In this document: in pieces, positions 1 to 64,000 of the stretch | Layout: each line of letters begins with the position of its first letter | Numbering within the stretch: position 1 is the first letter of the stretch | DNA from: an uncultured Pseudomonadales bacterium | GTDB taxonomy: Bacteria; Patescibacteriota; Microgenomatia; UBA1400; MFAQ01 | Length of the DNA stretch: 64,000 nucleotides | Direction: 5' to 3' | NCBI GenBank assembly: GCA_964429015.1 | Contig: CAYSAM010000003.1 | Span: 6,378 to 70,377 of the forward strand | The notes under the pieces: generated by a model | What the model saw: only the letters and a program-made list of their open reading frames with translations | Database searches by the model: none | Told to the model about the DNA's origin: nothing | Translations under genes and position numbers: made by a program

Positions 1-268
1 CGCTCGCCGTACTATTACTCACGCTACCAAACGTGTCGGTAAATTCTTCCTAAGAGTTTTCCCTCACAAACCAATTGGTCACAAGACTCCAGGTGCTCGT
101 ATGGGTTCTGGAAAATCTGATGTTAGTGGTTACGTAGCTGTTGTCAAGCCTGGTCAAATCCTCATGGAGCTCTCCGGAGTCACCAGAGCTGTTGCTCAAG
201 AAGCCATCAGACTAGCAGGTCACAAACTCTCAGTTAAAACTAAGTTTATTGCAAAAGAAAATGACTAA
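1..268 (+). CDS. rplP: 50S ribosomal protein L16 (3' partial)
   Basis: Frame 2 translates ...RVFPHKPIGHKTPGARMGSGKSDVSGYVAVVKPGQILMELSGV..., a typical L16 C-terminus; stop TAA at 266-268. Confidence 0.9.
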   Translation, partial: ARRTITHATKRVGKFFLRVFPHKPIGHKTPGARMGSGKSDVSGYVAVVKPGQILMELSGVTRAVAQEAIRLAGHKLSVKTKFIAKEND

Positions 269-431
269 AATTAAATCCGAAAAAACCATTGCTAATCTCG
301 ATGAGCTAAAAATCAAATTTGCTGACATCAAACTTCAAATCAAATCAGGTCAACAAAAAAACACCAACGCTCACAAGGCTCTCAAAAAAGAAATTGCTCA
401 AATATTAACAAAGCCTCAATCAACAAAGTAA
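261..431 (+). CDS. rpmC: 50S ribosomal protein L29
   Basis: MTKIKSEKTIANLDELKIKFADIKLQ...; ATGA overlap with the rplP stop. The longer 249 start lies inside rplP. Confidence 0.85.
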   Translation: MTKIKSEKTIANLDELKIKFADIKLQIKSGQQKNTNAHKALKKEIAQILTKPQSTK

Positions 432-445
432 TTCATTAAATTAAT

Positions 446-670
446 ATGAAACACCTACTCGGAACCGTCAAAAGCGATAAAAACCTCAACACTGCCATAG
501 TGGATGTTGTTAGTTTCAAAGTTCACCCCAAATACCTCAAACGTATTAAGGTCAACAAGAGCTACGCAACACACAACACTCTAGGGGCAAAAACCGGGGA
601 CCGTGTTCGCATCGAAGAAACTCGACCAATTAGTAAAACCAAACACTGGCAAATAACCAAAATCCTATGA
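446..670 (+). CDS. rpsQ: 30S ribosomal protein S17
   Basis: 74 aa, ...[23 protein letters not shown]...[14 protein letters not shown], an S17 signature; conserved operon order. Confidence 0.92.
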
Positions 671-1041
671 TTCAACTAAGATCTGTTCTCAAAGTAGCCG
701 ACAACTCCGGCGCAAAACTCGTAAAAGTCGCTTTAGTTCATGGTGGCTCAAGACGCCGCTTTGGTTATATTGGCGATGTCGTCACCGCAGTTGTCGAAGG
801 TGCAGACACCAACGGCGCTGTCAAAGACAAACAACTCGTTAAGGCTGTTATCGTTAGAACTCGAAAAGAAACTCGTCGCCCTGACGGTTCCTACATTAGA
901 TTCGACGAAAACGCCGCAGTTATTATCGACTCTATCTCTGGCAAACAACCTCTAGGTACTCGTATCTTTGGACCCATTGCTCGCGAAGTCAAAGACGCAG
1001 GTTTTAGCAAGATAGCATCCCTAGCACCAGAAGTAGTATAA
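667..1041 (+). CDS. rplN: 50S ribosomal protein L14
   Basis: 124 aa [17 protein letters not shown]...; ATGA overlap with rpsQ. Confidence 0.95.
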
Positions 1042-1046
1042 AGCTT

Positions 1047-1370
1047 ATGTTTAAATTCAAAATCAACGACACAGTCCAAATTACTGCCGGCAAAGACAAA
1101 GGTCGCACTGGTAAAATCCTCAAAGTTTTACCTGTGGCTCAAAAAGTTTTAGTCGAAGGTATCAATCTTTACAAAAAACACATTAAACCAAAAGGTAACG
1201 AGGCTGGTACTATTGTCACCCTTCCTCGCGCCATCTCAACTGCCTCTGTCGCCATCATCTGTACTAGCTGCGGCAAACCTACCAGAGTCGGTTTCGATGC
1301 CTCCCAAAGCCCCAAAGTTCGTGTTTGTCACAAGTGCCGACAGGTTATCAAGTCCGACACCAAAAAATAA
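1047..1370 (+). CDS. rplX: 50S ribosomal protein L24 with a C-terminal Cys4 zinc-ribbon extension
   Basis: KOW region FKINDTVQITAGKDKGRTGKILKV, followed by ...CTSCGKPTRVGFD...VCHKCRQ. Confidence 0.88.
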   Translation: MFKFKINDTVQITAGKDKGRTGKILKVLPVAQKVLVEGINLYKKHIKPKGNEAGTIVTLPRAISTASVAIICTSCGKPTRVGFDASQSPKVRVCHKCRQVIKSDTKK

Positions 1371-1375
1371 CACCT

Positions 1376-1921
1376 ATGCAAACACTTAAACAACGCTTCC
1401 AAAAAGAAATTCGTCCAGCTCTTCAAAAAGAACTCGGTTTGGTTTCTATAGAGGAAACTCCAAAAATAACCAAGATCACCGTAAATACTTCTTCCAAAGA
1501 TTTCAAAACCGATAAGGAATTCTTAGCAAAAACCAAAGATTGGCTAAGCAAGATTACAGGTCAAAAACCTTCTGAGAGAAGATCTTCTGGTGCTATTGCC
1601 GCTTTTAATCTTCGCGAAAACGAAGTTGTCGGACTCAAAGTTACCTTAAGAGGTGACAGAATGTACGATTTTTACCAAAAGTTAGTAACTATTGTTTTAC
1701 CTCGTCTAAAAGACTTTCAAGGTGTTTCTCGTACCACATTCGATCAAAATGGTAACTACTCTCTTGGTTTAGTCGAACAAATAGTGTTTCCTGAAGTAGA
1801 ATATGATAAAATCGGGAGGATTCAAGGGCTACAAATCACTATTTCCACTAGTGCTTCCAATCCAGCAGACGCCGAGAGACTTCTCGAGGAACTAGGTATG
1901 CCTTTTACAAAAAAATCATAA
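1376..1921 (+). CDS. rplE: 50S ribosomal protein L5
   Basis: MQTLKQRFQKEIRPALQKELG...; the ATG at 1376 is preferred over the long 1325 start, which overlaps rplX. Confidence 0.9.
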   Translation: MQTLKQRFQKEIRPALQKELGLVSIEETPKITKITVNTSSKDFKTDKEFLAKTKDWLSKITGQKPSERRSSGAIAAFNLRENEVVGLKVTLRGDRMYDFYQKLVTIVLPRLKDFQGVSRTTFDQNGNYSLGLVEQIVFPEVEYDKIGRIQGLQITISTSASNPADAERLLEELGMPFTKKS

Positions 1922-1930
1922 ATATCGAAC

Positions 1931-2116
1931 ATGGCTAAAACAAGCAAAATAGAAAAAACCAAAAGACTCGCGGGTCACTCAACTAGAGATCACCGTCGTT
2001 GCCAACTTTGTGGTCGTCCTCGTGGTGTTATCCGTATCTTTGGTCTTTGCAGACTTTGCTTTAGAGAGATGGCTCACAAAGGCGAACTCCCCGGTGTTTA
2101 CAAAATGTCAAAATAA
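1931..2116 (+). CDS. rpsN: 30S ribosomal protein S14 (type Z, zinc-binding, 61 aa)
   Basis: [23 protein letters not shown] Cys4 motif; 61 aa. Confidence 0.92.
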
Positions 2117-2121
2117 ATAAT

Positions 2122-2511
2122 ATGGATACTACAGCAGACTTTATCACTATCATCAGAAACGGCTACCTAGCCAAAAAGACTCAGGTTACCACGAACTTTT
2201 CCAAGCTTCGCGGTGAAATTGCTCGCATTCTCAAAGATGAAGCTTTTATTGAGGACTTTTTAGTTACCGACGCCAAACCTAGCAAAAAAATCACCGTCAA
2301 CCTTCGTTACTTCGAAAAAGACATGCCCGCCATTACCGGAATCAAAAAAGTCACCAAGCCCAGTGTCCGCATTTACTCCGGCTACAACAAGCTCCCCAAA
2401 ACTCTTTCAGGTGCTGGTACTACTATTGTTTCTACTTCTAAAGGTTTACTTACTGGCAAACAAGCCAAAGAGCAACATCTAGGTGGAGAAGTTATTTGTC
2501 AAATTTGGTAA
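2122..2511 (+). CDS. rpsH: 30S ribosomal protein S8
   Basis: 129 aa, MDTTADFITIIRNGYLAKK...; operon position. Confidence 0.93.
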   Translation: MDTTADFITIIRNGYLAKKTQVTTNFSKLRGEIARILKDEAFIEDFLVTDAKPSKKITVNLRYFEKDMPAITGIKKVTKPSVRIYSGYNKLPKTLSGAGTTIVSTSKGLLTGKQAKEQHLGGEVICQIW

Positions 2512-2517
2512 AAATAT

Positions 2518-3066
2518 ATGAGCCGCATAGGAAAAAAACCCCTCCACTTGCCCGAAAACGTAAAACTTGAAGTTCTCGATGGACTTCTCAGATTCACAGG
2601 TCCAAAAGGTACTCTCGAATCTGTTCTTCCCAAAGGAATTTTTATGGAAGAAAAAGACAGTGTTCTGTCTTTTACTAGAAAAACCAACGAACCAGCCACT
2701 CGCGCTCTTCATGGTCTTGCTCGTCGCTTGGCTCAAAACGCCATTACCGGTGTCACCGAAGGTTTTGTTAAAGATCTCTTGTTAATTGGTACTGGTTATC
2801 GTGTTGCCAACCACGCCGATGGTATTAGTCTTTCTGTAGGCTTTTCTCACCCTGTTATCTTCAAAAAAGTTCCCGGGGTCACTATCACCATCGAAGGCCA
2901 AGACAAAATCAAAGTTGTTGGTATCGACAAACAGCTCGTAGGTCAAGTTGCCGCTAACATCCGGGAAATCAAAAAACCAGAACCTTACAAAGGCAAAGGT
3001 ATCCGCTATGTCGACGAAGTCATCATCAAGAAACAAGGTAAGTCAGCTACCAAAACTGCTTCCTAA
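2518..3066 (+). CDS. rplF: 50S ribosomal protein L6
   Basis: 182 aa MSRIGKKPLHLPENVKLEV... Confidence 0.93.
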   Translation: MSRIGKKPLHLPENVKLEVLDGLLRFTGPKGTLESVLPKGIFMEEKDSVLSFTRKTNEPATRALHGLARRLAQNAITGVTEGFVKDLLLIGTGYRVANHADGISLSVGFSHPVIFKKVPGVTITIEGQDKIKVVGIDKQLVGQVAANIREIKKPEPYKGKGIRYVDEVIIKKQGKSATKTAS

Positions 3067-3072
3067 ACTCCT

Positions 3073-3414
3073 ATGAAAAAAAGTAATAACCCTCAAATCC
3101 AAAGACAAACTCGTATTCGTGCTAAGCTTTTAGCTCGTGTCGACAGGCCTCGTCTTACTGTAAACAGGTCAAATACTCACATCTTTGCTCAAATCATTGA
3201 TTTAAGCGGTAAAGTTCTTGCTGCTTTTGGTTCTCAAGCTTTAAAGTCAAAGACTAACAAAACCGAAATGTCAGTAGAAGTTGGTAAAAAGCTCGGTGAG
3301 ATAGCCAAAAAGAACAATGTTTCCGAAGTTGTTTTTGATAGAGGTTCTTATCGTTATCATGGCCGTGTCAAAGCTTTGGCAGAAGCCGTAAGAGCTGCAG
3401 GCATCAAATTTTAA
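3073..3414 (+). CDS. rplR: 50S ribosomal protein L18
   Basis: 113 aa ...[17 protein letters not shown]...[20 protein letters not shown]. Confidence 0.92.
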
Positions 3415-3504
3415 ATCTGCGTTATTGCGCGATTCGGTAATCCGAACCAAAGCAATCCAAAAAAATAGATATAATACAAAATCACAAAACAAAACAAACT
3501 AAAA

Positions 3505-4029
3505 ATGGCATATTCAGGCAACACCAACAATCGCGGTAACAATCAAAGACCAGTCTCAGATAATTTTGAGCAAGTTTTAGAAATTCGTCGCGTTAGCAAA
3601 AAAACCCAAGGCGGCACAAATGTTTCTTTTTCTGCCTTAGTGGTTACAGGTGACAAAAAGGGTAAAGTTGGTCTAGGTTTAGCCAAAGCCCCAAACGTTG
3701 CCGACGCTATCAAAAAGTCCATCCGTTTAGGTAATCGTGATTTGGTTCAGGTTCCTCTAAGTAACGGCACCATTCCTTACGAAACCAAAAGTAAGTATGG
3801 CGCCGCCAAGGTTCTCTTCCGCCCTGCTCCAAAAGGTACAGGTATCATTGCTGGTTCAGCCGTTCGTGCTGTAGTAGAAGCCGCAGGTATCACCGACATA
3901 GTTTGTAAAGTTCTCGGAACCAATAACAAAACTAGCAATGCTCGCGCTACTTTCAAAGCCCTCAAACAAATCGAAACACTCGCCAAAAAATACCAATTGC
4001 TCAAAGCCCTAAAAACAGCTAAGGCTTAA
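3505..4029 (+). CDS. rpsE: 30S ribosomal protein S5
   Basis: 174 aa ...VLEIRRVSKKTQGG...; L15 follows directly, so no rpmD (L30) is present. Confidence 0.93.
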   Translation: MAYSGNTNNRGNNQRPVSDNFEQVLEIRRVSKKTQGGTNVSFSALVVTGDKKGKVGLGLAKAPNVADAIKKSIRLGNRDLVQVPLSNGTIPYETKSKYGAAKVLFRPAPKGTGIIAGSAVRAVVEAAGITDIVCKVLGTNNKTSNARATFKALKQIETLAKKYQLLKALKTAKA

Positions 4030-4034
4030 ACAAC

Positions 4035-4484
4035 ATGAACACAATACTCACCAATCTTCAAAAAGTCACCAAAACAGGTAAAAAACGCCTAGGACGAGGA
4101 CGTGGTTCAGGTGTTGGTGGTCATACTGTTGGTCGTGGTCAAAAAGGTCAAAAGACTCGAGGAGTTATCCCCCTCTGGTTCGAAGGTGGACAGCTTCCTT
4201 TGGTCCGCAGAACTCCTTTTATCAAAGGTAAACACCGCTTCCAGGTAATTAACAACCAACCCACCACCGTCAACTTTGATCTTCTCAGTAAACACTTCGA
4301 GGATAAATCTGTGGTCGATAATCTCACTCTCGCCAAAGCCCTAAAGATCAGTGAAAAGGTCGCCAAAAACGGTTTTAAGGTCATTGCTACTGGCAAGCTC
4401 ACCAAGGCTCTAGAGGTCAAAGTAGCAGCTTCAGTAGGTGCCATCAAAGCCATCGAAGTTGCAGGCGGCTCCCACTCAATCTAA
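4035..4484 (+). CDS. rplO: 50S ribosomal protein L15
   Basis: 149 aa ...RLGRGRGSGVGGHTVGRGQKGQKTRG... Confidence 0.93.
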   Translation: MNTILTNLQKVTKTGKKRLGRGRGSGVGGHTVGRGQKGQKTRGVIPLWFEGGQLPLVRRTPFIKGKHRFQVINNQPTTVNFDLLSKHFEDKSVVDNLTLAKALKISEKVAKNGFKVIATGKLTKALEVKVAASVGAIKAIEVAGGSHSI

Positions 4485-4503
4485 GAATTCTTTATTAAGT
4501 CCC

Positions 4504-4536
4504 AAAAAAGTCGCCGAAATGGCGGCTTTTTTTGTT
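4504..4536 (+). terminator. rho-independent terminator after rplO
   Basis: AAAAAAGTCGCC-GAAAT-GGCGGC followed by TTTTTTTGTTTTT. This is unexpected, since secY normally continues the operon. Confidence 0.7.
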
Positions 4537-4545
4537 TTTCTGGTT

Positions 4546-4622
4546 GTCATTCCCGACTCGATCGGGAATCCATCCCCATTTCGTCATTGCGAGGCTCGAC
4601 TTTAGGTCGACCGTGGCAATCC
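4546..4622. repeat. GTCAT-hairpin composite repeat element (family 1)
   Basis: GTC-ATTCCCGA-CTCGA-TCGGGAAT-CC (8-bp stem) followed by CGTCATTGCGAGGCTCGACTTTAGGTCGACCGTGGCAATCC. Related copies lie at 12100, 13056(rc), 27408, 32313, 34517, 43257 and 53706. Confidence 0.75.
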
Positions 4623-4644
4623 ACCTACCATCCTGAACCTTGCC

Positions 4645-4675
4645 CAAACACCCTATATTATGGTACAATTACCAT
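4645..4675 (+). promoter_or_regulatory. putative sigma70-like promoter (TTGCCC-18-TACAAT with TG extension)
   Basis: ttgcccaaacaccctatattatggtacaat; lies upstream of the 4713 TTG ORF. Confidence 0.35.
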
Positions 4676-4712
4676 CAGAAATCTTAAAATCCAAGAAAAA
4701 AAGAGGTGTAAA

Positions 4713-5345
4713 TTGACAACACAAAGCGAAAGAAGGAAAAGAACTACCCAAGCACTGCTGTTGGCCGCCCGCCAACTTTACAACGAATTAGATTTTTTTC
4801 AAAAGTACTTTACTTCCACAGTGATTTTAAACGGCTACGTTTGCTGGATGAACGACAGAAAAACAGGTTACTACAAGGTTAATGTCAACAGCGGCATTGT
4901 CCTTGAAGTTGATACCATTGAAGATACGACGGGTAAATACGTAAGGACAGAAGACCTTGTTTCGGTTTCCATGGCAATGGCAAACTTCATCAATATTTCC
5001 GGAACTATGGCAGGTTACTCGAGGCCTCTGCCTCAAATCAGCCACCAAGTACTGGATGGCATTGGTTGTCAGGTAACTACTCGTGGCGCGAACGAGACAG
5101 ATCTAACGCTTTATGCTTCTCACGATGTCTATCTAGAACTTGCCAAGTTGCATGTATTACACGAGCAAATATATTGGCCCCACAAACTCACCCATTACGC
5201 TCTAAAAGATGGCCGAACTCTGGCAATCACCATCGAGGAAAAAGAAGTTAACTTCGCAGTTTTGAGATCTCAATCCGTTCCAGTGAAAACAGGTATTCTT
5301 GAAATGCGCAACGCACTCATGGAATTTGTTCTTTACTGCAGTTAG
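4713..5345 (+). CDS. hypothetical protein (island ORF A; TTG start after SD AAGAGGTG)
   Basis: The long ORF from 4587 begins inside the repeat element. SD plus an in-frame TTG at 4713 is more plausible. No recognisable domain. Confidence 0.45.
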   Translation: MTTQSERRKRTTQALLLAARQLYNELDFFQKYFTSTVILNGYVCWMNDRKTGYYKVNVNSGIVLEVDTIEDTTGKYVRTEDLVSVSMAMANFINISGTMAGYSRPLPQISHQVLDGIGCQVTTRGANETDLTLYASHDVYLELAKLHVLHEQIYWPHKLTHYALKDGRTLAITIEEKEVNFAVLRSQSVPVKTGILEMRNALMEFVLYCS

Positions 5346-5356
5346 TTAGATACCAG

Positions 5357-5382
5357 CCCGCCTCATTGAGGCGGGTTCTTTT
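5357..5382 (+). terminator. rho-independent terminator
   Basis: CCCGCCTC-ATT-GAGGCGGG followed by TTCTTTT. Confidence 0.8.
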
Positions 5383-5444
5383 ATACCTACCATCATCCTT
5401 ACCAAAACACCCTCACGCCCGCAGGATTTTTTTGTGCCCAAATC

Positions 5445-5473
5445 TTGAATATTATCCTATATAGTGCTAAAAT
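5445..5473 (+). promoter_or_regulatory. sigma70-like promoter TTGAAT-17-TAAAAT with internal palindrome CTATATAG (paralogue A)
   Basis: ttgaat attatcctatatagtgc taaaat; an almost identical copy lies 700 bp downstream. Confidence 0.6.
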
Positions 5474-5519
5474 ACCCCAGATTTATCCAATCCACACTTT
5501 AAGTTAAAGGAGCTATCAC

Positions 5520-6083
5520 ATGCCGTCTGAATTCAAGAAGTTTTCACCTTACTTACTTTTGCTATTTATCTTCAGCGCAATCCTCGGTCTTTTCCTTCGT
5601 GGCAATCAGCTTGCCACCAGTATCTGGTTAGGCGTAGCCGTGGTTACCTGTATCTGCCTTATCGGTATTGAGTTCGGCTCACTTCTATTAGTCAAAAAAG
5701 ACAAAAATCTCTGGTACACAGAAACTCTCATTGCCGACAACAACGCAATCTTTGTCTTTGGCGAAGATGAACGGCACGAAGCTAAAGAGATTGTGGAGAA
5801 CGTTCGACGTTTATACAATGCTGGAGTACTATATCCTGTCTTAAATATTTTTGGAGTCGAAACGAGGGCTAACTTTTGGGGAAAAGACTTTTACTGCCCA
5901 TTTTCTACGACAGTATCTACATACCTTTGCATAACCCCAGACGGTGTTTTCTGTCGAAGTAACAGCGGGCTCGAAGTCCTGGAAAAGTTTGAGGCAATAA
6001 GTTTTGGATTCTTACAAGAACTCCACCGTGAGTTAGCACTTCAGGTTGAAAAACTCCCAGACCTTTCGGAAGATGAGTGGTAA
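5520..6083 (+). CDS. hypothetical membrane protein (2 N-terminal TM helices plus cytoplasmic domain; island ORF B)
   Basis: SD AAGGAG 9 nt upstream; hydrophobic segments LLLLFIFSAILGLF and IWLGVAVVTCICLIGI. Confidence 0.6.
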   Translation: MPSEFKKFSPYLLLLFIFSAILGLFLRGNQLATSIWLGVAVVTCICLIGIEFGSLLLVKKDKNLWYTETLIADNNAIFVFGEDERHEAKEIVENVRRLYNAGVLYPVLNIFGVETRANFWGKDFYCPFSTTVSTYLCITPDGVFCRSNSGLEVLEKFEAISFGFLQELHRELALQVEKLPDLSEDEW

Positions 6084-6099
6084 TTTGTTTATTTTCGTT

Positions 6100-6133
6100 C
6101 CCCGTCGCCATCATGGCCACGGGGAATTTTTTT
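6100..6133 (+). terminator. rho-independent terminator
   Basis: CCCCGTCGCC-ATCAT-GGCCACGGGG followed by AATTTTTTT. Confidence 0.7.
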
Positions 6134-6144
6134 ATGCCCAAAGA

Positions 6145-6173
6145 ATGAAAATAATCCTATATAGTGCTAAAAT
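6145..6173 (+). promoter_or_regulatory. paralogous promoter copy B (ATGAAA-17-TAAAAT, same ATCCTATATAGTGCTAAAATACCCCA core)
   Basis: Bases 6151-6179 are identical to 5451-5479. Confidence 0.55.
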
Positions 6174-6204
6174 ACCCCAAAATTCCTTAATAAAAGGAGG
6201 CTAT

Positions 6205-6753
6205 ATGCCTTTATTTAAATTCGCTCTAGAAGACTGGTACCGACTTCCAATTGGTGGCAAGTACGAGTGCTACGTTCGCCCAGACCGCCCATATACTATT
6301 ATCATCGACAATGAGCACAACAAAGTCGCTCTCACATTGGAAATCTCTTCAAACCCAAACTGGTATGTAGAAGAATTTACGAAACAAGTTGAGGCTGACA
6401 TGGTTCTTCCGCTAAATCAACATAACCTCTATTTTCTAGAAAGAGAAGCCCTGCTTGCAGAAGAAAGGCTCAATATCCACCACGATCATTTTTATGAAGA
6501 TGTTGGTGAATTGGAAGAAAAGAGATATCTATACGCCGCAATATTCGAAGTCTTTCTGTTCGATCGTCCCCCAGGTTATCTCGGCCTTCGTAGCCAGCAA
6601 GAATACTTGTTGGTTTACAACTCGATACCTTATCTTAGTTTCGATCCAAACAGTCTGGAGTATCAAAAATCGCTAAACATATTCACTGCCTTTACAGGTG
6701 CAACTGTTTGCAGAGTTGTAGATGTTACAGACTCGATTATTTCAGGTATATAA
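6205..6753 (+). CDS. hypothetical protein (island ORF C)
   Basis: SD AAGGAGG plus ATG at 6205. The long 6046 start overlaps the upstream gene and terminator. Confidence 0.6.
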   Translation: MPLFKFALEDWYRLPIGGKYECYVRPDRPYTIIIDNEHNKVALTLEISSNPNWYVEEFTKQVEADMVLPLNQHNLYFLEREALLAEERLNIHHDHFYEDVGELEEKRYLYAAIFEVFLFDRPPGYLGLRSQQEYLLVYNSIPYLSFDPNSLEYQKSLNIFTAFTGATVCRVVDVTDSIISGI

Positions 6754-6785
6754 TCAGCCCAGCACACGAAAATAAAGGAGAAAAA

Positions 6786-7115
6786 ATGGACATTGATTTT
6801 TCAGGTTCGCTTGAAAGACTCTTAAAAATAACCCGTTTTTTACATTCGATCATTGAGAATTTAGCTTTGGAAAAGCAAGAATCACCAAGTCTATACTTTG
6901 AGGCTAACAAGCTATACATTAACCTCAATCATCGACAAGGCTGGATTGTTGTCGATCCTGAAAATAATCGAGCTTATCATGTTTCGCGGGCCAAGGATCC
7001 AGCTACAACTCAACATCCTTGCTCACCATATTTGGCTGAATATATTTACAAGAGCCTGCACGACACCCTCATTGATCTCAATCTGCTTGTAGACTACAAC
7101 AATTTTGAAGGATAG
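6786..7115 (+). CDS. hypothetical protein (island ORF D, 109 aa)
   Basis: SD AAGGAG followed by ATG at 6786. Confidence 0.55.
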   Translation: MDIDFSGSLERLLKITRFLHSIIENLALEKQESPSLYFEANKLYINLNHRQGWIVVDPENNRAYHVSRAKDPATTQHPCSPYLAEYIYKSLHDTLIDLNLLVDYNNFEG

Positions 7116-7124
7116 CAACCATCA

Positions 7125-7151
7125 CACCCTCACATTCCGAGGGTGTTTTTA
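7125..7151 (+). terminator. rho-independent terminator
   Basis: CACCCTC-ACATTCC-GAGGGTG followed by TTTTT. Confidence 0.8.
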
Positions 7152-7159
7152 TATTCAAC

Positions 7160-7188
7160 TTGTTATATATCCCATAATGACATAAAAT
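7160..7188 (+). promoter_or_regulatory. sigma70-like promoter TTGTTA-17-TAAAAT containing the ATATCCCATAA motif
   Basis: ttgtta tatatcccataatgaca taaaat. Confidence 0.5.
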
Positions 7189-7236
7189 ATCAAAGCGTGC
7201 GTTGTCACTTTAAAATACCAAACACAGGAAGGTAAA

Positions 7237-7884
7237 ATGCTAAACGATTCTTTACGTCTCATGCTTGTTGAATCCACAATAAACGTCTTTAGGGTAGCTT
7301 TAAGTTCACCGTACTTCCTAAAGTCAATTGTGGATATCCCACACATAAACATAGGAAGCAACCTTTGTTTTTATGCAGAGGAGATAGGTGTTTATTGCTG
7401 CATCGACCTTAGTTTAAACGATATATATGTCTCACCAGAGCTAGTTGCTTTGGATTATCAAAATTACCCACAGGCTACCATCCAAGAACTTATTGTTTTG
7501 TCTCAAACACTTGTTCGCTTTGCAAAAAAAACAAGCTTGTGGTCAAGAATTTGTTCTTTATCTTGTCATATCAAAATTACTCCGGGAGAACAAGAACTTC
7601 TGCCACAAAGTTGTTATTTCGATAATGAAATTCTATTTTGGTATAGCCCCAAAATTAACCAGTACCTTAGAGTCGATTTTGTTTCATATAGCTTATTCCT
7701 TATGGATGAGCCTTCAGATCAGAGGAGTGCTTGGAAAGTCCCCTCAGAACAACATTTGCAAGCAGTTATCGAAGAGATTGTAAGTCACTATATATCAATT
7801 CATAAAAAAACAACAATGATTGCTGAGTATATGAATCAATACTTACAAAACAAAGATCTTAGTCAAAAGTTTTCCCTAAGTTAA
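7237..7884 (+). CDS. hypothetical protein (island ORF E, 215 aa)
   Basis: SD AGGAAGG; ORF. Confidence 0.55.
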   Translation: MLNDSLRLMLVESTINVFRVALSSPYFLKSIVDIPHINIGSNLCFYAEEIGVYCCIDLSLNDIYVSPELVALDYQNYPQATIQELIVLSQTLVRFAKKTSLWSRICSLSCHIKITPGEQELLPQSCYFDNEILFWYSPKINQYLRVDFVSYSLFLMDEPSDQRSAWKVPSEQHLQAVIEEIVSHYISIHKKTTMIAEYMNQYLQNKDLSQKFSLS

Positions 7885-7913
7885 AACTACTACTTGTGCA
7901 AACGGAGCTGCAA

Positions 7914-8465
7914 ATGGTCTCAATGGTGCAAAAAATTTTATTAGATCTAGCCAAAGAATTGGCTTTAAAAAAGCAAAAAGAAAGTTTGATAACCTGGGAT
8001 ATCTCCCCACATCTATCCCTCGGTATAGATCTTGTTGATGAAAAATTTTTTTACATTACCAAGCCAGGGAAAACAAAAATTAAGGATGAAGTCACTCTGG
8101 ATGACATCCTCATCGTTGCCTCCGCCATAAAGTTGTATTTAAAAAATGGCGCAGACAAATACAACATGGAGTTGGATTTGTATTACCAGAGTGGCGTCCG
8201 ATACTACGCTAACCTCGTCATCTTCTACGTTGAAAGCTGTGATGGTCCCAAAACAGACCGTTTCGTTATTGTTGGCAAACATATTGCCTTCAAAAACAGA
8301 TCTGGCTTCAACGTCTACCAGCATGTCCCGGATGGACCTGGAGTTTGGTATCAAGCTGGAGGTAAGCAGCTCGATATTGACAAAATAAAAAAGGTTGAGC
8401 AGATAAACCGCAGACGAGATCGCAGAGCGTTCGATCTCCTTCGAGAAACTGTGAAAATGTTATAG
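7914..8465 (+). CDS. hypothetical protein (island ORF F)
   Basis: SD GGAG 6 nt before the ATG at 7914. Confidence 0.5.
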   Translation: MVSMVQKILLDLAKELALKKQKESLITWDISPHLSLGIDLVDEKFFYITKPGKTKIKDEVTLDDILIVASAIKLYLKNGADKYNMELDLYYQSGVRYYANLVIFYVESCDGPKTDRFVIVGKHIAFKNRSGFNVYQHVPDGPGVWYQAGGKQLDIDKIKKVEQINRRRDRRAFDLLRETVKML

Positions 8466-8476
8466 GACAATTAAAT

Positions 8477-8507
8477 CATCTCGGCCATTTGGTCGGGATT
8501 TTTTGTC
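8477..8507 (+). terminator. putative terminator (7-bp stem with G-U pairs followed by T-run)
   Basis: CTCGGCC-ATTT-GGTCGGG followed by ATTTTTTG. Confidence 0.5.
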
Positions 8508-8532
8508 CATATCCCATAAAAAGATATATAAT
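8503..8532 (+). promoter_or_regulatory. sigma70-like promoter TTGTCC-18-TATAAT containing the ATATCCCATAA motif
   Basis: ttgtcc atatcccataaaaagata tataat; paralogous to the 7160 promoter. Confidence 0.55.
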
Positions 8533-8566
8533 ATGCCAGACTAAATACTAAAGGAGAACTTTTAAA

Positions 8567-9229
8567 ATGCACAAGAATCTCTATGACTATCTCAGAAATG
8601 CTGTCTTGTCAAAGGAGTTTTTATATCTCCTGGATGAATGTGGTGGTAAGTATCAAAATGGTTTTTTAACTTGGATCAAATTCCTTTTTGATGATGACGA
8701 ACTGGATGTTGACAAAGAAAGTATCGTCTATGCCATCGATATTAATCTGGAAAAAATTTACCTTCTCAACCACGAAAATCAGGTGCCTGGTCAAGGTAAG
8801 CTGGTAACAAGTCTAGAGTTGGCTGACGAGCTTTATAAAAGCATCTCATCTCGAATCTCAATAGTTAACGCTCTAAAGGGCAAAACCCTACCTTCGGTTA
8901 ATCTTTTTCAGTTTGTTCTTTTCTGCTTCGAAAATTTTGGACCGAGAAGTCTATTGGAAAAAGCTGGAGCCATTTTTGATGGTGACTGGTTCATTTGGCA
9001 AGATGAAAATGAAGAGCTTTTTTACGCCGTCAATCCCATCGTTAGTTCTGTCATGGCGCTTGTCAGTAAGGACGATAATCCAGCGATGGGGCGTGAGGTG
9101 CTAGATGAATTAGAAATCTCAAATATTCTAGTGGACATTTTTGAAAAGCTGGAAGAAGTCCGTTATATTAAAATTTTTAATTTTTCACCCAGTCACTATC
9201 TCCCGGGTCAACTGTTTACTATAAACTAA
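8567..9229 (+). CDS. hypothetical protein (island ORF G; weak SUKH/SMI1-KNR4-like resemblance)
   Basis: SD AAAGGAGA. The segment ...AGAIFDGDWFIWQDENEELFYAV... resembles SMI1/KNR4 immunity-type folds, but this is a low-confidence call. Confidence 0.55.
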   Translation: MHKNLYDYLRNAVLSKEFLYLLDECGGKYQNGFLTWIKFLFDDDELDVDKESIVYAIDINLEKIYLLNHENQVPGQGKLVTSLELADELYKSISSRISIVNALKGKTLPSVNLFQFVLFCFENFGPRSLLEKAGAIFDGDWFIWQDENEELFYAVNPIVSSVMALVSKDDNPAMGREVLDELEISNILVDIFEKLEEVRYIKIFNFSPSHYLPGQLFTIN

Positions 9230-9238
9230 AGAGTCATC

Positions 9239-9622
9239 ATGGATGAAAACGACGAAAAGAATCCACTAGAGGACCTAATACACATTATTCAAATTTTAAT
9301 GGAAGAGCCAGACAAGCTAGAAAAACTCAAAAAAATGGGGGCCAAAATCACCAGAGATTTTTTTGTGTTTACCTGTTTAGGCGGGTGTGGTTTGGTTTAT
9401 GCCATAAACGGAATTTCTGGTGAAGTTTATGACCTCAATGATCTAGAAAGCACACCAGAAACCGGAAGAGTAATAACAGACTCAGAGGAGATTGCATGCA
9501 TTATCGAAAGCCTTCTTGAGTTTGTTGAAGATACCCCAGATTTGTATGTGGTTGAAGAGTTTTTTATGGAACGCCTAAACCCCAAAAAATACATCCCTGG
9601 AAGTTGCTTTTCACCTTGCTAG
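9239..9622 (+). CDS. hypothetical acidic protein (island ORF H, 127 aa)
   Basis: Closely follows ORF G; SD AAGAG. Confidence 0.5.
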   Translation: MDENDEKNPLEDLIHIIQILMEEPDKLEKLKKMGAKITRDFFVFTCLGGCGLVYAINGISGEVYDLNDLESTPETGRVITDSEEIACIIESLLEFVEDTPDLYVVEEFFMERLNPKKYIPGSCFSPC

Positions 9623-9635
9623 CTTTTGATCACAG

Positions 9636-9659
9636 ACCCGCTTCTTAGCGGGTTTTTTA
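9636..9659 (+). terminator. rho-independent terminator
   Basis: ACCCGCT-TCTT-AGCGGGT followed by TTTTT. Confidence 0.8.
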
Positions 9660-9703
9660 ACGGACTCTTTCAAAAATCTCAAAAACTGTTAATATAAAAA
9701 TAT

Positions 9704-10720
9704 ATGGCAAGTGAAAATGAAGAATATTCCACACGACGAACAGTAGCCCCTCATGCCCCATCAAGGCAACCAAGGCGTGATTTTAAGAGTAGTTATCAAG
9801 ATGACGTTTACAATCCCTATTCTAATGTAAACTTAGGTGAGATTTCAGAAGTAAACCGAAAACCCAAAAAAGGCAGAATCAGAAGAAATGAACTAACCCC
9901 AACTGAAATTAATAATCTTTCAGAAGCAGACAAAAAAGCTAGAGAAAAATACCTAGCTGGCAATCTTGAGGAAATAAAACAATTATCATATGTTGAAACT
10001 AAGGGGAATTTTGGTAAGGTTGGTGAGGCACACACTGATGGTAAGCCTCCAGTTACTGAAGAGCGGGACGAAAAAATTACTGGTTTTAGCGTTGTTCAAT
10101 TAGAAAAAGAAGGAGATGTTTTAAGAGGTGATGAACAACGCATAGAAGGTATTGATAGTGGAAAATTGGGAACTGGAAAAAATCCAGATCAAGCAGATAT
10201 TGTCTACACCGAAAACGATCATCTTTTACCCATTAGTGACCGCGTGCAAAGTTTTGGTGATAGTCCGTTGCCTTTAGAAGATCAACATGCCGATAACGAT
10301 TATGAATTTGCAAAAAACGAAGACAGATTGATTGAGCCTGTTGATGCTACTCGAATAGAAGGTGATATTAACGTTGACTTTAACTTGGAATCAGTTTCAG
10401 ATAAAGTGGTACGTGAATTCTTAATTAAAAAAGGGTTAAGCTTTGTTGAAAATGTTTGGGAAAATTGCCGCTTTATTAATATATATTCAAAAAAAGATAG
10501 TTTTGATTTATACATAAATTTAAATGCTTATGGCAAAGGTTTTGTAGCTATGAAATTGGTTGACTTCTTTAATATGTGCAATTTGCCAGATTTTAATAAT
10601 GGTAATTCTCATTTGAAATCACCTGCGACCTTTGATAAAAAAGAAATATTGTCTACAATTAACAGAATTAAAGTTAACAATCGAGCAAATGGTGCCATAA
10701 AAAAATCAAGGCGCCATTGA
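9704..10720 (+). CDS. hypothetical protein with disordered, charged N-terminal half and C-terminal globular domain (island ORF I)
   Basis: 338-aa ORF; no recognisable domain. Confidence 0.5.
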   Translation: MASENEEYSTRRTVAPHAPSRQPRRDFKSSYQDDVYNPYSNVNLGEISEVNRKPKKGRIRRNELTPTEINNLSEADKKAREKYLAGNLEEIKQLSYVETKGNFGKVGEAHTDGKPPVTEERDEKITGFSVVQLEKEGDVLRGDEQRIEGIDSGKLGTGKNPDQADIVYTENDHLLPISDRVQSFGDSPLPLEDQHADNDYEFAKNEDRLIEPVDATRIEGDINVDFNLESVSDKVVREFLIKKGLSFVENVWENCRFINIYSKKDSFDLYINLNAYGKGFVAMKLVDFFNMCNLPDFNNGNSHLKSPATFDKKEILSTINRIKVNNRANGAIKKSRRH

Positions 10721-10767
10721 CAAGATAAAAGTTAATTAGACGATCGTATATGGTTGTTGTATAAGCG

Positions 10768-10796
10768 TTACACTTTTTATCTCCTTGATATAGAAT
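10768..10796 (+). promoter_or_regulatory. putative secY promoter TTACAC-17-TAGAAT; secY is probably leaderless or short-leadered
   Basis: The -10 ends 12 nt before the secY ATG, and there is no SD. Confidence 0.4.
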
Positions 10797-10808
10797 AGTA
10801 CTCACTCT

Positions 10809-12092
10809 ATGGAAAATATTTTTGCTCCACTGCGAGCCTTGTTTAAAATCAAAGATCTTCGTTCTCGTCTTATCTTTACTGCCGTCATCATTGCCATCTT
10901 TCGCTTTGTGGCTCATATTCCTACCCCAGGTATTAATGTCGCTGCACTACAACAACTTTTTGGTGGCAATGCCTTTCTCTCGCTACTAGACGTTTTTTCA
11001 GGTGGTACTCTTACCAATTTTTCCGTCATGGCTCTAGGGCTAAACCCCTACATCAACGCTTCTATAATTATTCAAATGCTTGGCATGGTCGTTCCCAAAC
11101 TCGAAGAACTTCAAAAAGAGGGGGACTATGGTCGCCAAAAATTAAACCAATACACCAGGCTACTTACCTTACCACTAAGCTTTTTGCAAGGTATTGCTCT
11201 CATAATGCTTTTAGCTAAGCAAGGTCTAACCACTACCGCCGACCCTCTCAAACTCGCCGCTATTATTTTTACTCTCTCCGCCGGCACCTCTTTTCTTATT
11301 TGGCTTGGTGAACAATTAAATGACTACGGTTTGGGAAATGGTATTAGTATGATTATTTTTGTTGGTATTGTTAGTCGTTTGCCAGTTAGTGCTGCTCAAG
11401 TTTTTTCCACTATCGACCCTTCCCAATACTTTACCTACCTAATTTTTCTTTTCTTTGCTGTCGTTGCCATTTATGCCATCATTCGTACAGGTGAGGCTGT
11501 CCGCGAGGTGCCAATTCAGTCCGCGCGCCGAGGTGCCAATACTTTTACCACCTCAGTTTCCAACCACCTACCTCTCAAATTAAATCAGGCAGGTGTCATC
11601 CCAATCATCTTTGCTGTTTCGTTTATGTTAATTCCCAATCTCTTAAGTCGTGTTTTAGCGGGTGTCAATCAGCCAAGTTTAGCCAGTTTTGCAAGTAATC
11701 TTAGTATCGCCCTAGCTCCAAATACTTTTTTGTATAACAGTATTTACTTTTGTTTAGTTGTTGCTTTCTGTTACTTTTATACTGCCGTTGTTTTTAATCC
11801 CGAAAAAATTGCCAAAGATCTTCGCACTTCAGGTTCTTTTGTTCCGGGCATAAGACCAGGTCAAAATACTGTTGAATATCTAAACTTTGTTCTCAATCGT
11901 ATTACCTTGGTTGGTGCCAGCTTCTTAGGATTAGTTGCCATTTTCCCCTCTATTATTTCTGGAATTACAGGTATAAGTTCTATCGCCATTGGAGGTACCG
12001 GCATTCTTATCGTTGTTTCCGTGGTTCTCGAAATTCTCAAAGCCGTCAACTCCCAGCTCTACATGTACAACTACGACAAATTTTTAGATTAA
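10809..12092 (+). CDS. secY: preprotein translocase subunit SecY
   Basis: 427 aa, 10 TM, ...[27 protein letters not shown]... Confidence 0.95.
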
Positions 12093-12157
12093 AATCATTG
12101 TCATTGCGAGGCACGTCTTTATGACAGCCGCAAAAATCTATATAAATTGAATACAAA

Positions 12158-12541
12158 ATGAAAACCATTTTAGTCGACGCTGCTGGAACACTTGTCGTCG
12201 ATGGTCAGGGAATATATCAGCCTCTTTATGACCTACTGGAAGAGTACCTAAACAAAAAGATTATTTTGTCCAATGCCAACGACGAACAATTGGTTGACTA
12301 TGGCATCGTTAACATGCCATATGAAGTCTTTACCTTAAAACACAATCCCAACAAAGACAATCCTGAGTATTTTAAAACAATGTTGAACCATTTTGGCTTA
12401 TCCGTTTCGGATGTCATTTATTTTGAGCATAGCCCCGAGGCTGTCGAAAGTGCCACTTCTCTAGGTATACTTTCTCATCACTACGACTCGGATAAAAAAG
12501 ATATTGAAAGTCTAAAAGTATTTCTAGATAAAAACCTTTAG
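12158..12541 (+). CDS. small HAD-superfamily-like hydrolase (degenerate motif I)
   Basis: MKTILVDAAGTLVVDG...; 127 aa. Confidence 0.4.
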   Translation: MKTILVDAAGTLVVDGQGIYQPLYDLLEEYLNKKIILSNANDEQLVDYGIVNMPYEVFTLKHNPNKDNPEYFKTMLNHFGLSVSDVIYFEHSPEAVESATSLGILSHHYDSDKKDIESLKVFLDKNL

Positions 12542-12544
12542 TTT

Positions 12545-12964
12545 TTAATCCCTCTCGGCTTCGCCGCTTCTCCCTTTGACAAGGGAGAGCAAAACACTTT
12601 TAACTTTTCCAAAATCTTTCAATACAGTCTCGTTTGTAAATCTGATAGTTTCAATTCCAATTTGTTTCAAAAATTCATCACGCTCCTTGTCGTAACCTAC
12701 TCTATCTTTGTGATACTCTCCATCAATTTCAATAGCCAAGTTTAATTCAGAACAATAAAAATCCAAAATAAATCTTCCAATCGGTTTCTGTCTGGTAAAT
12801 TTATATCCTGTCTGTTTTTTAGATAGTATCTTCTCCCAAACTAACACTTCTGCTTTTGTTGGTTTCTTTCTGTTAATTCTTGCTGCCCAGGTTAACTTTG
12901 GTAAATACTTTATTTGCCCATGTGTTTTGCTAATAACTTCAAAATCAATAGCTTTTTTCGTCAC
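12545..12964 (-). CDS. DUF559 / endonuclease-like (Vsr-fold) domain protein
   Basis: ...KKPTKAEVLVWEKILSKKQTGYKFTRQKPIGRFILDFYCSELNLAIEIDGEYH... Confidence 0.75.
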   Translation of the reverse strand: MTKKAIDFEVISKTHGQIKYLPKLTWAARINRKKPTKAEVLVWEKILSKKQTGYKFTRQKPIGRFILDFYCSELNLAIEIDGEYHKDRVGYDKERDEFLKQIGIETIRFTNETVLKDFGKVKSVLLSLVKGRSGEAERD

Positions 12965-12973
12965 AAATAATTG

Positions 12974-13122
12974 TAACGCCCTGCCCTGTCAAGGGAAGGG
13001 TTGGGGAAGGGTTTAAAAAGTGAGGGGGATTAAAAACATTAAGGCTTTATTCTGGATTCCGGATCAAGTCCGGAATGACAACTAACGCCCTGCCCTGTCA
13101 AGGGAAGGGTTGGGGAAGGGTT
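12974..13122. repeat. 40-bp perfect direct repeat (x2) flanking a family-1 GTCAT hairpin
   Basis: TAACGCCCTGCCCTGTCAAGGGAAGGGTTGGGGAAGGGTT occurs at 12974-13013 and 13083-13122. A related CCCTTTGACAAGGGAGAG lies at 12567-12590. Confidence 0.85.
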
Positions 13123-13140
13123 TTGGTATAAAATAAATCC

Positions 13141-13704
13141 ATGAACCTAATCATTCTCGGTGCCCCCGGTTCCGGAAAAGGCACCCAAGCCGAAAAAATC
13201 GCCAAAGAATTTAATCTTGCCCACATTTCAGGCGGAGAGTCACTGCGCAAAGAAATAGCCAGTGGGTCAAGAAAAGGCGAACTAATTGCCCACATTATGG
13301 AAAAGGGGGACTTAGTCCCGTTTGAAACAATCTCTTCCGTTATTGAACCAGAAATTCTAGAGAATAAAGACAATTTTATTTTGGATGGTAGTCCCAGAGA
13401 TCTGGTCCAGGCCGAATATCTAAATGCTTTTTTTGCCGAAAACAAAATCAACATCGACTTTGTAATATACCTCCATGTTCCAGACGAAAAACTCATCGAT
13501 AGACTTTTGCTTCGTGCCAAAACCGAAAACCGTGTCGATGATAATTTAGAATCTATTCAAGAGAGATTCAAAGTATTCCACCAAAATACCGAACCTGTCA
13601 TCGCCTTTTACCAAAAAAATTCTCACTTTCTCAAAATAGATGGTGATCGCAGTATCGAAGACATAGCCAAAGAACTCAGTAATATAATAGGACAAAGTAC
13701 ATGA
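13141..13704 (+). CDS. adk: adenylate kinase (short form, no zinc lid)
   Basis: MNLIILGAPGSGKGTQAEKIAKEF... Confidence 0.93.
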   Translation: MNLIILGAPGSGKGTQAEKIAKEFNLAHISGGESLRKEIASGSRKGELIAHIMEKGDLVPFETISSVIEPEILENKDNFILDGSPRDLVQAEYLNAFFAENKINIDFVIYLHVPDEKLIDRLLLRAKTENRVDDNLESIQERFKVFHQNTEPVIAFYQKNSHFLKIDGDRSIEDIAKELSNIIGQST

Positions 13705-14438
13705 GTTCAAAAACCCAAATCATGATCGAAGGCGGCAAACGCCTAGGTCACATCAAATTCCAATTAGCCGAAGCGGTCAAAGCAGGAGTCACCCCACTAG
13801 AGGTCGATGCTCTTGCCGATAAGCTCATCAAGGCAGGAGGAGATAAAGCTAACTTCAAAATGGTCGATGGCTATCGCTTTGCTACTTGTATTAATGTCAA
13901 CGCTGGAATTGTTCATGGTATTCCTACCAACAAACCCTTTCAAGAGGGTGATGTTGTTAAGGTCGATGTTGGTTTATTCCACAACGGTTTCCACTTAGAT
14001 ACTTCCAATACTATCTACATTCCACCCCAAAACGCCAAAGTAAATAATTTTTTAGAAGTCAGTCGTAAGGCCTTAGAGCTGGCCATTTTTACCGCTACCG
14101 CTGGCAACAGTGTTTACGATCTCGGTGTGGCCATGCAAACTACTGTAGAGGCTGGTGGTTATAGCGTCATTCGAGATCTTACTGGCCATGGCATCGGTCG
14201 TCAGCTCCACATGAATCCTTTTATTCCCTGTTATGCCGAACCAAAAACCAAGCGAGATATTTTAAGTATCGATCAGACTATTGCTGTAGAGATTATGTCA
14301 GCTATGGGAGACTACCACCTAGTAGAAGAGTCCGATGGTTGGACTCTATCCACCCAAGATGGCTCCATTACTGCTATGTACGAGGAAACCATCTGTATTA
14401 CTGACGGCCAGCCCCTCATTCTCACCGCCATAAACTAG
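13701..14438 (+). CDS. map: methionine aminopeptidase type I
   Basis: ...GHGIGRQLHMNPFIP...; ATGA overlap with adk. Confidence 0.92.
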   Translation: MSSKTQIMIEGGKRLGHIKFQLAEAVKAGVTPLEVDALADKLIKAGGDKANFKMVDGYRFATCINVNAGIVHGIPTNKPFQEGDVVKVDVGLFHNGFHLDTSNTIYIPPQNAKVNNFLEVSRKALELAIFTATAGNSVYDLGVAMQTTVEAGGYSVIRDLTGHGIGRQLHMNPFIPCYAEPKTKRDILSIDQTIAVEIMSAMGDYHLVEESDGWTLSTQDGSITAMYEETICITDGQPLILTAIN

Positions 14439-14512
14439 CTCTTTCTTGGTAGTTTGGTGGTCTATAATACCCACATCACCGCAGTTTAAATTTGTATAAA
14501 TTAGGAGTCAAT

Positions 14513-14953
14513 ATGAAAACCTTGTTGTTAGTCCATGATCAAGATTTCCTTTCCACTGCCAGCGCGCTCTGTTACATGCTCACAGCTTCTGGCTTTAGGG
14601 TTGTTTTAAGCTCAGATCTTTTTGCTGGAAGCCTCAAATCAGAAGCCTACAACGATCTCGACAAGATTTTTACCAATACCGCGGCGTTTTTAGTTTTACC
14701 CAGCCCAAATCTCTTTAAAAATGATTTTCTCCTCGGAATTGTTCACGATGCGGTTGGCGAACGCAAGGCTATTCTCCTTTCCTTATCATCTGTCACAAAT
14801 CTGCCTCCGTGGTATACAAATCCCATTGTTATCGACAATCCAGGAGATACCTCACAAGGGCTAAATCAGCTGATAACAAGGTTAAATTTGTTTGTTATGA
14901 ATCAGCCGCCTATTATTACTCCAGACATCATAAGTCTAAGAAGAATCAACTAA
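14513..14953 (+). CDS. hypothetical protein, possibly TIR-like/flavodoxin-like fold
   Basis: SD AGGAG followed by ATG at 14513; alternating beta-alpha pattern (KTLLLVHDQDF...RVVLSSD...AAFLVLPSP...). Confidence 0.45.
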   Translation: MKTLLLVHDQDFLSTASALCYMLTASGFRVVLSSDLFAGSLKSEAYNDLDKIFTNTAAFLVLPSPNLFKNDFLLGIVHDAVGERKAILLSLSSVTNLPPWYTNPIVIDNPGDTSQGLNQLITRLNLFVMNQPPIITPDIISLRRIN

Positions 14954-14964
14954 ACCGTTCAGTT

Positions 14965-14987
14965 GCCCTCCCTTGAGGGCTTTTTTG
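14965..14987 (+). terminator. rho-independent terminator
   Basis: GCCCTC-CCTT-GAGGGC followed by TTTTTT. Confidence 0.85.
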
Positions 14988-15078
14988 TATTCATTTTACC
15001 AGTGATATATGTGTCCCAAACTAGCCACTAGCCAAACCTAGGATTGTTTGCTACAATAGCCGTTGCACACAAAATATT

Positions 15079-15297
15079 ATGGCTAAAAACCAAATGACTG
15101 AGTTAAACGGAGTCGTTTCCGAGTGTCTGCCCAACACCCAATTTAGGGTAACACTAGAAGACGGCAGGGAAATCTTAGCTCATCTTGCCGGACGTATGAG
15201 GCTTCACCGCATTCGCGTCATGCCTGGGGACAAAGTTAAGCTCGAAATGAGCCAATACGACCTCGACAAAGGTAGGATAATCTACAGATCAAACTAA
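15079..15297 (+). CDS. infA: translation initiation factor IF-1
   Basis: 72 aa ...[30 protein letters not shown]... Confidence 0.95.
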
Positions 15298-15344
15298 TTT
15301 CGTTTATCTCTTAAAAAAATTATTTATCACTAAACAAAAATCTA

Positions 15345-15458
15345 ATGCGAGTTCAATCGTCTGTCAGACCTCGATGTAAAAATTGTAAAATTATTAAACG
15401 CCATGGTAAGGTGTTGGTTATTTGCACCAACGCACGTCATAAGCAACGCCAAGGCTAA
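15345..15458 (+). CDS. rpmJ: 50S ribosomal protein L36 (37 aa; too short for the ORF track)
   Basis: [37 protein letters not shown]. Confidence 0.9.
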
Positions 15459-15497
15459 AGTTAAATTTAAAATTTAAACTCAAAAAAATAAACAAAT

Positions 15498-15899
15498 ATG
15501 CCTAGAATTTCCGGAATCGATATCCCAAATGAAAAAAGAATAGACGTTGCTCTTACCTATATCTATGGTATCGGTGAAAAAGTTGCTCACGACATTCTCA
15601 AAACAGCCAAAGTTGATCCTAGTATCCGTACCAAAAATCTAACTGCCGACGAGCTCAGACTTATCCAAACCACCATCGAAACTCTCCCCACCGAAGGTGA
15701 GCTCAGAAAAATCGTTCGCGACAACATCGAAACTCTTAAGCGTATTCAGGCCTACCGCGGTACCAGACACTCCATGGGTCTACCTGTAAGAGGTCAAAGA
15801 ACCAAAACCAATGCTCGCACTCGCAAGGGTAAGAGAAAAACCATTGGTGCCGTTAGTAAAGAAGCCGAAGCCGCCAAGGCAGCAGCTACCAAGAAGTAA
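15498..15899 (+). CDS. rpsM: 30S ribosomal protein S13
   Basis: MPRISGIDIPNEKRIDVALTYIYGIG... Confidence 0.95.
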   Translation: MPRISGIDIPNEKRIDVALTYIYGIGEKVAHDILKTAKVDPSIRTKNLTADELRLIQTTIETLPTEGELRKIVRDNIETLKRIQAYRGTRHSMGLPVRGQRTKTNARTRKGKRKTIGAVSKEAEAAKAAATKK

Positions 15900-15915
15900 T
15901 TAATTTATTCACAAA

Positions 15916-16329
15916 ATGGCAGATAACAAAACCAAATCAAAGACTCAAGTCAAAGTTAAAAAAGCTTCTGGTGTTAGCTTCAAAAGCGGCCAAGGCAAAA
16001 TGTATGTCAAAGCTACATTTAATACTACTTATGTCACCTTTACCGACGCTTCTGGCAACACTCTATGTTGGAGTGCCGCGGGCACTTGCGGATTCAAAGG
16101 CGCCAAACGTTCCACTCCTTTTGCTGCAACTACTATTATCGAAGAAGGTCTCCGTAAAGCAAAATCTATGGGACTTATGTCTGCAGATGTCTACCTCAAA
16201 GGTCCTGGCCCAGGCAAAGATGCTGCTCTTCGTGTGTTAAAAACCTCTGGAATCGAAATTAATACCTTGGCTGACACTACTCCAATCCCTCACAATGGCT
16301 GCCGACCAAGAAAACACCGACGTGTTTAA
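15916..16329 (+). CDS. rpsK: 30S ribosomal protein S11
   Basis: 137 aa ...KGPGPGKDAALRVL... Confidence 0.94.
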   Translation: MADNKTKSKTQVKVKKASGVSFKSGQGKMYVKATFNTTYVTFTDASGNTLCWSAAGTCGFKGAKRSTPFAATTIIEEGLRKAKSMGLMSADVYLKGPGPGKDAALRVLKTSGIEINTLADTTPIPHNGCRPRKHRRV

Positions 16330-16363
16330 ACTAACAACCTATAACTAAAAACCAAGAATAAAT

Positions 16364-16987
16364 ATGGCAAAATATACCGACCCCAAATGCAGACTATGTA
16401 GAAGAGAAGGCACTAAGCTTTATCTCAAAGGTGCTCGCTGTCTTTCCCCCAAATGTCCCATCGACAAAAAAGGCGCTCAAGTTCCAGGTCAACACGGCAA
16501 AAAAAGAGCTCGTGGTCGATTATCTGGATTTGGTTTACAGCTAAGAGAAAAGCAAAAAGCCAAGAGAACTTACTCTGTTTTGGAATCACAGTTCCATGGT
16601 TACTACGATCAAGCTATCAAGTCCCAAGGAAACACTTCTGAAGTTCTCATGCAACTTTTAGAATCTCGCTTAGACAACATTTGTTACCGTCTTGGTTTTG
16701 TCACTTCCCGTTCTTTGGCTCGCCAACTTGTTACTCATGGCAATATTTTAGTTAACGGTAAAAAAGTCGATGTTCCTTCTTTCCAAACCAAACCAGGTAT
16801 GACTATTTCTCTTCCCGAAAAAGCCGCCAAGTTCGATTTTGTCGCACCAAATCTAAACGACAAAAACGTTCCTGCCAAATGGCTCTCTCGTAAAGGCACC
16901 GAAGGCAAAATCGACCGTATGCCTACCTCAGACGAAATTGGCTCCGAAATCAAAGCCAACCTCATTATTGAGTACTACTCTAGATAA
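16364..16987 (+). CDS. rpsD: 30S ribosomal protein S4
   Basis: MAKYTDPKCRLCRREGTKLYLKGARC... Confidence 0.94.
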   Translation: MAKYTDPKCRLCRREGTKLYLKGARCLSPKCPIDKKGAQVPGQHGKKRARGRLSGFGLQLREKQKAKRTYSVLESQFHGYYDQAIKSQGNTSEVLMQLLESRLDNICYRLGFVTSRSLARQLVTHGNILVNGKKVDVPSFQTKPGMTISLPEKAAKFDFVAPNLNDKNVPAKWLSRKGTEGKIDRMPTSDEIGSEIKANLIIEYYSR

Positions 16988-17018
16988 TAATTTAATAATT
17001 AACTAACAACAAAACAAC

Positions 17019-17921
17019 ATGTTAGAACCAAACTTCAAGATAAATATCAAAGATAAAGGAGACAACTCCGCCGAGGTAATTATCGAGCCACTTCCACAGA
17101 ACTTTGGACACACTGTCGGCAATGCTTTAAGACGCGTTTTATTAACTTCTCTTATTGGCGGTGCTGCTATTAGAGTCAAAATCGATGGTGTTACCCATCA
17201 ATTTTCTACCTTAGATGGTATCAAAGAAGACATTCTCGAATTTATTTTAAATCTAAAAACCCTCAACTTTTCTGTCGACTCAGATGAGCCAGTAGAGGTC
17301 AAGCTAAAAGTGTCTGGTGAAAAAACCATTACCGCAGCAGATCTCGATTTACCAGCCAACGTTGAAGTTGCCAATCCCGAAACTGTTCTACTTCACTCCA
17401 CCGCTTCCAAGAGCAAATTCAATGCTACTATCACCGTCGCTTCTGGTATGGGCTATGTTGCTGCTGAAGAACACGCTACCAACGAAGTTGGTGTCATTCC
17501 TCTAGACGCTTCTTTTTCTCCAGTAATCAAAGCCAACTATACCGTCGAAGCTGCTCGTGTAGGTCGATCCAGTAACTACGACAAAGTTCGCTTGGCTCTA
17601 ACTACCGATGGCACCACCACCCCAGAGGCCGCAGTTCGTGAGTCTGCTCGCATTCTTACCAACTTCTTTGGCTTCGTAAACTCCGAAGAGGCCTACACTC
17701 AAGATGAAAAAGTCAAAACCAGCAAAGAAACCTCAGGTTTTGTGGACGATCTCGATCTTCCAACCAGAGTCCTAAATGCTCTTCGCAAATCCGGTATCAA
17801 CAAATTATCAGACCTAAAAGCTCTTTCTCTAGCTGACCTTAAAAAAGTCAAAAACCTTGGCGAAAAATCTGCCCTCCAAGTCGTCGACAAAGCCAAAGAG
17901 AAGGGTGTAATTATTGAATAA
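17019..17921 (+). CDS. rpoA: DNA-directed RNA polymerase subunit alpha (short, 300 aa)
   Basis: ...IEPLPQNFGHTVGNALRRVLLTSL... Confidence 0.93.
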   Translation: MLEPNFKINIKDKGDNSAEVIIEPLPQNFGHTVGNALRRVLLTSLIGGAAIRVKIDGVTHQFSTLDGIKEDILEFILNLKTLNFSVDSDEPVEVKLKVSGEKTITAADLDLPANVEVANPETVLLHSTASKSKFNATITVASGMGYVAAEEHATNEVGVIPLDASFSPVIKANYTVEAARVGRSSNYDKVRLALTTDGTTTPEAAVRESARILTNFFGFVNSEEAYTQDEKVKTSKETSGFVDDLDLPTRVLNALRKSGINKLSDLKALSLADLKKVKNLGEKSALQVVDKAKEKGVIIE

Positions 17922-17924
17922 AAT

Positions 17925-18338
17925 ATGTCACGTCGTCATCAAGCCAAACTTGCCAAACTAAATCGTTCTTCCAAACAAAGAGCCTCTTTGTTTCGCACAC
18001 AGTTAAACCAACTTATCCAAAACGGGTCATTGGCTACTACCGTTGTCAAAGCAAAAGTGATTAAACGTCTTTTTGATCGTCTAGCTTCCAAAGCAGTCGA
18101 TGGTACTTTGTCTGATAGACGACGCATTGCTTCCACTTTGGGTCATCCCAAAAATGCAAACAAGCTTTTCGATCTTATTGTTCCTGCTATGGGCGGTCGC
18201 AAGAGTGGTTTTACCACTATCCAAAAAACTGGTGTTCGCAAAGGCGACGCTACCACCACAGCTACTCTTTCCTTTGTTATTCCCATGCCCGTGCGTCCAG
18301 AAGTAGTTAAGGAAAAGAAAATAGAAAAAACCAAATAA
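17925..18338 (+). CDS. rplQ: 50S ribosomal protein L17
   Basis: MSRRHQAKLAKLNRSSKQRASLFR... Confidence 0.92.
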   Translation: MSRRHQAKLAKLNRSSKQRASLFRTQLNQLIQNGSLATTVVKAKVIKRLFDRLASKAVDGTLSDRRRIASTLGHPKNANKLFDLIVPAMGGRKSGFTTIQKTGVRKGDATTTATLSFVIPMPVRPEVVKEKKIEKTK

Positions 18339-18343
18339 ATCTT

Positions 18344-18784
18344 ATGAAAACAACTACCCTAACACCCAAAGACATCACTCGTAAGTGGCACTTGGTCGAT
18401 CTAAGTGGTCAAGTTCTTGGTCGCTCTGCTGTCAAAATTGCTCGCCTTTTAGCTGGTAAAGACAAAGTTTTAACAGGTGACCATCTCGATAATGGTGACT
18501 ACGTTGTAGCTCTAAACGCCAAAAGTTTTGTTGTAACAGGCAAAAAACTAACCGACAAAATGTATTATTCTCACTCAGGATTTGCTGGTGGATTCAAAGA
18601 AAAAAACCTACAACAAATGATCGAAAAAGATCCTCGTAAGGTTATAGAAAAAGCTGTAAAAGGTATGTTACCAAAAGACAAACACCAACAAAATCGTCTC
18701 CGAAGACTCAAGGTCTACACTGACGACAAACATCCTTACGCTGTTCAACTTGGATTAGTCAAAAAAGAAGAAGCTAAGTCCTAA
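18344..18784 (+). CDS. rplM: 50S ribosomal protein L13
   Basis: ...KWHLVDLSGQVLGRSAVKIARLLAGK... Confidence 0.93.
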   Translation: MKTTTLTPKDITRKWHLVDLSGQVLGRSAVKIARLLAGKDKVLTGDHLDNGDYVVALNAKSFVVTGKKLTDKMYYSHSGFAGGFKEKNLQQMIEKDPRKVIEKAVKGMLPKDKHQQNRLRRLKVYTDDKHPYAVQLGLVKKEEAKS

Positions 18785-18814
18785 ATATAAAATATAAAAT
18801 TTAAAATAATCTAA

Positions 18815-19294
18815 ATGGCTCAAAAACTATCCAAAAAATCCAAAGTTGCAGTAAAACCAGTAAAATCTGCTGTTACCAAAAAAGGTGCCCTAACCATGCC
18901 CAAAGAGTTTTTCTCTGGTCTAGGTCGTCGCAAAACAGCTGTTGCTCGTGTTCGTATCTGGTCTGGTAAGCAAGAAATGGTTGTCAATGGCAAGCCAATC
19001 TCTGAGTACTTCAAAGGTGATGTTTTCAAAAAAACTTACAACGCTCCTTTCTTAGCTACAGACTCCCTTGGTCAGTTTACTGGTAGTGTCAAAGTTGCTG
19101 GGTCCGGCCTTATGGGCCAGGTCGACGCTTTAGTCCACGGTATTGCTCGTGCTTTAATCAAAGTCAATCCAGAAGGCTACAAACAAGTCCTTCGCGATAA
19201 AGGTTTCCTAACTCGTGATCCACGCATGAAAGAAACCAGAAAGCCAGGCCAAGGTGGCAAGGCTCGCTCCAAGAAACAATCTCCAAAGCGTTAA
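18815..19294 (+). CDS. rpsI: 30S ribosomal protein S9
   Basis: ...GLGRRKTAVARVRIW...GGKARSKKQSPKR. Confidence 0.93.
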   Translation: MAQKLSKKSKVAVKPVKSAVTKKGALTMPKEFFSGLGRRKTAVARVRIWSGKQEMVVNGKPISEYFKGDVFKKTYNAPFLATDSLGQFTGSVKVAGSGLMGQVDALVHGIARALIKVNPEGYKQVLRDKGFLTRDPRMKETRKPGQGGKARSKKQSPKR

Positions 19295-19304
19295 TCTTAA
19301 AAAA

Positions 19305-19331
19305 ATACCCCCTGTTGGGGGTATTTTTTTG
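19305..19331 (+). terminator. rho-independent terminator
   Basis: ATACCCCC-TGTT-GGGGGTAT followed by TTTTTTT. Confidence 0.9.
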
Positions 19332-19344
19332 CTAAACTACATTA

Positions 19345-22300
19345 GTGACCAGTTTTTTTACCTATCTTCACAAGCTTAACAAAGTAAAAGTTGGAATAAT
19401 TTTTTTATCTCTTTGTTTTTTGGTGTCAGTCGCCGTTTTTATTTTGCCTCAACTTCGTCAAACTGCGCGCATCAAACTTGGATCAGTAGACGGGCTAACT
19501 ATAACCGCTGATAAGCAGGACTCTCTCGGTATCTTCACCAATACCCAATTTACCGTCAAAACAGATACTGATCTGAGCTCTTCCGACATCAAAAAGAACC
19601 TCACCATTTTTCCTGCTACAGAATTCGATATTCAGCCGATTTCTGCACGTCAATTCACCTTAACTCCAAAACAACACCTCCTAGATAACAGTATCTACAG
19701 AATCGAAGTCAAAACCAATCAAAAAACTTTTTCGTGGGCATTTCAAACCAAAAATGATTTTCGTGTAGTCAATTCTCTTCCAGCCGACAAAACAGCCTAC
19801 GTACCCACAAACACAGGTATAGAACTAATTTTTAGCCACGACAACTGGGAAGATCCAAAAAGTTTCTTTTCTATTCATCCCAAGACGGAAGTAAGTTTCG
19901 AGCGCCACGGCCGGACCGCCTCATTTTTGCCTAAGTCCTTAAATCCCGGAACTCTTTATACCGTTACTCTCAAAAAAGGTCTAAAGCTAAACGGTACTGT
20001 CGATATCCTAAAAGACGATTTCACTTTTCAATTCGAAACAAAACCTTCCACTCCAATACAATCAAAAGTAAGCTTTTCCAAACTAACTTACGAATTTTCT
20101 GACACAGTAACACCAGCTTTCGATGTCTATGTTCCCAGTGAATCACTTTCGGCTATTTCTGCTGATATTTACAAATATCCCGGAGACTCAAGTTTTCTAA
20201 ATCATCTAAATGAAAAAATCTCTACCCCCTCGTGGGCAACTTACTCGGTTAGTAGCGATGTTTTACCAACTAACAATCTTACCAAAGTGGTTTCCCTAAA
20301 TCTAAATATTCAAAAGCAAAAATATAGTAACTTTTTCTCACTTCCCCAAACCCTACCTCTTGGACAATACCTTATCGAGGTATCTGCTGGTGGTCAAAAA
20401 TCCCAAGCACTATTTCAGGTTACCAATGTTTCCGCTTACTTTACCCAAAGTGGCACCAAAACTCTAGTTTGGGTCAACAGTTTAGCAAACGCTCCACTTT
20501 CTGGTGCTACGGTAACTTACAACAATAACAATCAGACCACCGATCAAAACGGCATCTCTTACTTCGAAACTGAACCCTCAGATATACAACTAGGTTTTCA
20601 AAATAAAACAACTATAGTTGCCGTGAAGCAGTCACTTGGAGCTCTTTATTTTCCTTTAAAGAGCGATTATTCTATTTTTTACCAAAAGCAATCACGCCAA
20701 TCAGATAAGTACTGGAGTTATATTTATCTAGACAGGCCCACCTATCTTCCAACAGATACTGTAAAGCTTTGGGGTTTACTCAAAAACAGAGATCTGCCAG
20801 ATAAAAAAACAGAATTTACCTTAGAGGTTACTCGCTCCGATTATCATTCTTGGGACTATCAGCCCATTGCTGTCTATTCCAAAAAAGTTACAACAACAGA
20901 TTTAGGAACCTATCTCGAAGAAATCAACCTCAATCAGTTTTCACCAGGCTGGTATACACTCAGTTTTAAGGTTGGTAATGATATCGTTATTAATTCAGGT
21001 TTTAGTGTTGAAACCTATGTCAAACCAGCCTACAAAATTTCTGTTCAACCTTCGGTCAAAGCTGCTTTTTCTGGAGATCAAATTAATCTTTTAGGTCAGG
21101 CCCAATTTTTTGAGGGGACACCTGTTGTTGGTTTACCGCTAAAAAGCTACAATTCTGACAGTAGTCTAGCTTCACTTACTCCAATCACTGACAACCAGGG
21201 TAAATTTTCAGTTTCTGTTCCTGTAAATAATGGTTCTGCAAATTATTCTCCTAATAATGTGAGTTTTACTTTCTCTCCAAAAAATCCTGAAGAGGGGCAA
21301 ATTTCTGGAAGCGCCAGCCTTGCTGTCTTTTCCTCTTCTCTCTATTTTCCTTATCCACGCATAGACAATAAAAACAATCAATCATCAGTTACTATCAACC
21401 TTCGTCAAGTAGATCTTCAAAAATACTCTCCCACAGCCGACCTCGCCGAGGTTTTTAATCCAGCACCAAATCAAAATGTTCACGCTGTTATTTATCAAAT
21501 CGATTGGCTCAAAAATCAGGTTGGTACGTACTACGATTTTATAAACAAGGTAACCTCTCCAACTTACGAATACTCACAATCTCAAAAGCAAATAGGGGAG
21601 TTTGACTTGGTTACAAATAGTTCTGGTCAAGCCACTTATAGTGTCAATCTCCCCGAAAATACAACATATAAAATTTCATTTTCTTCCAAGGATTCACTGG
21701 GCAGGACGGTTACTCAAGAAGCCATTTTGTACGGTAACAATTATGGTAATTCAGACGACAATTTTCTTTATCTAAAAACCGATAAAGAACAAGAGAAACC
21801 AAATACGTATAATATCGGCGAGCAAGTTAACCTTCATATTGAACAGGGTGGTAAAACTATAGCCGAAAACGAGTCAGACAAGTTTCTTTTTATTGTTTCT
21901 CAGCGCGGAATCAGATCATATTATCTCTCAGATAATGGCCTATTCAGCTTTAAATTTCCCGAAACCTTTATTCCAAACTTTTTTATCCAAGCAGTAAGAT
22001 TCAACGGTCAAACCTACCAAGCTACCGAAAATCTAAGCCTTTACTTCAACCAGGACTCCAAAAAATTAAACATTAAACTTTCCTCAGATAAACCTCTGTA
22101 CGAACCTGCTGATACTGCCAAAATTAACGTTACCACTTCAGACAATAGTGGCAATCCTATCCCTGCTGAAGTAGTCCTCAACGTGGTCGACGAGTCATAT
22201 TATGCACTCTTCACAGATTATCTCAATCCACTTTCAGAGATATACAAATCTGTCCAAACAGATATCATTACTACTTACGCCACACATCAATATCCAAGCA

Positions 22301-24528
22301 ACAACTCCGGAGCCGAAGGTGGTGGTTGTTTTCTTCCTGGAACCCAAATTCTTATGGCCGATGGAAAATCAAAAGGAATAGAGGAAATAAAAGTAGGTGA
22401 TAATATTAAAACTCGTCAAAGTCTCACTGACAAAAAACTAGTTAGTGCTAAGGTCAAAGAAGTCTTCACTCATCAAGTCAACGGCTACCTGCTAATAAAC
22501 AATCATCTTCGTGTCACCAAGGAGCACAACCTATATGTCAATGGTCGTTGGTTGACGGCAGGTGAGGTTAGGATTGGAGATAGTTATTTGTCAGTCGATG
22601 GAACTTACCAAACAATCAAGTCTATAGAGCCTCAGTCTGGTTTGTACAATGTTTACAACTTATCTATCGACAATCTTCACACCTACTTTGCTGAGGGCTT
22701 TTATGTTCACAACGAAAAAGGCGGTTCCCTTTTCAAAGACACAGCCTTTTTCGGCAACCTAACTACCAATAATCAAGGTCAAGGGTCTGTTGATATAAAA
22801 TTACCCGACAATCTCACTTCTTGGCGCGTGTCTTCAGTGGGACTCAGTTCCAATCTACAAGCAGGCAGTAAAACATTTCCACTGATTGTCAGGTTACCGT
22901 TTTTCCTCACCGCTACTCTTAATACTGACTACTTAGTTTCAGATAAACCTGTTGTTGTTGTACGCGCCTTTGGAGACAGTCTAGTTTCTGGTGATCAGGT
23001 AAATCTAAAAGTCGAGTCTTCTACCTTAAGTATCTCAAAATCAGTTTCTGGTCAAGCTTTCGAGCCCATAAAAATTGACATCAGTCCTCTAAAAGAAGGT
23101 CAACACAAACTAATTTTTACCGCCAGCTCACCAAAAGGTGGTTACAAGTTAGAAAGAACCATCAATGTTCTATCTACTCATCTTTCAAGGAGGTTTACAA
23201 AGTCTATCCCTCTAGCCGAAAATATTTCTTCATCCTCTTTTTCTGCTCAAAATCAAAAACTCGTAATTGCAGATCAAGGGTTAGGGAAGTATTATTCTCA
23301 ACTAACGTCTTTAACTTCCACTTGGGGTGATCGTCTAGATCAAAAAAACGCTCGATCCTTATCTCAGGAGTTGCTAAATCAATATTTCCAGGATCAAAAA
23401 CCCGTGGAGAAAATAGATTTCAATCTATACCAAACAAATACCGGAGGAATATCCCTCTTTCCTTACTCTGGTGCCGACATCGAAAACACATCCTTCATAG
23501 TAGCTTTAAGCAAAAATAAAATTGACAACTCCGCTGTTAAAAGCTACCTGTACTCAGCTCTTACCAAAGCAAAAGATCCAAATACCGCCAGTAAAGCACT
23601 ATTTGGTATTGCCAGTTTGGGTGAGCCGGTTCTTATCCAGATCAACAACATCATCGAAGATTCAAAAATAGATTTGGAGACAAAACTTTATCTTGGTTTG
23701 TCACTAGCAGAAATAGGTGACAAGGAAAAATCTTTATCACTCTACAAGGAGCTACTTGCCACAACCAAATTAGAAGAACAAAACATTTCCATCATTGCAC
23801 TTTTTGCTGACCTGTCAGCCATACTTGGTCAGTCAGAGGCAGACGATTTTCTTAACCGTGTCTTTACCACCTCATCTAAGGAGTACTCATTAGTAAGTCA
23901 AAAACTATTTGCACTTCAGAGTCTGTTACCAAGAGCCAGTACAGAACCAGTCGCTTTTACTTATAGTCTTGCTGGCACAGAAAAAAAGATCACTCTTGCC
24001 AAAGGGCAAAACTTAAACCTCTATGTTACGGAAAAGGACTTAGCCACTCTAAAATTCTCAAATATCTCTGGTCAAGCCATCATCACTTCTGTTATTTCTG
24101 TTCCTGTAGAGCCTGCCAAAATGGCAGCCAATTCCAGCCTAGTTCTTACCAGAACCTTTTATGTTGCGGGTAAAGAATCAACTTCAATAGGTGAATCAGA
24201 CTTAGTTAAAGTCGGTCTTACTTTCCAGATAAACGAAAATCTTCAAGATGGTTGTTATCAAGTTCAGGATGTTTTACCTTCCGGTCTAAAACCTGTTTCT
24301 GCCTTGTTATACCCCGGCCAAGACACCGATTTTTATCACTACCCCTACCAAATCGATGGCCAAAAAGTTAGTTTTTGTGTAACTAAAAACAGCACTAACA
24401 AAAATATTTACTACTATGCAAGAGTCGTAAACCAAGGCGTTTTCAAAGCAGAAAATGCCTTAATTCAGTCCTTAGCTAGCCCCTCCATTTTTACTCTCTC
24501 GCCTTCTTCTGAAGTAAATATAAAATGA
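19345..24528 (+). CDS. large alpha-2-macroglobulin-family surface protein (1727 aa) with embedded Hint / bacterial intein-like domain
   Basis: N-terminal TM/signal; Big-like repeats; A2M-domain signature ...LPDNLTSWRVSSVGL...RLPFF... with VVDESYYAL upstream. Residues 995-1123 run from CFLPGTQILMADG to FYVHN, which is Hint-like. No CxEQ thioester. Confidence 0.8.
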   Translation: MTSFFTYLHKLNKVKVGIIFLSLCFLVSVAVFILPQLRQTARIKLGSVDGLTITADKQDSLGIFTNTQFTVKTDTDLSSSDIKKNLTIFPATEFDIQPISARQFTLTPKQHLLDNSIYRIEVKTNQKTFSWAFQTKNDFRVVNSLPADKTAYVPTNTGIELIFSHDNWEDPKSFFSIHPKTEVSFERHGRTASFLPKSLNPGTLYTVTLKKGLKLNGTVDILKDDFTFQFETKPSTPIQSKVSFSKLTYEFSDTVTPAFDVYVPSESLSAISADIYKYPGDSSFLNHLNEKISTPSWATYSVSSDVLPTNNLTKVVSLNLNIQKQKYSNFFSLPQTLPLGQYLIEVSAGGQKSQALFQVTNVSAYFTQSGTKTLVWVNSLANAPLSGATVTYNNNNQTTDQNGISYFETEPSDIQLGFQNKTTIVAVKQSLGALYFPLKSDYSIFYQKQSRQSDKYWSYIYLDRPTYLPTDTVKLWGLLKNRDLPDKKTEFTLEVTRSDYHSWDYQPIAVYSKKVTTTDLGTYLEEINLNQFSPGWYTLSFKVGNDIVINSGFSVETYVKPAYKISVQPSVKAAFSGDQINLLGQAQFFEGTPVVGLPLKSYNSDSSLASLTPITDNQGKFSVSVPVNNGSANYSPNNVSFTFSPKNPEEGQISGSASLAVFSSSLYFPYPRIDNKNNQSSVTINLRQVDLQKYSPTADLAEVFNPAPNQNVHAVIYQIDWLKNQVGTYYDFINKVTSPTYEYSQSQKQIGEFDLVTNSSGQATYSVNLPENTTYKISFSSKDSLGRTVTQEAILYGNNYGNSDDNFLYLKTDKEQEKPNTYNIGEQVNLHIEQGGKTIAENESDKFLFIVSQRGIRSYYLSDNGLFSFKFPETFIPNFFIQAVRFNGQTYQATENLSLYFNQDSKKLNIKLSSDKPLYEPADTAKINVTTSDNSGNPIPAEVVLNVVDESYYALFTDYLNPLSEIYKSVQTDIITTYATHQYPSNNSGAEGGGCFLPGTQILMADGKSKGIEEIKVGDNIKTRQSLTDKKLVSAKVKEVFTHQVNGYLLINNHLRVTKEHNLYVNGRWLTAGEVRIGDSYLSVDGTYQTIKSIEPQSGLYNVYNLSIDNLHTYFAEGFYVHNEKGGSLFKDTAFFGNLTTNNQGQGSVDIKLPDNLTSWRVSSVGLSSNLQAGSKTFPLIVRLPFFLTATLNTDYLVSDKPVVVVRAFGDSLVSGDQVNLKVESSTLSISKSVSGQAFEPIKIDISPLKEGQHKLIFTASSPKGGYKLERTINVLSTHLSRRFTKSIPLAENISSSSFSAQNQKLVIADQGLGKYYSQLTSLTSTWGDRLDQKNARSLSQELLNQYFQDQKPVEKIDFNLYQTNTGGISLFPYSGADIENTSFIVALSKNKIDNSAVKSYLYSALTKAKDPNTASKALFGIASLGEPVLIQINNIIEDSKIDLETKLYLGLSLAEIGDKEKSLSLYKELLATTKLEEQNISIIALFADLSAILGQSEADDFLNRVFTTSSKEYSLVSQKLFALQSLLPRASTEPVAFTYSLAGTEKKITLAKGQNLNLYVTEKDLATLKFSNISGQAIITSVISVPVEPAKMAANSSLVLTRTFYVAGKESTSIGESDLVKVGLTFQINENLQDGCYQVQDVLPSGLKPVSALLYPGQDTDFYHYPYQIDGQKVSFCVTKNSTNKNIYYYARVVNQGVFKAENALIQSLASPSIFTLSPSSEVNIK
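22327..22713 (+). mobile_element. Hint (BIL/mini-intein-like) domain inserted in the A2M-like protein
   Basis: Begins with Cys and ends with His-Asn (HN); 129 aa. The +1 residue is Glu, not Cys/Ser/Thr, which argues for BIL-type over a canonical intein. Confidence 0.65.
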
Positions 24529-26258
24529 AGTTTTGGCAGCTTATTCTTGGTTTTTCTCTGATGCTATCTATTGTCTTTTTGTCATTCCGGTCCCGGTCTA
24601 ATACTCAGTCCTCATCATTGCTAGTAGAGCGTGGCAATCCAGAGTCAATCTCGACCACCTTTGCCTACGATCAAAATACTTTTCTAAATTCACTTTCATC
24701 TTCAAATTTCTCAAAAAATAAATACGCAAAAGGAGTAATTATTCCTCATCACCTCCTGGCCTCTCCGCTTATTGTCAAAGGAATAAGTATGCTCAGCGTA
24801 ATTGATCCTCAAAGTACTGTTATTCTGCTATCTCCCAATCATGCAAACCTAGGAAGCTGCGACATTGTCTCTTCAAATCTTCCCTGGTCCACTCCATATG
24901 GAGAAGTCGAAATAGACAAAAAATTGCAAGATGAGTACTTAGTTTCAAAACAAATTTGCATTGATAATTACAGTATAAAAGAAGAACATGGTATCGCTAC
25001 CATCTTGCCATATCTTAAGTATTTTTACCCTCAAGTCAAAGTTCTCCCACTCGCATTTAAAAAAAATATTTCCGAGGAAAAGTTAGAAAAAATAGCCTCA
25101 TTGCTTTCACAAACTTTAAAATATCAAACTAACTTTTTAATTAGCTCAATTGATTTTTCACACAACCTTAGTCTTTCAGAGTCCCAAAAAAAAGATTTGC
25201 TAACCGAAAAATATATCGAATACAAAGACGTCAAAACCATAAAAAATCTTTCCTCTGACTTTCTAGATTCGCCATCGGTACTAATAAATACTTTGCAAAT
25301 AGCCCAAAAAAACGATCTTACTACAAATCAAGAAAATCACAAATCTTCGTACGATTTTGGCTCAAACAGCGATGGGGTTACAAGCTATTTTGTTTATAGT
25401 CTGACTCCAAAACAAACAGATCAAAATTTGACTCTTTTATTTGGCGGCGATGTTATGCTTGGTCGCTCTGTAAATACTCAAATTAGAAATTTTGCCGACT
25501 ATGCCTGGCCAACCAAACTAGTTTCCGAGTTCACAAAACAGTCAGATCTTTTTCTTATAAACCTAGAGTCACCATTCAAGTCAGGGTGTGAGCCAACCGA
25601 CAAGGGTATGGTTTTTTGTGCTCACCCCAATAGCGTGGCCACCCTCGTTAGCGCTGGTGTCGACGTTGTCAATATAGCCAATAACCATATTTATAATCAG
25701 GGCAAAGAGGGTTTATTAGAAACTATCAATATTTTAAATAAAAATAACATTGTATTTGTAGGGGCGGACCCCCGTGTCCGCCCGTTAGATAACCCATTTA
25801 GTTCAATCATCACCATCAAAAATACCAAAATAGCCATCTTAGGTTTCAATGATATTGCACCCTTTCCCCAAGAGGTAAACAAATTGACAGTAGAAAATCT
25901 AACAAGCCAAATTAAAGGTGTTCGTTCTCAGGCAGACTTAGTCATTGTTACTTTTCACTGGGGAAACGAATACCAAAAAGCCAGCCCTCGTCAAAAGGAG
26001 TATGCTCACCTAGCTATCGACCAAGGTGCAGATGCCGTCATCGGTGCCCACCCTCACTGGGTGCAAGAGTTCGAGGAATACCAAGGCAAGCCTGTTTATT
26101 ATTCACTTGGCAATCTGGTCTTCGATCAAATGTGGTCCGAGGAAACCAAAAGTGGACTATTAGTAAAGCTTACCTATCAGAATAAAAAGCTTATCAAAAC
26201 CGAAAACTTTCCCGTAAAAATCGAAAACTACGGCCAACCGTATATAATCAAATTATGA
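24525..26258 (+). CDS. Memo-like (AmmeMemoRadiSam B family) :: CapA/PGA_cap metallophosphatase fusion protein with N-terminal TM
   Basis: N-terminal half: GVIIPHHLLASP...LLSPNH...EHGIATILPYL...SSIDFSHN (Memo pattern). C-terminal half: LLFGGDVMLGRSV...IANNHIYNQG...FHWGNEYQ...GAHPHW (CapA). ATGA overlap with the upstream gene. Confidence 0.65.
   Translation: MKFWQLILGFSLMLSIVFLSFRSRSNTQSSSLLVERGNPESISTTFAYDQNTFLNSLSSSNFSKNKYAKGVIIPHHLLASPLIVKGISMLSVIDPQSTVILLSPNHANLGSCDIVSSNLPWSTPYGEVEIDKKLQDEYLVSKQICIDNYSIKEEHGIATILPYLKYFYPQVKVLPLAFKKNISEEKLEKIASLLSQTLKYQTNFLISSIDFSHNLSLSESQKKDLLTEKYIEYKDVKTIKNLSSDFLDSPSVLINTLQIAQKNDLTTNQENHKSSYDFGSNSDGVTSYFVYSLTPKQTDQNLTLLFGGDVMLGRSVNTQIRNFADYAWPTKLVSEFTKQSDLFLINLESPFKSGCEPTDKGMVFCAHPNSVATLVSAGVDVVNIANNHIYNQGKEGLLETINILNKNNIVFVGADPRVRPLDNPFSSIITIKNTKIAILGFNDIAPFPQEVNKLTVENLTSQIKGVRSQADLVIVTFHWGNEYQKASPRQKEYAHLAIDQGADAVIGAHPHWVQEFEEYQGKPVYYSLGNLVFDQMWSEETKSGLLVKLTYQNKKLIKTENFPVKIENYGQPYIIKL
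25749..25779. repeat. REP-like palindrome (family 2) inserted in-frame within the CapA-like CDS
   Basis: GTAGGGGCGGACCCCCGTGTCCGCCCGTTAG; near-identical to the element downstream of the RAYT at 44628. Confidence 0.7.
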
Positions 26259-27394
26259 AAAAACTTTTTACCCTACTTTTTTTAATTGCATTCATTTTTG
26301 TTACAAAACCAGTTGAGGCTGTTTACTTTGGCTCTGGCGAAAAACTTTCTTTTCCCAAAACTCAAAAATTCAACGAAACAGTTTTTGTTGCTGCTTCCGA
26401 CCTAAACTTCGAAGCCGACGTCACTGGGGACCTTCTCTGTGCCGGTCAAAATATTACTATCTCCGGCAAAATTACCGGCGATATTCTCTGTGCAGGTCAA
26501 AATATTACTATCACAGGTACCGTCGACGGCAACGTCCGCGTAGTAGGCCAACAGGTTAATCTAAATGGTTCTGTATCACGCAACTTAAGTGTTGTTGCTC
26601 AAGTCCTAAAACTTTCTAGCAGCTCCAATATCAAAGGAGATATTTACTACGGAGTCCAAAGTGTTGATTTGCAAGGTGTTTTAGGTCGAGATCTGGCCGG
26701 CGGCTCAGAAAGCATCAATATTTCTGGGTCGCTATTAAGAAACGCCAAAATAGCCGCCAACAAAATAAATATTGACACCAATGCTAAATTGGGAGGAGAT
26801 CTAGAATACTTTATCGAAAAAACCGGTACTGCCAACCTCAACGAAAAAAGTATCAAGGGGAAAGTTACTCGCCACGAAGTCGAATTAAAGGAAAAAGATC
26901 AAATCAATAGTGGTATCAAAAAAGTTACGCCTGCAATTGTAGTTACTAAAACAGTCCTCTCAATCATATCCTCAATTTTGTTAGCTTGCATGCTTTTGTA
27001 TTTTGTCCCTGCTAGAGTTTCTCAAGTCGTCACAGTTCAAAAATCTCATCCAGTTAAATCAGCCTTTGTTGGTTTGGCGGTTTTGGTTACCACGCCTTTA
27101 GCTATTATTATTTCTAGTATTTCTATAGTCGGTTTGGGATTAGCTGCTGTTATTTTACTTTTTTACATAATTAGTCTTATTCTTGCTTCTAGGTTTGTAG
27201 CTATTTATATCGGTGGTTTGTTAATGGAAAAAATCACGGCAACTGGTAAGTCAGTGTATCTTAGCGCTGCACTAGGTTGTTTGGCTTTTGGCATAGTCGC
27301 TATTATCCCTGTAGTTGGACCAATTGTTTCTTTCCTAATTTTTCTAATTGGGCTTGGATCAACTTTTCTCTCATACCTCCCCTCAGAAAAATAA
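26255..27394 (+). CDS. bactofilin-like beta-helix repeat protein with signal peptide and C-terminal multi-TM domain
   Basis: Repeats GDLLCAGQNITISGKITGDILCAGQNITITGTVDGNV...; four hydrophobic helices at the C-terminus; overlaps the upstream stop. Confidence 0.55.
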   Translation: MKKLFTLLFLIAFIFVTKPVEAVYFGSGEKLSFPKTQKFNETVFVAASDLNFEADVTGDLLCAGQNITISGKITGDILCAGQNITITGTVDGNVRVVGQQVNLNGSVSRNLSVVAQVLKLSSSSNIKGDIYYGVQSVDLQGVLGRDLAGGSESINISGSLLRNAKIAANKINIDTNAKLGGDLEYFIEKTGTANLNEKSIKGKVTRHEVELKEKDQINSGIKKVTPAIVVTKTVLSIISSILLACMLLYFVPARVSQVVTVQKSHPVKSAFVGLAVLVTTPLAIIISSISIVGLGLAAVILLFYIISLILASRFVAIYIGGLLMEKITATGKSVYLSAALGCLAFGIVAIIPVVGPIVSFLIFLIGLGSTFLSYLPSEK

Positions 27395-27407
27395 CCAGGT
27401 TCAACCT

Positions 27408-27503
27408 GTCATGCCGGTCTTGATGAGTTTGTCCCGAGTACCCCCTCGGGAGCATCCAGTCCACGTCATTGCGATGCACGACTTTAGGTCGGCCGCGGCA
27501 ATC
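27408..27503. repeat. GTCAT-hairpin composite repeat element (family 1)
   Basis: GTCATGCCGGTCTTGATGAG...TCCCGAG-TACCCC-CTCGGGAG...CGTCATTGCGATGCACGACTTTAGGTCGGCCGCGGCAATCT. Confidence 0.75.
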
Positions 27504-27562
27504 TATAAAAATAAATTCCACTTTCCTGTTCAACCAAACATATCTCTTGCTACAATTATTTA

Positions 27563-27859
27563 ATGCCCATTCACCACTCACTTCACAAAATAAAAAAGAC
27601 CCATACCGACTATCTAGATTCCACCATGTCCGTCGTTGCTTTTATCAGTCCATTTGCAGTTACCCCTCAAATTCTCCAAATCTACCAAACCAAAGACGTC
27701 CAAGGAATATCACTTGTAACTTGGATTATTTCTATTCTTTCTTCTGTAATTTGGCTTGCTTATGGCTTACACCACAAAGATAAGCCAATAATCTTTAACT
27801 CAATCTTAGGAACTCTCTTCTGTTCTATGATTACTGTAGGAATATTAATATACAGATAA
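27563..27859 (+). CDS. SemiSWEET / PQ-loop sugar transporter (likely starts at ATG 27626, 77 aa)
   Basis: ...SPFAVTPQILQIYQTKDVQGISLVTWII...WLAYGL...; three TM helices. The first 21 codons overlap the repeat element. Confidence 0.65.
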   Translation: MPIHHSLHKIKKTHTDYLDSTMSVVAFISPFAVTPQILQIYQTKDVQGISLVTWIISILSSVIWLAYGLHHKDKPIIFNSILGTLFCSMITVGILIYR

Positions 27860-27884
27860 AAATATTGATACTCATCCTATATTG

Positions 27885-27955
27885 TCGGGGTACTCGGAAT
27901 TGAACCGAGATCATGCGCACCCCATGCGCACATACTGCCGTTATACTATACCCCG
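27885..27955 (-). tRNA. tRNA-Pro (anticodon GGG)
   Basis: Minus-strand read CGGGGTA-TA-GTAT-AACGGCA-GTAT-G-TGCGC-ATGGGGT-GCGCA-TGAT-CTCGG-TTCAATT-CCGAG-TACCCCG-A: 7-bp acceptor, TTCAATT T-loop, U33, G37. CCA is not encoded. Confidence 0.8.
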
Positions 27956-28123
27956 TAGCTAACAGAGTTATTTTATCACGCATATAGAAACCTAACTTAA
28001 TATTTTAATTTGACATGGGTACTTGCAAAAATAACCCGAAAGGATTAAATTGATTCTTGTAGGGGATGACTCCCACGTCAACCCAAAAAATAAACAATAA
28101 AAATAAAAATTAACCAAAACAAA

Positions 28124-29182
28124 ATGGCCAAAAAATCAAAAAATGAAGAAGCAAAAGGTGTCCAAACTCACGTCGACAATAGCGCTCGTCTTACCGCAGT
28201 AAAAATCGCCATGCAACAAATCACCAAACAATTTGGTGAAGGCGCCATCATGCACATGGACTCCGACAAAATCAACGACAAAATCCCCGTAATCTCTACT
28301 GGCTCCATAAGTTTAGATTTAGCTCTTGGTGTTGGTGGTTTCCCCAAAGGTCGCATTATCGAAGTCTACGGTCCAGAGGCTTCAGGTAAGACCACGGTTG
28401 CTCTCCACGTTGTTGCCGAAGCTCAAAAGCTTGGAGGTATCGCTGCCTTTATCGATGCAGAGCATGCTTTAGATCCAAGCCGTGCCAAATCTATTGGTAT
28501 AAATTTAGAAGAACTCTTACTCTCCCAGCCAGACAATGGCGAACAGGCACTAGAGATTGCTGAAACTTTAATTCGTTCTGGCGGAGTCGATGTTGTTGTC
28601 ATTGACTCAGTTGCCGCCCTAGTTCCCAAAGCTGAAATCGAAGGGGAAATGGGGGATGCTGCCATGGGTATGCAAGCGCGTCTTATGAGTCAGGCACTAA
28701 GAAAAATAACCGGTGCCATTTCCAAAAGTAAATGTATTGTTATTTTTACTAATCAACTAAGAGACAAAATTGGTGTCATGTTCGGTAATCCCGAGGTCAC
28801 TACTGGTGGTAAAGCGCTAAAATTCTATGCCTCCATCCGTATCGACATGCGTAAAATTGGCAACATCCAAGAGGGAGACGAAATTATTGGTTCACGTCAT
28901 CGCGCTAAAATAGTCAAAAACAAAGTTGCTTCCCCTTTCAAATTAGCCGAGTTCGATGTTCTCAATGTTGGTGGCATTAGTAAGTTAGGAGATCTTCTAG
29001 ACACCGCCATTGCCTACGGCGTCGTCGAAAAAGCCGGCTCCTTTATTAAATACGATGGCCAAACTCTGGCGCAAGGACGCGATGCCGCCAAAGCAGTTTT
29101 GTCTGGTCAGCCAGAAACTGTTGAGAAAATCAAAGAGCAAGTAATGGAAAAGGTCAATGCCGGAGTACAACCAGAAAAATAG
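28124..29182 (+). CDS. recA: recombinase RecA
   Basis: ...[27 protein letters not shown]...FIDAEHALD... Confidence 0.96.
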
Positions 29183-29591
29183 TGATATTCGGGCGGTACT
29201 TGTAAAGTATGCCGCCAACATTCTTAGTCGACGCCCATATTTTTATGGCCAAATTAAAAAAAAGCTAGAGGTGCGTTCTCAAAAATTAGGTTTCGAAGGT
29301 GTCAATGGTGTCATCGAAGGTATCCTCAAAGACTTACAGGGTAGTGGCTATTTAGATGACTCTTATCTAGCAGAAAGCTTTGTTAGGCGTTGTCTTGGTA
29401 AAGGTCAGGGTCCAAAAATAATTAAATACAAGTTAGGTCAACTAGGGCTTAGCGTAGCTGCGATAACCAGCGCCTTATCTACTCCAGAGAACCATGACCT
29501 TCTAGAGCAAGCCAAAGCCAAAATAGCCTCAAAATACTCTTCCTCCGATCCATACATTGTCAAAGCTAAGCTTTACCAGCGTGGTTTTTAG
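29157..29591 (+). CDS. recX: RecX-like regulatory protein
   Basis: ...[33 protein letters not shown]...; overlaps the recA 3' end by 26 nt. Confidence 0.6.
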
Positions 29592-29738
29592 TGTAAAATA
29601 CATCTACTAGTCACACGATTTTATCTTTACGCAATGAAAACTCTACTCCCCAAAAACTCCTCACTCCAAACATTTCTGTTGGAGATTTTTCGCGCACAAT
29701 AAAGTCCAAAGACTAGGTTAATATTTATCGCAAAACCT

Positions 29739-31325
29739 ATGTCACTTTTATCTATTTTTAAGTCTGGAATTTTCAAAAAATCAAAAGATTCTGTTGCAAA
29801 TGTTGAAACTGTAAAGTCATCTCCTGTTGTAATTAAGTCAGAGGTCGCCTCTATCGCACCAAAAACGTCTACGATCAACGATCTACAAACTACAAACTCT
29901 GTCGACACCACCGCAATCATTGCCCAAGCTACCGCTACGGCTCATGCTCAAGCCAGAGAAATTATTATTTCCGCCAAAGATGAAGCCTTCAAAGTCAAAG
30001 ATCAAGCTATAAAAGATGCTAGGTTGCAGCTCGAAGATATCGAAGTAAAAGTAAAGTCGCTAAACCAAAAACAGCAAGCTTTAGTCCAAGAAGAAAATAA
30101 TCTTAAAAAAGACAGACAGCAACTAGAGGTAACCCAAAAGCAAATCGAAGAAATAAAAGCCAAACTTCAAGACCATGCTGATCAAATGGTCAAAAAACTA
30201 GAAAAAGTTGCATCCCTAACCACCGAACAAGCCAAAAAAGAACTTCTCGCTCAAGTTGAAAAACGCTCTTCCATGGAGATTGCCAGAGCAATCAAAGAAA
30301 CAGAAGAAGTCGCCAGAGCCCAAGCCCAAGATAAGGCCAGAGAAATTCTCGTCGACTCTATGAGGTCAGGGGCTACTGATTATGTTGCAGAGTACACAAT
30401 TTCTACAGTCCCAATTCCAGACGAAGAAACCAAAGGTAGAATAATTGGTAAAGATGGTAGAAACATTAGAATCTTCGAAAAAGTTTCTGGTTGCGACGTA
30501 TCCATGGATGATTCACCAGACGAAGTAAAACTCAGTAGTTTTGATCCGGTCAGAAGAGAAATTGCCCGCCAAACCTTAATTCATTTAATTAAAGATGGTC
30601 GTATTCATCCTGCTCGTATCGAAGAATACTTCGAAAGATCAAAGAGAGATGTTGAGCAGATCATGTTTCAAGAAGGACAAAAGCTTTGTCACGCTGTTGG
30701 CGTCTACAATATGCACCGTGACATTGTTGCCATGTTAGGACGATTCAAGTTCCGCACCTCATACGGCCAAAACATGATCAGTCACACACTGGAGGAAACC
30801 AGAATCGGTATCAAAATTGCTAGTGAAATTGGCGCCAATGTCGACATTGTTCGTATGGGCTGCTTGCTTCACGATATAGGTAAAATTATCGAAGGTGAAG
30901 GTAATCACATCGAACTAGGTGTTAATTATCTTAAAAAATACAATCTTCCCCAGCCCATCATTGACTGTGTAGCTCAACACCACGAAGATGAAGAATTTAG
31001 TTCTATAGAATCAGTCTTGGTTTATATTTCTGATGCTATCTCTGGTTCTCGCCCCGGTGCTCGCCACGAAAATACCGAAGACTATGCTAAGAGAATAAAA
31101 CAACTAGAAGAAGTAGCTCGCAAACACCCAGAAGTCGAAGATGCTTACGCCATTTCCGCTGGTCGCGAAATTAGAGTCATCGTCAATCCTCACAAGGCAG
31201 GCGATGCTCAGCTAGTCATCTTGGCTCAAGCCATAAGAGACGAAATCAGAGACACTATGACCTTCCCTGGCACCGTCAAAGTAAACGTCATTCGCGAAAC
31301 CCGCGCCTCCGAAATCGCCAGTTAA
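29739..31325 (+). CDS. rny: ribonuclease Y (KH plus HD domains)
   Basis: KH: IIGKDGRNIRIFEKVSGCDV. HD: ...ISHTLEETRIGIKIASEIGANVDIVRMGCLLHDIGK. C-terminus ...VNVIRETRASEIAS, like B. subtilis ...VIRETRAVEYAK. Confidence 0.9.
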   Translation: MSLLSIFKSGIFKKSKDSVANVETVKSSPVVIKSEVASIAPKTSTINDLQTTNSVDTTAIIAQATATAHAQAREIIISAKDEAFKVKDQAIKDARLQLEDIEVKVKSLNQKQQALVQEENNLKKDRQQLEVTQKQIEEIKAKLQDHADQMVKKLEKVASLTTEQAKKELLAQVEKRSSMEIARAIKETEEVARAQAQDKAREILVDSMRSGATDYVAEYTISTVPIPDEETKGRIIGKDGRNIRIFEKVSGCDVSMDDSPDEVKLSSFDPVRREIARQTLIHLIKDGRIHPARIEEYFERSKRDVEQIMFQEGQKLCHAVGVYNMHRDIVAMLGRFKFRTSYGQNMISHTLEETRIGIKIASEIGANVDIVRMGCLLHDIGKIIEGEGNHIELGVNYLKKYNLPQPIIDCVAQHHEDEEFSSIESVLVYISDAISGSRPGARHENTEDYAKRIKQLEEVARKHPEVEDAYAISAGREIRVIVNPHKAGDAQLVILAQAIRDEIRDTMTFPGTVKVNVIRETRASEIAS

Positions 31326-31340
31326 TATTTAACTAAAAAA

Positions 31341-32279
31341 ATGACTATAATCACCGGTTGTGAAGGTCCAGATCTAGATGGTGTTGCCTGCATGATTGCC
31401 TATTCTGAGTTGTTAAATGCAAAGGGTATTCAGTCCAAGGCCAAATACTTTGGCAAACTCGATTTGGAAACCAATTTTGTCACCAAGTTCACTAATTATT
31501 TTCCGTTAGACGAAGGATCGTATCTACATGACGCCGACTATGTTCTAGTCGATACTGCAAATCCAGACATAATTGATAAAAATATACCAATCGATCGGGT
31601 AATTTCAGTTTTCGATCATCGTCAACTTGTATTTACCAATAAATTCACCAATGCAGAATTACATATCGAACTGGTTGGTTCCTGCGCCACCTTAATTACC
31701 GAAGAGTTCCAAAAGGCAAAAGTAACCCCAAGCATTAACTCGGCGACTTACCTGTATTCTGCAATTGTTTTTAGTACTATAAACTTCAAAAATACGGTCA
31801 CAACAGATAGAGATATCAAAGCAGCCGAATGGCTACTGTCTATTGCAAATACAAGCGAAAGCTTTGTTCGCGATTTATTTTCAGCAAAATCTCAAATATC
31901 TCCATCCAATCTTTATGAAATATTGTCACAGGATTTTTCCATAAAAACTCTATCAGATCACAAAATCGGTATTGCTCAAATTGAAATGGTCAACATCAAT
32001 CGTTTCTTGTCCGACCTCAAACAACCTCTTAAAGAGGCACTCTCCAAACTAAAAACAGACAACAACTTGGAATATATCTTTTTCAATGGTATTGATGTCA
32101 TTGACGGCTACAGTCTGTTCATAGTTATCGATTCGGCTTCGGCAGACATCTTCTCTTCGATACTCGGAATTTCCAGGTTCGAATACTCACATCAACATCC
32201 CTCCATCATCATGCGCAAACAAATCTGGCCAAAAGTTGAAGAACATCTAAAAACCCGCGCCTCCGAAATCGCCTCATAA
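31341..32279 (+). CDS. DHH-family phosphoesterase-like protein (degenerate, NrnA-like N-terminal domain) whose last 8 codons duplicate the rny 3' end
   Basis: MTIITGCEGPDLDGVACMIAY...LVDTANPD...VISVFDHRQ (DHH motifs); C-terminus ...KTRASEIAS identical to the rny tail. Confidence 0.55.
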   Translation: MTIITGCEGPDLDGVACMIAYSELLNAKGIQSKAKYFGKLDLETNFVTKFTNYFPLDEGSYLHDADYVLVDTANPDIIDKNIPIDRVISVFDHRQLVFTNKFTNAELHIELVGSCATLITEEFQKAKVTPSINSATYLYSAIVFSTINFKNTVTTDRDIKAAEWLLSIANTSESFVRDLFSAKSQISPSNLYEILSQDFSIKTLSDHKIGIAQIEMVNINRFLSDLKQPLKEALSKLKTDNNLEYIFFNGIDVIDGYSLFIVIDSASADIFSSILGISRFEYSHQHPSIIMRKQIWPKVEEHLKTRASEIAS

Positions 32280-32291
32280 AAATGCATTGTT

Positions 32292-32350
32292 GGGGCGAGG
32301 TTCCTCTCGCCCCCGTCATTGCGAGTCACGGCTTCAGGTCGGCCACGGTG
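32292..32350. repeat. perfect 8-bp hairpin GGGGCGAG-GTTCCT-CTCGCCCC followed by a family-1 GTCATTGCGAG element
   Basis: ggggcgaggttcctctcgcccccgtcattgcgagtcacggcttcaggtcggccacggtg. Confidence 0.7.
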
Positions 32351-32487
32351 CTTCTCAGTAGGTTTCTGCCTTTAGCCCCTGACCTAGATCCGTGGTAAAT
32401 GTCGAAATTAGTTTTTGTCGAAGACAAAATAACTTTCGACCAATCTATACAAACTACACTAAGTGAAAATAGTACTTAGTCAAAAAT

Positions 32488-32967
32488 TTATTTTACTAGC
32501 GCTAGTAAGGCATTTATATCCAGTTGTTTAGAATCCATCTCAATCATGCCATCTGCATTTTTCACCCAAGTTTCTTCTGGTGTATCGCAGTACAGTTCAA
32601 TACCAATGTTATCTGGGTCACGCAAATATATCGCCTCAGATACTCCATGGTTACTCGCTCCTTCAATCGGATATTTATTAACTACTAAACTTTTTAATAC
32701 TTTGGCAAGTTCCAGTCTGCTTGGCAGTAAAATCGCAAAGTGATAAAGTCCTGCAAACCCCTGTGGTTGTGGTGGTATTCCCTCACCTTGCCACACATTC
32801 AAACCGATATGATGGTGATAACCACCAGCAGATAAAAATACTGCCGACTTTCCATATTTATTTGTCACTTCAAAGCCCAAAATATCTCTATAAAACTGAA
32901 GTGACTTTTCCAGGTTAGAAACAGTTAGGTGGACATGACCTATTTTTGTTTTCGGACTTATTATCAT
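32488..32967 (-). CDS. VOC-family (glyoxalase/bleomycin-resistance/extradiol dioxygenase fold) protein
   Basis: ...IGHVHLTVSNLEKSLQFYRDILGFEV...; 159 aa. Confidence 0.8.
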   Translation of the reverse strand: MIISPKTKIGHVHLTVSNLEKSLQFYRDILGFEVTNKYGKSAVFLSAGGYHHHIGLNVWQGEGIPPQPQGFAGLYHFAILLPSRLELAKVLKSLVVNKYPIEGASNHGVSEAIYLRDPDNIGIELYCDTPEETWVKNADGMIEMDSKQLDINALLALVK

Positions 32968-33069
32968 AATTTATTCTACGTTAGTCTAGTGTTCTTGAGT
33001 TTTTTACTTATAAGTGCTATTATCAACGCACATTATCATTGATACTGCCCAATAAATTAATAAAAAAAT

Positions 33070-33345
33070 ATGACAAAACAAACCCTTATCGGAATTGTTT
33101 CCAAAAAAGTTCACCTCACCAAAAAAGCTGTCAAAGAAACAGTCGATGTTTTTTTCGATGAATCTATAAAAGCACTTACCAAAGGTGAAAAGGTTGTAGT
33201 GTCTGGCTTTGGTACCTTTTATGTCAGCAAGGTAAACGATAAGCAAGTTGTTCCTTTTGGCAACGAATCCAAACGTCAAGTAGTCAAAGGTCACAAAGTC
33301 GTCAACTTCCACGTTGGCAAACCTCTCAAGAAAAAAGTTTCTTAA
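33070..33345 (+). CDS. hup: HU-family DNA-binding protein
   Basis: ...KGEKVVVSGFGTFYVSK...; 91 aa. Confidence 0.88.
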   Translation: MTKQTLIGIVSKKVHLTKKAVKETVDVFFDESIKALTKGEKVVVSGFGTFYVSKVNDKQVVPFGNESKRQVVKGHKVVNFHVGKPLKKKVS

Positions 33346-34496
33346 TGCCTTTAGTTTTTATCAAAACATTTGGCTGTCAAGCCAACAAATCAGACTCCGA
33401 AAGGGTTCTTGGAGACTATCTTGCTAGAGGTTTTCAGGAAACAGAAAATTGGAGAGAAGCGGAGGAAATTGTTATCAATACTTGTTCCGTAAGGCAATCC
33501 GCGGAGGATAGAGTTACAGGCTTTTTATTAAATGTCGAAAAATATTTTCAAGATCAAGGTTCAACTCGGCCAAAAATAATTCTTACTGGCTGCATGTTAC
33601 ATATCAAAGAGCAGGAGATAAAAACTCTCCTACCTCAGGTCGACGAAGTTCTTCCTATAGGTGAAGTGGGTTTCAATCAAAAAGCTATAAGAAAAGATAA
33701 GCATCACGCTTGGATCCCAATCTCTAGTGGCTGCAACAGCTTTTGTACTTTTTGTATTGTTCCCTTTTCTCGCGGCCGCGAAAAATCTCGTTCTCTAGAA
33801 AGTATTCTGGAGGAGGTAACCAATTTAGCCAGTGAGGGCTATAAACAAATCACCCTCCTAGGTCAAAACGTCAATTCCTGGGGACTAGAAAAAATTGGTA
33901 TTTCTCTTCGTAAAATTTTCATGGAACAAGGAAACGTAACCGTAGATCAACTACCAAGCAATGCCTCCCAGTATCAAAGACCAGAGGGTATTCCTCCTTT
34001 TGTTCACTTACTCCAAGAAATAAGTAAAATTAACGGTATCGAAAAAATATCATTTTTTACCAGTAATCCATGGGATTTTTGGGATGAGCTAATAGAAGAA
34101 ATAAAAAACAATCCCAAAATTGATCGCTTTATTCACTTGCCAGTTCAATCTGGCAGCAACCGCATTCTAAAACAAATGAATAGGGGATACACTCGCGAGT
34201 CTTACCTTAGTATCGTTAACAAAATAAAAAAAGAAATTCCCGAAGCTGTGTTAGGTACAGATATTATTGTAGGTTTCCCAGGAGAAACAGAAGAGGATTT
34301 TCAAGACACTGTAAATTTAGTAAAAGAAGTTGGCTACAAGGTAGCCTTTGTGGCACGCTATTCTCCTCGTCCAGGTACCGCCTCCCAACGGCTATTTCTA
34401 GATGATATACCTGCCGCCGAGAAAAAAAGGCGTTGGGAAATTCTCGATAAAATAGCCAACAAAGACACACTAAGAGAACGCCCTCATATTGCATAA
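33345..34496 (+). CDS. miaB: tRNA methylthiotransferase (MiaB/RimO-family radical-SAM MTTase)
   Basis: N-terminal FGCQAN; radical-SAM CNSFCTFC; upstream of miaA. Confidence 0.8.
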   Translation: MPLVFIKTFGCQANKSDSERVLGDYLARGFQETENWREAEEIVINTCSVRQSAEDRVTGFLLNVEKYFQDQGSTRPKIILTGCMLHIKEQEIKTLLPQVDEVLPIGEVGFNQKAIRKDKHHAWIPISSGCNSFCTFCIVPFSRGREKSRSLESILEEVTNLASEGYKQITLLGQNVNSWGLEKIGISLRKIFMEQGNVTVDQLPSNASQYQRPEGIPPFVHLLQEISKINGIEKISFFTSNPWDFWDELIEEIKNNPKIDRFIHLPVQSGSNRILKQMNRGYTRESYLSIVNKIKKEIPEAVLGTDIIVGFPGETEEDFQDTVNLVKEVGYKVAFVARYSPRPGTASQRLFLDDIPAAEKKRRWEILDKIANKDTLRERPHIA

Positions 34497-34498
34497 AC

Positions 34499-35413
34499 AT
34501 GTCTTTATCCACTTCACGTCATTGCGAGTCACAAAGTGCCGAAGCAATCCACAAACAACCCACCCTCATCGTCTGCGGCACCACTTCCTCCGGCAAATCT
34601 GCCTACACATTCAAGTTAGCCAAAGAGTACAAAAAAGAAGTAAACATTCTCTCCGTCGATTCTCGTCAGTTTTATAAGGACATTCCCATAGTTTCAGGAC
34701 AAGACGACCTTTCAGAGTTACCATCAAACGTCACTCTTTTTGGTCAGGGTTTTTTAGAAGCAGATCAGGTTTCTAATATTAGCGATTTTCAAAAATACGC
34801 CAATCAAATTATCATCAAAACACAAAGTGAAAACAAAAAATTAATTATTGTTGGTGGCTCTGGACTTTATCTCAAAGCTATTACCGAAAACTTAGGTAAT
34901 GCCAAAGTCCCCCCAGACGCAATCTTTAGAAAGGAAGCTGAAAGTTACTCCGTATCTACTCTCCAAAATATTTTAAAAAGTTTGAACATTTCACTCTTTA
35001 ATTCATTAAATAACTCAGATATAAACAATCCTCGTCGCCTCATTCGCCATATCGAAATTTCCCAATCACCAAAAATGTCTCAAAAATCTACCATCTACCA
35101 TCTACCATCTACGACCTATTCCTGGCTCGGTCTCCGCAAATCCCCCGAAGCTCTTCTTCAATCTATCAAAGAACGCGTCGTCTTGCGTCTCAAAAATGGT
35201 GCTATAGAAGAAGTAGAGACTCTACAAAAAAAATATCCAAATCAATCTTTACCGATTTACAGCACTTTGGGTGTAAGCCAAATACAAAAATATCTTTGCC
35301 AAGAAATTACCAAAGAAGAACTAATCAAAAAATGGACAATCGATGATAATAACTATGCCAAACGCCAAATGGTCTGGTTCAAAAAACAACCTCAGATTGT
35401 TTGGTATGATTAA
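34499..35413 (+). CDS. miaA: tRNA dimethylallyltransferase
   Basis: ...TLIVCGTTSSGKSAYTFKLAKEY...ILSVDSRQFYKDIPIVSG.... The first ~18 codons are the translation of a family-1 repeat (34517-34550). Confidence 0.8.
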   Translation: MSLSTSRHCESQSAEAIHKQPTLIVCGTTSSGKSAYTFKLAKEYKKEVNILSVDSRQFYKDIPIVSGQDDLSELPSNVTLFGQGFLEADQVSNISDFQKYANQIIIKTQSENKKLIIVGGSGLYLKAITENLGNAKVPPDAIFRKEAESYSVSTLQNILKSLNISLFNSLNNSDINNPRRLIRHIEISQSPKMSQKSTIYHLPSTTYSWLGLRKSPEALLQSIKERVVLRLKNGAIEEVETLQKKYPNQSLPIYSTLGVSQIQKYLCQEITKEELIKKWTIDDNNYAKRQMVWFKKQPQIVWYD

Positions 35414-35418
35414 GCTAT

Positions 35419-36414
35419 ATGAAAAGCTCTAGGCGACTAAGTATCGATATCTCCATAAGCAGTATTTTTTGGATTCTACTAACATGCGGTGGAATATATT
35501 TATTGTTTGTACTTTCCAATCTCTTAGTTTTAGTTATTACCTCTCTTATTATTGCTCTTTCTGTAAATCCCTTAGTTGATTTGCTCGAAAAATACAAAAT
35601 CAACCGCAGTCTTTCCTCAGCCCTAATACTGTTTTTACTTTTTTTAGTTCTAATCCTCTTTGGTATTTCTGTCGCCACTCCACTTATCGATCAAACTGAA
35701 GTGTTCTTAGAAAAACTGCCTTCAATTATAGAAACAGTTAGTCCCATCAAAATTGACATGAATTCTTTTAATACCCAGTTGGCTAAAATTCCAGGTCAAG
35801 TATTTAATATTGCTATAGGAACTTTTTCTGGCCTATTTACTGCCTTTACTACTATTATTTTAAGTTTTTACATTATTCAAGAAATAAAAAAAATTCCAGG
35901 TTATATTGATTTTTGGTTTGCAGATAAGTCAAGTCTTTACAAAGATCTTTCCAATAGATTGCAAAAACAAATTAGTATGTGGGTAAGAGGACAACTATTG
36001 CTCATGCTTGTAGTTGGTGTTCTTAGTTATTTTGGTTACCTAGCTATCGGTATTCCGTACGCTTTACCTTTGGCTTTTATCGCCGGCATTCTGGAGTTGA
36101 TTCCCAACATTGGTCCAACTATTGCTGCCGTTCCTGCTATTTTTGTCGGATTTTCTATCTCAGCCGCTCATGGAGTCGCCGCCTTAATTATCTCTTTAGT
36201 TGTTCAACAACTAGAAAATAATTTTATAGTTCCCAAAATTATGGAAAAAGTAGCAGGGCTTAACCCTATTATCACCATTATCAGCATTATGGTCGGTTTA
36301 CAGCTTGGAGGCCCACTACTTGCTGTTCTATCTATTCCTTTAGTCTTATCGCTTAGAGTTATCTACACTCACGTTCGCCTCAATTCGGAAACAAAGCTTC
36401 CAGAAATCGACTAA
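35419..36414 (+). CDS. AI-2E family transporter (PerM/UPF0118)
   Basis: 8 TM; ...GILELIPNIGPTIAAVPAIFVGF... Confidence 0.8.
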   Translation: MKSSRRLSIDISISSIFWILLTCGGIYLLFVLSNLLVLVITSLIIALSVNPLVDLLEKYKINRSLSSALILFLLFLVLILFGISVATPLIDQTEVFLEKLPSIIETVSPIKIDMNSFNTQLAKIPGQVFNIAIGTFSGLFTAFTTIILSFYIIQEIKKIPGYIDFWFADKSSLYKDLSNRLQKQISMWVRGQLLLMLVVGVLSYFGYLAIGIPYALPLAFIAGILELIPNIGPTIAAVPAIFVGFSISAAHGVAALIISLVVQQLENNFIVPKIMEKVAGLNPIITIISIMVGLQLGGPLLAVLSIPLVLSLRVIYTHVRLNSETKLPEID

Positions 36415-36439
36415 AAAACCCGCCGATGGCGGGTCTTTA
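36413..36439. terminator. bidirectional terminator (AAAAAA-ACCCGCC-GATG-GGCGGGT-CTTT), shared by the AI-2E gene (+) and rnpB (-)
   Basis: A-run on one side and T-run on the other. Confidence 0.7.
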
Positions 36440-36442
36440 AGT

Positions 36443-36799
36443 GCTCCAGGTCATAGTAAGCCGGATTCTGTTTTTCAGAGGAATATCTGTCTAATGCTCG
36501 AGACTTTAGGGCTTACTTACTTTCGTAAGAAGAAAAAGGCATCAAACCCAGTTCGTCGATTGCAGCAGGGCGGGTTACCACTCCAAAATAATTACTTATT
36601 TCAGATCTCTGGCTAATGCCAAAGCGTTTCACCTTTAGTCGTCTCTGTGGCCCTATCGCGCTCACGATGGTTACCCATCGGAGGACCACGCACCTCTTAC
36701 GAAGAGCGTGGACACCTTGCCTTTTTGCTGTCCGGACTTTCCTCTCACGAATTCCGACTTTAGGTCGGAAGTTCGGAGCATTCCTCACCAGATCCTGGA
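36443..36799 (-). ncRNA. rnpB: RNase P RNA (bacterial type A), ~357 nt
   Basis: The minus strand contains GAGAGGAAAGTCCGGACAGC (P4 5' strand), AAAGGTGAAACG and ACAGAATCCGGCTTAC (P4 3' strand). P1 pairs GCTCCAGG (5') with CCTGGAGC (3'). The ORF-track ORFs 36513..36842(-) and the N-terminal 36616..36870 of the (+) ORF are artefacts of this RNA. Confidence 0.85.
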
Positions 36800-36870
36800 G
36801 CAATCTAATTCTACCACAAACCCATAGTATTAAATACATCAAATTTTTTAAAAGAGTCTATAATAAAAGC

Positions 36871-37533
36871 ATGCTCAATCTAAATCCTTTGGTTAATAGT
36901 CTTTTTCTTCACACTGCCGGCTTCCTACCCACCCTTATTGGTGCTGCCGCGCTAATGTTTGCTGGGGTTATTCTTTCCAACTGGCTAAAAAAAGCCGTCA
37001 TCAAACTAGCCATCGCCACCAAAGCTAGTAACCTTACCAAAAATCCAGCCATCCAAGATTTTCTAAACAACGCTCAAGTCACCACAAAAGTCGAGCACAT
37101 CCTTGGTGAAACTGTTCGTATCATTGTCCTTGTGTTCTTTGTTATTGCTACTTGCAACCTTTTAGGTCTCACCTCAGTTAGTCTATTGTTGGGTAGTTTG
37201 CTTTCCATAGTACCTAACCTCTTTGCCGCCTTAGTTATTCTCTTCCTTGGGGTTATTCTTGCTGGATTTTTAGAAAAGTTAGTCAAAGGCTCTCTGGGGG
37301 CAGGAGATCCATCTCTTTCTCGTTTTGCTGGCCGTGTTGTCAGTTATACAACAATGACAATCTTTATCCTCGCAGCTCTCTCACAGCTTGGTATAGCCAG
37401 CTTCTTTATCCAGGTAACCTATATCGGCTTTATCTTAGTTCTCACTTTAGCCTTAGGTTTAGGCTTGGGGTTGGGCTCAAAAGATATCTTCAAAAAAATT
37501 CTCGAAGACTGGTACAAAAAAGTCTCCAAATAG
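36871..37533 (+). CDS. small multi-TM membrane protein (conserved-TM-helix repeats, MscS-N-terminal-like), probably leaderless
   Basis: TATAAT at 36859-36864 lies only 6 nt before the ATG at 36871. The protein is hydrophobic and ends ...KKILEDWYKKVSK. Confidence 0.6.
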   Translation: MLNLNPLVNSLFLHTAGFLPTLIGAAALMFAGVILSNWLKKAVIKLAIATKASNLTKNPAIQDFLNNAQVTTKVEHILGETVRIIVLVFFVIATCNLLGLTSVSLLLGSLLSIVPNLFAALVILFLGVILAGFLEKLVKGSLGAGDPSLSRFAGRVVSYTTMTIFILAALSQLGIASFFIQVTYIGFILVLTLALGLGLGLGSKDIFKKILEDWYKKVSK

Positions 37534-37625
37534 GCACAAAACGTCCCATAGTCTTGACTTTAAGTCCTCTTGATGATACAATTCATCATTCTAATTTCCT
37601 TGTTGCTGTAGTTTAAAAAGAAAGG

Positions 37626-38045
37626 ATGGGTACAATGAGTGTCAGTAAACGCAAGCCATCTTGGATTGGCGTTTTTATCCTGCTAGTTCTCGCACTTATG
37701 TCAGGATATGGTGACTTTAAGTTGGAAAACAGGATCGCCAATCTTAGGCGAGAAGGTGTCCATACCACCGCAAATGTGGTTGGGACTTCATATTTTAAGG
37801 CCAGCCCTTTGACTTCTTGGGTTGAGTTCAAAACCGAGAGCGGCAGCACAATCAACACCTCACTCTACATCGGTCAACTCGCAGAAACCGATCCTGTTGA
37901 GGTTGTCTACGACCCGCTCGACCCCGAGCAGGTCACCTTAGGCAGCGAGGACCGTTTCCCAATAATGTCTGTCCTTGCAGTAGCTCTCATATTTCTCTGC
38001 TTTTTTGAGATATTTGCTGGACTAGAAAATTTGCCAAGCCGGTAA
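37626..38045 (+). CDS. hypothetical membrane-anchored protein (TM - ~90-aa domain - TM; DUF3592-like architecture)
   Basis: SD AAAGGATGGG; 139 aa; flanked by a duplicated host-gene 3' end. Confidence 0.5.
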   Translation: MGTMSVSKRKPSWIGVFILLVLALMSGYGDFKLENRIANLRREGVHTTANVVGTSYFKASPLTSWVEFKTESGSTINTSLYIGQLAETDPVEVVYDPLDPEQVTLGSEDRFPIMSVLAVALIFLCFFEIFAGLENLPSR

Positions 38046-38061
38046 CCAACCCGGCTTTTTT
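38038..38061 (+). terminator. rho-independent terminator
   Basis: GCCGG-TAACCAAC-CCGGC followed by TTTTTT. Confidence 0.75.
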
Positions 38062-38063
38062 GT

Positions 38064-38107
38064 CGCAAAAAATCCTCGAGGACTGGTACAAAAAAGTAAG
38101 CAAGTAA
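38064..38107 (+). repeat. diverged duplicate of the 3' end of the 36871..37533 gene (encodes KILEDWYKKVSK*)
   Basis: About 88% identical to 37492-37533 over ~40 bp, including the stop codon. Confidence 0.8.
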
Positions 38108-38110
38108 AAG

Positions 38111-38917
38111 CTAGTTCTTCATCTCAGACATAAACAACTCAAGTTTTTTGACGCCCATATCGAGTTCGGCCATATTTCCCTCCCAGACATAATAAGGAAA
38201 CTGGTATTTCCCCTTTTTAACTAGTCTGGTTTTCTCAAAAACATTTTTGTTGACCATTGGACCCTTTTCAGTCTGAATAAGTCTAGAGCTAGATCTAGTA
38301 AGTTGAAGAGTCATACTCCGAACATCAATATGTAGTTTTACAACTGGAACCATTTTTTCCGCGTTTTCAGTTTTTGGAAACAGATATATTATCCCATTTT
38401 TCAAAAAACCATTCTCAACACCATCAAAGCCAGGCAGGACCGCTTTAATGCTAGATAAAACTTCTTCAGTTATGGTTTTTTCCAGTTGCTCCTTCTTTCT
38501 TTTTGTAAACTCTATCTCAGCTCTAATTTCTTGAGATTTTTCTACAAAAAATCTACTACTCTCCAATTCAGTTATCGCTTTAAAAATCATATTGTAACCA
38601 CCACCTTCCAAGTTGGCGTTTGTATATCCTTCAGATTTTCTTTCAGGCAGTAAAAGCCCTTCCACTGTTTTGTCAAGTTCTATTGGAAGACTATATATAC
38701 CGTCGAAGCCCACCGAAAGCAAAACATGCTTTGATCCAATTCTTGTTTCTGTAACATTTATTCTTCCAGAAATTAAATTTTCCACATCTACCACCTTCTC
38801 GTAGCACTTATAAGGTGAATGTTTTTTGTCTTCTTCTTGTAGTTTATAGCCAAGTCTTGCCATCAGTTCACTTAAACTTCTAATTTGTTTTTCACTTTCT
38901 CTACTTTCTGTCGACAT
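38111..38917 (-). CDS. hypothetical protein (268 aa)
   Basis: Long ORF with no recognisable motif. Confidence 0.5.
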   Translation of the reverse strand: MSTESRESEKQIRSLSELMARLGYKLQEEDKKHSPYKCYEKVVDVENLISGRINVTETRIGSKHVLLSVGFDGIYSLPIELDKTVEGLLLPERKSEGYTNANLEGGGYNMIFKAITELESSRFFVEKSQEIRAEIEFTKRKKEQLEKTITEEVLSSIKAVLPGFDGVENGFLKNGIIYLFPKTENAEKMVPVVKLHIDVRSMTLQLTRSSSRLIQTEKGPMVNKNVFEKTRLVKKGKYQFPYYVWEGNMAELDMGVKKLELFMSEMKN

Positions 38918-38954
38918 AAGTTATTATAAACTTTATAGCTTCTCTATCCGCTCG

Positions 38955-38985
38955 CAAAAAATCCCGAACAAGTCGGGACTTTTTG
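38955..38985. terminator. bidirectional rho-independent terminator
   Basis: AAAAAA-TCCCGA-ACAAG-TCGGGA-CTTTTTG. Confidence 0.75.
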
Positions 38986-39011
38986 ACGAAAACAAATAAA
39001 ATTATTTGGCT

Positions 39012-39152
39012 CCGATTTTGAACATCTTAGTTCCACAGGCTGGGCAGACAGCTTTAACGGCTGGCTTACCATTCTTCATGGTAACTTGCTCAAATTTCTC
39101 AACCTCTTTTTTTGCTCTACATTTTACACAATAGATTTGCATTTACTTAGTT
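39012..39152 (-). CDS. small Cys4 zinc-ribbon protein (46 aa; absent from the ORF track)
   Basis: MQIYCVKCRAKKEVEKFEQVTMKNGKPAVKAVCPACGTKMFKIGAK; SD AGGGGGTG upstream; terminator downstream. Confidence 0.6.
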
Positions 39153-39176
39153 CACCCCCTTTCTTTTTGTTAGTGC

Positions 39177-39404
39177 CTAGGATAAATAATGCCACAAGGC
39201 TAATTCTAAGGCTAGAACAAGCATAGTGAGCACAAATGTCTTTGTCAAGTCTGCCTTAAAATACCCAGTATCTACTTTGATCTCTTTAGATACATTTTTA
39301 TCTGCTTCCGGCGTTTTTAGCCACTCAGATTTAATTTGAAACCCGGCTTTTCTTTCTACTGTTTTAAGTTTTTGGCTTTTTGTTCTACGCATTTTTTTGG
39401 TCAT
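39177..39404 (-). CDS. hypothetical small protein with C-terminal TM (75 aa)
   Basis: Basic N-terminus, hydrophobic C-terminus; weak translation signals. Confidence 0.3.
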   Translation of the reverse strand: MTKKMRRTKSQKLKTVERKAGFQIKSEWLKTPEADKNVSKEIKVDTGYFKADLTKTFVLTMLVLALELALWHYLS

Positions 39405-39437
39405 ATTCAAGCTAAATTGTATAGTAAAATTTAATCT

Positions 39438-39890
39438 ATGTCAGTTGAACAAATACTACTTGGTATCTTAACTATTTGGTTGATCGCTATAACCTACCTC
39501 TATTACAGACTTCAAAGTCACTACTCAAAACTCACAGCCGATGTTTCCAAAAAGGATTTAATCAGTAGTCTTAACCAACTTATTTCAGTTTCTGTTGAAA
39601 ATAGCGAATCTCTCAAAAATCTTTCTGAAAAACTAAAATCTGAAATAGAAGAGAATAAAAAACACCTCCAAAAGATAGGCTTTAATCGCTACAATCCATT
39701 TACAGACACTGGGGGAGACCAAAGCTTTTCTCTAAGTTTGCTAGATGAAAATGGTGATGGAATTGTGATAAGCTCTTTACATAGTCGAGAAAATACCCGC
39801 CTCTACGCCAAAAAGGTCGTTAACGGTAAAGTAGAAAATCAAGCCACCTCGGCAGAAGAAGTATTAGTTATAAAAGAAGCTCTTAAGTAA
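39438..39890 (+). CDS. DUF4446-family protein
   Basis: N-terminal TM; ...IGFNRYNPFTDTGGDQSFSLSLLDENGDGIVISSLHSRENTRLYAK... Confidence 0.7.
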   Translation: MSVEQILLGILTIWLIAITYLYYRLQSHYSKLTADVSKKDLISSLNQLISVSVENSESLKNLSEKLKSEIEENKKHLQKIGFNRYNPFTDTGGDQSFSLSLLDENGDGIVISSLHSRENTRLYAKKVVNGKVENQATSAEEVLVIKEALK

Positions 39891-39893
39891 ACA

Positions 39894-41108
39894 ATGGACC
39901 AAAATAAATTTCCAAATATCAAAAGTATATTAGTTTTAACCTTGGCATTCGCCATTTCTTTCGGTTTAACTTACATTTTTCTTCCGGTAAGCAAGGGAAG
40001 CTTAGTTTCTCCAAAAGCAGAACTAGAAAAAAATAGAGTTACTGCTGGATTCAATCAATTTGCCAATCAACCAAAAACAGAAACTTGTCCCATAAACGGA
40101 GCCCTTTTTAGTAAAGAAGAAAAAGCTCTCTGGGAACAAAAAAGACCAATTCTTACAATGATCGAAAACTCACTAGACGCAAGGCCACAATCAGGCTTAG
40201 GTTCATCAGACGTTGTCTATGAAGCTGTTGCTGAAGGCGGTATTACTCGCTTTATGGGTGTCTTTTATTGTGGAGCTCAAGCTGACAAACTTGCCGTCGG
40301 TCCTGTTCGCAGTGCACGCATTTATTTTGTAAACATAGCTGCTGAGTACAATACTCCTGTCTACATGCACGTCGGCGGTGGTAACTGCAGCCGTGACGAA
40401 GCCAGTGGTCAATGCACCTCAAACAAAAAAGCTTGGGCCTTGGAAGAACTACAAAAACTAGGCTGGAGAAAGCCAGGAGGTAATGACTTCGATACTATTG
40501 GTGATATTGGCAAGCCAGTGCTTTATAGAGATGAAGACCGACTTGGTCGTGACGTTGCCACCGAACATACTATGATGGGTTCCTTACCAGATGCGTGGCG
40601 TCAAGCCGCCAAGCGCGGATACACCAGCCAATCAGCTGATGGAAAAACTACATGGGTCGCTGGTTTCAAGCCATGGAAAATCGGCACTCCAGATACTGCA
40701 AAATCCACTCCAGCCACCACAATCAACTACGATTTCTGGCAAAACTATCCAGACTTTGCTGTAACTTGGAAGTACGATGCAGCTACAAAAACCTATTTAA
40801 GATCACAAGGCTCAACTGCTCACATCGATCACGATACCAAAAAACAGTTATCAGCAACTAACATCATTGTTCAGTTTGCCAAACAAGAAGGTCCCTTGGA
40901 TGATCACAAACATATGTTCTATAACGTCATAGGTGAAGGCACTGGTATCTACTTCAACAACGGTGTTGCTCAAGATATCAAATGGAAAAAAGCAAAACAG
41001 TTAGACCGCACTATCTTCACAGACACAGCGGGAAAAGAGATTGTCTTTTCTCCAGGTCAGTTTTGGGTAAGTATTTTACCCATCGGCAACAAAGTCATAT
41101 ATAATTAA
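39894..41108 (+). CDS. DUF3048 (YerB-like) exported protein
   Basis: ...ENSLDARPQSGLGSSDVVYEAVAEGGITRFMGVFY... Confidence 0.7.
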   Translation: MDQNKFPNIKSILVLTLAFAISFGLTYIFLPVSKGSLVSPKAELEKNRVTAGFNQFANQPKTETCPINGALFSKEEKALWEQKRPILTMIENSLDARPQSGLGSSDVVYEAVAEGGITRFMGVFYCGAQADKLAVGPVRSARIYFVNIAAEYNTPVYMHVGGGNCSRDEASGQCTSNKKAWALEELQKLGWRKPGGNDFDTIGDIGKPVLYRDEDRLGRDVATEHTMMGSLPDAWRQAAKRGYTSQSADGKTTWVAGFKPWKIGTPDTAKSTPATTINYDFWQNYPDFAVTWKYDAATKTYLRSQGSTAHIDHDTKKQLSATNIIVQFAKQEGPLDDHKHMFYNVIGEGTGIYFNNGVAQDIKWKKAKQLDRTIFTDTAGKEIVFSPGQFWVSILPIGNKVIYN

Positions 41109-41140
41109 GCCGAAGCTGCAGAAATGCAAGCAAAAAATAT

Positions 41141-41722
41141 ATGGCCAAGCTTTCTGATTTAATAATATCTAAGGTTCGTGTTAAACTTCTAAAAATATTT
41201 TTAGGCAACGCAAAGGGTCTTTACTATGTTCGTGAGTTGACCAGAATGACCAAGGAAGAAATAAACGCTATCAGAAGGGAGTTAGATAATTTGCTAAAAT
41301 CTGGTTTACTGCAAAGTGAAAAGCGTGGTAATCGTCTTTACTACTCTGTAAAAACAAGTTATAGCCTATACCCAGAACTTGTCAGTTTAGTAACCAAATC
41401 TACAGGTCTAGGAAAGTTAGTTGCCAAAAATCGTAGCAAGTTAGGATTTGTAAAATTTCTCTTTGTTTCCCAACGCCTAGCAAGAGGCTTGGAAAGACAG
41501 CCAGAAGATATCGATCTCTTAATCGTGGGAAAAGTTATCATGCCTCAGGTGGCACTTCTTATAAAAAATATAGAAAAGATTTTAAGTAGCGAAATAAACT
41601 ATTCCTGTATGACTGAGGAGGAGTTTTCTTATCGCAAAAATCACCAAGATCCATTTATTGTCAAAATCTTACTTCAGCCAAAAATAATGCTTATTGGTGA
41701 TGAAATAAACCTTCAAAACTAA
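41141..41722 (+). CDS. winged-HTH plus nucleotidyltransferase-domain protein
   Basis: N-terminal HTH-like segment; C-terminal ...RQPEDIDLLIVGKV..., a minimal NTase signature. Confidence 0.5.
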   Translation: MAKLSDLIISKVRVKLLKIFLGNAKGLYYVRELTRMTKEEINAIRRELDNLLKSGLLQSEKRGNRLYYSVKTSYSLYPELVSLVTKSTGLGKLVAKNRSKLGFVKFLFVSQRLARGLERQPEDIDLLIVGKVIMPQVALLIKNIEKILSSEINYSCMTEEEFSYRKNHQDPFIVKILLQPKIMLIGDEINLQN

Positions 41723-41922
41723 TGCCCAAACAAAAAATAATCCGTATTGGTAACTCGCTTGGACTTACTCTCCCGTCTCGCTTTGTTCAAAATCTTTCTC
41801 TAAAAATAGGCGATAGTATAGATCTTAAATATCACAGTGATGACTCACTAATACTTTCTTTTCCGGACAACTCGCAGCTAACACTTCTGCCAAATTCCAC
41901 AAAAAACAATAACAATAGGTAA
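41722..41922 (+). CDS. AbrB/MazE (SpoVT-AbrB, looped-hinge helix) antitoxin-like protein
   Basis: ...IIRIGNSLGLTLPSRFVQNLSLKIGDSIDL...; start overlaps the upstream stop (TAATG). Confidence 0.6.
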   Translation: MPKQKIIRIGNSLGLTLPSRFVQNLSLKIGDSIDLKYHSDDSLILSFPDNSQLTLLPNSTKNNNNR

Positions 41923-41934
41923 TATAATTTTGCT

Positions 41935-43281
41935 ATGACTTTTTCCAAACCCACCAAAGTTTTTTTCTTCCTTATTTTCCTTACTATATTTTCTCTCTAC
42001 ATTGCTCTGCCTGCAAAAATTGGCAAGTACCAAATTCCCAGATTAAACTTTAAGTTAGGAAAACTTGATCTTTCCAAAGAAATAGAGATAAAACAAGGTT
42101 TAGATATAAAAGGTGGAGTACAAGTTACCTTAGCAACTGACACATCAAAAATCCCAGAAGATCAAAAAAAAGATGCCATCGACTCTCTAAAAGATGTCGT
42201 TGGTAGGAGAATAGATCTCTATGGAGTCACAGAAGTTTCATTAAAAACACTTCAAAATGGCAAAGATTATCGTTTGGTTCTCGAGCTACCTGGGGTAACA
42301 GATTCTCAAGAGGCTCTAAATTTACTTGGTCAAACAGCCAAAATGGAGTTTGCCCTACCTATTTTTTCAGCTTCACCGTCAGCAACAGAGTCCGCTCAGC
42401 TCATTGGCTTTGAACCCACCGATCTTTCAGGTTCAGATCTAAAAAAAGCCCAGGTTACTTTTCAAACAGACGATCGCTTGCCCGCAGTATCTCTTGAGTT
42501 TAGTGAACAAGGTCGCCAAAAATTCGCCAAAATAACCAAAGACAATTTGGGTAAACAAGTGGCAATTCTTCTAGATGGTTATCCGCTCACTATGCCTACA
42601 GTTCAAACTGAAATTAGGGATGGTAATGCAATTATTACTGGTAGTTTTACTGTCGACGAGGCCAAATCATTGGCAATAAAACTAAATGCTGGTGCTCTGC
42701 CGGTTCCAATTAGTGTCTTAAGTCAAAAAAATATTCCTGCGACTCTTGGTGCAGAATCTATCCAAAAGAGCCTTCTGGCGGGCGGTATTGGCCTAGCTAT
42801 GGTCATTATTTTTATGGTTCTAAACTACGGCAAAATGGGTTTGATTGCCTCTGTTGGATTAACTTTATATGGTTTATTTACTATTGTTCTGTATAAGCTA
42901 ATTCCCGTCGTTTTAAGTTTGCCAGGTATTGCCGGTTTTCTACTTTCGGTGGGTATGGCTGTTGATAGCAACATTTTAGTTTTTGAACGCTACAAGGAAG
43001 AGATTAGGAGTGGTCGTTCTTGGCAAGTAGCTCTAGAGCTCGCCTTTGGTCGTGCCTGGGATTCTATTAAGGACGCCAACACTGCTACCATCATCACAGG
43101 CTTAATTCTTTTTAATCCGCTGAATTGGAACTTTTTAAACACTTCTGGTTCTGTCAGAGGTTTTGCTCTAACTCTTATATTAGGAATCTTCATTTCCCTT
43201 TTTACTGGCATCGTTGTAACAAGAAACCTCCTCCGCCTATTTTTCAAAGGCAAGACGTTGTCATTACGAAAAACAAAGTGA
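41935..43281 (+). CDS. secD: protein translocase subunit SecD
   Basis: ...GLDIKGGVQVTLA...; 6-TM C-terminal domain. Confidence 0.9.
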   Translation: MTFSKPTKVFFFLIFLTIFSLYIALPAKIGKYQIPRLNFKLGKLDLSKEIEIKQGLDIKGGVQVTLATDTSKIPEDQKKDAIDSLKDVVGRRIDLYGVTEVSLKTLQNGKDYRLVLELPGVTDSQEALNLLGQTAKMEFALPIFSASPSATESAQLIGFEPTDLSGSDLKKAQVTFQTDDRLPAVSLEFSEQGRQKFAKITKDNLGKQVAILLDGYPLTMPTVQTEIRDGNAIITGSFTVDEAKSLAIKLNAGALPVPISVLSQKNIPATLGAESIQKSLLAGGIGLAMVIIFMVLNYGKMGLIASVGLTLYGLFTIVLYKLIPVVLSLPGIAGFLLSVGMAVDSNILVFERYKEEIRSGRSWQVALELAFGRAWDSIKDANTATIITGLILFNPLNWNFLNTSGSVRGFALTLILGIFISLFTGIVVTRNLLRLFFKGKTLSLRKTK

Positions 43282-43293
43282 CGCGGCAATCTA
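43257..43293. repeat. family-1 repeat variant overlapping the secD 3' end
   Basis: GTTGTCATTACGAAAAACAAAGTGACGCGGCAATCTA. Confidence 0.6.
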
Positions 43294-43322
43294 TATAAAT
43301 AAAAAAAACACATCAAAAAAAC

Positions 43323-44183
43323 ATGAACTGGATGAAGCACCTCTCCCTCTACTTTTTACTTTCAGCGCTAATAATTATTCCCGGAACCTATTCCTTAACT
43401 AAATACGGCTTTAAACTTTCAATTGAGTTTACTGGTGGAACCTTGGCTAGTTTTAACATTGAAGACAGTAAAAAAAACAATTTAGTCCAGTCTTTAAATG
43501 CATACAACCCGCAAACCGAAAATAACATTCCAGGTCACATTACCCTCAAGCTCAAAGAAATTTCCGAAAAAGATCTTTTGCAAATTATGCAAAAAACCAG
43601 CACTTTAAGTGCAGAGATAAATCTTAGTAGTTTTGAAACAGTCGGACCTGTTCTCGGTCAAGAAACTCTCAAAAAAACTCTTAATGCCTTAGCTATTTCT
43701 TCTTTGCTTTTGCTTATATATATAAGCAGTGCTTTTAAACAATTTAAATATGGTGTTAGCGCCATTATCGCCATGTTGCACGATACTGTAGTTCTTCTAG
43801 GATCTTTTTCCCTTCTAGGGCACTTTTATGGTATCGAAGTTGACTTGCTTTTTGTAACTGCCGTTCTCACTATTCTTTCATTTTCTGTTCACGATACTAT
43901 TGTTGTTTATGACCGTATTAGAGAGTTAAGTCACAAGGTAAAAGGCGTATCTTTTGTAGATCTTGTCAACCAAGCTGTTTCTGAAACCATGGTCCGTTCC
44001 CTGAACAACTCCTTAACTATTATTTTTATGCTTATCGCCATGTTCCTAATTGGGGGAGAGTCCACCAAATATTTTTCCTTAGCTCTGTTAATCGGTACCA
44101 TTACCGGAACTTACTCTAGTACTTTCACCGCCGCTCCACTCCTTGTTGTTTGGAATAAATTATTCGAAAAAAATAAAAAATAG
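43323..44183 (+). CDS. secF: protein translocase subunit SecF
   Basis: ...IEFTGGTLASFNIE...; 6 TM. Confidence 0.9.
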   Translation: MNWMKHLSLYFLLSALIIIPGTYSLTKYGFKLSIEFTGGTLASFNIEDSKKNNLVQSLNAYNPQTENNIPGHITLKLKEISEKDLLQIMQKTSTLSAEINLSSFETVGPVLGQETLKKTLNALAISSLLLLIYISSAFKQFKYGVSAIIAMLHDTVVLLGSFSLLGHFYGIEVDLLFVTAVLTILSFSVHDTIVVYDRIRELSHKVKGVSFVDLVNQAVSETMVRSLNNSLTIIFMLIAMFLIGGESTKYFSLALLIGTITGTYSSTFTAAPLLVVWNKLFEKNKK

Positions 44184-44631
44184 GCACTCAATCAGGTTAC
44201 CTGGTTATGATTACTCACAAAGTGGGTGGTATTTTGTCACCATTTGTTCATATAAACACGAATGTATTTTTGGGGAAATTGTTGACGGAGAAATGAAATT
44301 AAACGAAATTGGGAAAAACGTGGAACAAAAAATTTTGGAAATGCCAAAGTATTATGGAATAAAAATTGATTGTTTTTGCGTTATGCCAAATCATATACAT
44401 GTTGTTATGGTTATTCCCAACCGTTCGACAATAATAGGGCAGGCGCAGGGGCCTGCCCCTACCATTGGTGAATATGTTAAACGTTTAAAAACCATTACGA
44501 CCAAAAAACAAAAAATGTGGCAACGCAATTATTATGAACATATCGTTCGTGATGATGTGGACATCTCTCGAATTCGTGAATATGTTAATTCAAATGTAAA
44601 AAATTGGATAATTGATAAATTAAATGCGTAG
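44143..44631 (+). CDS. REP-associated tyrosine transposase (RAYT, IS200/IS605 TnpA-like HuH)
   Basis: ...LPGYDYSQSGWYFVTICS...VMPNHIHVVM (HuH)...RNYYEHIVR (catalytic Tyr). No in-frame ATG downstream of the secF stop, so the start is uncertain (41-nt overlap with secF, or a non-canonical start). Confidence 0.75.
   Translation: MLFGINYSKKIKNRHSIRLPGYDYSQSGWYFVTICSYKHECIFGEIVDGEMKLNEIGKNVEQKILEMPKYYGIKIDCFCVMPNHIHVVMVIPNRSTIIGQAQGPAPTIGEYVKRLKTITTKKQKMWQRNYYEHIVRDDVDISRIREYVNSNVKNWIIDKLNA
44437..44466. repeat. REP-like palindrome inside the RAYT CDS
   Basis: GGGCAGGC-GCAGGG-GCCTGCCC. Confidence 0.6.
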
Positions 44632-44705
44632 GGGCAGGCCCCCGTGCCTGCCCTTGTATATCCCCCATGCCTGCCCTTGTATATCCCCCATGCCTGCCCT
44701 TGAAC
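44628..44705. repeat. REP cluster downstream of RAYT: full palindrome GGGGCAGGCCCCCGTGCCTGCCC plus two tandem 23-bp half-site repeats (CCCATGCCTGCCCTTGTATATCC)
   Basis: Same family as 25749-25779. Confidence 0.8.
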
Positions 44706-44713
44706 TGCCCCCG

Positions 44714-46210
44714 CTACCCTCGGGTTGACATATTATTTTCCCCTATCTCCAAAACTCTCTTCAATAAATACTCTCTTTGATTTTTTGAAGTATCCTCCAA
44801 TACTTCCTCAAATAATTCCTTCAAAACTTTACCAATAATGGGTCCAGGCGCTACTTTCAAAACCTCCATCACATCTTTTCCGTTCACTGCCATATCATTT
44901 ATCTCCATAGGCTCAAATAGTTGTTCACCAATTCTTTTTTGTAGTTCCAAAAATCTCCAACTTGTTGTCTTAGAGCCACTCCCTTTTCGGTCAGAAATTC
45001 TAAGTAGTACCAAGTCAGCAATATTCTCTTTACCCACCTTTCGAATTAATCTTCTTATGGCACTATCTGTCATAGAGGGTTGATAGTTAAACATATGCCA
45101 TCGGACCAATGTCTCTATTTTTTCAATTTCCTTTCGGCTAAATCTGAGCCTTTCTGCAATCTCTTTTGCCATTCTTGCTCCAATTACCTCGTGGCCATAA
45201 AAAGTAATCATTCCTCTTGTTGGTTGTTTGTAGCCACAATTTGCACATGTGTGAAAATCATCAGGAAGATCTCTAAACATTTTTCCGCATTTTCTACATT
45301 TAAATCGCTGACTTCTAGGTTTACCAATATCATGAATCAATGCTACAAATCGTACTAGTGGATTGGGTGATGGACAATTTTTTAAGCTCTGAATCGAGTG
45401 CTCCAAAACCGACCATTCGTGGTGTCCACCTTGTGCAGTATTCTTACCCTCAAGAATTTCGGGTAAAAAATAATTTATTAAGTTGGTAGATATTAAAAGG
45501 CTAAGGCCGTCGGCAGGATAGTTAGATCCTAAAATTTTCAAGAACTCTTCTCTTACTCTCTCCTTGCTAATTTTTTCTAGCAAAGCTGCATTTTTGCTTA
45601 CAGCTACAAGTGTTTCAGTGTCAATTGCAAATCCCAGTTTCGAAGCAAACCTAATTGCTCTCATCATTCTCAAGGCGTCTTCGCGGAATCGTCTATCAGG
45701 ATCTCCTACAGCTTTTATAACCCCTTTCTCAAAATCAGCTAGTCCTCCCACCAAATCAATCAACTCCCACTGTGATCTGTGATCTGTTATCTGTGATCTA
45801 TATCCCACCACTAGTGCATTTACCGTAAAATCCCTCCTAACTATATCCTCCTCCAAGTTTTTACCCCAAGAAACATTATCAGGTCGCCTAAAGTCAGAGT
45901 ACTCCTTTTCCGATCTGTATGTAGTAATCTCATACAACTCTTCCGTTCCGTCAACGTTCACATTGTAGGATACTGTCCCAAAATCATTATTATAAAAAGG
46001 ATTAAGATCCTTTAGTACTTCCAAGCTTTCCTCGGGGGTAGCGTTTGTGGTCAAGTCACAGTTTTCCGGTCGTTTGTTAACTAGTAGGTTCCTCACTCCG
46101 CCACCTACCAAATAAATCTCAAATCCTGCCTTAATATAAAGATCCATCACCACATTTAAGGCTTCGGGTATCAACGCAATTTCATCTGCTACCAAGTCTC
46201 TTTTGTACAC
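44714..46210 (-). CDS. cca: CCA-adding tRNA nucleotidyltransferase (PolyA-pol head plus HD domain)
   Basis: ...FEIYLVGGGVRNLLVNKRPENCDLTT...RRDFTVNAL...HD: ALIHDIGKP. Contains an internal heptanucleotide tandem repeat (45770-45799). Confidence 0.85.
   Translation of the reverse strand: MYKRDLVADEIALIPEALNVVMDLYIKAGFEIYLVGGGVRNLLVNKRPENCDLTTNATPEESLEVLKDLNPFYNNDFGTVSYNVNVDGTEELYEITTYRSEKEYSDFRRPDNVSWGKNLEEDIVRRDFTVNALVVGYRSQITDHRSQWELIDLVGGLADFEKGVIKAVGDPDRRFREDALRMMRAIRFASKLGFAIDTETLVAVSKNAALLEKISKERVREEFLKILGSNYPADGLSLLISTNLINYFLPEILEGKNTAQGGHHEWSVLEHSIQSLKNCPSPNPLVRFVALIHDIGKPRSQRFKCRKCGKMFRDLPDDFHTCANCGYKQPTRGMITFYGHEVIGARMAKEIAERLRFSRKEIEKIETLVRWHMFNYQPSMTDSAIRRLIRKVGKENIADLVLLRISDRKGSGSKTTSWRFLELQKRIGEQLFEPMEINDMAVNGKDVMEVLKVAPGPIIGKVLKELFEEVLEDTSKNQREYLLKRVLEIGENNMSTRG
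45770..45799. repeat. heptanucleotide tandem repeat (TGATCTG x ~4, two imperfect) inside cca
   Basis: tgtgatctgtgatctgttatctgtgatcta; encodes ...RSQITDHRSQW... in a loop. Confidence 0.8.
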
Positions 46211-46248
46211 GCCACAATCTTATCACGCCACTACAGTAAAATAGAGCC

Positions 46249-47748
46249 ATGAGTCCAACTCTCAAAACGCTTACCACCACCTTAAGGGGTAAAAATCTCA
46301 AGTACAATTTTAAAAAAATTAACAAAGCATATTTCTTTGCCAAAAAACTTCACGCAGGTCAAATACGTCAAACGGGGGAATCCCTTATAAAACATCCCTT
46401 ATCAGTTGCAATCACTTTGGCAGAATGGGGGTTAGATCAGCAAAGTATTGAGAGTTGTTTATTACACGAAGTTCCCGAAGCAATACCCAAAAACTACCGT
46501 CAAGTTATCGAAAAAAAGTTTGGGAAAGATATCCTGCGTCTGGTAGAAGGTGTTCATCGAGTTGGTCAAGTTAAGTTGATGGGGTCTGAGAATCAAAGTT
46601 TTCTCGAAAACTTAAGAAAAATGTTTGTAGCTATGGCCAGTGACGTCCGAGTTGTTCTTATTCGTCTCGCCGATAGATTGCACAACGTCAAAACTCTGGA
46701 TGCTGTACCTCTTTCCAAACAAAAACGCATAGCAATTGAAACATTAGAAATTTATGCCCCTCTTGCGGAAAGGCTAGGTATGGGTCAGTTAAAGGGAGAG
46801 CTAGAAGACCTCGTCTTTCCCTATATATATCCAAACGAATACAAGTGGTTAATGGAGATAGCCAAGCCACATTTTAAGTTTTCCTCGGACAATATTAAAA
46901 GTTCCATTGTCAAAATTCGTCAGCTTTTAGCCAAAAATGGTGTTATCGCACACACTGATGGGCGCCCAAAACGTAAATACAGTCTTTACAAAAAACTTCT
47001 TCGTCCCGAAATAAATAAAGACATCAATCAAATTCACGATCTTATGGCCCTTCGCATTATTACCAAAGACTCTAGTGCTTGCTATACAGTTTTGGGACTT
47101 ATGCATCAATACTGGAAGCCTGTTCCATATCTTGGCATCTCAGATTTTATTGCTCAGCCCAAACCAAATGGTTATCAATCGATTCACACCAAAGTTTTTG
47201 ATCACAAAGGAAATATTCTGGAAATTCAAATTCGTTCAGAACAAATGCATTTGCAAGCAGAACTTGGTGCAGCAGCGCACTTTGCCTATTCAGCGGCCAA
47301 AAATGCAGGTGTTGCGGATGAAAAACTTGAGTCAGGTAAGGGTTTTGTTCTAGATGAAAAAATGTCTTGGGTACAAGAACTTGCAAATTGGAAAAAGCAA
47401 ATAGAGTCGGTACACGAGCAAGAGTCAGATCTAAAACTAGATGCTCTTTCTAAGCATATTTTTGTCTTTTCACCCAAAGGTGATGTATACGATCTTCCTG
47501 AAAACTCCACTCCTGTTGACTATGCTTTTGCTGTACACACAAACCTAGGTTTTTACATTTCCTCAGTCAAGGTCAATGGTCGTATTAGTAGTGTCGACCA
47601 AGCTCTAAAAAGCGGAGATGTCATCGAAATTCTCAAATCTCGTGTCAGAAAACCTGTTAATAAAAACTGGTTGAGGTTTGTAAAAACTCACCGCGCCAAA
47701 GAAAAGCTTCGTCACCAAACTCAGTACGAAAGCAATCTCTATAAATAA
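46249..47748 (+). CDS. rel: (p)ppGpp synthetase/hydrolase, RelA/SpoT family (HD + synthetase + TGS, no ACT)
   Basis: HD ...LLHEVPE...; synthetase ...YQSIHTKVFD...; TGS ...VFSPKGDVYDLPENSTPVDYAF... Confidence 0.85.
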   Translation: MSPTLKTLTTTLRGKNLKYNFKKINKAYFFAKKLHAGQIRQTGESLIKHPLSVAITLAEWGLDQQSIESCLLHEVPEAIPKNYRQVIEKKFGKDILRLVEGVHRVGQVKLMGSENQSFLENLRKMFVAMASDVRVVLIRLADRLHNVKTLDAVPLSKQKRIAIETLEIYAPLAERLGMGQLKGELEDLVFPYIYPNEYKWLMEIAKPHFKFSSDNIKSSIVKIRQLLAKNGVIAHTDGRPKRKYSLYKKLLRPEINKDINQIHDLMALRIITKDSSACYTVLGLMHQYWKPVPYLGISDFIAQPKPNGYQSIHTKVFDHKGNILEIQIRSEQMHLQAELGAAAHFAYSAAKNAGVADEKLESGKGFVLDEKMSWVQELANWKKQIESVHEQESDLKLDALSKHIFVFSPKGDVYDLPENSTPVDYAFAVHTNLGFYISSVKVNGRISSVDQALKSGDVIEILKSRVRKPVNKNWLRFVKTHRAKEKLRHQTQYESNLYK

Positions 47749-47776
47749 ATACATCTTTGTAATATAAAATTAAACT

Positions 47777-48652
47777 GTGAAAAAAGCTTTACTTCTTATC
47801 CCTCTATCTTTTTTTATTGTCTTTTTACCGGTTTTGGGTAAGGTTTCCAATCCAAGAGAGCCAGTTGTAAAAGCTTACTATACTTCAGAGGCACCCCTAC
47901 CACAAAAGAAAAAAGACTCAACACCAATTACTGTTACAGCCTTAGGTGTTTTTATCATGGATTTAAACTCTGGTGTTGTTCTATACGACAAGTCTCCAAA
48001 CAAAAGGCTCAAGCCAGCCTCACTTACAAAAATTATGACTTCTTTGGTTGCCTTGGATTATTACAAAGAGGACTCAGTTCTCAAAGTTATCAACGGACAA
48101 AAGTCACTTGGGAATACCATAGATCTTGTCAGAGGAGATCAAATTATGTCTCAAGATTTAATTTACGGCCTTTTAGTGTCATCCGGAAACGATGCTGCGG
48201 TAACTTATGCCGAAAACTATCCTGGTGGTTATACTGCTTTTGTCAAAAGAATGAACACCAAAACTGCCGAAATGGGACTTGAGAATACTCACTTTAGTAA
48301 CGTTTCTGGGGTAGAGTCTCCAGACCATTACACCAGCGCTTTCGATATCGCCATTATTGCAAGAGAGGCATTGAACCGATCAGTTTTTGAACAGGTTGTG
48401 TCTACCAAAAAAATTACTCTCAAAAGTCTAAAGGGTAATTCCTATCCTCTTACTAACACTAATATCTTATTAAATAAGCCTGGTTTTTATGGAGTCAAAA
48501 CCGGCTGGACACCAGAAGCTGGTGAGTGTCTGGTTATCTTGGCCGAAAGAAACTCACACCCTGTTTTAATTTCGTTACTTCACAGCGCGGACCGTTTTGG
48601 CGAAGGTGAAAAATTGGCTAACTGGGTATTTCAAAACTACACCTGGGAATAA
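47777..48652 (+). CDS. D-alanyl-D-alanine carboxypeptidase (S11, PBP5-like)
   Basis: SxxK ASLTK, SxN SSGND, KTG KTGWT; signal peptide. Confidence 0.85.
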   Translation: MKKALLLIPLSFFIVFLPVLGKVSNPREPVVKAYYTSEAPLPQKKKDSTPITVTALGVFIMDLNSGVVLYDKSPNKRLKPASLTKIMTSLVALDYYKEDSVLKVINGQKSLGNTIDLVRGDQIMSQDLIYGLLVSSGNDAAVTYAENYPGGYTAFVKRMNTKTAEMGLENTHFSNVSGVESPDHYTSAFDIAIIAREALNRSVFEQVVSTKKITLKSLKGNSYPLTNTNILLNKPGFYGVKTGWTPEAGECLVILAERNSHPVLISLLHSADRFGEGEKLANWVFQNYTWE

Positions 48653-48680
48653 AAAAGAACCTCTCGCGAGGTTCTTTGTT
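48651..48680. terminator. bidirectional rho-independent terminator
   Basis: AAAAAAGAACCTC-TCGC-GAGGTTCTTTGTT. Confidence 0.8.
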
Positions 48681-48683
48681 CTA

Positions 48684-49337
48684 TTATGGAGTTATTTGTA
48701 ACTCTTGTTCTTTGGTGAGTTTGACCCAATTGTCCCCCAATACCCTTGCATAATACCCTCTTTCAAGCACCTTAGTGCCATAGGCGTAGGTTAGTTCCAC
48801 CACACCATCCGATGGAACATATAAATATACAAAAATGCTTTCCTGGGTCGCGTCTTTGCATCCCAGGTGTGCCGTATCGGTTGACAATCCAACCAGTGTT
48901 GCCCCCATCTCCTCTCTTTCTGCCGCCGGCGAAACAACAGTTAGAAAGCTGCCAATAATGTCCAGCTGAATTGTCCCTACCACTCTTACACCATATCCAT
49001 ATCCATCCTCATACCACGCGGCGATACTATCCGCGGTATAGCTAGTGTGGCATTTGCCACTCGTGCTCGGGTATCCTGCGTTCAATCTGATGACTTCATC
49101 AATAGGAAGCACCCTGCTTGGCATGCTTTGAACCAGAACGGGATCAATCGTTGGTGTAGCTGGTAATAGAGTAGGTGGTAACAGTGTGACCGTGGTCAAG
49201 CTTGGGTCACTTTCGGGTACCGGTGTCTGGACAATATAAACAGCCTCTGGCTGTTCACTTGGCTGCTCACTCAAATTGGGACCACAAGCAGCAAGGAAAA
49301 CCAGCAACAAGCTTACAAAAAACACATTCTTATTCAT
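48684..49337 (-). CDS. hypothetical lipoprotein (lipobox LAAC)
   Basis: MNKNVFFVSLLLVFLAACG...; Pro/Thr-rich linker. Confidence 0.6.
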   Translation of the reverse strand: MNKNVFFVSLLLVFLAACGPNLSEQPSEQPEAVYIVQTPVPESDPSLTTVTLLPPTLLPATPTIDPVLVQSMPSRVLPIDEVIRLNAGYPSTSGKCHTSYTADSIAAWYEDGYGYGVRVVGTIQLDIIGSFLTVVSPAAEREEMGATLVGLSTDTAHLGCKDATQESIFVYLYVPSDGVVELTYAYGTKVLERGYYARVLGDNWVKLTKEQELQITP

Positions 49338-49402
49338 CTTACCTCCGACTATCTTTTAGGGTGCCGCCGAAGCGGTGTGTGTACTGGTTACATATTATAC
49401 AC

Positions 49403-50488
49403 CTATTTTCCATCTAGCCACTCATCCCTCACGGCCGAAACATAAGCAGCAAACCCCTGATCTCCCAAGAAGATATATATTGGCATAGCGTACTTTTGGT
49501 TAACATTAGAGTCGTAGTATCCCAAAAAGATCTTCCTTATTTTTACCTCGCCATTCTGTGGTCCTGTGGGAGCCACAAAGCCACCACCAGCCGCCAATTC
49601 ACTCCACGCTTCATCACCAGTTTTTATTGGATAGGTAGAGCTTTTATCATAGTTAATAAAAGTATATGCATAATCCATATCGATAACCTTTTCATTTGGT
49701 TGTTTAGATCCAGATACCACAACCCTAATTAGGCCTCTGCTGGGATCGGTTCTATAAAATGGATAACTAGCCTTGATTTCCTTCGTTTTTGACGTAGGAT
49801 CAATTTCGTCAATATTTTTTCTAAAATAATCAATTTGAACAAAGTCTGCATCAGACAAAGACAATGCGGATATTAGTTTGCCAGAATCATTTTTTACGTA
49901 ACTGATTTTTTCAAATCCTATTGCATCATCTTCTAATAGGCCGACCTTTTTTAAATAATTACTTGATTCAATTATCACTTGTTTGTCAGAAACAAAATTA
50001 GCCTGAGTGGCAATAGTGGGATTATTTTGCCACTGTTTGGTTAACAAAAAGTGTCCAGACACAATATTCATGTCCAATTTAGAACTCAGTTGATCCTGGT
50101 TTGTCCAAATGTATCTGGTTTCTGTTGGTTGTTCTGGTTTAAAAAGGAAACCCAACGCCGTAGCAGTGTCCAAAGCCTTATCGGGGTCAGCAAAACCACT
50201 TCTCTTGGTTGGTGCATAATACACTCTCATTCTATCTGGAAACTCAGGAATAATACCGGTGGGAAGCTCCAAAGATAGTTCTGGTCTAGTGGTATTTTTG
50301 GGAAAATTAACTGGCTGTAGTAGCCCAAAGTCTACAGATGCTGGTGGAAGAGCAGGTGGGTGAAGGTATATATAGTAATTTACAAGAGCTACCCCCATAT
50401 ACCACAGCAATGTAACTCCAACAAAACCAATACTTCCGTATTTAATTGCTTTTCGAGAAATGGCCGAAGCCTCAGTTAGTGTCGCCAT
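49403..50488 (-). CDS. hypothetical membrane-anchored protein (361 aa)
   Basis: N-terminal TM (IGFVGVTLLWYMGVALV); no recognisable motif. Confidence 0.5.
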   Translation of the reverse strand: MATLTEASAISRKAIKYGSIGFVGVTLLWYMGVALVNYYIYLHPPALPPASVDFGLLQPVNFPKNTTRPELSLELPTGIIPEFPDRMRVYYAPTKRSGFADPDKALDTATALGFLFKPEQPTETRYIWTNQDQLSSKLDMNIVSGHFLLTKQWQNNPTIATQANFVSDKQVIIESSNYLKKVGLLEDDAIGFEKISYVKNDSGKLISALSLSDADFVQIDYFRKNIDEIDPTSKTKEIKASYPFYRTDPSRGLIRVVVSGSKQPNEKVIDMDYAYTFINYDKSSTYPIKTGDEAWSELAAGGGFVAPTGPQNGEVKIRKIFLGYYDSNVNQKYAMPIYIFLGDQGFAAYVSAVRDEWLDGK

Positions 50489-50513
50489 ATACTACATAAA
50501 GTATACTATCAGT

Positions 50514-51938
50514 ATGACAGATAAGCATATCAGAACCAGAAACGCGCCTTCGCCAACCGGCATTCCTCACATTGGAAACACACGAACAGCCCTTTTTGAT
50601 TATTTATTAGCCAAAAAATATGGTGGCGAATTTATTTTACGTATCGAAGACACCGATCAAGATCGTTTTGTAGAAGGGGCCATCGAAAAAATATATCAAA
50701 TACACGATCTTTTGGGTTTGGTAAGAGACGAAGATCCTGTTGTTGGTGGTAAATACGGACCATATATTCAAACTCAGCGCTTAGAACTTTACAAAAAATA
50801 CGCTCTCGAGCTTGTTAACACTGGCGCAGCTTACTACTGTTTTTGTTCGGAAGATCGTCTAAAAAAACTTCACGAAGACAATCCATATGCTAAATACGAT
50901 CGCCACTGTCGCAATCTAGACCAAAATGAAATAGATAAAAATCTTACCGAAGGAAAGTCTTACGTTATTAGAACCAAGCTACCAGAGTCTGGGTTTACAG
51001 TCTGGCACGATTTAGTTCAAGGGAAACTAAGTTTGCCAAACACAGAGTGTGACGACAAAGTTCTTCTCAAAAGCAGTGGTATCCCTACCTATCACTTGGC
51101 AGTTGTCGTCGATGACCATTTTATGAAAATCAGCCATGTACTTCGTGGTGTTGAGTGGATGATGTCTACACCAATACATGTATTTCTCTATGAGTCTTTC
51201 GGTTGGGAACCACCCCTTTTCTGTCATGTCCCTTTGCTCTTAGGTCCGGACAAAAGTAAATTGTCCAAGCGCCACGGAGCAAAATCTGTGCTGGAGTATC
51301 TTTCTGAAGGTTACTTGCCAGAGGCCATTAATAATTTTCTATTTTATTTGGGTTTTTCATATAAAGACAACTCTGATCTCTTAACTTTAGACGAAATGGT
51401 AAAAGTGTTCGACGAAACCAAATTGCAAAAACAAAATGCCATTTTTGATATTGAAAAACTAAGATACCTTAATTCTCAATGGATCAAAAAAATAGATATA
51501 GATACCATATTTATTAAACTAAAGCCATTTTTACCAGACAATTGGCAAGGACAAGATAAAAAAGTAAAACATGTCCTAGAGCTAGTAAGGGACCGTATGG
51601 TAACTTTGCCAGATTTTATTGATCTTAGTCGTTACTTCTTTGAAGATATAGATCTAGTTTTAGAGGAAGTTTTTAAGCAATCTACTCATCCAAAAACAGA
51701 CCTCCTAAATTGGTTTCAAGTAGTTATCAGTTTTTTAGCATCTCATCCTAATGCTAGTCTAGAAGAAATTCAAAACAATTTACAATCTTTACAAAAGGAA
51801 TCCGGACTAACTCCAAAAGAGGCTTTTATGTCACTAAGAGTAGCACTTTCTGGTCGCACTGTCACTCCACATATCTTTGACTGCATAATAGCTTTAGGGA
51901 TTGACGAATCAATAAACAGACTAAAAAAAGTTTTTTAA
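50514..51938 (+). CDS. gltX: glutamyl-tRNA synthetase
   Basis: HIGH: PTGIPHIGN. KMSKS: KLSKR. The ATG at 50514 is preferred over 50460, which overlaps the convergent gene. Confidence 0.9.
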   Translation: MTDKHIRTRNAPSPTGIPHIGNTRTALFDYLLAKKYGGEFILRIEDTDQDRFVEGAIEKIYQIHDLLGLVRDEDPVVGGKYGPYIQTQRLELYKKYALELVNTGAAYYCFCSEDRLKKLHEDNPYAKYDRHCRNLDQNEIDKNLTEGKSYVIRTKLPESGFTVWHDLVQGKLSLPNTECDDKVLLKSSGIPTYHLAVVVDDHFMKISHVLRGVEWMMSTPIHVFLYESFGWEPPLFCHVPLLLGPDKSKLSKRHGAKSVLEYLSEGYLPEAINNFLFYLGFSYKDNSDLLTLDEMVKVFDETKLQKQNAIFDIEKLRYLNSQWIKKIDIDTIFIKLKPFLPDNWQGQDKKVKHVLELVRDRMVTLPDFIDLSRYFFEDIDLVLEEVFKQSTHPKTDLLNWFQVVISFLASHPNASLEEIQNNLQSLQKESGLTPKEAFMSLRVALSGRTVTPHIFDCIIALGIDESINRLKKVF

Positions 51939-51942
51939 CTTA

Positions 51943-52818
51943 ATGCCAAATCTAAATCTGCCCAATGCTTTAGAAAATCTCGAAAAAAGATCTCTTTTAT
52001 TAAACAAAGAGGTAAAAAGGTTTAAAAAAGCCAAAAAATATTTTACCAAAACGCTTCTTTTAGCACATAATCTCCGGCAAAAATCAAATCAAATTTTGGC
52101 GTCTGTTGGCTTAATTGGTACTATCCTCACTACTCCTATTTTTGGGATTTCTGACATAAGCTCTACAAAAATAAAAACAGAAGATTCGCAAACTAAGCCA
52201 TCCAACAGACTACTTCTTCTTAACTACTTGCAAGAAAAAATTCCGCATAACCCTTATAAATTTTCCAAAGAAGAAATTGCCCCACTGGTAAACGAAATAA
52301 ACACCAAAACAAATATTAAAGTTGATGGCTATCTAGACGATCAATCACTAAATCATCATCTGGGCTACATCGGCTACGAACAACACTTAGTTCGTTTCCC
52401 TGGGGATAGCATAAGCCAGCACGACTCTTTTCAGGAAGCTGGCATGGCTCCAGGCAAAGGCGCTTTTGGCTATTTTGCCAAAGATGCGTCTCAGTTTACT
52501 ACCCAAGACTTTCTAAGAGAAAAATACTACTGCGTCGTCCAAACACTCTACTTAGAAAACTGGAACAGAGATCACCCCTTTCTCAAAGACTGGTACCAAT
52601 TCCGCAAAGTCTTGGTTATCAATCCCGTGAACGGTAACGCTGTCGTCTGCGATATTGGTGATGCGGGTCCTGCTGAGTGGACAGGTAAACAATTTGGTGG
52701 TTCTCCAGAGGTAATGCAAGAGTTAAACCTTCACAGGGGGCCAAGAAAGGGATTGGTTCTTATGTTATTTGTCGATGATCCTAACAATTTAGTTCCCTTA
52801 GGTCCTGTTAATTATTAA
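51943..52818 (+). CDS. hypothetical protein, possible RlpA/DPBB-like C-terminal domain
   Basis: ...VLVINPVNGNAVVCDIGDAGPAEWTGKQFGGSPEVMQELNL... resembles a double-psi beta-barrel; low confidence. Confidence 0.4.
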   Translation: MPNLNLPNALENLEKRSLLLNKEVKRFKKAKKYFTKTLLLAHNLRQKSNQILASVGLIGTILTTPIFGISDISSTKIKTEDSQTKPSNRLLLLNYLQEKIPHNPYKFSKEEIAPLVNEINTKTNIKVDGYLDDQSLNHHLGYIGYEQHLVRFPGDSISQHDSFQEAGMAPGKGAFGYFAKDASQFTTQDFLREKYYCVVQTLYLENWNRDHPFLKDWYQFRKVLVINPVNGNAVVCDIGDAGPAEWTGKQFGGSPEVMQELNLHRGPRKGLVLMLFVDDPNNLVPLGPVNY

Positions 52819-52823
52819 AAAAT

Positions 52824-53144
52824 ATGTCCATACTTTTTTACGACCATCTTTTCTCCAAACAGCAGATTCAAGAAATTATTGATCAGGTCGAAGAATCTGA
52901 AAACCTCAAATCTCGAATGCATCAACTTGTTGATGATATTGTTTATCAGGGCTTAGTTGCTATGATTCTTGGAAAATTAAAAGAAAGTAAACATGAAGTT
53001 TTTTTGGAAATGCTGCACGATAGGCCATATGACACCGAAATAATTCTCTTTCTGAGAGAACATACCCACGACCAAATAGAAGATGATATTAGGCAGGAAG
53101 CCGAAAAACTACTTGGTACTATTCTCAAAGATATGCTACCCTAA
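52824..53144 (+). CDS. hypothetical protein (106 aa)
   Basis: ORF immediately downstream of 51943..52818 (5-nt gap); no motif. Confidence 0.4.
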   Translation: MSILFYDHLFSKQQIQEIIDQVEESENLKSRMHQLVDDIVYQGLVAMILGKLKESKHEVFLEMLHDRPYDTEIILFLREHTHDQIEDDIRQEAEKLLGTILKDMLP

Positions 53145-53149
53145 TTGTT

Positions 53150-53683
53150 ATGGAAACAGAAAAATGCCCCAAATGTGGCGCACCCTTAGGAGATGTTCAA
53201 GAAACAGCAACTGGACGCAAGTTGCAACGTTGTTCGGCAGGTTCTTGGAATAAAGAAACCAAAAAAAACGAAGGTTGTGACTATGTTAAGTGGTTACAAG
53301 TAGAACCCCAAACCTTAGACGAAAAATGCCCCAAATGTGGCGCACCACTAGTGCTTCAAGTAACTCGTTTTGGTAAAAAAATGAAAAAATGTAGTGCTGG
53401 CGGATGGGACAAAGAAGCCAAAAAGGCTACTGGTTGTGATTTTGTGGAGTGGGTAAATGGCACCACCGAAAAGTTAGACGAAAAATGCCCTCAATGCGGC
53501 GAGGAACTCGTTCTTTATACTACCGCTAACGGCAAAAGAATGAAAAAGTGTTCCACTTCTGGTTGGGATAGAGAAGCCAAACGTGCCACCGGTTGTCCTT
53601 ATGTTGAGTGGCTCAAGGCGGAATATAAAGCAGCTCCAGCTAACGGCGAAGAATTTTTGCCCCCCGAAGAAGACATCTTCTAA
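53150..53683 (+). CDS. protein made of three tandem topoisomerase-type C4 zinc-ribbon modules
   Basis: Three repeats of CP(K/Q)CG..L-x20-CS(A/T)(G/S)GW-x13-GC(D/P)(Y/F)VEW; the DNA repeats about every 160 bp. Confidence 0.6.
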   Translation: METEKCPKCGAPLGDVQETATGRKLQRCSAGSWNKETKKNEGCDYVKWLQVEPQTLDEKCPKCGAPLVLQVTRFGKKMKKCSAGGWDKEAKKATGCDFVEWVNGTTEKLDEKCPQCGEELVLYTTANGKRMKKCSTSGWDREAKRATGCPYVEWLKAEYKAAPANGEEFLPPEEDIF

Positions 53684-53705
53684 ACTTACGTCACAAAAAT
53701 GATCT

Positions 53706-53731
53706 GTCATGCCGGACTTGATCCGGCATCC
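53706..53731. repeat. family-1 GTCAT hairpin element
   Basis: GTC-ATGCCGGA-CTTGA-TCCGGCAT-CC. Confidence 0.75.
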
Positions 53732-53756
53732 AGTTACAAATAAAAACGTTTTATCT

Positions 53757-54251
53757 ATGAAAAAAAAGAAGCATAGTCAAATTGATAAAATTTCTACCTG
53801 GCTCACCGAGTCTATAGGTACAAATACCTCTCTAGTCGTGCACACAATCCTATTTGTAGGGATTTTTTCACTGTCTTTATTTGGATTAACTATCGACAAA
53901 ATACTGCTCATTCTTACTACGGCCGTTTCCTTGGAGGCCATCTATCTAGCCATCTTTATCCAAATGACGGTTAACAAAACCACCGAGAGCTTGGCTAGTG
54001 TAGAAGAAAACATCGACGAAATCCAAGAGGACGTAGACGACATTCAGGAAGACGTCGAAGACATCCAAGAGGACGTAGACGACATTCAGGAGGATGTAGA
54101 CCATCTAGAAACAAACATCAAAGATATTTCTGAGGACTACATCGACGACGAGGTAGAGGAGAGTGATACCGTCAAAATCCTAAGCAATATTGAGTCACAA
54201 CTTAATTTACTCAAAGAGGAAATTGCCGAACTAAAAAAGAAAGCAAGTTAG
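53757..54251 (+). CDS. DUF1003-family membrane protein with acidic heptad tandem repeat
   Basis: 2 TM followed by ...IFIQMTVNKTTE... and a coiled coil. 21-nt tandem repeats at 54021-54110 encode (IQEDVDD)x4. Confidence 0.55.
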   Translation: MKKKKHSQIDKISTWLTESIGTNTSLVVHTILFVGIFSLSLFGLTIDKILLILTTAVSLEAIYLAIFIQMTVNKTTESLASVEENIDEIQEDVDDIQEDVEDIQEDVDDIQEDVDHLETNIKDISEDYIDDEVEESDTVKILSNIESQLNLLKEEIAELKKKAS

Positions 54252-54349
54252 TTTTATATAACCCATAGTAATTTTTTACCCAGAATTGACATTACATGTA
54301 CCTATAGGATAGAATTAGCTCACTTTGAACCTTTAAAAAGGAGTTTATT

Positions 54350-55423
54350 TTGAAAAAAAATATTGCTTTTGTTGTTTTAACTTTATTTTGTGTAATTATT
54401 TTGAGTTCTTGCGGTTTCAAAGAAAAAACCGCTCTAAAAATTATTTCACCCACCGAAGGTGTGCGCCTCACAGGGGAAACACCGGCTACAAATGTCACAG
54501 CACTCATAGAAACAAACAGGACAGACATTTCTACTATTCCTGTGAAGGTTTTTATAAATGATACTGTCCAAGGTGACCAAATTTTAAACATAAACACCGA
54601 AACAACATTTCAAATTCCTTTGGTAAATACGGGTGTTTATCACTTACGTCTAGAGGTTGATCAATCAGATGGTAAAAAAATTACTGCCGAAACAAAGTTT
54701 GTTTGGATACCAGTTAGAGGTTTCGACGTTGCCGCACTGTCAATTGCTCAGATGGTAAACAGAGAGGATCCTACTACAGGATACTTTATCATTGGTGCTT
54801 TTGTACTTTTAGTTATGATCATCTTGGCACTAATAAAAAGTAAGCAAGGTGGTATGCCCACAGTAATTATTAGTATTTCGTCTTTTATAACACTTATTAT
54901 TCTCTTGACGGCTGGAGTTGATCCTGTTCTTGCTTACAGATACTTTAATACTGTAATTGGTACTGTGATGGGACTAGGGTTAGTTTCAATTTTTGCATAT
55001 GTAATTTCCAATTTTGCAAACAAAAACTATGCCTATCGCGGATCTAATACCGTTGTTGTAAGTGCCAAAGCTTGGTGGCCAACAGGCGAGCCTCTTGCCA
55101 ATATTGAGATGACTGCAAATGAGGGTAGTTATTTTGGAAATGCAAACAGCATCCCTCAAACTCAAATTACCGCCATTGCTAGTACTTTATTTGTGTTACC
55201 AAAAATTATTGAACAAGCCGCCAGACTTATGGAGGAGTGTCCAAACCCAGCAGCAAGATCTCAGGTTATAGATGCACTCTACACAGGTCAAGATAATAGT
55301 GACATGCACTACTTTACAGACCAAATGGCAGCTGGATATATGCTCCCAGACGGGACTCGCCCAAACAACTCTATCGTCACAATCCAAGGATCTAAATCTT
55401 CAAAAAAAACAAATTGGAGGTAA
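54350..55423 (+). CDS. hypothetical membrane lipoprotein (TTG start, lipobox LSSC)
   Basis: SD AAGGAG 7 nt before the TTG; later TM helices. Confidence 0.55.
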   Translation: MKKNIAFVVLTLFCVIILSSCGFKEKTALKIISPTEGVRLTGETPATNVTALIETNRTDISTIPVKVFINDTVQGDQILNINTETTFQIPLVNTGVYHLRLEVDQSDGKKITAETKFVWIPVRGFDVAALSIAQMVNREDPTTGYFIIGAFVLLVMIILALIKSKQGGMPTVIISISSFITLIILLTAGVDPVLAYRYFNTVIGTVMGLGLVSIFAYVISNFANKNYAYRGSNTVVVSAKAWWPTGEPLANIEMTANEGSYFGNANSIPQTQITAIASTLFVLPKIIEQAARLMEECPNPAARSQVIDALYTGQDNSDMHYFTDQMAAGYMLPDGTRPNNSIVTIQGSKSSKKTNWR

Positions 55424-55424
55424 T

Positions 55425-56282
55425 ATGCCGAATATAGTGACAGATACAAAAGATCTTTATAGACAGCTTTTTCCTTATCAGTTAGCAACTGATTTCATCG
55501 GCGACGCTCACAGGGCACTTAGTTTTGTCACCGCTCCAACACACCAAGGCGAAGAACTTTATCAAGTGTTAAAAACTCTTAAAAAGCGCCTCGAATATGT
55601 TATTGAATTTGCATACAGTCCCAGACGAAGACCATATGAAGATGCAATAGAAAATGCTCAAGAAGAAATTGAAATTCTTGCTCGTGCAATCCATCACTAC
55701 GATTTAGCCTTTAAGGGTTATCCAAATGCTCTAAATCTAGACTTTTTAAGTTGGCAAAAGAACAGTTTAGGTTTTCCAGCATTTATGGTTATGGATATGT
55801 CAGTTGGGCCAAAGTTCAGCATTGTTGCTAAAGTCGATAAAACAAAACGCCCACCAACCACCACGCTCACTATCACTCCCAAACTCCCTGTGGAGGTGAC
55901 TGCTCCATACAACGCATTTAAAAACCTATTTGTCTCAAAGGCGGAATCAAATAGCATATCAACTTGCACCATTGCAGCCAAATTTGGTGGCAGTCCACCA
56001 AAATCTACAGATAAAAAAATCGATACGGCTGATAACTCAAAATTATTCAAACAGTTTATTATCATTGCCGAAGCACCAAACTGGGAGTTTGATGTTATTG
56101 TAGAGGTCAAAAAAGACCCTATTGTTGCTGCTCTATCTCCCGTATTTCATCCGGTAAAAAAAGATGACTATGGAAACCCGGTATCTATTGGGAATCACAT
56201 CACTTTTATTGATATTTTTAACCTCACCCACATCGAAGAACGAGCTCTTCAGTCATCACTGATTAGTCCGGGTAGCAAATAG
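55425..56282 (+). CDS. hypothetical protein (285 aa)
   Basis: SD GGAGG 6 nt before the ATG at 55425. The long 55272 start overlaps the upstream gene. Confidence 0.55.
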   Translation: MPNIVTDTKDLYRQLFPYQLATDFIGDAHRALSFVTAPTHQGEELYQVLKTLKKRLEYVIEFAYSPRRRPYEDAIENAQEEIEILARAIHHYDLAFKGYPNALNLDFLSWQKNSLGFPAFMVMDMSVGPKFSIVAKVDKTKRPPTTTLTITPKLPVEVTAPYNAFKNLFVSKAESNSISTCTIAAKFGGSPPKSTDKKIDTADNSKLFKQFIIIAEAPNWEFDVIVEVKKDPIVAALSPVFHPVKKDDYGNPVSIGNHITFIDIFNLTHIEERALQSSLISPGSK

Positions 56283-56291
56283 TCTCCCACA

Positions 56292-56319
56292 AGCCCACTC
56301 AATGTAGTGGGCTTTTTTG
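56292..56319 (+). terminator. rho-independent terminator (overlaps the last codons of the convergent nadE)
   Basis: AGCCCACT-CAATGT-AGTGGGCT followed by TTTTTT. Confidence 0.8.
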
Positions 56320-58155
56320 TGACAAAAACTCTTTACTAAAGTAAACTCCATTTTGTGACTCCCGTAAGTCAAATCCAAAAGCTCTTCTACTTACAGCAAT
56401 TATTGGTGGTGCCTGAATTCTTTTAAAAATATTCACTTTATATAGTTTCCATTTTTGTTCCAAATCTTCTATAAAACTTTCTCTAGAATCAAAATAACTA
56501 TCAATTGAGATTTTTAATCCAAAATCTTTTGTTAGGGTTCCAGTATCGTATTTTTGTAATATAGTTTGGGGATCCAGTCTCCACTCAACAAAAGCCTTTA
56601 TCAATTTATCGTGATATGGATAGTTTATAGGGTCGCCTTTGCCGATAGTTACATCTTGCTCACTGCTAAGCTCTGCCGAAGGTACTACTTTAATAATTTC
56701 CAAAGGAATTACTATTCTTCCTGCTTTACTATTTATATACTCAGCCATCTCGTAAATTTGTCCTTTATACAAATCAGCAATTGGGGCAAATGCTCCGCTT
56801 ACATCTCCATATAGAGTGCAGTAACCAAGTGCTGTTTCTGTTTTATTTCCATTGTTCACAAATACTCCACCTGCACAAGCTGAAATCGCAGCCAAAATTC
56901 TAGCACTTCTATCTCTTGCTTGTATGTTTTCAGTTACCACACTGGTTACTTCTAAGCCAGCCTCTTTTAATTGCTCAATAGTCATATCAACAGATTTCTG
57001 AATCGGAACCACCTTGTAATCAATATTAAGGTTTGCTGCCAGTTGTGCCGCCGCTGTTTTTGTTAGCTCAGAGTTAAAAACTGAAGGCATGTTCACCCCC
57101 AAAATATTTTCCGATCCAAGTGCCTCCACTAGAAGTGCGGCAACCACGGCAGAATCAATACCGCCACTAAGCCCAATTACTACTTTTTTACTCGGCAAAG
57201 AATTAAAAAATCTCGTAATTCCAAAAACTAGCCCTGTGTAAAGTTCTGCTAAATCACTCTCTTCTAATGTAGTCCTTTCGTTCTCACTGTTGCGATAGTT
57301 CGTCAAAGAAATATCATTATCAACATCTATTTCTGCACTTATTATTTCCTCCTTATATTTCCCAGCCTGTTTAACAACATTTCCTGCCTTGTCATACATG
57401 GTTGAACTACCGTCAAAAAGAAATATGTTTTTACCATTGTTTTGCGTACCTGTGTTGTTGCAGTACAAAAAAGGTACTTTGAGTGCCTCAATATGTTCCT
57501 TTATTACTCTGTGGCGCTTGTTATTTTTTTGTATGGTCCAGGGTGAGCAGGAGATATTAACCAAAATATTGGCTCCATTTTTTACCAATACTTTACTTGG
57601 GTCGACAGTATAGTCACTGCTCCACATGTCCTCGCATAGCATTAGCCCCAAACTTATTTTTTTGTCTTTTATTATCACTTCAAATGGTAAAAGTAAGTCT
57701 TCTATTTTTTTACTTTCTTCCAAGGCAAGTTTTTGTAAGGAAAAAAAGTGTCTTTCATCATCAAACTCCCGGTACTTAGGCATAAGAGTCTTGTAGCTTC
57801 TTCCCTCAAAAACACCATTGCTCACCCACTGCTTGTCTTGGGCAATAAACACACTGTTATATTTTCTCCATCTTCCATCTTCTCCTTTTTTGTTTTTGTC
57901 TACAAACACATTTCCCCACACTATAACCATTCCTTCAGATTTTTGCTTTATGATGTCGTTGGCTTTCATCAGCTCATCTACAAAAGATTCATTTTCCCAC
58001 TCATCACCCAGCAAGTATCCGCCCACCACCATTTCAGAAAAAACTAATATTTCTATACCCTCATTTTTTGCCTGGTCAATTTTGTCAATAATTTTCAAAA
58101 GGTTAGCTTTAGGGTTACCTGGTAGCACCTCAATTTGAGCTAGTGCAATTTTCAT
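56299..58155 (-). CDS. nadE: glutamine-dependent NAD+ synthetase (CN-hydrolase plus NAD-synthase domains)
   Basis: N-terminal nitrilase-like MKIALAQIEVLPGNPKAN...; PP-loop ...VIGLSGGIDSAVVAAL... Confidence 0.88.
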   Translation of the reverse strand: MKIALAQIEVLPGNPKANLLKIIDKIDQAKNEGIEILVFSEMVVGGYLLGDEWENESFVDELMKANDIIKQKSEGMVIVWGNVFVDKNKKGEDGRWRKYNSVFIAQDKQWVSNGVFEGRSYKTLMPKYREFDDERHFFSLQKLALEESKKIEDLLLPFEVIIKDKKISLGLMLCEDMWSSDYTVDPSKVLVKNGANILVNISCSPWTIQKNNKRHRVIKEHIEALKVPFLYCNNTGTQNNGKNIFLFDGSSTMYDKAGNVVKQAGKYKEEIISAEIDVDNDISLTNYRNSENERTTLEESDLAELYTGLVFGITRFFNSLPSKKVVIGLSGGIDSAVVAALLVEALGSENILGVNMPSVFNSELTKTAAAQLAANLNIDYKVVPIQKSVDMTIEQLKEAGLEVTSVVTENIQARDRSARILAAISACAGGVFVNNGNKTETALGYCTLYGDVSGAFAPIADLYKGQIYEMAEYINSKAGRIVIPLEIIKVVPSAELSSEQDVTIGKGDPINYPYHDKLIKAFVEWRLDPQTILQKYDTGTLTKDFGLKISIDSYFDSRESFIEDLEQKWKLYKVNIFKRIQAPPIIAVSRRAFGFDLRESQNGVYFSKEFLSQKSPLH

Positions 58156-58670
58156 ATGTTTTTATAGCAGTTTATTATTAAATCCATTGCCTTTATATCT
58201 ACAAACTTCTCCAGGTTTTTATAATCTTTGTCCTCAATTAGTTTCCTTACTTCAGTAGCTGAACAAACATTTTTCATGTCGCATCTATTTATCAAGATTT
58301 CAGTTTCAAATTTTTCAGCCAGTATCTCCAGGTCTTGCTCCAAACCACCATAAAACTTAAATCTCTCTCCTCTAGACATGGCTAGTTCCTCAATGCTTTT
58401 TAGCCATTGTTCATTTGTGCTGCCGTCAAAATGCTCCAAGTTTGGCTTGCCGTCTGGTAGGGGCAAAATTTCAATATCAGGGAAAGAGGTGGCAATTATT
58501 TTCTTCCTATCCTCATATCCGTAGGGGGTTCTCTTACTAATGGCATTAGAGGATCCAACTAAAACAAGGACATTTTTTATGTCCACTTTATCGATAAGTG
58601 CAGAAAGTAGCTTCTTGTGTCCGTTGTGAAAGGGGGCAAATCTTCCCAGGTATACATGTTTTTCTCTCAT
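58152..58670 (-). CDS. nicotinamide/nicotinate mononucleotide adenylyltransferase (NadM/archaeal-type-like)
   Basis: HxGH motif YLGRFAPFHNGH; 4-nt overlap with nadE. Confidence 0.75.
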   Translation of the reverse strand: MREKHVYLGRFAPFHNGHKKLLSALIDKVDIKNVLVLVGSSNAISKRTPYGYEDRKKIIATSFPDIEILPLPDGKPNLEHFDGSTNEQWLKSIEELAMSRGERFKFYGGLEQDLEILAEKFETEILINRCDMKNVCSATEVRKLIEDKDYKNLEKFVDIKAMDLIINCYKNI

Positions 58671-58745
58671 AGTGTATATTGTACACTACAATTCAGCTAT
58701 TTTTCAAGCTTCTGTATATAATTACTGTATTACTAACAATCAAAT

Positions 58746-59276
58746 ATGAAAAAAAGAACAATCCTAGCCACAGCTGTTGGTCTTACCATCATAGCTACAT
58801 CTCCAGCGCACGCCGCACTCCAAGAGCGTATCCAGGTCCGTCAAGAGCGCATGGAAAACCGTCAGGAGCAAATTCAAGAAAACAGGGATGAAAGGGTCGA
58901 AAATAGGCAGCAACGCCGAAGCGATATCGCCGAAAACCACGCCCTAAGACTCGAAAAACGTTTTGGTAGCTACTACACCCGTTTAAGTGCCATAGTTACC
59001 AAAATCCAAGCCAGAATCGACGCCTCCACCACCAAAAACACCACAGAGGCACAATCAAAATTAAATGAAGCCAAAACCAAGCTAGAGCAAGCTAAGGTAA
59101 GCGCCGATAGTGCCATTGCTCAGTTTAAAGCCATAGACCCCACCAAGTGGGAAGAACAAAAGGAAAAAGCCAAGTTGGCCAGAGATGAAGCCAACAAAGC
59201 TCGTCAAGGTTTTATCGATACTCTAAAGCTCTTAAATGAGTCAGTAAAGTTACTAAAGTCAGCCCCAGTTAAATAA
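58746..59276 (+). CDS. secreted coiled-coil protein (signal peptide; Q/R/E-rich heptads)
   Basis: MKKRTILATAVGLTIIATSPAHAA... Confidence 0.5.
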   Translation: MKKRTILATAVGLTIIATSPAHAALQERIQVRQERMENRQEQIQENRDERVENRQQRRSDIAENHALRLEKRFGSYYTRLSAIVTKIQARIDASTTKNTTEAQSKLNEAKTKLEQAKVSADSAIAQFKAIDPTKWEEQKEKAKLARDEANKARQGFIDTLKLLNESVKLLKSAPVK

Positions 59277-59281
59277 AGAAT

Positions 59282-59530
59282 ATGAAAAATAATCTAAAAA
59301 AAGCTTCTCTTCTATTTCTTGGTGCCGTATTGTTATCTGCTTGCAGTCTCTCCCTTCCCAAAAAAGATACTGATATGGGAGCTGAAGATAATAACAAAAT
59401 TGAAAACGTAAGCCCATCTGTTACCGAAAGCCCAACACCTACTCTTACCAAAGATAATAGTTTGGAGAGCATCGAGTCAGATTTAAAGAATACTACAGTT
59501 CTGGAGGAAGACTTTACTAACATCAAGTAA
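59282..59530 (+). CDS. small lipoprotein (lipobox LSAC)
   Basis: 82 aa MKNNLKKASLLFLGAVLLSACS... Confidence 0.45.
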   Translation: MKNNLKKASLLFLGAVLLSACSLSLPKKDTDMGAEDNNKIENVSPSVTESPTPTLTKDNSLESIESDLKNTTVLEEDFTNIK

Positions 59531-59795
59531 ACTCTTTGCTTTTATAGCAAAAGGAGGTCATCATGGCCTCTTTTTGTTTTTTTGTCAGTTTTTTAATTTC
59601 CGCCTCTCGTCTCATTGCCGCGCTTCTGTTTACATGTTTTTCTGCAAACACTAGCTCAAAACTCTCAAACATTCTCAAGTACTTGGCGCCATATTTTCCC
59701 TTTGTATGCTCTTCAACTCTTCGCTCCAAATTATTTGTTTGACCTACATAAAGGGTTCCTTTGTTTGTTCTTAAAATATATACAAAATATGTCAT
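59523..59795 (-). CDS. stand-alone GIY-YIG nuclease-domain protein
   Basis: MTYFVYILRTNKGTLYVGQTNNLERRVEEH... Confidence 0.7.
   Translation of the reverse strand: MTYFVYILRTNKGTLYVGQTNNLERRVEEHTKGKYGAKYLRMFESFELVFAEKHVNRSAAMRREAEIKKLTKKQKEAMMTSFCYKSKEFT
59554..59584 (+). terminator. rho-independent terminator
   Basis: GAGGTC-ATCAT-GGCCTC followed by TTTTTGTTTTTTT. Confidence 0.7.
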
Positions 59796-59819
59796 GGGGA
59801 TCTATAATTTTTATGCTAC

Positions 59820-61592
59820 ATGAATCTTAATTTGCTCAGTGAACCTATTATAGTTTTACTTTCTTTAATTGTAAGTTTTATTCTCACTCTTCTAAACCAA
59901 GATCTCTTAAGTAATCTTCTTGCAATTACTGCTATTGTTTACGGTAGTAAATCTTTGGTTGTATCTACCTGGGAATCGCTCAAGTCCAAAAACTTGGCTC
60001 TAGATTATATTGCTATCCTTGCTATTCTTACTGGTTTATTTTCAGGTAATTTTTTGGTTGCCTTAGTTATAGTTCTTATGATGTCTGGTGGAAACACCCT
60101 AGAGCGTTTCGCCAAGTCAAAAGCTAGTACCTCTCTTAAAAATCTTATTTCCCGTCTTCCTAAAACAGTCGAGGTTTTGGAAGGAAATAAGCAGTTTTCC
60201 AAAGAAATTGATACTGTTGCCATTGGTAGTATTGTGTTGGTTCGCAAGGGTGAGGTGGTGCCCTTAGATGGTGTTTTATTGAGCGCCAGGGCTATGTTAG
60301 ACGAATCTAGTCTTACCGGTGAAAGTTTGCCCAATTTAAAAAGATCAGGAAACCTAGTCAAAAGTGGCACTGTAAATGTTGGTAACGTTCTTACTCTAAA
60401 AACTACCGTCACTAGCAAAAACTCTGTTTACTCACAAATTGTTCGCTTGGTAAAAGAAGCTCAATCGAGCAAGGCACCTCTTACACGTTTAGCAGACAGT
60501 CTTAGTGGTTGGTTTACTTTGTTTACATTACTTTTATGTTCTTTGGCTTACTATTTGTCCCCAGATATCAATCGTATCCTTGCTATTTTGGTCATTGCTA
60601 CTCCATGCCCGTTAATATTAGCTGCCCCTATTGCATTTATTGGTGGTATTAACTCCGCTGCCAAAAAAAGAATCATCATCAAAAATATTTCCGCTCTCGA
60701 GTCGTTGGCAAAAGTTAACGCCATGGTTTTCGACAAAACAGGCACACTAACTTTTGGCTATCCAGAGCTGCAGACTCTCACTGTTATTAGCCCTCACTTC
60801 ACCAAAAAGGAAATTCTGAAAATTGCTTCTGGCTTAGAAATCAATTCGCTTCATCCTTATGCTCGTAGTTTAGTAAACGAAAGCAAAAAACAACAAATAA
60901 TTCCCGCAAAATTTTTAAGCATTACAGAAGAGATAGGAAAAGGTATAAAAGGCATTTATAAAGGAAGTACTTTTTCCTTACTCAAAAATGCCACTGATCC
61001 TACTAAAATAATTCTTCTTCAAAAATCCAAAAAAATAGCCACTTTTTCGTTTGTCGACAAAATAAAACCAGAAACCATTTCTTCTCTAAAGCGCTTTAGC
61101 GAACAGAAAATTAAACTCCACATCTTTACGGGAGATACAAAAGAAAAAACCAAACAAATTACCGATAAGTTTTCTTTTCCAGTAGAGGTCCATGCCGATT
61201 GCACTCCCAAATCCAAACAGGCTGGTATTAAAGAAATTAAAGAAAATTATTCTGTTGCCATGGTGGGTGATGGTATCAACGACGCACCAGCCCTAGCTCT
61301 AGCCGATGTTGGCTTGGCATTCAGTCATCATCAGCAGACAGCCTCCACCGAGGCAGCTGACATCGTCTTGGTAGGTAGCAATTTTGATCAAGTCCTAGAT
61401 TCAGTCAAAATAGCCAAAAACACTCTCAAAATTGCCAAACAAAGTATGTATGCTGGTGTTATTCTCAGTCTTTTGGGAATGGTCTTTGCTTTTCTTGGTC
61501 TTCTCAACCCTCTTACTGGGTCGCTCACTCAAGAGATTATCGATGTTGCTGTAATTCTCAATGCTCTTCGAGCTATCCAAGCACCTCACTAA
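59820..61592 (+). CDS. cation-transporting P-type ATPase (P1B-like, CPx-type TM motif, no N-terminal metal-binding domain)
   Basis: DKTGTLT phosphorylation site; GDGINDAPALA hinge; TPCPL in the TM region. Confidence 0.85.
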   Translation: MNLNLLSEPIIVLLSLIVSFILTLLNQDLLSNLLAITAIVYGSKSLVVSTWESLKSKNLALDYIAILAILTGLFSGNFLVALVIVLMMSGGNTLERFAKSKASTSLKNLISRLPKTVEVLEGNKQFSKEIDTVAIGSIVLVRKGEVVPLDGVLLSARAMLDESSLTGESLPNLKRSGNLVKSGTVNVGNVLTLKTTVTSKNSVYSQIVRLVKEAQSSKAPLTRLADSLSGWFTLFTLLLCSLAYYLSPDINRILAILVIATPCPLILAAPIAFIGGINSAAKKRIIIKNISALESLAKVNAMVFDKTGTLTFGYPELQTLTVISPHFTKKEILKIASGLEINSLHPYARSLVNESKKQQIIPAKFLSITEEIGKGIKGIYKGSTFSLLKNATDPTKIILLQKSKKIATFSFVDKIKPETISSLKRFSEQKIKLHIFTGDTKEKTKQITDKFSFPVEVHADCTPKSKQAGIKEIKENYSVAMVGDGINDAPALALADVGLAFSHHQQTASTEAADIVLVGSNFDQVLDSVKIAKNTLKIAKQSMYAGVILSLLGMVFAFLGLLNPLTGSLTQEIIDVAVILNALRAIQAPH

Positions 61593-61698
61593 AACCAATC
61601 TACTGATACAAACAAGATTCTAAAGAATTAAGCACTTGCAATTATATAGTGTATATGTTACACTAATTTAGTCGTCGCTCTCTGACAAAAGGAGAAAA

Positions 61699-62001
61699 AT
61701 GGCTACCAAACCTATCACCCCAAAAGACGCAACTCTTCTCAAAGTTTCTACTATTCCAGACGCAGTCTTTGAAGCTTTTAATGAGTTAATCGCAGAAAAC
61801 TTCGATGGGCACTCTTCTTGTTTTACTGAGAAAAAAGTAGTTGCTCGCATCGTTAAAAAAGGCATAAGTTCAAAAACTGCTTACGATAATCACTGGCTCG
61901 ATGTAGAACCTCTCTACGAGAAAGCTGGCTGGAAGGTAGAATACGATAAACCAGGTTTCAACGAAAGCTATGACGCCACCTTTACTTTTACCAAAAAGTA
62001 A
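61699..62001 (+). CDS. hypothetical protein (100 aa)
   Basis: SD AAAGGAGA; terminator downstream. Confidence 0.5.
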   Translation: MATKPITPKDATLLKVSTIPDAVFEAFNELIAENFDGHSSCFTEKKVVARIVKKGISSKTAYDNHWLDVEPLYEKAGWKVEYDKPGFNESYDATFTFTKK

Positions 62002-62034
62002 CTCTCTTTTTTACTCTAAACTCAGACGGAGTTA

Positions 62035-62062
62035 ACTCTCCGTCTTTTATTAAATACAAACA
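62035..62062. terminator. rho-independent terminator (bidirectional)
   Basis: AGACGGAG-TTAACT-CTCCGTCT followed by TTTATT. Confidence 0.8.
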
Positions 62063-62066
62063 AATC

Positions 62067-62438
62067 CTAGTTCTTTCCGCTCTGTCGGTAGTGTTTTTTT
62101 ATTTCCCAGTACTTGTTACTGGCGCCCGATGATTTCATTAGTTTTGCTGGGTACTTCTTCTTGTTGTGTTTAATCTTTTCTCTGACTGCTTTTAGTGCGT
62201 CAAATTTAAGGATTACTGCCATATCAAAACAGTAAATCATTATGTCTGCTAGTTCTTTTTTTATTCCGTTCAATTTCTCATAATCATCAAGCAATTCTTG
62301 TATTTTTGGGTCGGACCATTGGAAATGCTCAAGTAGTTCGGCAGACTCAATTGATATAGACTTTGCTACGTTGGCAGGCTTAAGATTTAGCCAATTTCTC
62401 GCTTTTAGGTAGTTTCGGATAACCTTTTGTGTTCTCAT
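62067..62438 (-). CDS. MazG-like nucleotide pyrophosphohydrolase
   Basis: ...SAELLEHFQW...ELADIMIYCFDMA...KIKHNKKKYP... Confidence 0.75.
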   Translation of the reverse strand: MRTQKVIRNYLKARNWLNLKPANVAKSISIESAELLEHFQWSDPKIQELLDDYEKLNGIKKELADIMIYCFDMAVILKFDALKAVREKIKHNKKKYPAKLMKSSGASNKYWEIKKHYRQSGKN

Positions 62439-62441
62439 AAC

Positions 62442-62723
62442 TTACAAATTTAACATTGTAAACACTTTGTAAACTAACACTGCTGGCCAAAAGAACGCTT
62501 TACCTATCGCCCACAAAATCATTTCCAAGCCGTGTGCATTTTGTAAAAAGTAAAACAACGCACCCAACATACCTAGCCCATATATTGCACCAGATTCTCC
62601 TCCTTTATTATAATTTCTGTTTTTAATTATTATCTTTTCTCCCTTTGGTGTCACGAAAGACTTGTTTTTCATACCCTTATCATACTGCAATTCAAAGCAT
62701 CTATAATATAACCATGTCCTCAA
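62442..62723 (-). CDS. hypothetical small membrane protein
   Basis: ORF with hydrophobic C-terminal half; the start may be the internal MKNK. Confidence 0.35.
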   Translation of the reverse strand: MRTWLYYRCFELQYDKGMKNKSFVTPKGEKIIIKNRNYNKGGESGAIYGLGMLGALFYFLQNAHGLEMILWAIGKAFFWPAVLVYKVFTMLNL

Positions 62724-63127
62724 TAACTATCGAAGTTACAGTAAAGTCATCAGTAGAAAAAGTCTGGGAGTATTGGACAGAACCACAACATATTACAAAT
62801 TGGAATTATGCCAGCGATGATTGGTGTTGCCCCAAGGCAGTTAACAACTTAGTTGTTGGAGGTCGTTTTAGCTACACAATGGCAGCTGTAGATGGTACTA
62901 ACAGTTTTGATTTCTCAGGAGTTTATACTCAAATCGAAAGACTAAAGAAAATAAACTACAAACTTGATGATAATCGCCAAGTTCAAATAATTTTCGAAAA
63001 GAATTCAGAATCAACCACCAAAATTATTGAGAACTTCGAAATCGAATCAGAAAACAGTGAGAAGCTCCAAAGAGATGGTTGGCAAGCAATTTTAAACAAC
63101 TTTAAAAAGTACTCAGAAAGTCTATAG
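62714..63127 (+). CDS. SRPBCC / AHSA1-like (START-fold) protein, likely leaderless
   Basis: ...VEKVWEYWTEPQHITNWN...; TATAAT 5 nt before the ATG at 62714. Confidence 0.7.
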   Translation: MSSITIEVTVKSSVEKVWEYWTEPQHITNWNYASDDWCCPKAVNNLVVGGRFSYTMAAVDGTNSFDFSGVYTQIERLKKINYKLDDNRQVQIIFEKNSESTTKIIENFEIESENSEKLQRDGWQAILNNFKKYSESL

Positions 63128-63203
63128 GTAAATGCAAAACCTATCTTCGGTCAAACTCATAAGACAAGAACACTTCTCGTAAAAAGTATTAAAATATCTC
63201 TAT

Positions 63204-63470
63204 ATGAAAAAATCAAACGACATGTGCGAAAGTTGCCTCATGCCTTTCAAAAAAGATCCCAAAGGTGAAAACAGAGAACATAAAAATTTTTGCTCGTACT
63301 GCTATGCAGGCGGCAAGTTATGTTACCCAGGGGCAGACCTCAAAGAGTTCCAGCAAGCTATGATCAAAGCTATAACAGTTAGGGGAGAAAGCAAAATCAA
63401 AGCCCACATTTTCGCCTTTATGGCCAGCTTCGCCCCTCGCTGGCAAAAAGGCTACCAATATCCTAACTAA
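63204..63470 (+). CDS. zinc-ribbon domain protein (88 aa)
   Basis: CESC...CSYC Cys clusters. Confidence 0.5.
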   Translation: MKKSNDMCESCLMPFKKDPKGENREHKNFCSYCYAGGKLCYPGADLKEFQQAMIKAITVRGESKIKAHIFAFMASFAPRWQKGYQYPN

Positions 63471-63910
63471 TTCCACCCACTCACAGAAAAGGCAATTTTA
63501 TTTTGGTAGTTTTTAATAGCCTCCTTTATATAAGGTAGAGTATTTTCTGGTAAATTATCAATTGGATACCAGTCTAACGCATCACACTTATTTGGTTCTC
63601 CTATTACAATTTCTCCCTGCCACTTTGTAATTACAAAGAAAAAATCGATATACTCTTCATCTGGTGATTTGCGATGAATAACCGTAGCGGGAATCAAATC
63701 TTCTTCTCGTACTACAATTACAGCTTCTTCAAAAGCTTCTCTAATCATGGCCTCGTTTACAGACTCATTTCCGTCCAAATGACCAGCTATAAGGCTATAA
63801 AATCCATCCATCCAGCCAGTCTGAAATCTTCGCGATAACAATATCTTGTTGTCCACAATTGGCATTAAGTAAACTGCTGACTTTGGTCTGAATCTTTCTC
63901 CACTTCCCAT
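63467..63910 (-). CDS. NUDIX hydrolase
   Basis: Nudix box GHLDGNESVNEAMIREAFEEAVI. Confidence 0.85.
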   Translation of the reverse strand: MGSGERFRPKSAVYLMPIVDNKILLSRRFQTGWMDGFYSLIAGHLDGNESVNEAMIREAFEEAVIVVREEDLIPATVIHRKSPDEEYIDFFFVITKWQGEIVIGEPNKCDALDWYPIDNLPENTLPYIKEAIKNYQNKIAFSVSGWN

Positions 63911-64000
63911 TAGGCAATTATAACAAGCTCATAATGACTTTTGTAATTATGAGCGCAGTTATAAGAGGCTCTGTAATCAGAGACAGGAAGATGACGAGCA

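Follow-up and report, generated by a model that had tools for sequence, protein, structure and literature searches.

A duplicated rny coding end flanking a DHH/DHHA2 gene in Collierbacteria, a probable scar of old recombination

Introduction

How can the last codons of one gene come to close the gene next to it as well? The sequence AAACCCGCGCCTCCGAAATCGCC occurs exactly twice in the window (the whole 64-kb stretch of DNA analysed here, from an uncultured Collierbacteria bacterium), at the 3' ends of rny, the gene of RNase Y, and of the following gene. A sequence-only reading of the locus took this pair as the signature of an insertion that regenerated the C-terminus of the host gene, through a long target duplication, a site-specific cassette, or recombination between the copies. 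Here, we examine the repeat, the gene between its copies, and the corresponding loci of related genomes.

Results and discussion

Repeat pair and RNase Y

The features of the locus are listed in Table 1. The perfect 23-bp direct repeat that had been reported is exact, with both copies on the + strand, and the claim of a single gene between them at a start-to-start spacing of 954 bp held as well. A search for other copies on either strand of the 64-kb window gave no further match, even with up to 3 mismatches allowed, and the number of matches expected by chance from 100 shuffles is 0. None of 2.9 million viral contigs contains the 23-mer, which has no notable fold, and no Rfam family matched in the region. 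A common repeat or terminator consensus was ruled out by the two copies in 64 kb and their absence from the viral contigs. An RNA element was also rejected: the structured GC-rich stretch, of a REP-like family, sits 3' of the right copy.

Table 1 Features of the rny–hup locus in the window.
Feature	Position	Strand	Basis or remark
rny (RNase Y), full length, 528 aa, ending ...VIRETRASEIAS and stop	29739..31325	+	TIGR03319, Pfam
Left copy of the 23-bp repeat	31297..31319	+	Last residues of rny; then AGT TAA
AT-rich spacer, 15 nt, from rny stop to DHH start	31326..31340	+	Sequence
DHH+DHHA2 phosphoesterase gene, 312 aa, ending ...EEHLKTRASEIAS and stop	31341..32279	+	Pfam, PDB, NF003877, AF2
Right copy of the 23-bp repeat	32251..32273	+	Displaced rny 3' end, in frame as C-terminus of the DHH protein
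Ser codon and stop of the displaced tail, TCA TAA	32274..32279	+	Type ending rny in DHH-less clade members
GC-rich structured spacer with one REP-like element (GTCATTGCGAG at 32315)	32292..32395	+	Fold
Glyoxalase/VOC-family gene, variable occupant of the rny–hup islet	32488..32967	-	Pfam PF00903, E 1.2e-15
hup (HU-like DNA-binding protein), conserved right-hand neighbour	33070..33345	+	ORF and loci of relatives

Translation of the ORFs confirmed that the left copy encodes the last residues of RNase Y and that the right copy gives the same tail to the DHH-like protein, TRASEIAS being the C-terminus common to both. In each ORF the 23-mer is followed by a Ser codon and TAA. The Ser codons, AGT in the left copy and TCA in the right, differ at all three positions, and nucleotide identity ends exactly with the 23-mer. 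A chance match or assembly artefact has a negligible probability: nothing speaks for it beyond the source being a metagenome assembly, no match is expected by chance, and eight independent assemblies, drawn from NCBI, ENA, JGI, and Logan, show this architecture.

The identification of RNase Y is solid. The protein scores 508.8 bits against TIGR03319 (curated equivalog cutoff 454.35), with residues 48–527 aligned to model positions 25–513 of 514, and contains the Pfam domains RNase_Y_N, KH_1, and HD. The first reading would also have been undermined by RNase Y homologues that end otherwise. Relatives across Microgenomates share the C-terminus IRExRxxxxAx directly before the stop codon.

The DHH/DHHA2 gene between the copies

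The gene between the copies had been described as a DHH-like gene in which the DHHA1/GGGH region appears absent or degenerate, and this assigned the wrong domain type. No Pfam match to DHHA1 was found in the protein. The C-terminal domain is a complete DHHA2 (PF02833, E 5.5e-13, 49.8 bits with a cutoff of 27, profile positions 2–125 of 126, residues 178–301), and the N-terminal match to Pfam DHH (E 3e-5) covers profile positions 3–125 of 125 at 24.7 bits, just below the cutoff of 28.1. The protein thus belongs to the DHH-DHHA2 superfamily by its DHH N-terminal domain and complete DHHA2, and not to the NrnA type with DHHA1 and GGGH. PDB entries 1K23/2IW4 match it with an E value of ~5e-21, and the AF2 model has a pLDDT of 93.6. 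The score against NF003877 (138.5 bits over residues 2–304) is below the equivalog cutoff of 283 and places the protein outside that equivalog.

The two-domain architecture and the length are equal to those of Bacillus subtilis PpaC (PDB 1K23). We take H9, D13, D15, D75, H97, H98, and D149 of the B. subtilis enzyme to be the metal-binding and catalytic residues of family II pyrophosphatases. In the alignment with 1K23/2IW4, the equivalents of D13, D15, D75, and H97 are kept (D11, D13, D71, and H93), as is the RK motif of DHHA2, but H9, H98, and D149 are replaced (C7, R94, and S145), so that the canonical set is incomplete. Judged by these matches, the intervening gene is a complete but divergent family II pyrophosphatase-like DHH+DHHA2 gene, not a truncated NrnA gene.

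An alignment to find where the homology ends had been proposed, and the end could be located. The match to family II pyrophosphatases stops at about codon 303–304 (nt ~32250), so the last 8 residues, which PpaC does not have and which are copied from RNase Y, are an add-on. Without a stop codon of its own, the DHH reading frame runs on into the displaced rny tail. No convincing promoter was found in the 15-nt spacer, and promoter-like matches in the region are no commoner than in shuffles; co-transcription of the DHH gene with rny is therefore likely.

Relatives with the DHH gene and age of the junction

The tail junction is common to eight Collierbacteria lineages, namely the window, L003, L045, L046/L110, L047, L131/132, L133/134, and L139, with DHH proteins about 70–81% identical to that of the window. 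The register is shared: in each, YL is separated by exactly three codons from A[AS/F]EIAS, after which comes the stop codon. Seven of these DHH genes are intact and bear the tail, and 20–31% of their residues differ pairwise. A recent insertion is contradicted by this distribution and divergence, from which we judge that the rny–DHH arrangement is old.

In 12 of 12 DHH-bearing lineages examined, AGT TAA or AGT TAG closes rny, and an AT-rich spacer leads to the start of the DHH gene. A DHH gene adjacent to rny is confined to one Collierbacteria subclade, and its homologues at 56% identity or less are all located elsewhere. Scanning metagenomes with the DHH alignment yielded mostly distant, unlinked homologues and added L052–54 (the species of L019) and L110 (that of L046). 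The tail-bearers group together in the DHH tree, where the tail-less P0010 is basal. The closest rny relative of the window is L139, yet its right copy is very different (GCAGATCGAGCCTTCGAAATAGCAAGC).

Relatives without the DHH gene and recombination at the locus

An empty site, with rny followed directly by the flank of the right copy, had been suggested as a check, and it was found by comparing L002/L136 with L045 and L137 with L003. The DHH-less genomes of the clade (L001, L002, L136, and L137/138) have the same downstream DNA as that of the right copy, and their rny genes end with TCA TAA (L001, L137/138) or TCG TAG (L002, L136). The rny tail of L137 and the right copy of L003 agree in 29 of 29 nt. 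As far as GCGCCTC, the sequence of L002 follows the left flank of L045; beyond that point it follows the right copy of L045. The alignment stays collinear downstream, with matches of 92% across 62 nt and 96.8% across 475 nt. In both comparisons, the DNA between the copies is either there or missing as a whole. Within the clade, rny has the AGT end when the DHH gene follows (12 lineages) and the TCA or TCG end when it is absent. Recombination between the copies, one of the routes first proposed, is the best explanation of the empty sites. As for the insertion interpretation in general, the geometry and the segment present or absent as a unit agree with it; recent insertion, target duplication, and a site-specific cassette do not stand. 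Deletion would create the junction ...GAAACCCGCGCCTCCGAAATCGCC/TCATAAAAATGC, and a circular form would have the junction ...CATCTAAAAACCCGCGCCTCCGAAATCGCC/AGTTAATATTTAAC...ATGACT.

In the rny tree, the DHH-less lineages are interleaved with filled ones, and the basal L048 and L135 carry the DHH gene. Parsimony on this tree fits a precise removal of the DHH gene, which we infer for at least three lineages; the inference of loss versus gain depends on neighbour-joining trees of short alignments without support values. Across a stretch of ~360 nt that takes in the end of rny and the first third of the DHH gene, L019 and L046 share about 100% identity, which drops to 55–65% thereafter, and the placement of L135 and L019 differs between the DHH tree and the rny tree. 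This mosaic identity and the conflicts between trees indicate that recombination at the locus is frequent.

Two other histories of the copies were considered. A tandem duplication followed by deletion was ruled out, as the flank of the right copy corresponds to the DNA after rny in DHH-less relatives and not to the spacer and DHH start. Ongoing concerted evolution was suggested by L003 (CGT in both copies) and L047 (20 identical nt including the rare ATA GCT) and is unsupported overall. The tails have a mean of 3.3 differences to the rny copy of their own genome versus 4.0 to the copies of other genomes, and L047, with 0 of 18 differences, is the only clear case of conversion from its own rny.

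The rny–hup islet

The GC-rich spacer lies outside the repeat; it was probably inserted later, separating the tail from the glyoxalase gene. Its fold has an energy of -50.8 kcal/mol (z -3.3) with no Rfam match, and the window is ~182 nt longer than L048 in this region. The glyoxalase/VOC gene also follows the DHH gene in L048, L047, and L139. In most Collierbacteria, hup begins 65–102 nt after rny, and the gap is about 1.75 kb or less wherever it could be measured (about 35 Collierbacteria loci). At least 8000 RNase Y matches are on record, and Collierbacteria rny–hup loci number in the hundreds. Its occupants are the DHH gene, the glyoxalase/VOC gene, and small ORFs, not all of which were scanned individually with Pfam. 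The small genes in the islet vary between strains.

Mobile elements as the source of the repeats

No integrase, transposase, terminal inverted repeat, or attC site was found at the locus. Genomic islands and CIMEs occupy the 3' ends of tRNA genes or of protein genes such as fda, rpsI, and rpmG (PMC7563491), and the arrangement here matches their geometry: direct repeats of a few tens of bp surround the inserted DNA, the copy on the target side restores the 3' end of the gene, and the displaced original end lies at the far side. It is conceivable that an integrase-bearing island, its attP containing a copy of the 3' end of rny, entered that end and decayed, with the 23-bp copies as attL and attR and all cargo but the DHH gene later deleted. 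The precise empty sites would fit, and they are equally well explained by homologous recombination as by recombinase-driven excision. However, no integrase was found in the segment or at the same site in any relative examined, and no larger element is present where the gap is measurable, the largest being about 1.75 kb. The cargo is a single gene of ~0.95 kb, its ORF joined in frame to the displaced end. This ORF has no stop of its own and breaks off precisely at the junction, which is unusual for cargo bounded by att sites. The 23-mer is missing from the viral contigs, and the copies differ in the Ser codon right after the identity. Moreover, the copies appear to come from two rny alleles, and their movement seems to be by general homologous recombination. 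Tail copies surround no other cargo: when all loci were scanned for second copies, the one extra match was in miaA of L013, where the MiaA motif RLIRAIEIAS coincides with the tail in sequence and codon usage by chance. We therefore regard a decayed island as improbable.

A site-specific cassette is contradicted by the lack of integrase and attC at the site in roughly 35 Collierbacteria genomes with a measurable gap, as well as by the absence of other tail-flanked cargo. For an integron cassette in particular, no palindrome was found at the 3' end of the segment, the GC-rich hairpins are outside the repeats, and the neighbouring genes are recA, recX, rny, glx, hup, miaB, and miaA.

Direct repeats round a single gene could also be a target-site duplication, produced when a transposase- or casposase-like enzyme inserted the DHH gene at a staggered cut. 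Duplications made by such enzymes are usually far shorter than 23–29 bp. The ends of the insert have no terminal inverted repeats, no transposase ORF is present, and the right end lies inside an ORF. The complete difference of the Ser codons straight after the perfect 23-mer is what would be expected from two rny alleles. The long target duplication of the earlier reading is thus contradicted, and this origin is highly improbable.

Origin of the junction

We consider it probable (roughly 0.7) that the 23-bp copies are the ends of an old product of illegitimate or homology-facilitated recombination, without a dedicated recombinase. A block consisting of the 3' end of an AGT-type rny allele, a 12–20 nt spacer, and a DHH/DHHA2 gene cut within a few codons of its natural stop would have been joined to about codon 520 of a TCA-type rny allele in a Collierbacteria ancestor. 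The change from AGT to TCA right after 23 identical bases argues for two source alleles rather than a duplication in situ. In the resulting arrangement, the left copy completes RNase Y and the right copy supplies the last 8–9 codons and the stop of the DHH gene. The founding event could have had either polarity: the DHH gene entered the rny tail, or an rny-tail fragment with downstream genes was placed after the DHH gene. The 23/23 identity in the window would reflect either a retained ancestral junction or local conversion from its own rny, and not a fresh insertion.

The likely route is recombination that brought together DNA from two lineages, one side being anchored by long homology (rny or hup/miaB) and the other joined at short or no homology. 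Homology-facilitated illegitimate recombination in natural transformation (de Vries & Wackernagel 2002; Prudhomme et al. 2002) is summarised in PMC6382021. The locus would resemble it in having one long homologous arm with a very short match opposite and in an outcome that can duplicate or delete recipient sequence; here the event is deduced from comparative data. Two allele types (AGT left, TCA right) and conserved arms in rny and hup are seen, and the microhomology at the founding junction is only AAA, which is trivial and uninformative.

Once formed, the direct repeats would let ordinary homologous recombination excise the DHH gene precisely, leaving an intact rny with the TCA or TCG end of the right copy and its downstream DNA. 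Relatives can probably regain the DHH gene by re-insertion, as suggested by the mosaicism and tree conflicts, and the same exchange would shuffle the small genes between the tail and hup. The locus resembles direct-repeat deletions and variable islets, in which short repeats flank a dispensable gene and deletion alleles keep one hybrid repeat, and in which different small genes occupy the space between rny and hup in each strain. It differs in that the repeat is the coding end of an essential gene, which the deletion must restore and does, and in that the second copy is translated within another protein.

The MEPS of RecA is 25–35 bp, and about 26 bp permits strand exchange (PMC6382021). The repeat of 23–29 bp is at the lower edge of the length usable by RecA. 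A repeat of 23 bp is short for efficient RecA-dependent deletion, which counts against the recombination model.

Conservation of the tail

The amino-acid conservation of the last six tail codons is not predicted by a purely neutral scar. Between lineages these codons show 0–1 amino-acid differences (A/S only), and 0–5 of 5–6 codons with conserved residues have synonymous differences, as in the gene body. In contrast, 1–3 of the 3 junction codons differ in all but the closest pair and are nearly saturated. In the AF2 model of RNase Y, residues 522–528 lie past the last strand (514–519) with pLDDT below 50, yet R522, A523, and A527 are invariant in 50 homologues, a profile of a short linear motif. 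The tail of the DHH protein prolongs the C-terminal helix away from the core in its AF2 model. These features suggest another explanation, in which the RNase Y peptide RA[AS]EIAS, conserved but predicted to be flexible, was copied by recombination onto the neighbouring DHH/DHHA2 enzyme and is now functional and kept by selection, as a putative docking, localisation, or turnover signal shared with RNase Y, e.g., for recruitment to the RNA-degradation machinery.

In L139, the DHH gene looks degenerate (frameshifts, and MRK changed to ICK) and the tail is likewise changed non-synonymously (S to F), in line with selection on the tail of intact genes; however, the coverage of this contig is 1.7x and the apparent defects may be sequencing errors. 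The DHH gene is intact without the tail in five lineages (P0001/L135, P0007/L049, P0060, P0009/L019, and P0010/L048), which indicates that the tail is dispensable. Such a codon pattern would also be expected if, after deletion and re-insertion, the right copy acted from time to time as the real end of rny, or if rny tails overwrote it. A literature search for a link between RNase Y and DHHA2 proteins found nothing relevant. The contrast between conserved tail codons and free junction codons could stem from repeated passage of the tail through the rny state, or from a functional C-terminal peptide shared by both proteins. We regard the functional explanation as unlikely on this balance, and slightly more doubtful still is its full form as motif capture, in which a portable RNase Y signal moved to the DHH/DHHA2 protein, coupling the enzyme to the RNase Y machinery, with the six codons under purifying selection.

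Conclusions

For annotation, the DHH protein should be named neither pyrophosphatase nor NrnA, and its last 8 residues are foreign. If the tail is functional, the C-terminal peptide of RNase Y would be a transferable signal, and an uncharacterised DHH/DHHA2 family would be tied to RNA decay. The locus is an instructive but fairly ordinary case of genome evolution. As a natural example it is clean: in a CPR bacterium of reduced genome, one gene is gained and lost as a unit with no mobile-element machinery. The duplicated coding end of an essential gene would act as a handle for homologous recombination, and the rny–hup gap appears as a small hot spot of gene turnover in Collierbacteria.

The repeat and the two genes it ends

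The 23-mer AAACCCGCGCCTCCGAAATCGCC occurs twice in the window, once at the end of rny (the RNase Y gene) and once at the end of the DHH gene beside it, and both proteins terminate in TRASEIAS (see the table). With two exact copies that each close an ORF, the sequence-only reading of a duplicated rny 3′ end is confirmed. No third match was found on either strand of the 64-kb window with up to three mismatches allowed, and the number expected in shuffled sequence is 0. Nucleotide identity between the left copy (rny) and the right copy (DHH) ends precisely at the last base of the 23-mer; the Ser codon that follows is AGT in rny and TCA in DHH, different at all three positions, and TAA comes next in both ORFs.

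The first ORF encodes a full-length RNase Y, with a TIGR03319 score of 508.8 bits (cutoff 454), an alignment up to the penultimate model position and the Pfam domains RNase_Y_N, KH and HD. The C-terminus IRETRA[AS]EIAS is common to ~30 Collierbacteria loci, and IRExRxxxxAx represents the ending variants of more distant Microgenomates. The second ORF had been read as an NrnA-like DHH-DHHA1 gene with an absent or degenerate DHHA1 region. This identity was rejected, since the DHH domain is accompanied by a complete C-terminal DHHA2 domain (profile positions 2–125 of 126, residues 178–301). The solved family II pyrophosphatases 1K23 and 2IW4 align with the protein (E ~5e-21), and the NCBIfam PPase model matches residues 2–304 with 138 bits, below its cutoff of 283. 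Three canonical residues, H9, H98 and D149 in B. subtilis, are replaced by C7, R94 and S145. In alignment A3, their equivalents are lost in the whole Microgenomates DHH/DHHA2 family, which retains those of D13, D15, D75 and H97 and the DHHA2 RK motif. The family is probably a phosphoesterase family with a substrate other than that of family II pyrophosphatases; source annotations call it "manganese-dependent inorganic pyrophosphatase". Because homology stops at ~residue 304, the final eight residues are an appendage. In the AF2 model (pLDDT 93.6), they prolong the C-terminal helix with falling confidence.

Table Coordinates of features at the rny-DHH locus and in relatives (L numbers, rny loci or contigs of relatives; P0060, DHH protein).
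Feature	Sequence	Position	Strand	Remark
rny ORF	window	29739..31325		RNase Y
Left copy	window	31297-31319	+	final codons of rny
DHH ORF	window	31341..32279		DHH + DHHA2
Right copy	window	32251-32273	+	final codons of DHH
GC-rich stretch	window	32292-32395		two hairpins
tRNA-Pro(GGG)	window	27884-27955	-	
REP-like copies	window	4583, 12100, 27465, 32315, 34518	+	
REP-like copies	L005/L008/L012/L016			directly past rny stop
REP-like copy	L013	8513-8545		
REP-like copy	L137	5076		
Small genes	L045	2187-2441		
Small genes	L046	1113-1349		
Small genes	L047	2942-3494		
Small genes	L136	3260-3532		
Small genes	L137	5176-6447		
Small genes	L133	1176-1625		
MiaA motif	L013	8479-8499		rejected tail copy
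Near-identical block	L019	5492-5900		
Near-identical block	L046	1-420		
DHH with frameshifts	L139 (ENA NODE_83)	4600-5545		1.7x coverage
rny-DHH fusion	L053 (Ga0075782_121)	2480-2510		
DHH adjoining rny, tail present	window, L003, L045, L046/L110, L047, L131/132, L133/134, L139			
DHH adjoining rny, tail absent	L135, L049, P0060, L019/L052-54, L048			

The rny-hup gap in relatives

The genomes nearest to the window are Candidatus Collierbacteria (Microgenomates group, CPR), and the usual gene order in most of them is recA-recX-rny-hup-miaB-miaA, where hup encodes an HU-like DNA-binding protein. In most, hup starts 65–102 nt past the rny stop, after a conserved promoter-like TTGCA..TGGTAACATCAGCTAAATTA. 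The gap is 150–165 nt in some genomes owing to a REP-like element, 450–950 nt in some that hold one small gene, and 1.0–1.75 kb in DHH-bearing genomes. The repeat geometry is similar to that of islands and CIMEs whose integration sites are gene 3′ ends (PMC7563491), but the findings speak against a site-specifically integrated island at the rny 3′ end. An integrase-carrying element is too big for every gap measured. Neither integrase, transposase nor IntI was found at the rny-DHH site in any genome examined, the repeat-bounded segment has no terminal inverted repeats or attC-like palindrome, and viral contigs lack the 23-mer. No other cargo was found between tail copies. The site-specific cassette proposed earlier lacks support. 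The one extra match, in L013, encodes the MiaA motif RLIRAIEIAS; it was rejected as a second tail copy, its 19/21-nt match arising from similar residues and codon usage, and this coincidence advises caution on repeat-based inference in this genome.

The gap in the window's clade contains shuffled small unannotated genes (~78–155 aa), with or without DHH, from at least three families, one ending in ..F[DE][IV]P[ED]..IP..Y..; those of the six loci tabulated have zero Pfam hits on record. The REP-like palindromic element is ~40 nt long (GTCATTGCGAG..CGAC..GTCG..GGCAATCC), and its 11-mer occurs five times in the window within one mismatch (0.63 expected). Copies are on the plus strand throughout and mostly right after stop codons. 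One lies within the 5′ end of the miaA ORF (34499.., MSLSTSRHCESQSAEAIHKQ), and one in L013 lies in frame in mid-miaA (..TTPVIASEARQSIKT..). The copy at 27465 is near the window's sole tRNA gene, which lies ~170 nt upstream of recA. The GC-rich stretch of this AT-rich genome folds into a pair of strong hairpins, with -50.8 kcal/mol and a z of -3.3. No Rfam family matched it; it is conserved in part in L003 and missing from L048.

A shared junction and probable repeated loss

Microgenomates have many DHH homologues. A position beside rny is confined to homologues with an identity of 65% or more to the protein in the window, and every homologue at or below 56% is located away from rny. Exactly three codons lie between the conserved YL and the terminal A[AS]EIAS in all tail-bearing lineages (AFEIAS in L139). 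In tail-less lineages, DHH stops a few residues past YL and the downstream DNA is different in each. The NJ tree of DHH proteins places tail-less P0010 (L048) as basal and the tail-bearers in one group with tail-less forms nested within. That the junction has the same register in every tail-bearer favours one origin for it, with the tail lost secondarily in other lineages.

Two aberrant forms were observed. In L139, DHH is split by frameshifts, the invariant MRK is ICK and the tail is ADRAFEIAS, representing either a pseudogene or sequencing error at low coverage; an additional 179-aa ORF lies on the minus strand ahead of a glyoxalase gene. In L053, rny residue ~498 is fused straight to DHH residue 9, with the rny end, spacer and DHH start all missing, and in its sister contig L054 the DHH match is shorter by 48 nt; both contigs represent either deletion variants within the population or errors of assembly.

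Empty sites, in which a DHH-less rny is joined straight to the DNA that elsewhere follows the right copy, support the insertion geometry proposed earlier. An NJ tree was built from the final 750 nt of rny, tail left out. The basal members of the window's clade (L135 and L048) both bear DHH, and further in, genomes that lack DHH are intermixed with genomes that have the tail: L137 (none) with L003 (tail); L136 and L002 (none) with L045 (tail); and L001 (none) with L047 (tail) and L049 (no tail). In this clade, rny ends in AGT TAA/TAG if DHH is next and in TCA TAA or TCG TAG if DHH is absent. The Ser codon of the right copy is TCA/TCG in the window, L003 and L045, TCC in L133, and AGC or AGT in L046, L047, L131 and L139. 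The rny end of L137, AAACCCGTGCCTCCGAAATCGCCTCATAA, is identical to the right copy of L003 (29/29 nt). In a three-way alignment, L002 tracks the left flank of L045 to GCGCCTC and thereafter its right copy, with collinear downstream matches of 62 nt (92%) and 475 nt (96.8%); this switch supports the earlier suggestion of recombination between the copies. Small genes past the tail are homologous to those past rny in DHH-less genomes (e.g. L047 with L136 and L137; L133 with L137 and L001). The most economical interpretation is that recombination between the copies precisely deleted DHH three or more times independently, possibly accompanied by re-insertions. Loss appears more parsimonious than gain, the polarity being taken from NJ trees that were built on short alignments and lack support values.

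Exchange at the locus has left further conflicts. L019 and L046 share ~360 nt of ~100% identity that run from the rny end across the spacer through the first third of DHH, and identity falls to 55–65% in the remaining DHH, marking a sharp recombination breakpoint within the gene; L019 belongs to a different rny clade and has that clade's hup promoter. L135 has the DHH nearest to the window's (86%), yet its rny is basal. RNase Y of L139 is identical to the window's across the C-terminal 314 residues, while its DHH allele is only 70–80% identical and its right copy very different. These conflicts are evidence of frequent recombination.

Conservation of the tail

Tail codons were compared pairwise in seven intact tail-bearing lineages. 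In the DHH body, 20–31% of residues differ and synonymous differences occupy 37–59% of conserved-residue codons; with the junction common to all tail-bearing lineages, this divergence does not support the recent insertion read from the sequence alone. The three junction codons differ at 1–3 of 3 in all pairs except the closest (window and L003, 0/3). In the last six codons, 0–1 of 6 residues differ (A/S) and synonymous differences occur at about the body's rate, a pattern of coding-type constraint. Its general cause is not conversion by the rny of the same genome, the tail having on average 3.3 differences from its own rny copy and 4.0 from those of other genomes; L047 is the sole clear case. 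One remaining explanation is that the right copy repeatedly becomes the true rny end by deletion and re-insertion, or is replaced in downstream cassette exchange. The other, motif capture, in which the DHH protein would benefit from the peptide, has a modest probability. RNase Y residues 522–528, past the last strand, have pLDDT <50 in the AF2 model, yet R522, A523 and A527 are invariant, as would be typical of a linear motif; against this, five lineages retain DHH without the tail.

Origin and meaning of the repeat

The DHH block always goes together with AGT, and the downstream DNA with TCA/TCG. This linkage, and wholly different Ser codons after a perfect 23-mer, indicate that the two copies derive from two different rny alleles, and the target duplication considered in the sequence-only reading is not supported. 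The origin may have been one illegitimate join of the DHH 3′ end to codon ~520 of an rny allele, probably while DNA from two lineages recombined with the conserved flanks as anchors, for which homology-facilitated illegitimate recombination is a model (PMC6382021). The DHH block would have moved into an rny tail, or else a piece of rny tail, together with downstream genes, would have been placed behind DHH; the AAA microhomology where they join carries no information. A repeat of 23–29 bp only just reaches the length that RecA-dependent exchange requires (PMC6382021), which fits rare but recurrent deletion. In sum, the duplicated end is a scar of recombination through which a single gene can be removed, a variation on known phenomena.

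Follow-up and report, generated by a model that had tools for sequence, protein, structure and literature searches.

A repeated gene end at a variable slot of a Collierbacteria-like CPR bacterium is very probably a microhomology-recombination scar

Organization of the channel locus

We analysed a 64,000-nt stretch of DNA (the window), with a G+C content of 39% and, judging by the names given to its homologues, a Collierbacteria-like CPR bacterium as host. The features of the locus under study, and of a second locus that resembles it, are collected in Table 1. On the left lies a gene for a channel-like protein, for which we found 295 homologues, the nearest of them in Collierbacteria-like CPR bacteria. 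The open reading frame had been listed with 305 codons from position 36616; this longer version overlaps the RNase P RNA encoded on the minus strand at 36441–36799, which places the real start at 36871. Behind the channel gene follows a 139-aa gene with a weak match to DUF3592, referred to here as the DUF3592-like gene. A promoter scan placed its promoter (TTGACT-17-TGATACAAT) at 37554–37582, and orthologues with 82–85% identity occupy the same position in two related loci, L025 and L024.

Beyond the terminator of the DUF3592-like gene, and converging on it, lies a 268-aa gene (p268). Searches of Pfam, NCBIfam and PADLOC gave no match for it, and the known homologues number only about three, in the related loci L017 (55% aa identity), L028 (87% across the 39 aa present) and L026 (41%). 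The locus is closed on the right by a small DUF5679 gene; of the relative loci, 20 have it, at 86–100% aa identity.

Table 1 Features of the channel locus and of the rny locus. Positions are those of the window; types A and B are the slot arrangements described in the text.
Feature	Position	Strand	Basis
Channel-like gene, 220 aa, mechanosensitive-channel TM-helix family	36871–37533	+	PF05552, E = 6e-13
Resident functional channel 3' end (upstream repeat copy)	37493–37533	+	Repeat alignment, relatives
Type A spacer and promoter of DUF3592-like gene	37534–37625	+	Promoter scan; homologous spacer in L025, L024, L006, L004
139-aa TM-domain-TM gene (DUF3592-like), type A resident	37626–38045	+	Weak match to PF12158, E = 7.5e-4, below Pfam cut-off
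Hairpin terminator of DUF3592-like gene, also a minus-strand terminator	38036–38057	.	Conserved in L025 and L024
Left junction TCGCAAAAAATCC, copy 1 of 13-nt direct repeat	38063–38075	+	Relatives, repeat search
Relic of foreign (type B) channel 3' end	38067–38107	+	2/39 differences from L028, 3/39 from L017
p268, 268-aa gene, probable incoming gene	38111–38917	-	Homologues in L017, L028, L026
TCGCAAAAAATCC copy 2, start of DUF5679 terminator, right end of 889-bp block	38952–38964	+	Repeat search; deletion restores colinearity
Terminator hairpin of DUF5679 gene	38962–38978	.	Sequence variant as in L017 and L007
DUF5679 gene, 46 aa, conserved right slot border	39002–39142	-	Pfam label
Resident rny (RNase Y) 3' end, ...TRASEIAS and stop, serine AGT	31297–31325	+	Codon comparison
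DHH/DHHA2 family II pyrophosphatase-like gene, last 7–8 codons = rny relic	31341–32279	+	Domain search
rny 3'-end relic, fused in frame to DHH gene	32251–32279	+	23 nt identical to resident, then TCA TAA

The end of the channel gene is present as two diverged alleles

The final 12 codons of the channel-like gene, together with the stop (37495–37533), are present again at 38069–38107. The initial annotation had reported this reappearance at ~88% identity; we find a direct repeat of 40 nt (37493–37532 against 38067–38106, spacing 574) with 34/40 identical positions, which at 85% is slightly below that value. The terminator that it placed directly upstream of the second copy is also present (Table 1). 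When codons are counted backwards from the two stops, both copies give the same peptide, KILEDWYKKVSK, which is the natural conserved C-terminus of the channel protein family. The similarity stops within an A-run at codon −13 (K versus Q), and a 17-nt block, GACTGGTACAAAAAAGT, is invariant between the copies and across almost all alleles.

The two copies differ at seven bases spread over six codons (resident/relic: ATT/ATC, GAA/GAG, GTC/GTA, TCC/AGC, AAA/AAG and TAG/TAA), and 7/7 of these differences are synonymous. None of 200,000 random sets of seven substitutions kept both the peptide and the stop. That every difference is silent shows the copies to be two alleles, which evolved apart while each was a working gene end, and not a fresh target duplication. 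A target-site or local tandem duplication is ruled out by the same silent differences and by the match of the relic to the allele of another lineage.

A chance match between low-complexity A-rich stretches, raised with the original observation as an objection to it, is ruled out by shuffling: the best match of the 39-nt tail over the next 3 kb reached 32/39, whereas 300 dinucleotide shuffles gave 21 on average and 25 at most. Nor do both copies stem from one longer ancestral gene, a second objection of the same origin, as all homologues stop at KILEDWYKKV.K-like tails of the same length. Scanned at the protein level for repeated gene ends, the whole window gave only the channel case, a case at rny and one spurious match due to a 41-nt intergenic repeat.

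The downstream copy lacks a start codon, and its frame is not that of the DUF3592-like gene (stop at 38043–38045). It is therefore not a gene, in agreement with its absence from the list of open reading frames; it is untranslated and probably without function.

The channel–DUF5679 interval varies among relatives

A scan of a genome collection gave only four loci; most of the useful relatives came from metagenome and read-archive contigs. Among the relatives, the channel and DUF5679 genes lie 77 to 2653 bp apart, and about 80 bp in distant ones. The interval is a hypervariable slot that related strains fill in alternative ways, and the channel-like gene is its conserved left border. In L027, L028 and L029, identical channel proteins are followed by a contig end, by p268 and by a NUDIX gene, respectively. 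L001 and L030, with a channel gene 94% identical to that of the window at the nucleotide level, have a slot without a gene. The closest relative, L031, shares 98.5% nucleotide identity over the channel gene and diverges only from GT/C TCC onward (a slash marks the breakpoint here and below); its sequence after the channel stop differs from that of the window.

Two arrangements of the slot bear on the repeat. In type A (L025 and L024, and more distantly L004 and L006), the order is channel gene, promoter, DUF3592-like gene, terminator, GTCGCAAAAAATCC/CGCAC... and DUF5679 gene. The channel gene ends in GT. TC. AA. TAG/TAA, and the terminator of the small membrane-protein gene directly adjoins the DUF5679 terminator. 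L025 reads ...GCCAAGCCGGTAACCAGCCCGGCTTTTTTGTCGCAAAAAATCC/CGCACAAGTCGGGA... (longer left context CCCGGCTTTTTTGTCGCAAAAAATCC) into the DUF5679 gene, and L024 reads alike. In type B (L028 and L017), the channel gene, ...AAAAAAATCC/TCGAGG...TAA, is followed after 3–5 nt by a convergent p268 homologue; the channel end has the pattern ...TTCAAAAAAATCC/TCGAGGA.TGGTACAAAAAAGT.AGCAA.TAA. L028 reads ...TTCAAAAAAATCC/TCGAGGATTGGTACAAAAAAGTCAGCAAGTAA, then AAA, then the end of the p268 homologue, and L017 is equivalent.

The serine codon near the channel stop separates these arrangements: all five type A loci use TCN for it, whereas the relic and every other sampled locus that is not of type A use AGY. 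The codon family follows the downstream haplotype, which indicates that the end codons of the channel gene move together with whatever lies downstream. In the window, the resident end is backbone-like over 37493–37521, and its last four codons, GTC TCC AAA TAG, are those of the type A haplotype.

The comparison also bears on which gene arrived. Alleles without the arrangement of the window, proposed as a check in the initial annotation, do exist among the relatives, but they do not support its view of the 139-aa gene as the insert. L024, L025 and L004 carry the DUF3592-like gene beside the channel gene and have no downstream copy; L024 and L025 in particular, with gene and no relic, reverse that view. 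No second channel end or relic was found in any other locus searched. The newcomer is more likely p268, which lies beyond the relic and is absent from the backbone relative L001.

The window joins type A to type B at a 9-nt microhomology

The window has type A sequence up to AAAAAATCC and type B sequence from there onward, reading ...GGCTTTTTTGTCGCAAAAAATCC/TCGAGGACTGG..., or with other context ...CCCGGCTTTTTTGTCGCAAAAAATCC/TCGAGGACTGGTACAAAAAAGTAAGCAAGTAA, then AAG, which fills the 3 nt between the stop of the relic and that of p268, then p268. Type A and type B slot contents stand in tandem. AAAAAATCC is a 9-nt A-rich microhomology, located just after the terminator in type A and inside the channel gene, 40 nt before its stop, in type B. 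It is the sole sequence common to type A (L025 and L024) and type B (L028) at the join; being A-rich, part of it could be coincidence. The exact junction and both parental arrangements are thus observed, the latter in relatives, with the actual donor and recipient outside the sampled loci.

The 13-mer TCGCAAAAAATCC at the left junction is found again 889 bp further, at the DUF5679 terminator, and its 11-mer core GCAAAAAATCC has only those two sites in the 64 kb on both strands. Removal of 38076–38964 (889 bp) makes the locus colinear with L025 (84%) and L024 (83%) over ~730 columns, without a gap at the junction. The flanks are colinear with all relatives, leftward from the channel gene and rightward from the DUF5679 terminator.

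The downstream copy, which runs ATCCTCGAG...GTAAGCAAGTAA, is a true relic of a channel gene 3' end, as first proposed, but it does not duplicate the end of the host gene itself. It is a foreign allele, with 7/39 differences from the channel gene of the window and far fewer from the type B alleles (Table 1). Together with the adjoining end of p268, the relic is 89% identical to L028 over 161 nt. The whole of p268 is 67% identical at the nucleotide level to the copy in L017; L028 holds only its last 39 codons.

A similar relic lies at the end of a gene downstream of rny

The second case lies at rny (29739–31325), directly downstream of the genes for RecA and RecX (28124–29591). The gene that follows rny, a DHH/DHHA2 family gene (DHH gene), ends in ...EEHLKT/RASEIAS and stop, a tail that repeats the end of rny; an RA.EIA tail occurs in 0 of the best 150 representatives of the DHH family. 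In L013 and L022, the DHH gene after rny ends in HLQKTPK and stop. rny itself ends in AGT TAA in L013 and L030, both with the DHH gene behind it, and in L014, which has a different downstream gene; the endings TCA TAA and TCG TAG occur in the DHH-less loci L007, L009, L004 and L006.

The rny relic is joined to the end of the DHH gene at a small microhomology (about AAACC) and is followed by a minus-strand glyoxalase gene. A foreign-type rny end has taken the place of the native tail of the DHH gene, in the same layout as at the channel locus. The junction was reconstructed only from the native DHH tail of L013; no haplotype of the donor type, with rny converging on a glyoxalase gene, was found among the relatives. 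In L030, the DHH tail reads ADRAFEIAS with stop TAG and differs from that of the window mostly silently; the two tails could go back to one old fusion under selection or to repeated capture.

The initial annotation had seen in the two cases a recurring mechanism that inserts cassettes while preserving the C-terminus of the host gene. The pattern does recur at rny. A C-terminus-preserving system is not what recurs: the channel junction is a 9-nt microhomology, with no recombinase, inverted repeat or cassette site. Generic homologous recombination on one side only, at the edges of variable gene slots, accounts best for the recurrence.

Origin of the chimeric slot

We regard the repeated channel end as very probably a scar of microhomology recombination, whichever of two directions the event took. 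Somewhat better than even, in our estimate, is the reading by which p268 and the relic entered a type A locus through homology-facilitated illegitimate recombination. A type B fragment, anchored on its right in the DUF5679 region, would have imported p268 along with the last 40 nt of the donor channel gene. An illegitimate crossover at AAAAAATCC would have joined types A and B, and a second crossover would have been ordinary homologous recombination in the shared flank. Since p268 abuts the channel gene, its import would have to bring a channel fragment with it. The shortness of the relic would also be accounted for, because a longer stretch would recombine homologously and replace the slot without leaving a scar.

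Homology-facilitated illegitimate recombination was defined as an event with one crossover in homology and the other at a microhomology of a few bases (PMC3240628), and it has been put forward as the source of orphaned 3' ends in T6SS and Rhs arrays (PMC5361080). At the channel locus, both flanks are colinear with relatives, as extended homology at one junction would have it; the other junction holds AAAAAATCC only; and the seven synonymous changes, with L028 and L017 as nearest alleles, point to DNA from a different lineage. The arrangement resembles the cases in Streptococcus pneumoniae, Acinetobacter baylyi and Pseudomonas stutzeri (PMC3240628) in having homology at one end and microhomology at the other, and in foreign DNA trapped beside a conserved anchor gene with no mobile-element functions. 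Those cases arose by natural transformation, whereas the present one concerns an uncultured CPR bacterium and is read from sequence alone. The Saccharibacteria, another CPR group, are known to be naturally competent (PMC10633639), which makes DNA uptake plausible for a Collierbacteria-like host. We infer a route by DNA uptake, a part played by RecA and the direction that the event took.

For the direction, our preference for import of p268 into type A is modest and turns on a few bases. The left flank as far as 37521 matches L031 and L001, and the resident ATTCTCGAA is of the backbone type, which the relic ATCCTCGAG is not; the stretch that begins with the relic and takes in the DUF5679 terminator is L028/L017-like. 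This distribution is what favours the import of p268. The reverse event, which we consider possible though clearly less probable, starts from a type B genome in which type A DNA, anchored on its left, inserted the DUF3592-like gene, joined at AAAAAATCC and duplicated the last 40 nt of the channel gene. A structurally identical product is expected from it. Both copies can be aligned with the one channel end present in L028 and in L017, the empty type B loci, and an illegitimate join is expected near the end of a homologous anchor (PMC3240628, PMC5361080). Insertions with flanking duplications of 30–400 bp and without mobility genes are also documented, mostly in competent species (PMC2853133). 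But the reverse event predicts that resident copy and relic start alike, and they read ATT CTC GAA and ATC CTC GAG; the resident start equals that of the backbone relatives L031 and L001, and the relic start does not. Moreover, both flanks are L001/L031-like, while relic, p268 and terminator are L028/L017-like.

An event in the reverse direction would formally be an insertion with long target duplication, as described for restriction-modification genes in Helicobacter, Haemophilus and others (PMC2853133). The channel locus shares with these insertions the empty site with a single copy (L028 and L017), a repeat of more than 30 bp (40 nt) and the lack of transposase, integrase or other mobility genes. 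Their repeats sometimes overlap a gene 3' end, and most cases come from competent species (PMC2853133). Those repeats, however, are near-identical (PMC2853133). The channel copies carry seven synonymous differences and belong to different haplotype families; they are different alleles, each side with a sampled parental haplotype, and not copies of one target.

A join made during assembly or amplification, whether by a chimeric read or by coexisting type A and type B strains stitched into one contig, is improbable in our judgement. The junction is known from one metagenome-derived contig, and the exact channel, DUF3592-like and p268 proteins occur together on that single contig. The slot also clearly varies between close strains, and it is a place where contigs end, L027 being an example. 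Against a stitched contig, the overlap at the left junction is only 9–13 nt, far under the k-mer or overlap lengths of assemblers, and the window and L030, which are independent assemblies, both contain the analogous rny relic.

Less probable still, and close to dismissal, is a dedicated inserter that repeatedly delivers cassettes to conserved gene 3' ends, whether site-specifically or with long target duplication, and supplies a replacement C-terminus. Two cases of the same layout within 64 kb would suit it, the near-invariant 17-nt GACTGGTACAAAAAAGT could act as a core site, and the rny-derived DHH tail of L030, with its other codon set, could mean independent captures. Yet no recombinase, inverted repeat or structure like a cassette site was found, and type A loci in four other genomes hold the same kind of gene without a repeat. 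No other locus searched has a relic, and two sampled parental arrangements that share only 9 nt explain the junction base for base.

Elements that integrate into gene 3' ends offer a further parallel. Phage 21 and e14, which integrate in the 3' end of Escherichia coli icd, and islands at tRNA genes carry a replacement for the gene end that they displace, and the functional and displaced ends, silently different, flank the insert. Such elements encode an integrase and span many kilobases. In the window, by contrast, 574 bp separate the copies, the only gene between them is that for the small 139-aa membrane protein, and no recombinase is encoded; the repeat also fails to recur with the gene in L024, L025 and L004. 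The scanned window ORFs hold no integrase, transposase or recombinase domain, no feature resembling a cassette-recombination site was found, and 37400–39100 contains no inverted repeat pairs. We therefore reject an integrative element, an integron cassette and a transposon, given that recombinase, transposase and inverted repeats are missing and the gene occurs elsewhere without repeats; a transposon or miniature inverted-repeat element also fits poorly with a 40-nt repeat that has diverged silently.

With the C-terminal displacement seen in Rhs, CDI and T6SS arrays (PMC5361080), the channel locus shares a displaced or hitch-hiking 3' end that stays downstream, at the border of constant and variable sequence, as a trace of successive recombination. 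It differs in lacking toxin/immunity logic: the two end peptides are identical, the channel-like, DUF3592-like and p268 proteins have no toxin or defence match, and the conserved genes are a channel-like gene and that for RNase Y.

Implications

The channel junction adds a new and well-resolved example to a known class of events. It removes a false lead, the channel locus being no new cassette-insertion system, and it documents base for base how an uncultured Collierbacteria-like CPR bacterium gained a gene through microhomology, the two parental arrangements both being represented among the sampled loci. What marks the relic as foreign, as opposed to a target duplication, is its silent differences, above all the switch between TCN and AGY serine codons, and this gives a simple test that can be reused.

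The junction is indirect evidence that the variable slots of these small genomes are reshaped by homologous recombination on one side, probably following the uptake of DNA. More tentatively, short, silently diverged relics of conserved gene ends might be a regular by-product of gene gain in these reduced CPR genomes, through one-sided recombination of taken-up DNA at slot borders; existing relics would possibly be reused as landing sites, as the different rny-derived DHH tail in L030 hints. If this doubtful extension held, a genome-wide search for relics could give a dated register of donors, and of natural transformation, for lineages that have not been cultured.

Putative palindromic repeat elements

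The motif CGTCATTGCGAG..(hairpin)..GCAATC occurs five times in the window, against 0.08 copies expected, and is also present in relatives (Table). The copies lie in intergenic or variable spacers and look like a family of small palindromic repeat elements. One is directly 3' of the rny relic, the stray rny 3' end fused to the DHH gene, and another lies in the hypervariable slot of L001, the relative without a gene there. The copy at 34517 falls within the annotated start of a miaA-like ORF, whose true start is probably downstream.

The interval from the rny relic to the glyoxalase gene also differs from that of the close relative L030. In the window it is a 208-bp spacer with a palindromic repeat element (32280-32487), whereas the matching L030 interval (5195-5803) holds a 179-aa gene on the minus strand. 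The L030 DHH gene after rny (4240-5200) is broken by frameshifts: it is a pseudogene, or the frameshifts are errors owing to the 1.7x coverage. L030 also carries a Y1 (IS200/IS605-type) transposase gene (16331-16669), some 5.4 kb 3' of its channel gene; the corresponding part of the window contains none.

RNase P RNA and the channel-gene start

An RNase P RNA lies on the strand opposite the channel gene (PF05552). Its Rfam match falls under the gathering score of 100, and the default search therefore missed it. Because of this RNA, the channel gene was drawn out to 36616 in the ORF track.

Direct and tandem repeats

Tandem repeats were found within a coiled-coil-like ORF and in the spacer preceding the CCA-adding enzyme/poly(A) polymerase-like gene, and a second ORF contains triplicated zinc-ribbon modules (Table). 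Two direct repeats adjoin or flank genes. The copies of a promoter-like repeat flank a 187-aa ORF without a Pfam match, and may represent a promoter duplication or a further gene insertion. An exact repeat adjoins a DUF559 gene and an unknown 127-aa gene, both situated within the ribosomal-protein operon with secY on one side and adk on the other; this repeat may be a further insertion scar.

Table. Repeats and associated features (window coordinates unless a relative's locus is named)
Feature	Position	Strand	Details
CGTCATTGCGAG..(hairpin)..GCAATC	4582, 12099, 27464, 32314, 34517	+	5 copies, 0.08 expected
Same motif, relatives	L001 5910-5950; L006 about 7655-7700; L019, L021 after rny		
Promoter-like direct repeat, 59 nt	5426-5484, 6126-6184		86% identity, 700 bp apart
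DUF559 (Vsr-like endonuclease) gene	12545-12964	-	
Exact direct repeat, 41 nt	12974-13014, 13083-13123		spacing 109 bp; directly 5' of adk
RNase P RNA, bacterial class A	36441-36799	-	Rfam, 90 bits
Three tandem 23-nt units (CCCCCATGCCTGCCCTTGTATAT)	44639-44712		spacer
Triplicated zinc-ribbon modules	53159-53515		within ORF 53150-53683
In-frame 21-nt tandem repeats	54006-54110		within coiled-coil-like ORF

Follow-up and report, generated by a model that had tools for sequence, protein, structure and literature searches.

Directly behind secF, on the plus strand of the 64-kb stretch of DNA analysed here (referred to as the window), lies a reading frame that resembles a transposase gene, opens inside secF with no canonical start codon and runs into a GC-rich palindrome at its end. 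The question is whether such a frame is a gene at all, what its product might do, and how its palindromes and its missing start are to be understood. The frame is uninterrupted from 44092 up to its stop codon, TAG, at 44629-44631. At its maximal extent, from a TTG at 44143 to the stop (44143-44631, plus strand), it is an intact ORF of 489 nt, stop codon included, and codes for 162 amino acids. The ORF is real, and its product is a Y1 HuH enzyme that belongs with the REP-associated tyrosine transposases (RAYT, or TnpA_REP). With its REPs, it very likely belongs to subclass 2.4 of TnpA_REP. The locus as a whole is, on balance, probably a still expressed REPtron of that subclass, in which a domesticated gene for a Y1 HuH transposase is accompanied by the REP hairpins cognate to it.

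The enzyme and its active site

The protein matches the Pfam family Y1_Tnp with 37 bits (cutoff 23). Its top NCBIfam family is REP_Tyr_transpos (NF047646), for which the score of 54.1 bits is still under the cutoff of 80. In a profile search, TnpA_REP of E. coli (4ER8) was the best solved relative (E 5.9e-8), with the HuH, Tyr and Asn positions aligned at about 16% identity. The same structure is the top PDB match of the AF2 model (pLDDT 86) in Foldseek (4ER8_A, E 1.2e-6, TM 0.56). The protein has roughly 8000 homologues, and the best relative in a scan of genome contigs is 44% identical. The family had been proposed earlier from the sequence alone, and it is borne out by these family and structure matches, by the anatomy of the REPs and by how the start region compares with those of relatives. 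The gene had also been called single-copy; by tblastn, this is correct within the 64-kb window, to which the statement is confined.

The HuH motif claimed in the preliminary description, MPNHIHVVM, is indeed present, with NHIH at 44389-44400 (plus strand). Its H84 and H86 align to H59 and H61 of 4ER8, and N83, H84 and H86 are invariant. The catalytic tyrosine, on the other hand, had been placed in RNYYEHIVR, and here the alignment with 4ER8 gives a different answer. The block WQRNYYEH (44518-44541, plus strand) is the 'W' motif, modelled as a beta strand at residues 126-134, and it aligns to the strand WQPRFWEH of 4ER8 and not to Y115. It is Y147 and N151, in the Y motif YVNSNV (44581-44598, plus strand), that align to Y115 and N119-P120. 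Thus, of the motifs put up for alignment, the HuH stood and the proposed tyrosine did not; the predicted catalytic tyrosine is Y147 in REYVNSNV. Both Y147 and N151 (Tyr, then Asn at +4) are invariant in an alignment of 106 sequences, and all 16 residues that are invariant in this alignment are retained in the window RAYT.

A few features depart from the rest of the family. The class signature Y---NP has a proline where the window RAYT has V152. The 120 closest homologues conform to the motifs of subclass 2.4: WQ is present in 115/117 and NP closes the Y motif in 105/116, while the clade of the window has NV or NL. Their median length is 196.5 aa. The window protein, at 162 residues or fewer, is shorter, and no family member has a shorter HuH-Tyr linker. 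Compared with relatives, the dN/dS of the gene is about 0.15-0.27, a value that mostly reflects the history preceding the deletion discussed below; just 5 sites of the ORF separate the nearest relatives with the same junction. Taken alone, the stretch ahead of the first ATG (44182-44292) gave a dN/dS of 0.21 against L089, which is an indel-rich and possibly chimeric contig.

The Pfam match, and the IS200 transposases that also appear among the structural matches of the model, could be read as signs of an autonomous insertion sequence of the IS200/IS605 type inserted beside secF. The TnpA proteins of this group (IS608, ISDra2) share the Y1 HuH fold, the recognition of single-stranded DNA hairpins and a 4-nt guide at the foot of the hairpin. 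They are, however, encoded by multicopy autonomous elements with a Y...Q motif and LE/RE hairpins outside the gene, often accompanied by tnpB. The window RAYT has N where IS200 has Q, reaches only 26.6 bits against transpos_IS200 (NF033573; cutoff 55), is present once in the 64-kb window, and has neither tnpB nor a hairpin upstream of the gene. Moreover, a 61%-identical relative has the gene at the same chromosomal site, so that an insertion sequence is extremely improbable here.

The same synteny bears on the placement beside secDF in an otherwise housekeeping region, which had been considered notable. The RAYT gene is followed by a convergent gene of the CCA-adding enzyme/poly(A) polymerase family (cca; 44714-46210, minus strand; Pfam PolyA_pol, PolyA_pol_RNAbd, tRNA_NucTran2_2). 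Since the 61%-identical relative also has its RAYT at this site beside cca, the placement is not unusual. The cca gene adjoins the RAYT in the related loci L004-L007, L089 and L090. In L004-L007, the gene order is DUF3048, MazE-like, secD, secF, three further genes, RAYT, cca (minus strand), relA and S11 peptidase. RAYTs are known from published work to be inherited vertically and to behave as housekeeping genes, and the synteny of the window agrees with this.

REPs inside the gene and at its 3' end

Six copies of the octamer GGGCAGGC are present in the 64-kb window, where 0.75 would be expected, and none of 100 shuffles reached 6. All six are located at 44437-44458 and 44632-44699, i.e., within and just behind the RAYT gene. 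The first of these regions is an intragenic REP on the minus strand (44437-44462), GTAG-GGGCAGGC-CCCTGC-GCCTGCCC, with a DNA hairpin of -10.6 kcal/mol. Its plus-strand reading keeps the RAYT frame and gives GQAQGPAPT, a part of the HuH-Tyr linker at the protein surface, between H86 and the helix 108-119. The second is a 3' REP on the plus strand (44628-44653), GTAG-GGGCAGGC-CCCCGT-GCCTGCCC, whose DNA hairpin has -10 kcal/mol (z -3.4). The stop codon of the RAYT gene is part of the GTAG foot of this REP. A REP foot likewise provides the RAYT stop in L004, L089 and L090, and in 21/84 family loci. The two REPs stand head-to-head and bracket the last third of the gene.

The 3' REP leads into a tandem array (44639-44702, plus strand) that repeats the 3' half of the REP (loop, 3' arm and 9 nt) with a period of 23, 2.8 copies and 97% matches. 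This 23-bp half-REP array is a product of local duplication. The earlier account of the downstream REPs, one full palindrome (44632-44653) and two further 3' half-sites (44669-44676 and 44692-44699), was therefore accurate. The same account spoke of flanking REPs; a search upstream of the RAYT gene revealed neither a hairpin nor a REP, and the second REP is the intragenic one, which had been overlooked. The copy number and the unit of the 3' array vary, with three full REPs at 58 bp spacing in L004 and a single REP in L090, and the copy number differs between close relatives too. Double-foot REPs are present in 26 family loci; those of the window are single-foot only.

Two more REP copies are dispersed in the window. 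One, with the stem GGGCGGAC (25758-25783, plus strand), is in frame in a Memo/PGA_cap gene and codes for VGADPRVRP. The other, GTAG-GGGATGAC-TCCCAC-GTCAACCC (28059-28084, plus strand), is degenerate with one stem mismatch, forms a weak hairpin (-4.3 kcal/mol) and lies 40 nt upstream of recA. Each of the four copies has the form GTAG-GGG.....CCC, and two of them are inside coding sequences. The window contains 8 GTAG-tagged hairpins in all, against 0.47 in shuffles. The exact 26-mer of the REP was found in more than 120 metagenome stretches, and in 9 of the 80 examined it is in or adjoining a RAYT gene.

It may be asked whether these GC-rich palindromes are ordinary terminators or mRNA-stabilising hairpins with no relation to the RAYT. 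The 3' hairpin does lie between the convergent RAYT and cca genes. The intragenic hairpin has a T-rich run behind it on the minus strand and was flagged as terminator-like, and in the literature REPs are mostly downstream of ORFs, as possible RNA elements. Such a reading is nevertheless very unlikely. Every copy has the GTAG foot and the 8-6-8 form, coding sequences hold two of the four window copies, and the identical 26-mer recurs in RAYT linkers or at RAYT 3' ends of unrelated genomes. In the family, the linker DNA contains a perfect stem of at least 8 bp in 61/84 non-redundant loci, and such a stem is found elsewhere in the gene in far fewer of the 84 (N-terminal parts, 5; C-terminal parts, 7). 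The roles of terminator and REP are, besides, compatible, and one does not replace the other.

The palindromes are hence best taken as cognate REPs of a subclass 2.4 REPtron, and the intragenic one has a history of its own. In four lineages of the clade, it is found at the identical codon position, in frame, in the 8-6-8 form and with its GTAG foot facing the 3' REP. The hairpin is perfect in the window, L004 and L090, and degraded in L089. L004 and L090 have it at the same position and in the same 8-6-8 form as the window, with other stems. The internal stem has been swapped among three REP subfamilies (GGGCAGGC, GGGCGGAC and GGGTCGAC), while the 3' REP is constant. A gradual compensatory evolution of the internal stem was considered and set aside. 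An exchange for members of other REP subfamilies was preferred, since the internal REP of L090 is identical at 26/26 positions to the dispersed copy at 25758-25783 of the window.

That the intragenic REP is a maintained cis-element of the system, and not a tolerated passenger, is an unlikely idea. If it were true, the head-to-head REPs around the module of the catalytic tyrosine could make the RAYT gene a substrate of its own enzyme, for example through cleavage that limits itself, through conversion templated by a REP, or with the gene serving as a 'master copy' from which REPs are seeded. This might also explain in part why, between otherwise mosaic strains, no stretch is better conserved than the RAYT segment.

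As regards the enzyme, its mode of action can be proposed by analogy with TnpA_REP of E. coli. The RAYT would bind the single-stranded REP hairpin together with the 5' GTAG foot. Its metal ligands would be H84 and H86, and Y147 would cut and rejoin the single-stranded DNA via a 5'-phosphotyrosine link. This cut-and-rejoin activity would spread and rearrange the REPs. The protein may be catalytically active.

The junction with secF and the missing start

The upstream neighbour, secF (43323-44183, plus strand; Pfam SecD_SecF_C, 4.6e-47), is read in the same direction as the RAYT gene, whose frame is the secF frame +1, and there is no intergenic space between the two. The stop codon of secF is TAG at 44181-44183. 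With a start at the TTG 44143, the RAYT gene would overlap secF by 41 nt (44143-44183), exactly as had been described. It had also been pointed out that no in-frame ATG precedes the YDY block; this is so, and from the opening of the frame up to that block there is no in-frame GTG either. The complete list of candidate starts comprises TTG 44143, TTG 44146, ATA 44155, ATA 44173 and ATC 44191, of which the first four are within the overlap.

The first ATG (M51, 44293) comes only after the conserved N-terminal block (44182-44292, plus strand; R14...SIRLPGYDYSQSGWYFVTICS..., strands beta1-beta2), in which R14, R18, L19, Y24 and G44 are invariant in the 106-sequence alignment. In the AF2 model, strand beta1 is formed by residues 28-36, and residues 1-13 are predicted to be disordered. 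The gene callers in four independent assemblies give only a 112-aa product from M51, and in the model this product would be without the strands beta1-beta2. A start at ATC 44191 was rejected, as it would cut off the invariant R14 and the nearly invariant S16. The two in-frame TTG codons, in turn, would give an N-terminus of normal length. No Shine-Dalgarno-like sequence is present ahead of TTG 44143 or 44146. The same is true of 25/34 long ORFs in the window, so the Shine-Dalgarno sequence is uninformative as a criterion and cannot pick the start. The resemblance of 'KIKNRH' to the N-terminus 'MIKNRH' of P0017, as a mutated ATG, was also discarded; the bases in question are the native 3' end of secF.

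The relatives reveal what is missing. L004 and L090 keep a native GTG start that is absent from the window, and, by comparison with L004, the secF C-terminus of the window is native as far as its stop. The window is also without the three genes that lie between secF and the RAYT in L004-L007, and without about six codons. Its secF stop shares bases with AGG, the codon of R14, which is the earliest of the invariant residues. L089, with about 375 bp between secF and the RAYT, was considered as an intermediate state but is given little weight, as the contig is possibly chimeric or error-rich. Its identity to the window is 98% within secF and 76% beyond, with 79 gap openings and a broken cca, and its secF-RAYT spacer, when compared with L004, matches nothing.

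The following history is proposed. The RAYT would have been passed on vertically at a fixed site beside cca. A deletion, apparently at a TAG(G) microhomology, would then have taken three genes along with the native GTG start and about 6 codons that are not conserved, and therefore the secF stop came to overlap the codon of R14. The direction of the event was presumably a loss in the lineage of the window. The gene is most likely still expressed weakly, as part of the secDF transcript, with a start at TTG 44143 or 44146 inside secF as the probable choice, and ATA 44173 would be a less likely start than these.

The overlap of the secF stop with the R14 codon could be interpreted in another way, namely as a SecF-RAYT fusion made by +1 frameshifting or transcriptional slippage at AAA-AAA-TAG (44175-44183), with K286 joined to R14. 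The RAYT frame is indeed +1 to that of secF, and A7 and A6 runs are present ahead of the stop. Yet secF of L004 ends at the same place while its RAYT is separate with its own start, the A-run is altered in the closest relatives (GAG for GAA), no stimulatory element is evident, and a membrane-tethered single-stranded DNA nuclease is without precedent in the family. Such a fusion is, therefore, highly improbable. A -1 frameshift on A-AAA-AAT fails already on the coordinates, as it misses the RAYT frame, which +1 alone reaches.

A more serious alternative to an expressed REPtron is that the gene is a recent relic. The deletion would have taken the promoter, the start and the first codons, no full-length protein would be made, and the REPs would be fossil hairpins. 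Several observations are in keeping with this. The conserved core has no preceding ATG or GTG, and the truncated 112-aa product alone is callable. In this clade alone, the near-invariant Y...NP motif has Val in place of Pro; the linker is shorter than in any other family member, and the protein falls below the NCBIfam cutoff. REPs amount to only about 4 copies per 64 kb, one of them degenerate. The 489-nt ORF is, however, intact, although an AT-rich genome gains stop codons easily (the host genome, of the Patescibacteria, has a low GC of 39%), and it keeps 16/16 invariant residues. The junction together with the intact ORF is found in at least 4 assemblies, in lineages whose secF differs by about 13%. 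Two in-frame TTG codons allow an N-terminus of normal length, and the copy number of the REP array is still changing between close relatives. A relic is thus possible, but it is a good deal less probable than a gene that is still expressed.

Comparison with known TnpA_REP systems

Subclass 2.4 of TnpA_REP has been defined by the motifs NH[IFV]H, WQ and YIxNNP, a variable beta3-alphaC insertion and in-frame REPs between HuH and Y (Quentin et al. 2018, BMC Genomics 19:475). It corresponds to RAYT group 4 (Bertels et al. 2017, GBE 9:2110). The window RAYT has NHIH and WQ, its Y motif partly follows YIxNN, and its variable insertion between HuH and Y holds an in-frame REP. Its REPs are long and GTAG-tagged, with three G-C pairs at the base of the stem. 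Low copy number and vertical inheritance are further traits of the subclass; the 64-kb window has one copy, at a site beside cca that is conserved in L004-L007, L089 and L090. Compared position by position, YVNSNV agrees with YIxNNP at only three of the five specified positions (Y, x and the second N) and has V for I, S for the first N and V for P. The window RAYT differs from the subclass in this Y motif ending in NV and not NP, in its length (162 aa or less, where the median is 194), in the loss of the native start codon, in the absence of a double-foot REP from the window and in its host, as the Patescibacteria (CPR) are outside the taxa listed for the subclass. Within this group, the host is probably a member of Candidatus Shapirobacteria, a name that derives from a RecA cluster-mate with that label.

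The biochemistry of TnpA_REP is known only from the E. coli enzyme. The E. coli K-12 protein (4ER8; subclass 2.2; Messing et al. 2012, Ton-Hoang et al. 2012) has the same fold as the window RAYT, its HuH histidines, Tyr and Asn are aligned, and its REP also consists of a 5' GTAG foot beside a GC-rich hairpin. Its motifs are, however, DHLH, WE and YIHYNP. It also has a C-terminal inhibitory tail with E161, and its metal ligand H123 has the invariant W155 as its equivalent in the window. The E. coli REPs are arranged in BIMEs on either side of the gene, and an intragenic one, as in the window, is absent.

The layout of the locus, with one REP inside the gene and one at its stop, matches the published signature, and the RAYT is an ordinary member of subclass 2.4. 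The in-frame REP between HuH and Tyr is a hallmark of this subclass that has been in print since 2018 and is not new here; the intragenic palindrome, quantified in the present analysis over 84 loci, was accordingly dropped as a new observation. For the most part, then, the locus changes nothing and fits the 2018 description of RAYTs that carry an in-frame REP. Its value lies in placing a subclass 2.4 REPtron in the reduced genome of a member of the Patescibacteria, and in a small clade in which the intragenic REP has been exchanged between REP subfamilies. It also offers a natural case in which promoter and start are lost and the ORF is intact in several diverged strains. Such a start-less but intact ORF could show the minimal expression need of a domesticated transposase, or else a gene caught at the moment of its loss.

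The transposase and its subclass

The reading frame that runs out of the end of secF codes for a REP-associated tyrosine transposase (RAYT or TnpA_REP), as the preliminary description had proposed. Its product matches Pfam Y1_Tnp with 37 bits (cutoff 23); the best NCBIfam model, REP_Tyr_transpos, stays at 54 bits under its cutoff of 80, and transpos_IS200 is likewise below cutoff (26.6 against 55). Nearly 8000 database proteins match it, and those with a name are annotated as RayT or REP-associated tyrosine transposase. With a profile of close homologues, the best solved relative is the E. coli TnpA_REP (crystal structure 4ER8; E 5.9e-8). The AlphaFold model (pLDDT 86, pTM 0.79; input alignment of 106 sequences) also has 4ER8_A as its top Foldseek match in the PDB (E 1.2e-6, TM 0.56), with the ISDra2 and IS608 transposases next in rank.

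In the profile alignment, H84 and H86 fall on H59 and H61 of 4ER8, which bears out the HuH motif. The catalytic tyrosine is a different matter. It had been placed in the RNYYEH block; WQRNYYEH, however, pairs with WQPRFWEH of 4ER8 and is modelled by AlphaFold as a beta strand. It is REYVNSNV that pairs with VDYIYINP, which puts Y147 at the position of the catalytic Y115 and N151 at that of the metal ligand N119.

The TnpA_REP proteins are split into subclasses, of which subclass 2.4 is identical with group 4 in Bertels et al. 2017 (Quentin et al. 2018). This subclass is described by the motifs NH[IFV]H, WQ and YIxNNP, a median length of 194 aa and a highly variable beta3-alphaC insertion; its REPs either are long and have a stem base of three G-C pairs, or have a ‘double foot’, i.e., 5' GT[AG]G plus 3' C[TC]AC (Quentin et al. 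2018). In-frame REPs inside tnpA_REP itself, in the stretch from HuH to Y, are unique to it (Quentin et al. 2018).

The RAYT studied here carries NHIH, WQ and the Y motif YVNSNV. Among its 120 closest homologues, WQ is present in 115 of 117 and NP in 105 of 116, with a median length of 196.5 aa. A perfect stem of at least 8 bp lies in the HuH-to-WQ DNA of 61 of the 84 non-redundant family loci, from many phyla, as against 5/84 for the N-terminal and 7/84 for the C-terminal parts of the same genes; many of these linker stems take the form GTAGGGGC...GCCCCTAC. Since the NHIH and WQ motifs and the linker palindrome common in the family match the published description, the locus belongs to a described kind, TnpA_REP subclass 2.4. 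The fit to group 4 is good for NHIH and WQ but not for the Y motif, where the class-wide Y---NP has Val in place of Pro; the closest relatives likewise have NV or NL. The very short linker and the lack of a start codon are further differences.

REPs in, after and away from the gene

Six copies of the octamer GGGCAGGC are present in the 64-kb window, where 0.75 would be expected; 0/100 shuffles reach six, and all six copies sit at the RAYT locus. Two form a palindrome immediately past the stop (44632-44653), and two further 3' half-sites (44669-44676 and 44692-44699) lie within a tandem array (44639-44702; period 23 bp, 2.8 copies, 97% matches), so that the downstream palindrome with its two half-site repeats is present as first described. 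The gene is, however, not flanked by REPs as had been claimed. A hairpin scan of the window found no REP-like element upstream of it, and the remaining two copies make up an intragenic palindrome (44437-44458) that had been overlooked.

On the minus strand, from 44462 to 44437, the intragenic element has the sequence of a canonical REP, GTAG-GGGCAGGC-CCCTGC-GCCTGCCC, while the 3' REP (44628-44653, plus strand) reads GTAG-GGGCAGGC-CCCCGT-GCCTGCCC. The two are arranged head to head, with their GTAG feet toward the 165 bp between them, which code for helix alphaC, the WQ strand and the catalytic helix. Folded as single-stranded DNA, both hairpins have about -10 kcal/mol. The RAYT stop codon is itself the TAG of the 3' REP's foot, as it is in the relatives L004, L089 and L090 and in 21/84 family loci. 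On the minus strand (44436-44459), the intragenic hairpin has a T-rich run after it and was flagged as terminator-like; the CCA-adding-enzyme gene cca (44714-46210, minus strand) is convergent with the RAYT ORF, and the hairpin could halt antisense read-through coming from it.

The 3' REP stem, GGGCAGGC, is constant within the clade. For the intragenic stem the window has GGGCAGGC, L004 has GGGTCGAC and L090 has GGGCGGAC, all of these REPs being 8-6-8 (stem-loop-stem) and in frame. The L090 version is identical at 26/26 positions to a dispersed copy in the window (25758-25783); by this identity, the internal REP was replaced from the genome's REP pool and did not drift through stepwise compensatory changes. 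The array after the 3' REP differs as well: L004 has three full REPs at 58-bp spacing, L090 has one, and the window, L089 and L001 have half-site repeats. In three independent assemblies (L001, L002 and L091), the contigs terminate within the array after the RAYT stop (L091 12718-12778), which suggests that it is repeated elsewhere or length-variable within populations.

The window holds eight GTAG-tagged hairpins against 0.47 in shuffles, and four of them are of the locus REP family. The copy at 25758-25783 is perfect (GTAG-GGGCGGAC-CCCCGT-GTCCGCCC) and in frame within ORF 24525-26258, where it codes for VGADPRVRP in the PGA_cap domain of a Memo/PGA_cap fusion protein. A degenerate copy with one stem mismatch (28059-28084) follows a small MtN3/PQ-loop gene and lies 40 nt ahead of recA, which starts at 28124; a cluster-mate of the RecA protein bears the label Candidatus Shapirobacteria. 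As a separate observation, ORF 19345-24528 (1727 aa) contains a 129-residue segment (22327-22713), beginning CFLPGT and ending FYVHN, that looks like a Hint/intein-type domain; the residue following HN is Glu, not Cys/Ser/Thr.

Beyond the window (GC 39%), the matches listed for the exact 26-mer GTAGGGGCAGGCCCCCG[CT]GCCTGCCC cover more than 120 metagenome stretches. The GC of 80 fetched loci extends from 40% to 76%. A RAYT gene lies at the REP in nine of them (six within the linker, three at the 3' end), and none was found within the fetched sequence of the other 71. Thus, given this GC range and the mostly RAYT-free surroundings, a single REP sequence appears to be common to very different genomes.

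The secF junction and the state of the gene

On the contigs L004-L007, whose RAYT is 61% identical, the gene order is DUF3048, small ORF, MazE-like, secD, secF, HD hydrolase, hypothetical, HAD hydrolase, RAYT, cca (minus strand), relA/spoT and S11 peptidase. The window has the same order minus the three genes between secF and RAYT. As the order is kept, RAYT occupies a fixed chromosomal site adjoining cca. This agrees with the literature, where RAYTs are described as housekeeping-like genes that are passed on vertically. The placement beside housekeeping genes is, therefore, less notable than had been thought.

In L004 and L090, RAYT starts with GTG, nine to ten codons ahead of SIRL. In the window, secF (43323-44183, plus strand) ends inside the open RAYT frame; its C-terminus is homologous to the L004 counterpart as far as the stop (VVWNKLFEKNKK and VVWDKYFGSNK, respectively), and RAYT homology starts at AGG 44182, overlapping the secF stop. 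The simplest reading of the junction is a deletion, whose direction we infer, between the secF TAG and a TAGG within RAYT codons 6-7 (CCT-AGG in L004). Such an event would have cost the locus the three genes, the GTG together with the promoter region, and some six codons that are not conserved.

The identical junction is present in four assemblies (L001-L003 and L091). Against L001 (window 43360-44684), secF is about 87% identical as far as position 44099, followed by about 99% across RAYT and the REPs; against L091 (31035-44687), 300-nt bins vary from 63% to 97%, with the RAYT segment highest at 96-98%. Such mosaic identity suggests that recent recombination moved the RAYT cassette, junction included, between lineages. 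L089 is 98% identical in the secF 3' end and 76% past it, with 79 gap openings, cca in three pieces and about 375 bp unmatched between secF and RAYT (L089 217-590). The contig could be a chimera, an assembly rich in errors, or from a strain in decay.

The RAYT frame is open from 44092 to the stop at 44629-44631 (plus strand; 162 aa from the first TTG). Scanned from its opening onward, it has no ATG or GTG upstream of the conserved core, as first reported; the earlier raw observations thus hold. The candidates are TTG 44143, TTG 44146, ATA 44155, ATA 44173 and ATC 44191, and the first ATG is M51 (44293). A Shine-Dalgarno criterion is of no help in choosing among them, since the genome is largely without such sequences: in 25 of the 34 window ORFs that reach 200 aa, the 22 nt ahead of the gene lack such a motif, and the leader is A/T-rich instead. 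The invariant R14 would require a start at or before 44179. From M51, the product would be without strands beta1 and beta2 of the model and the invariant R14, R18, L19 and Y24.

Expression at a low level from TTG has roughly even chances. The two TTGs lie inside the translated secF frame, which favours a recent pseudogene, and yet they give a near-normal tail of 12-13 residues, predicted to be disordered, the family's usual being 9-10. Expression from ATA, a poor initiator, is improbable, which again favours the pseudogene. Against it, the ORF is intact, all 16 invariant residues of the 106-sequence alignment are kept, and dN/dS against L004, L090 and L089 is 0.15-0.27, a signal mostly older than the deletion. 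Ahead of M51, dN/dS is 0.21 over 37 codons, as measured against the doubtful L089 contig only; the junction-sharing strains differ at just five sites in the ORF. On balance, a recent pseudogene is the less likely state, though a good deal more plausible than an ATA start. A SecF-RAYT fusion through a +1 frameshift is remote: the only points in its favour are that the frames are compatible and that they would join exactly at R14.

Proposed activity and what is particular to the locus

By analogy with the E. coli enzyme, a RAYT monomer would bind the single-stranded REP hairpin via the stem base and the 5' GTAG, with the HuH histidines and N151 coordinating a divalent metal. Y147 would then cut at a short site set by guide bases, giving a 5'-phosphotyrosine intermediate, and strand transfer onto another 3'-OH would move or duplicate REPs. 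Variable 3' arrays and an exchanged internal REP are what such a transposase would be expected to produce; replication slippage and gene conversion would yield the same patterns.

The RAYT identity, the GTAG REPs and the in-frame intragenic REP are already published for subclass 2.4. A REP overlapping the RAYT 3' end also seems to have been noted before, going by a ‘3'ov’ label in a figure legend. Particular to this locus are its Patescibacteria host, the start-less secF fusion kept in several strains, the NV form of the Y motif, and an internal REP that has been swapped between subfamilies.
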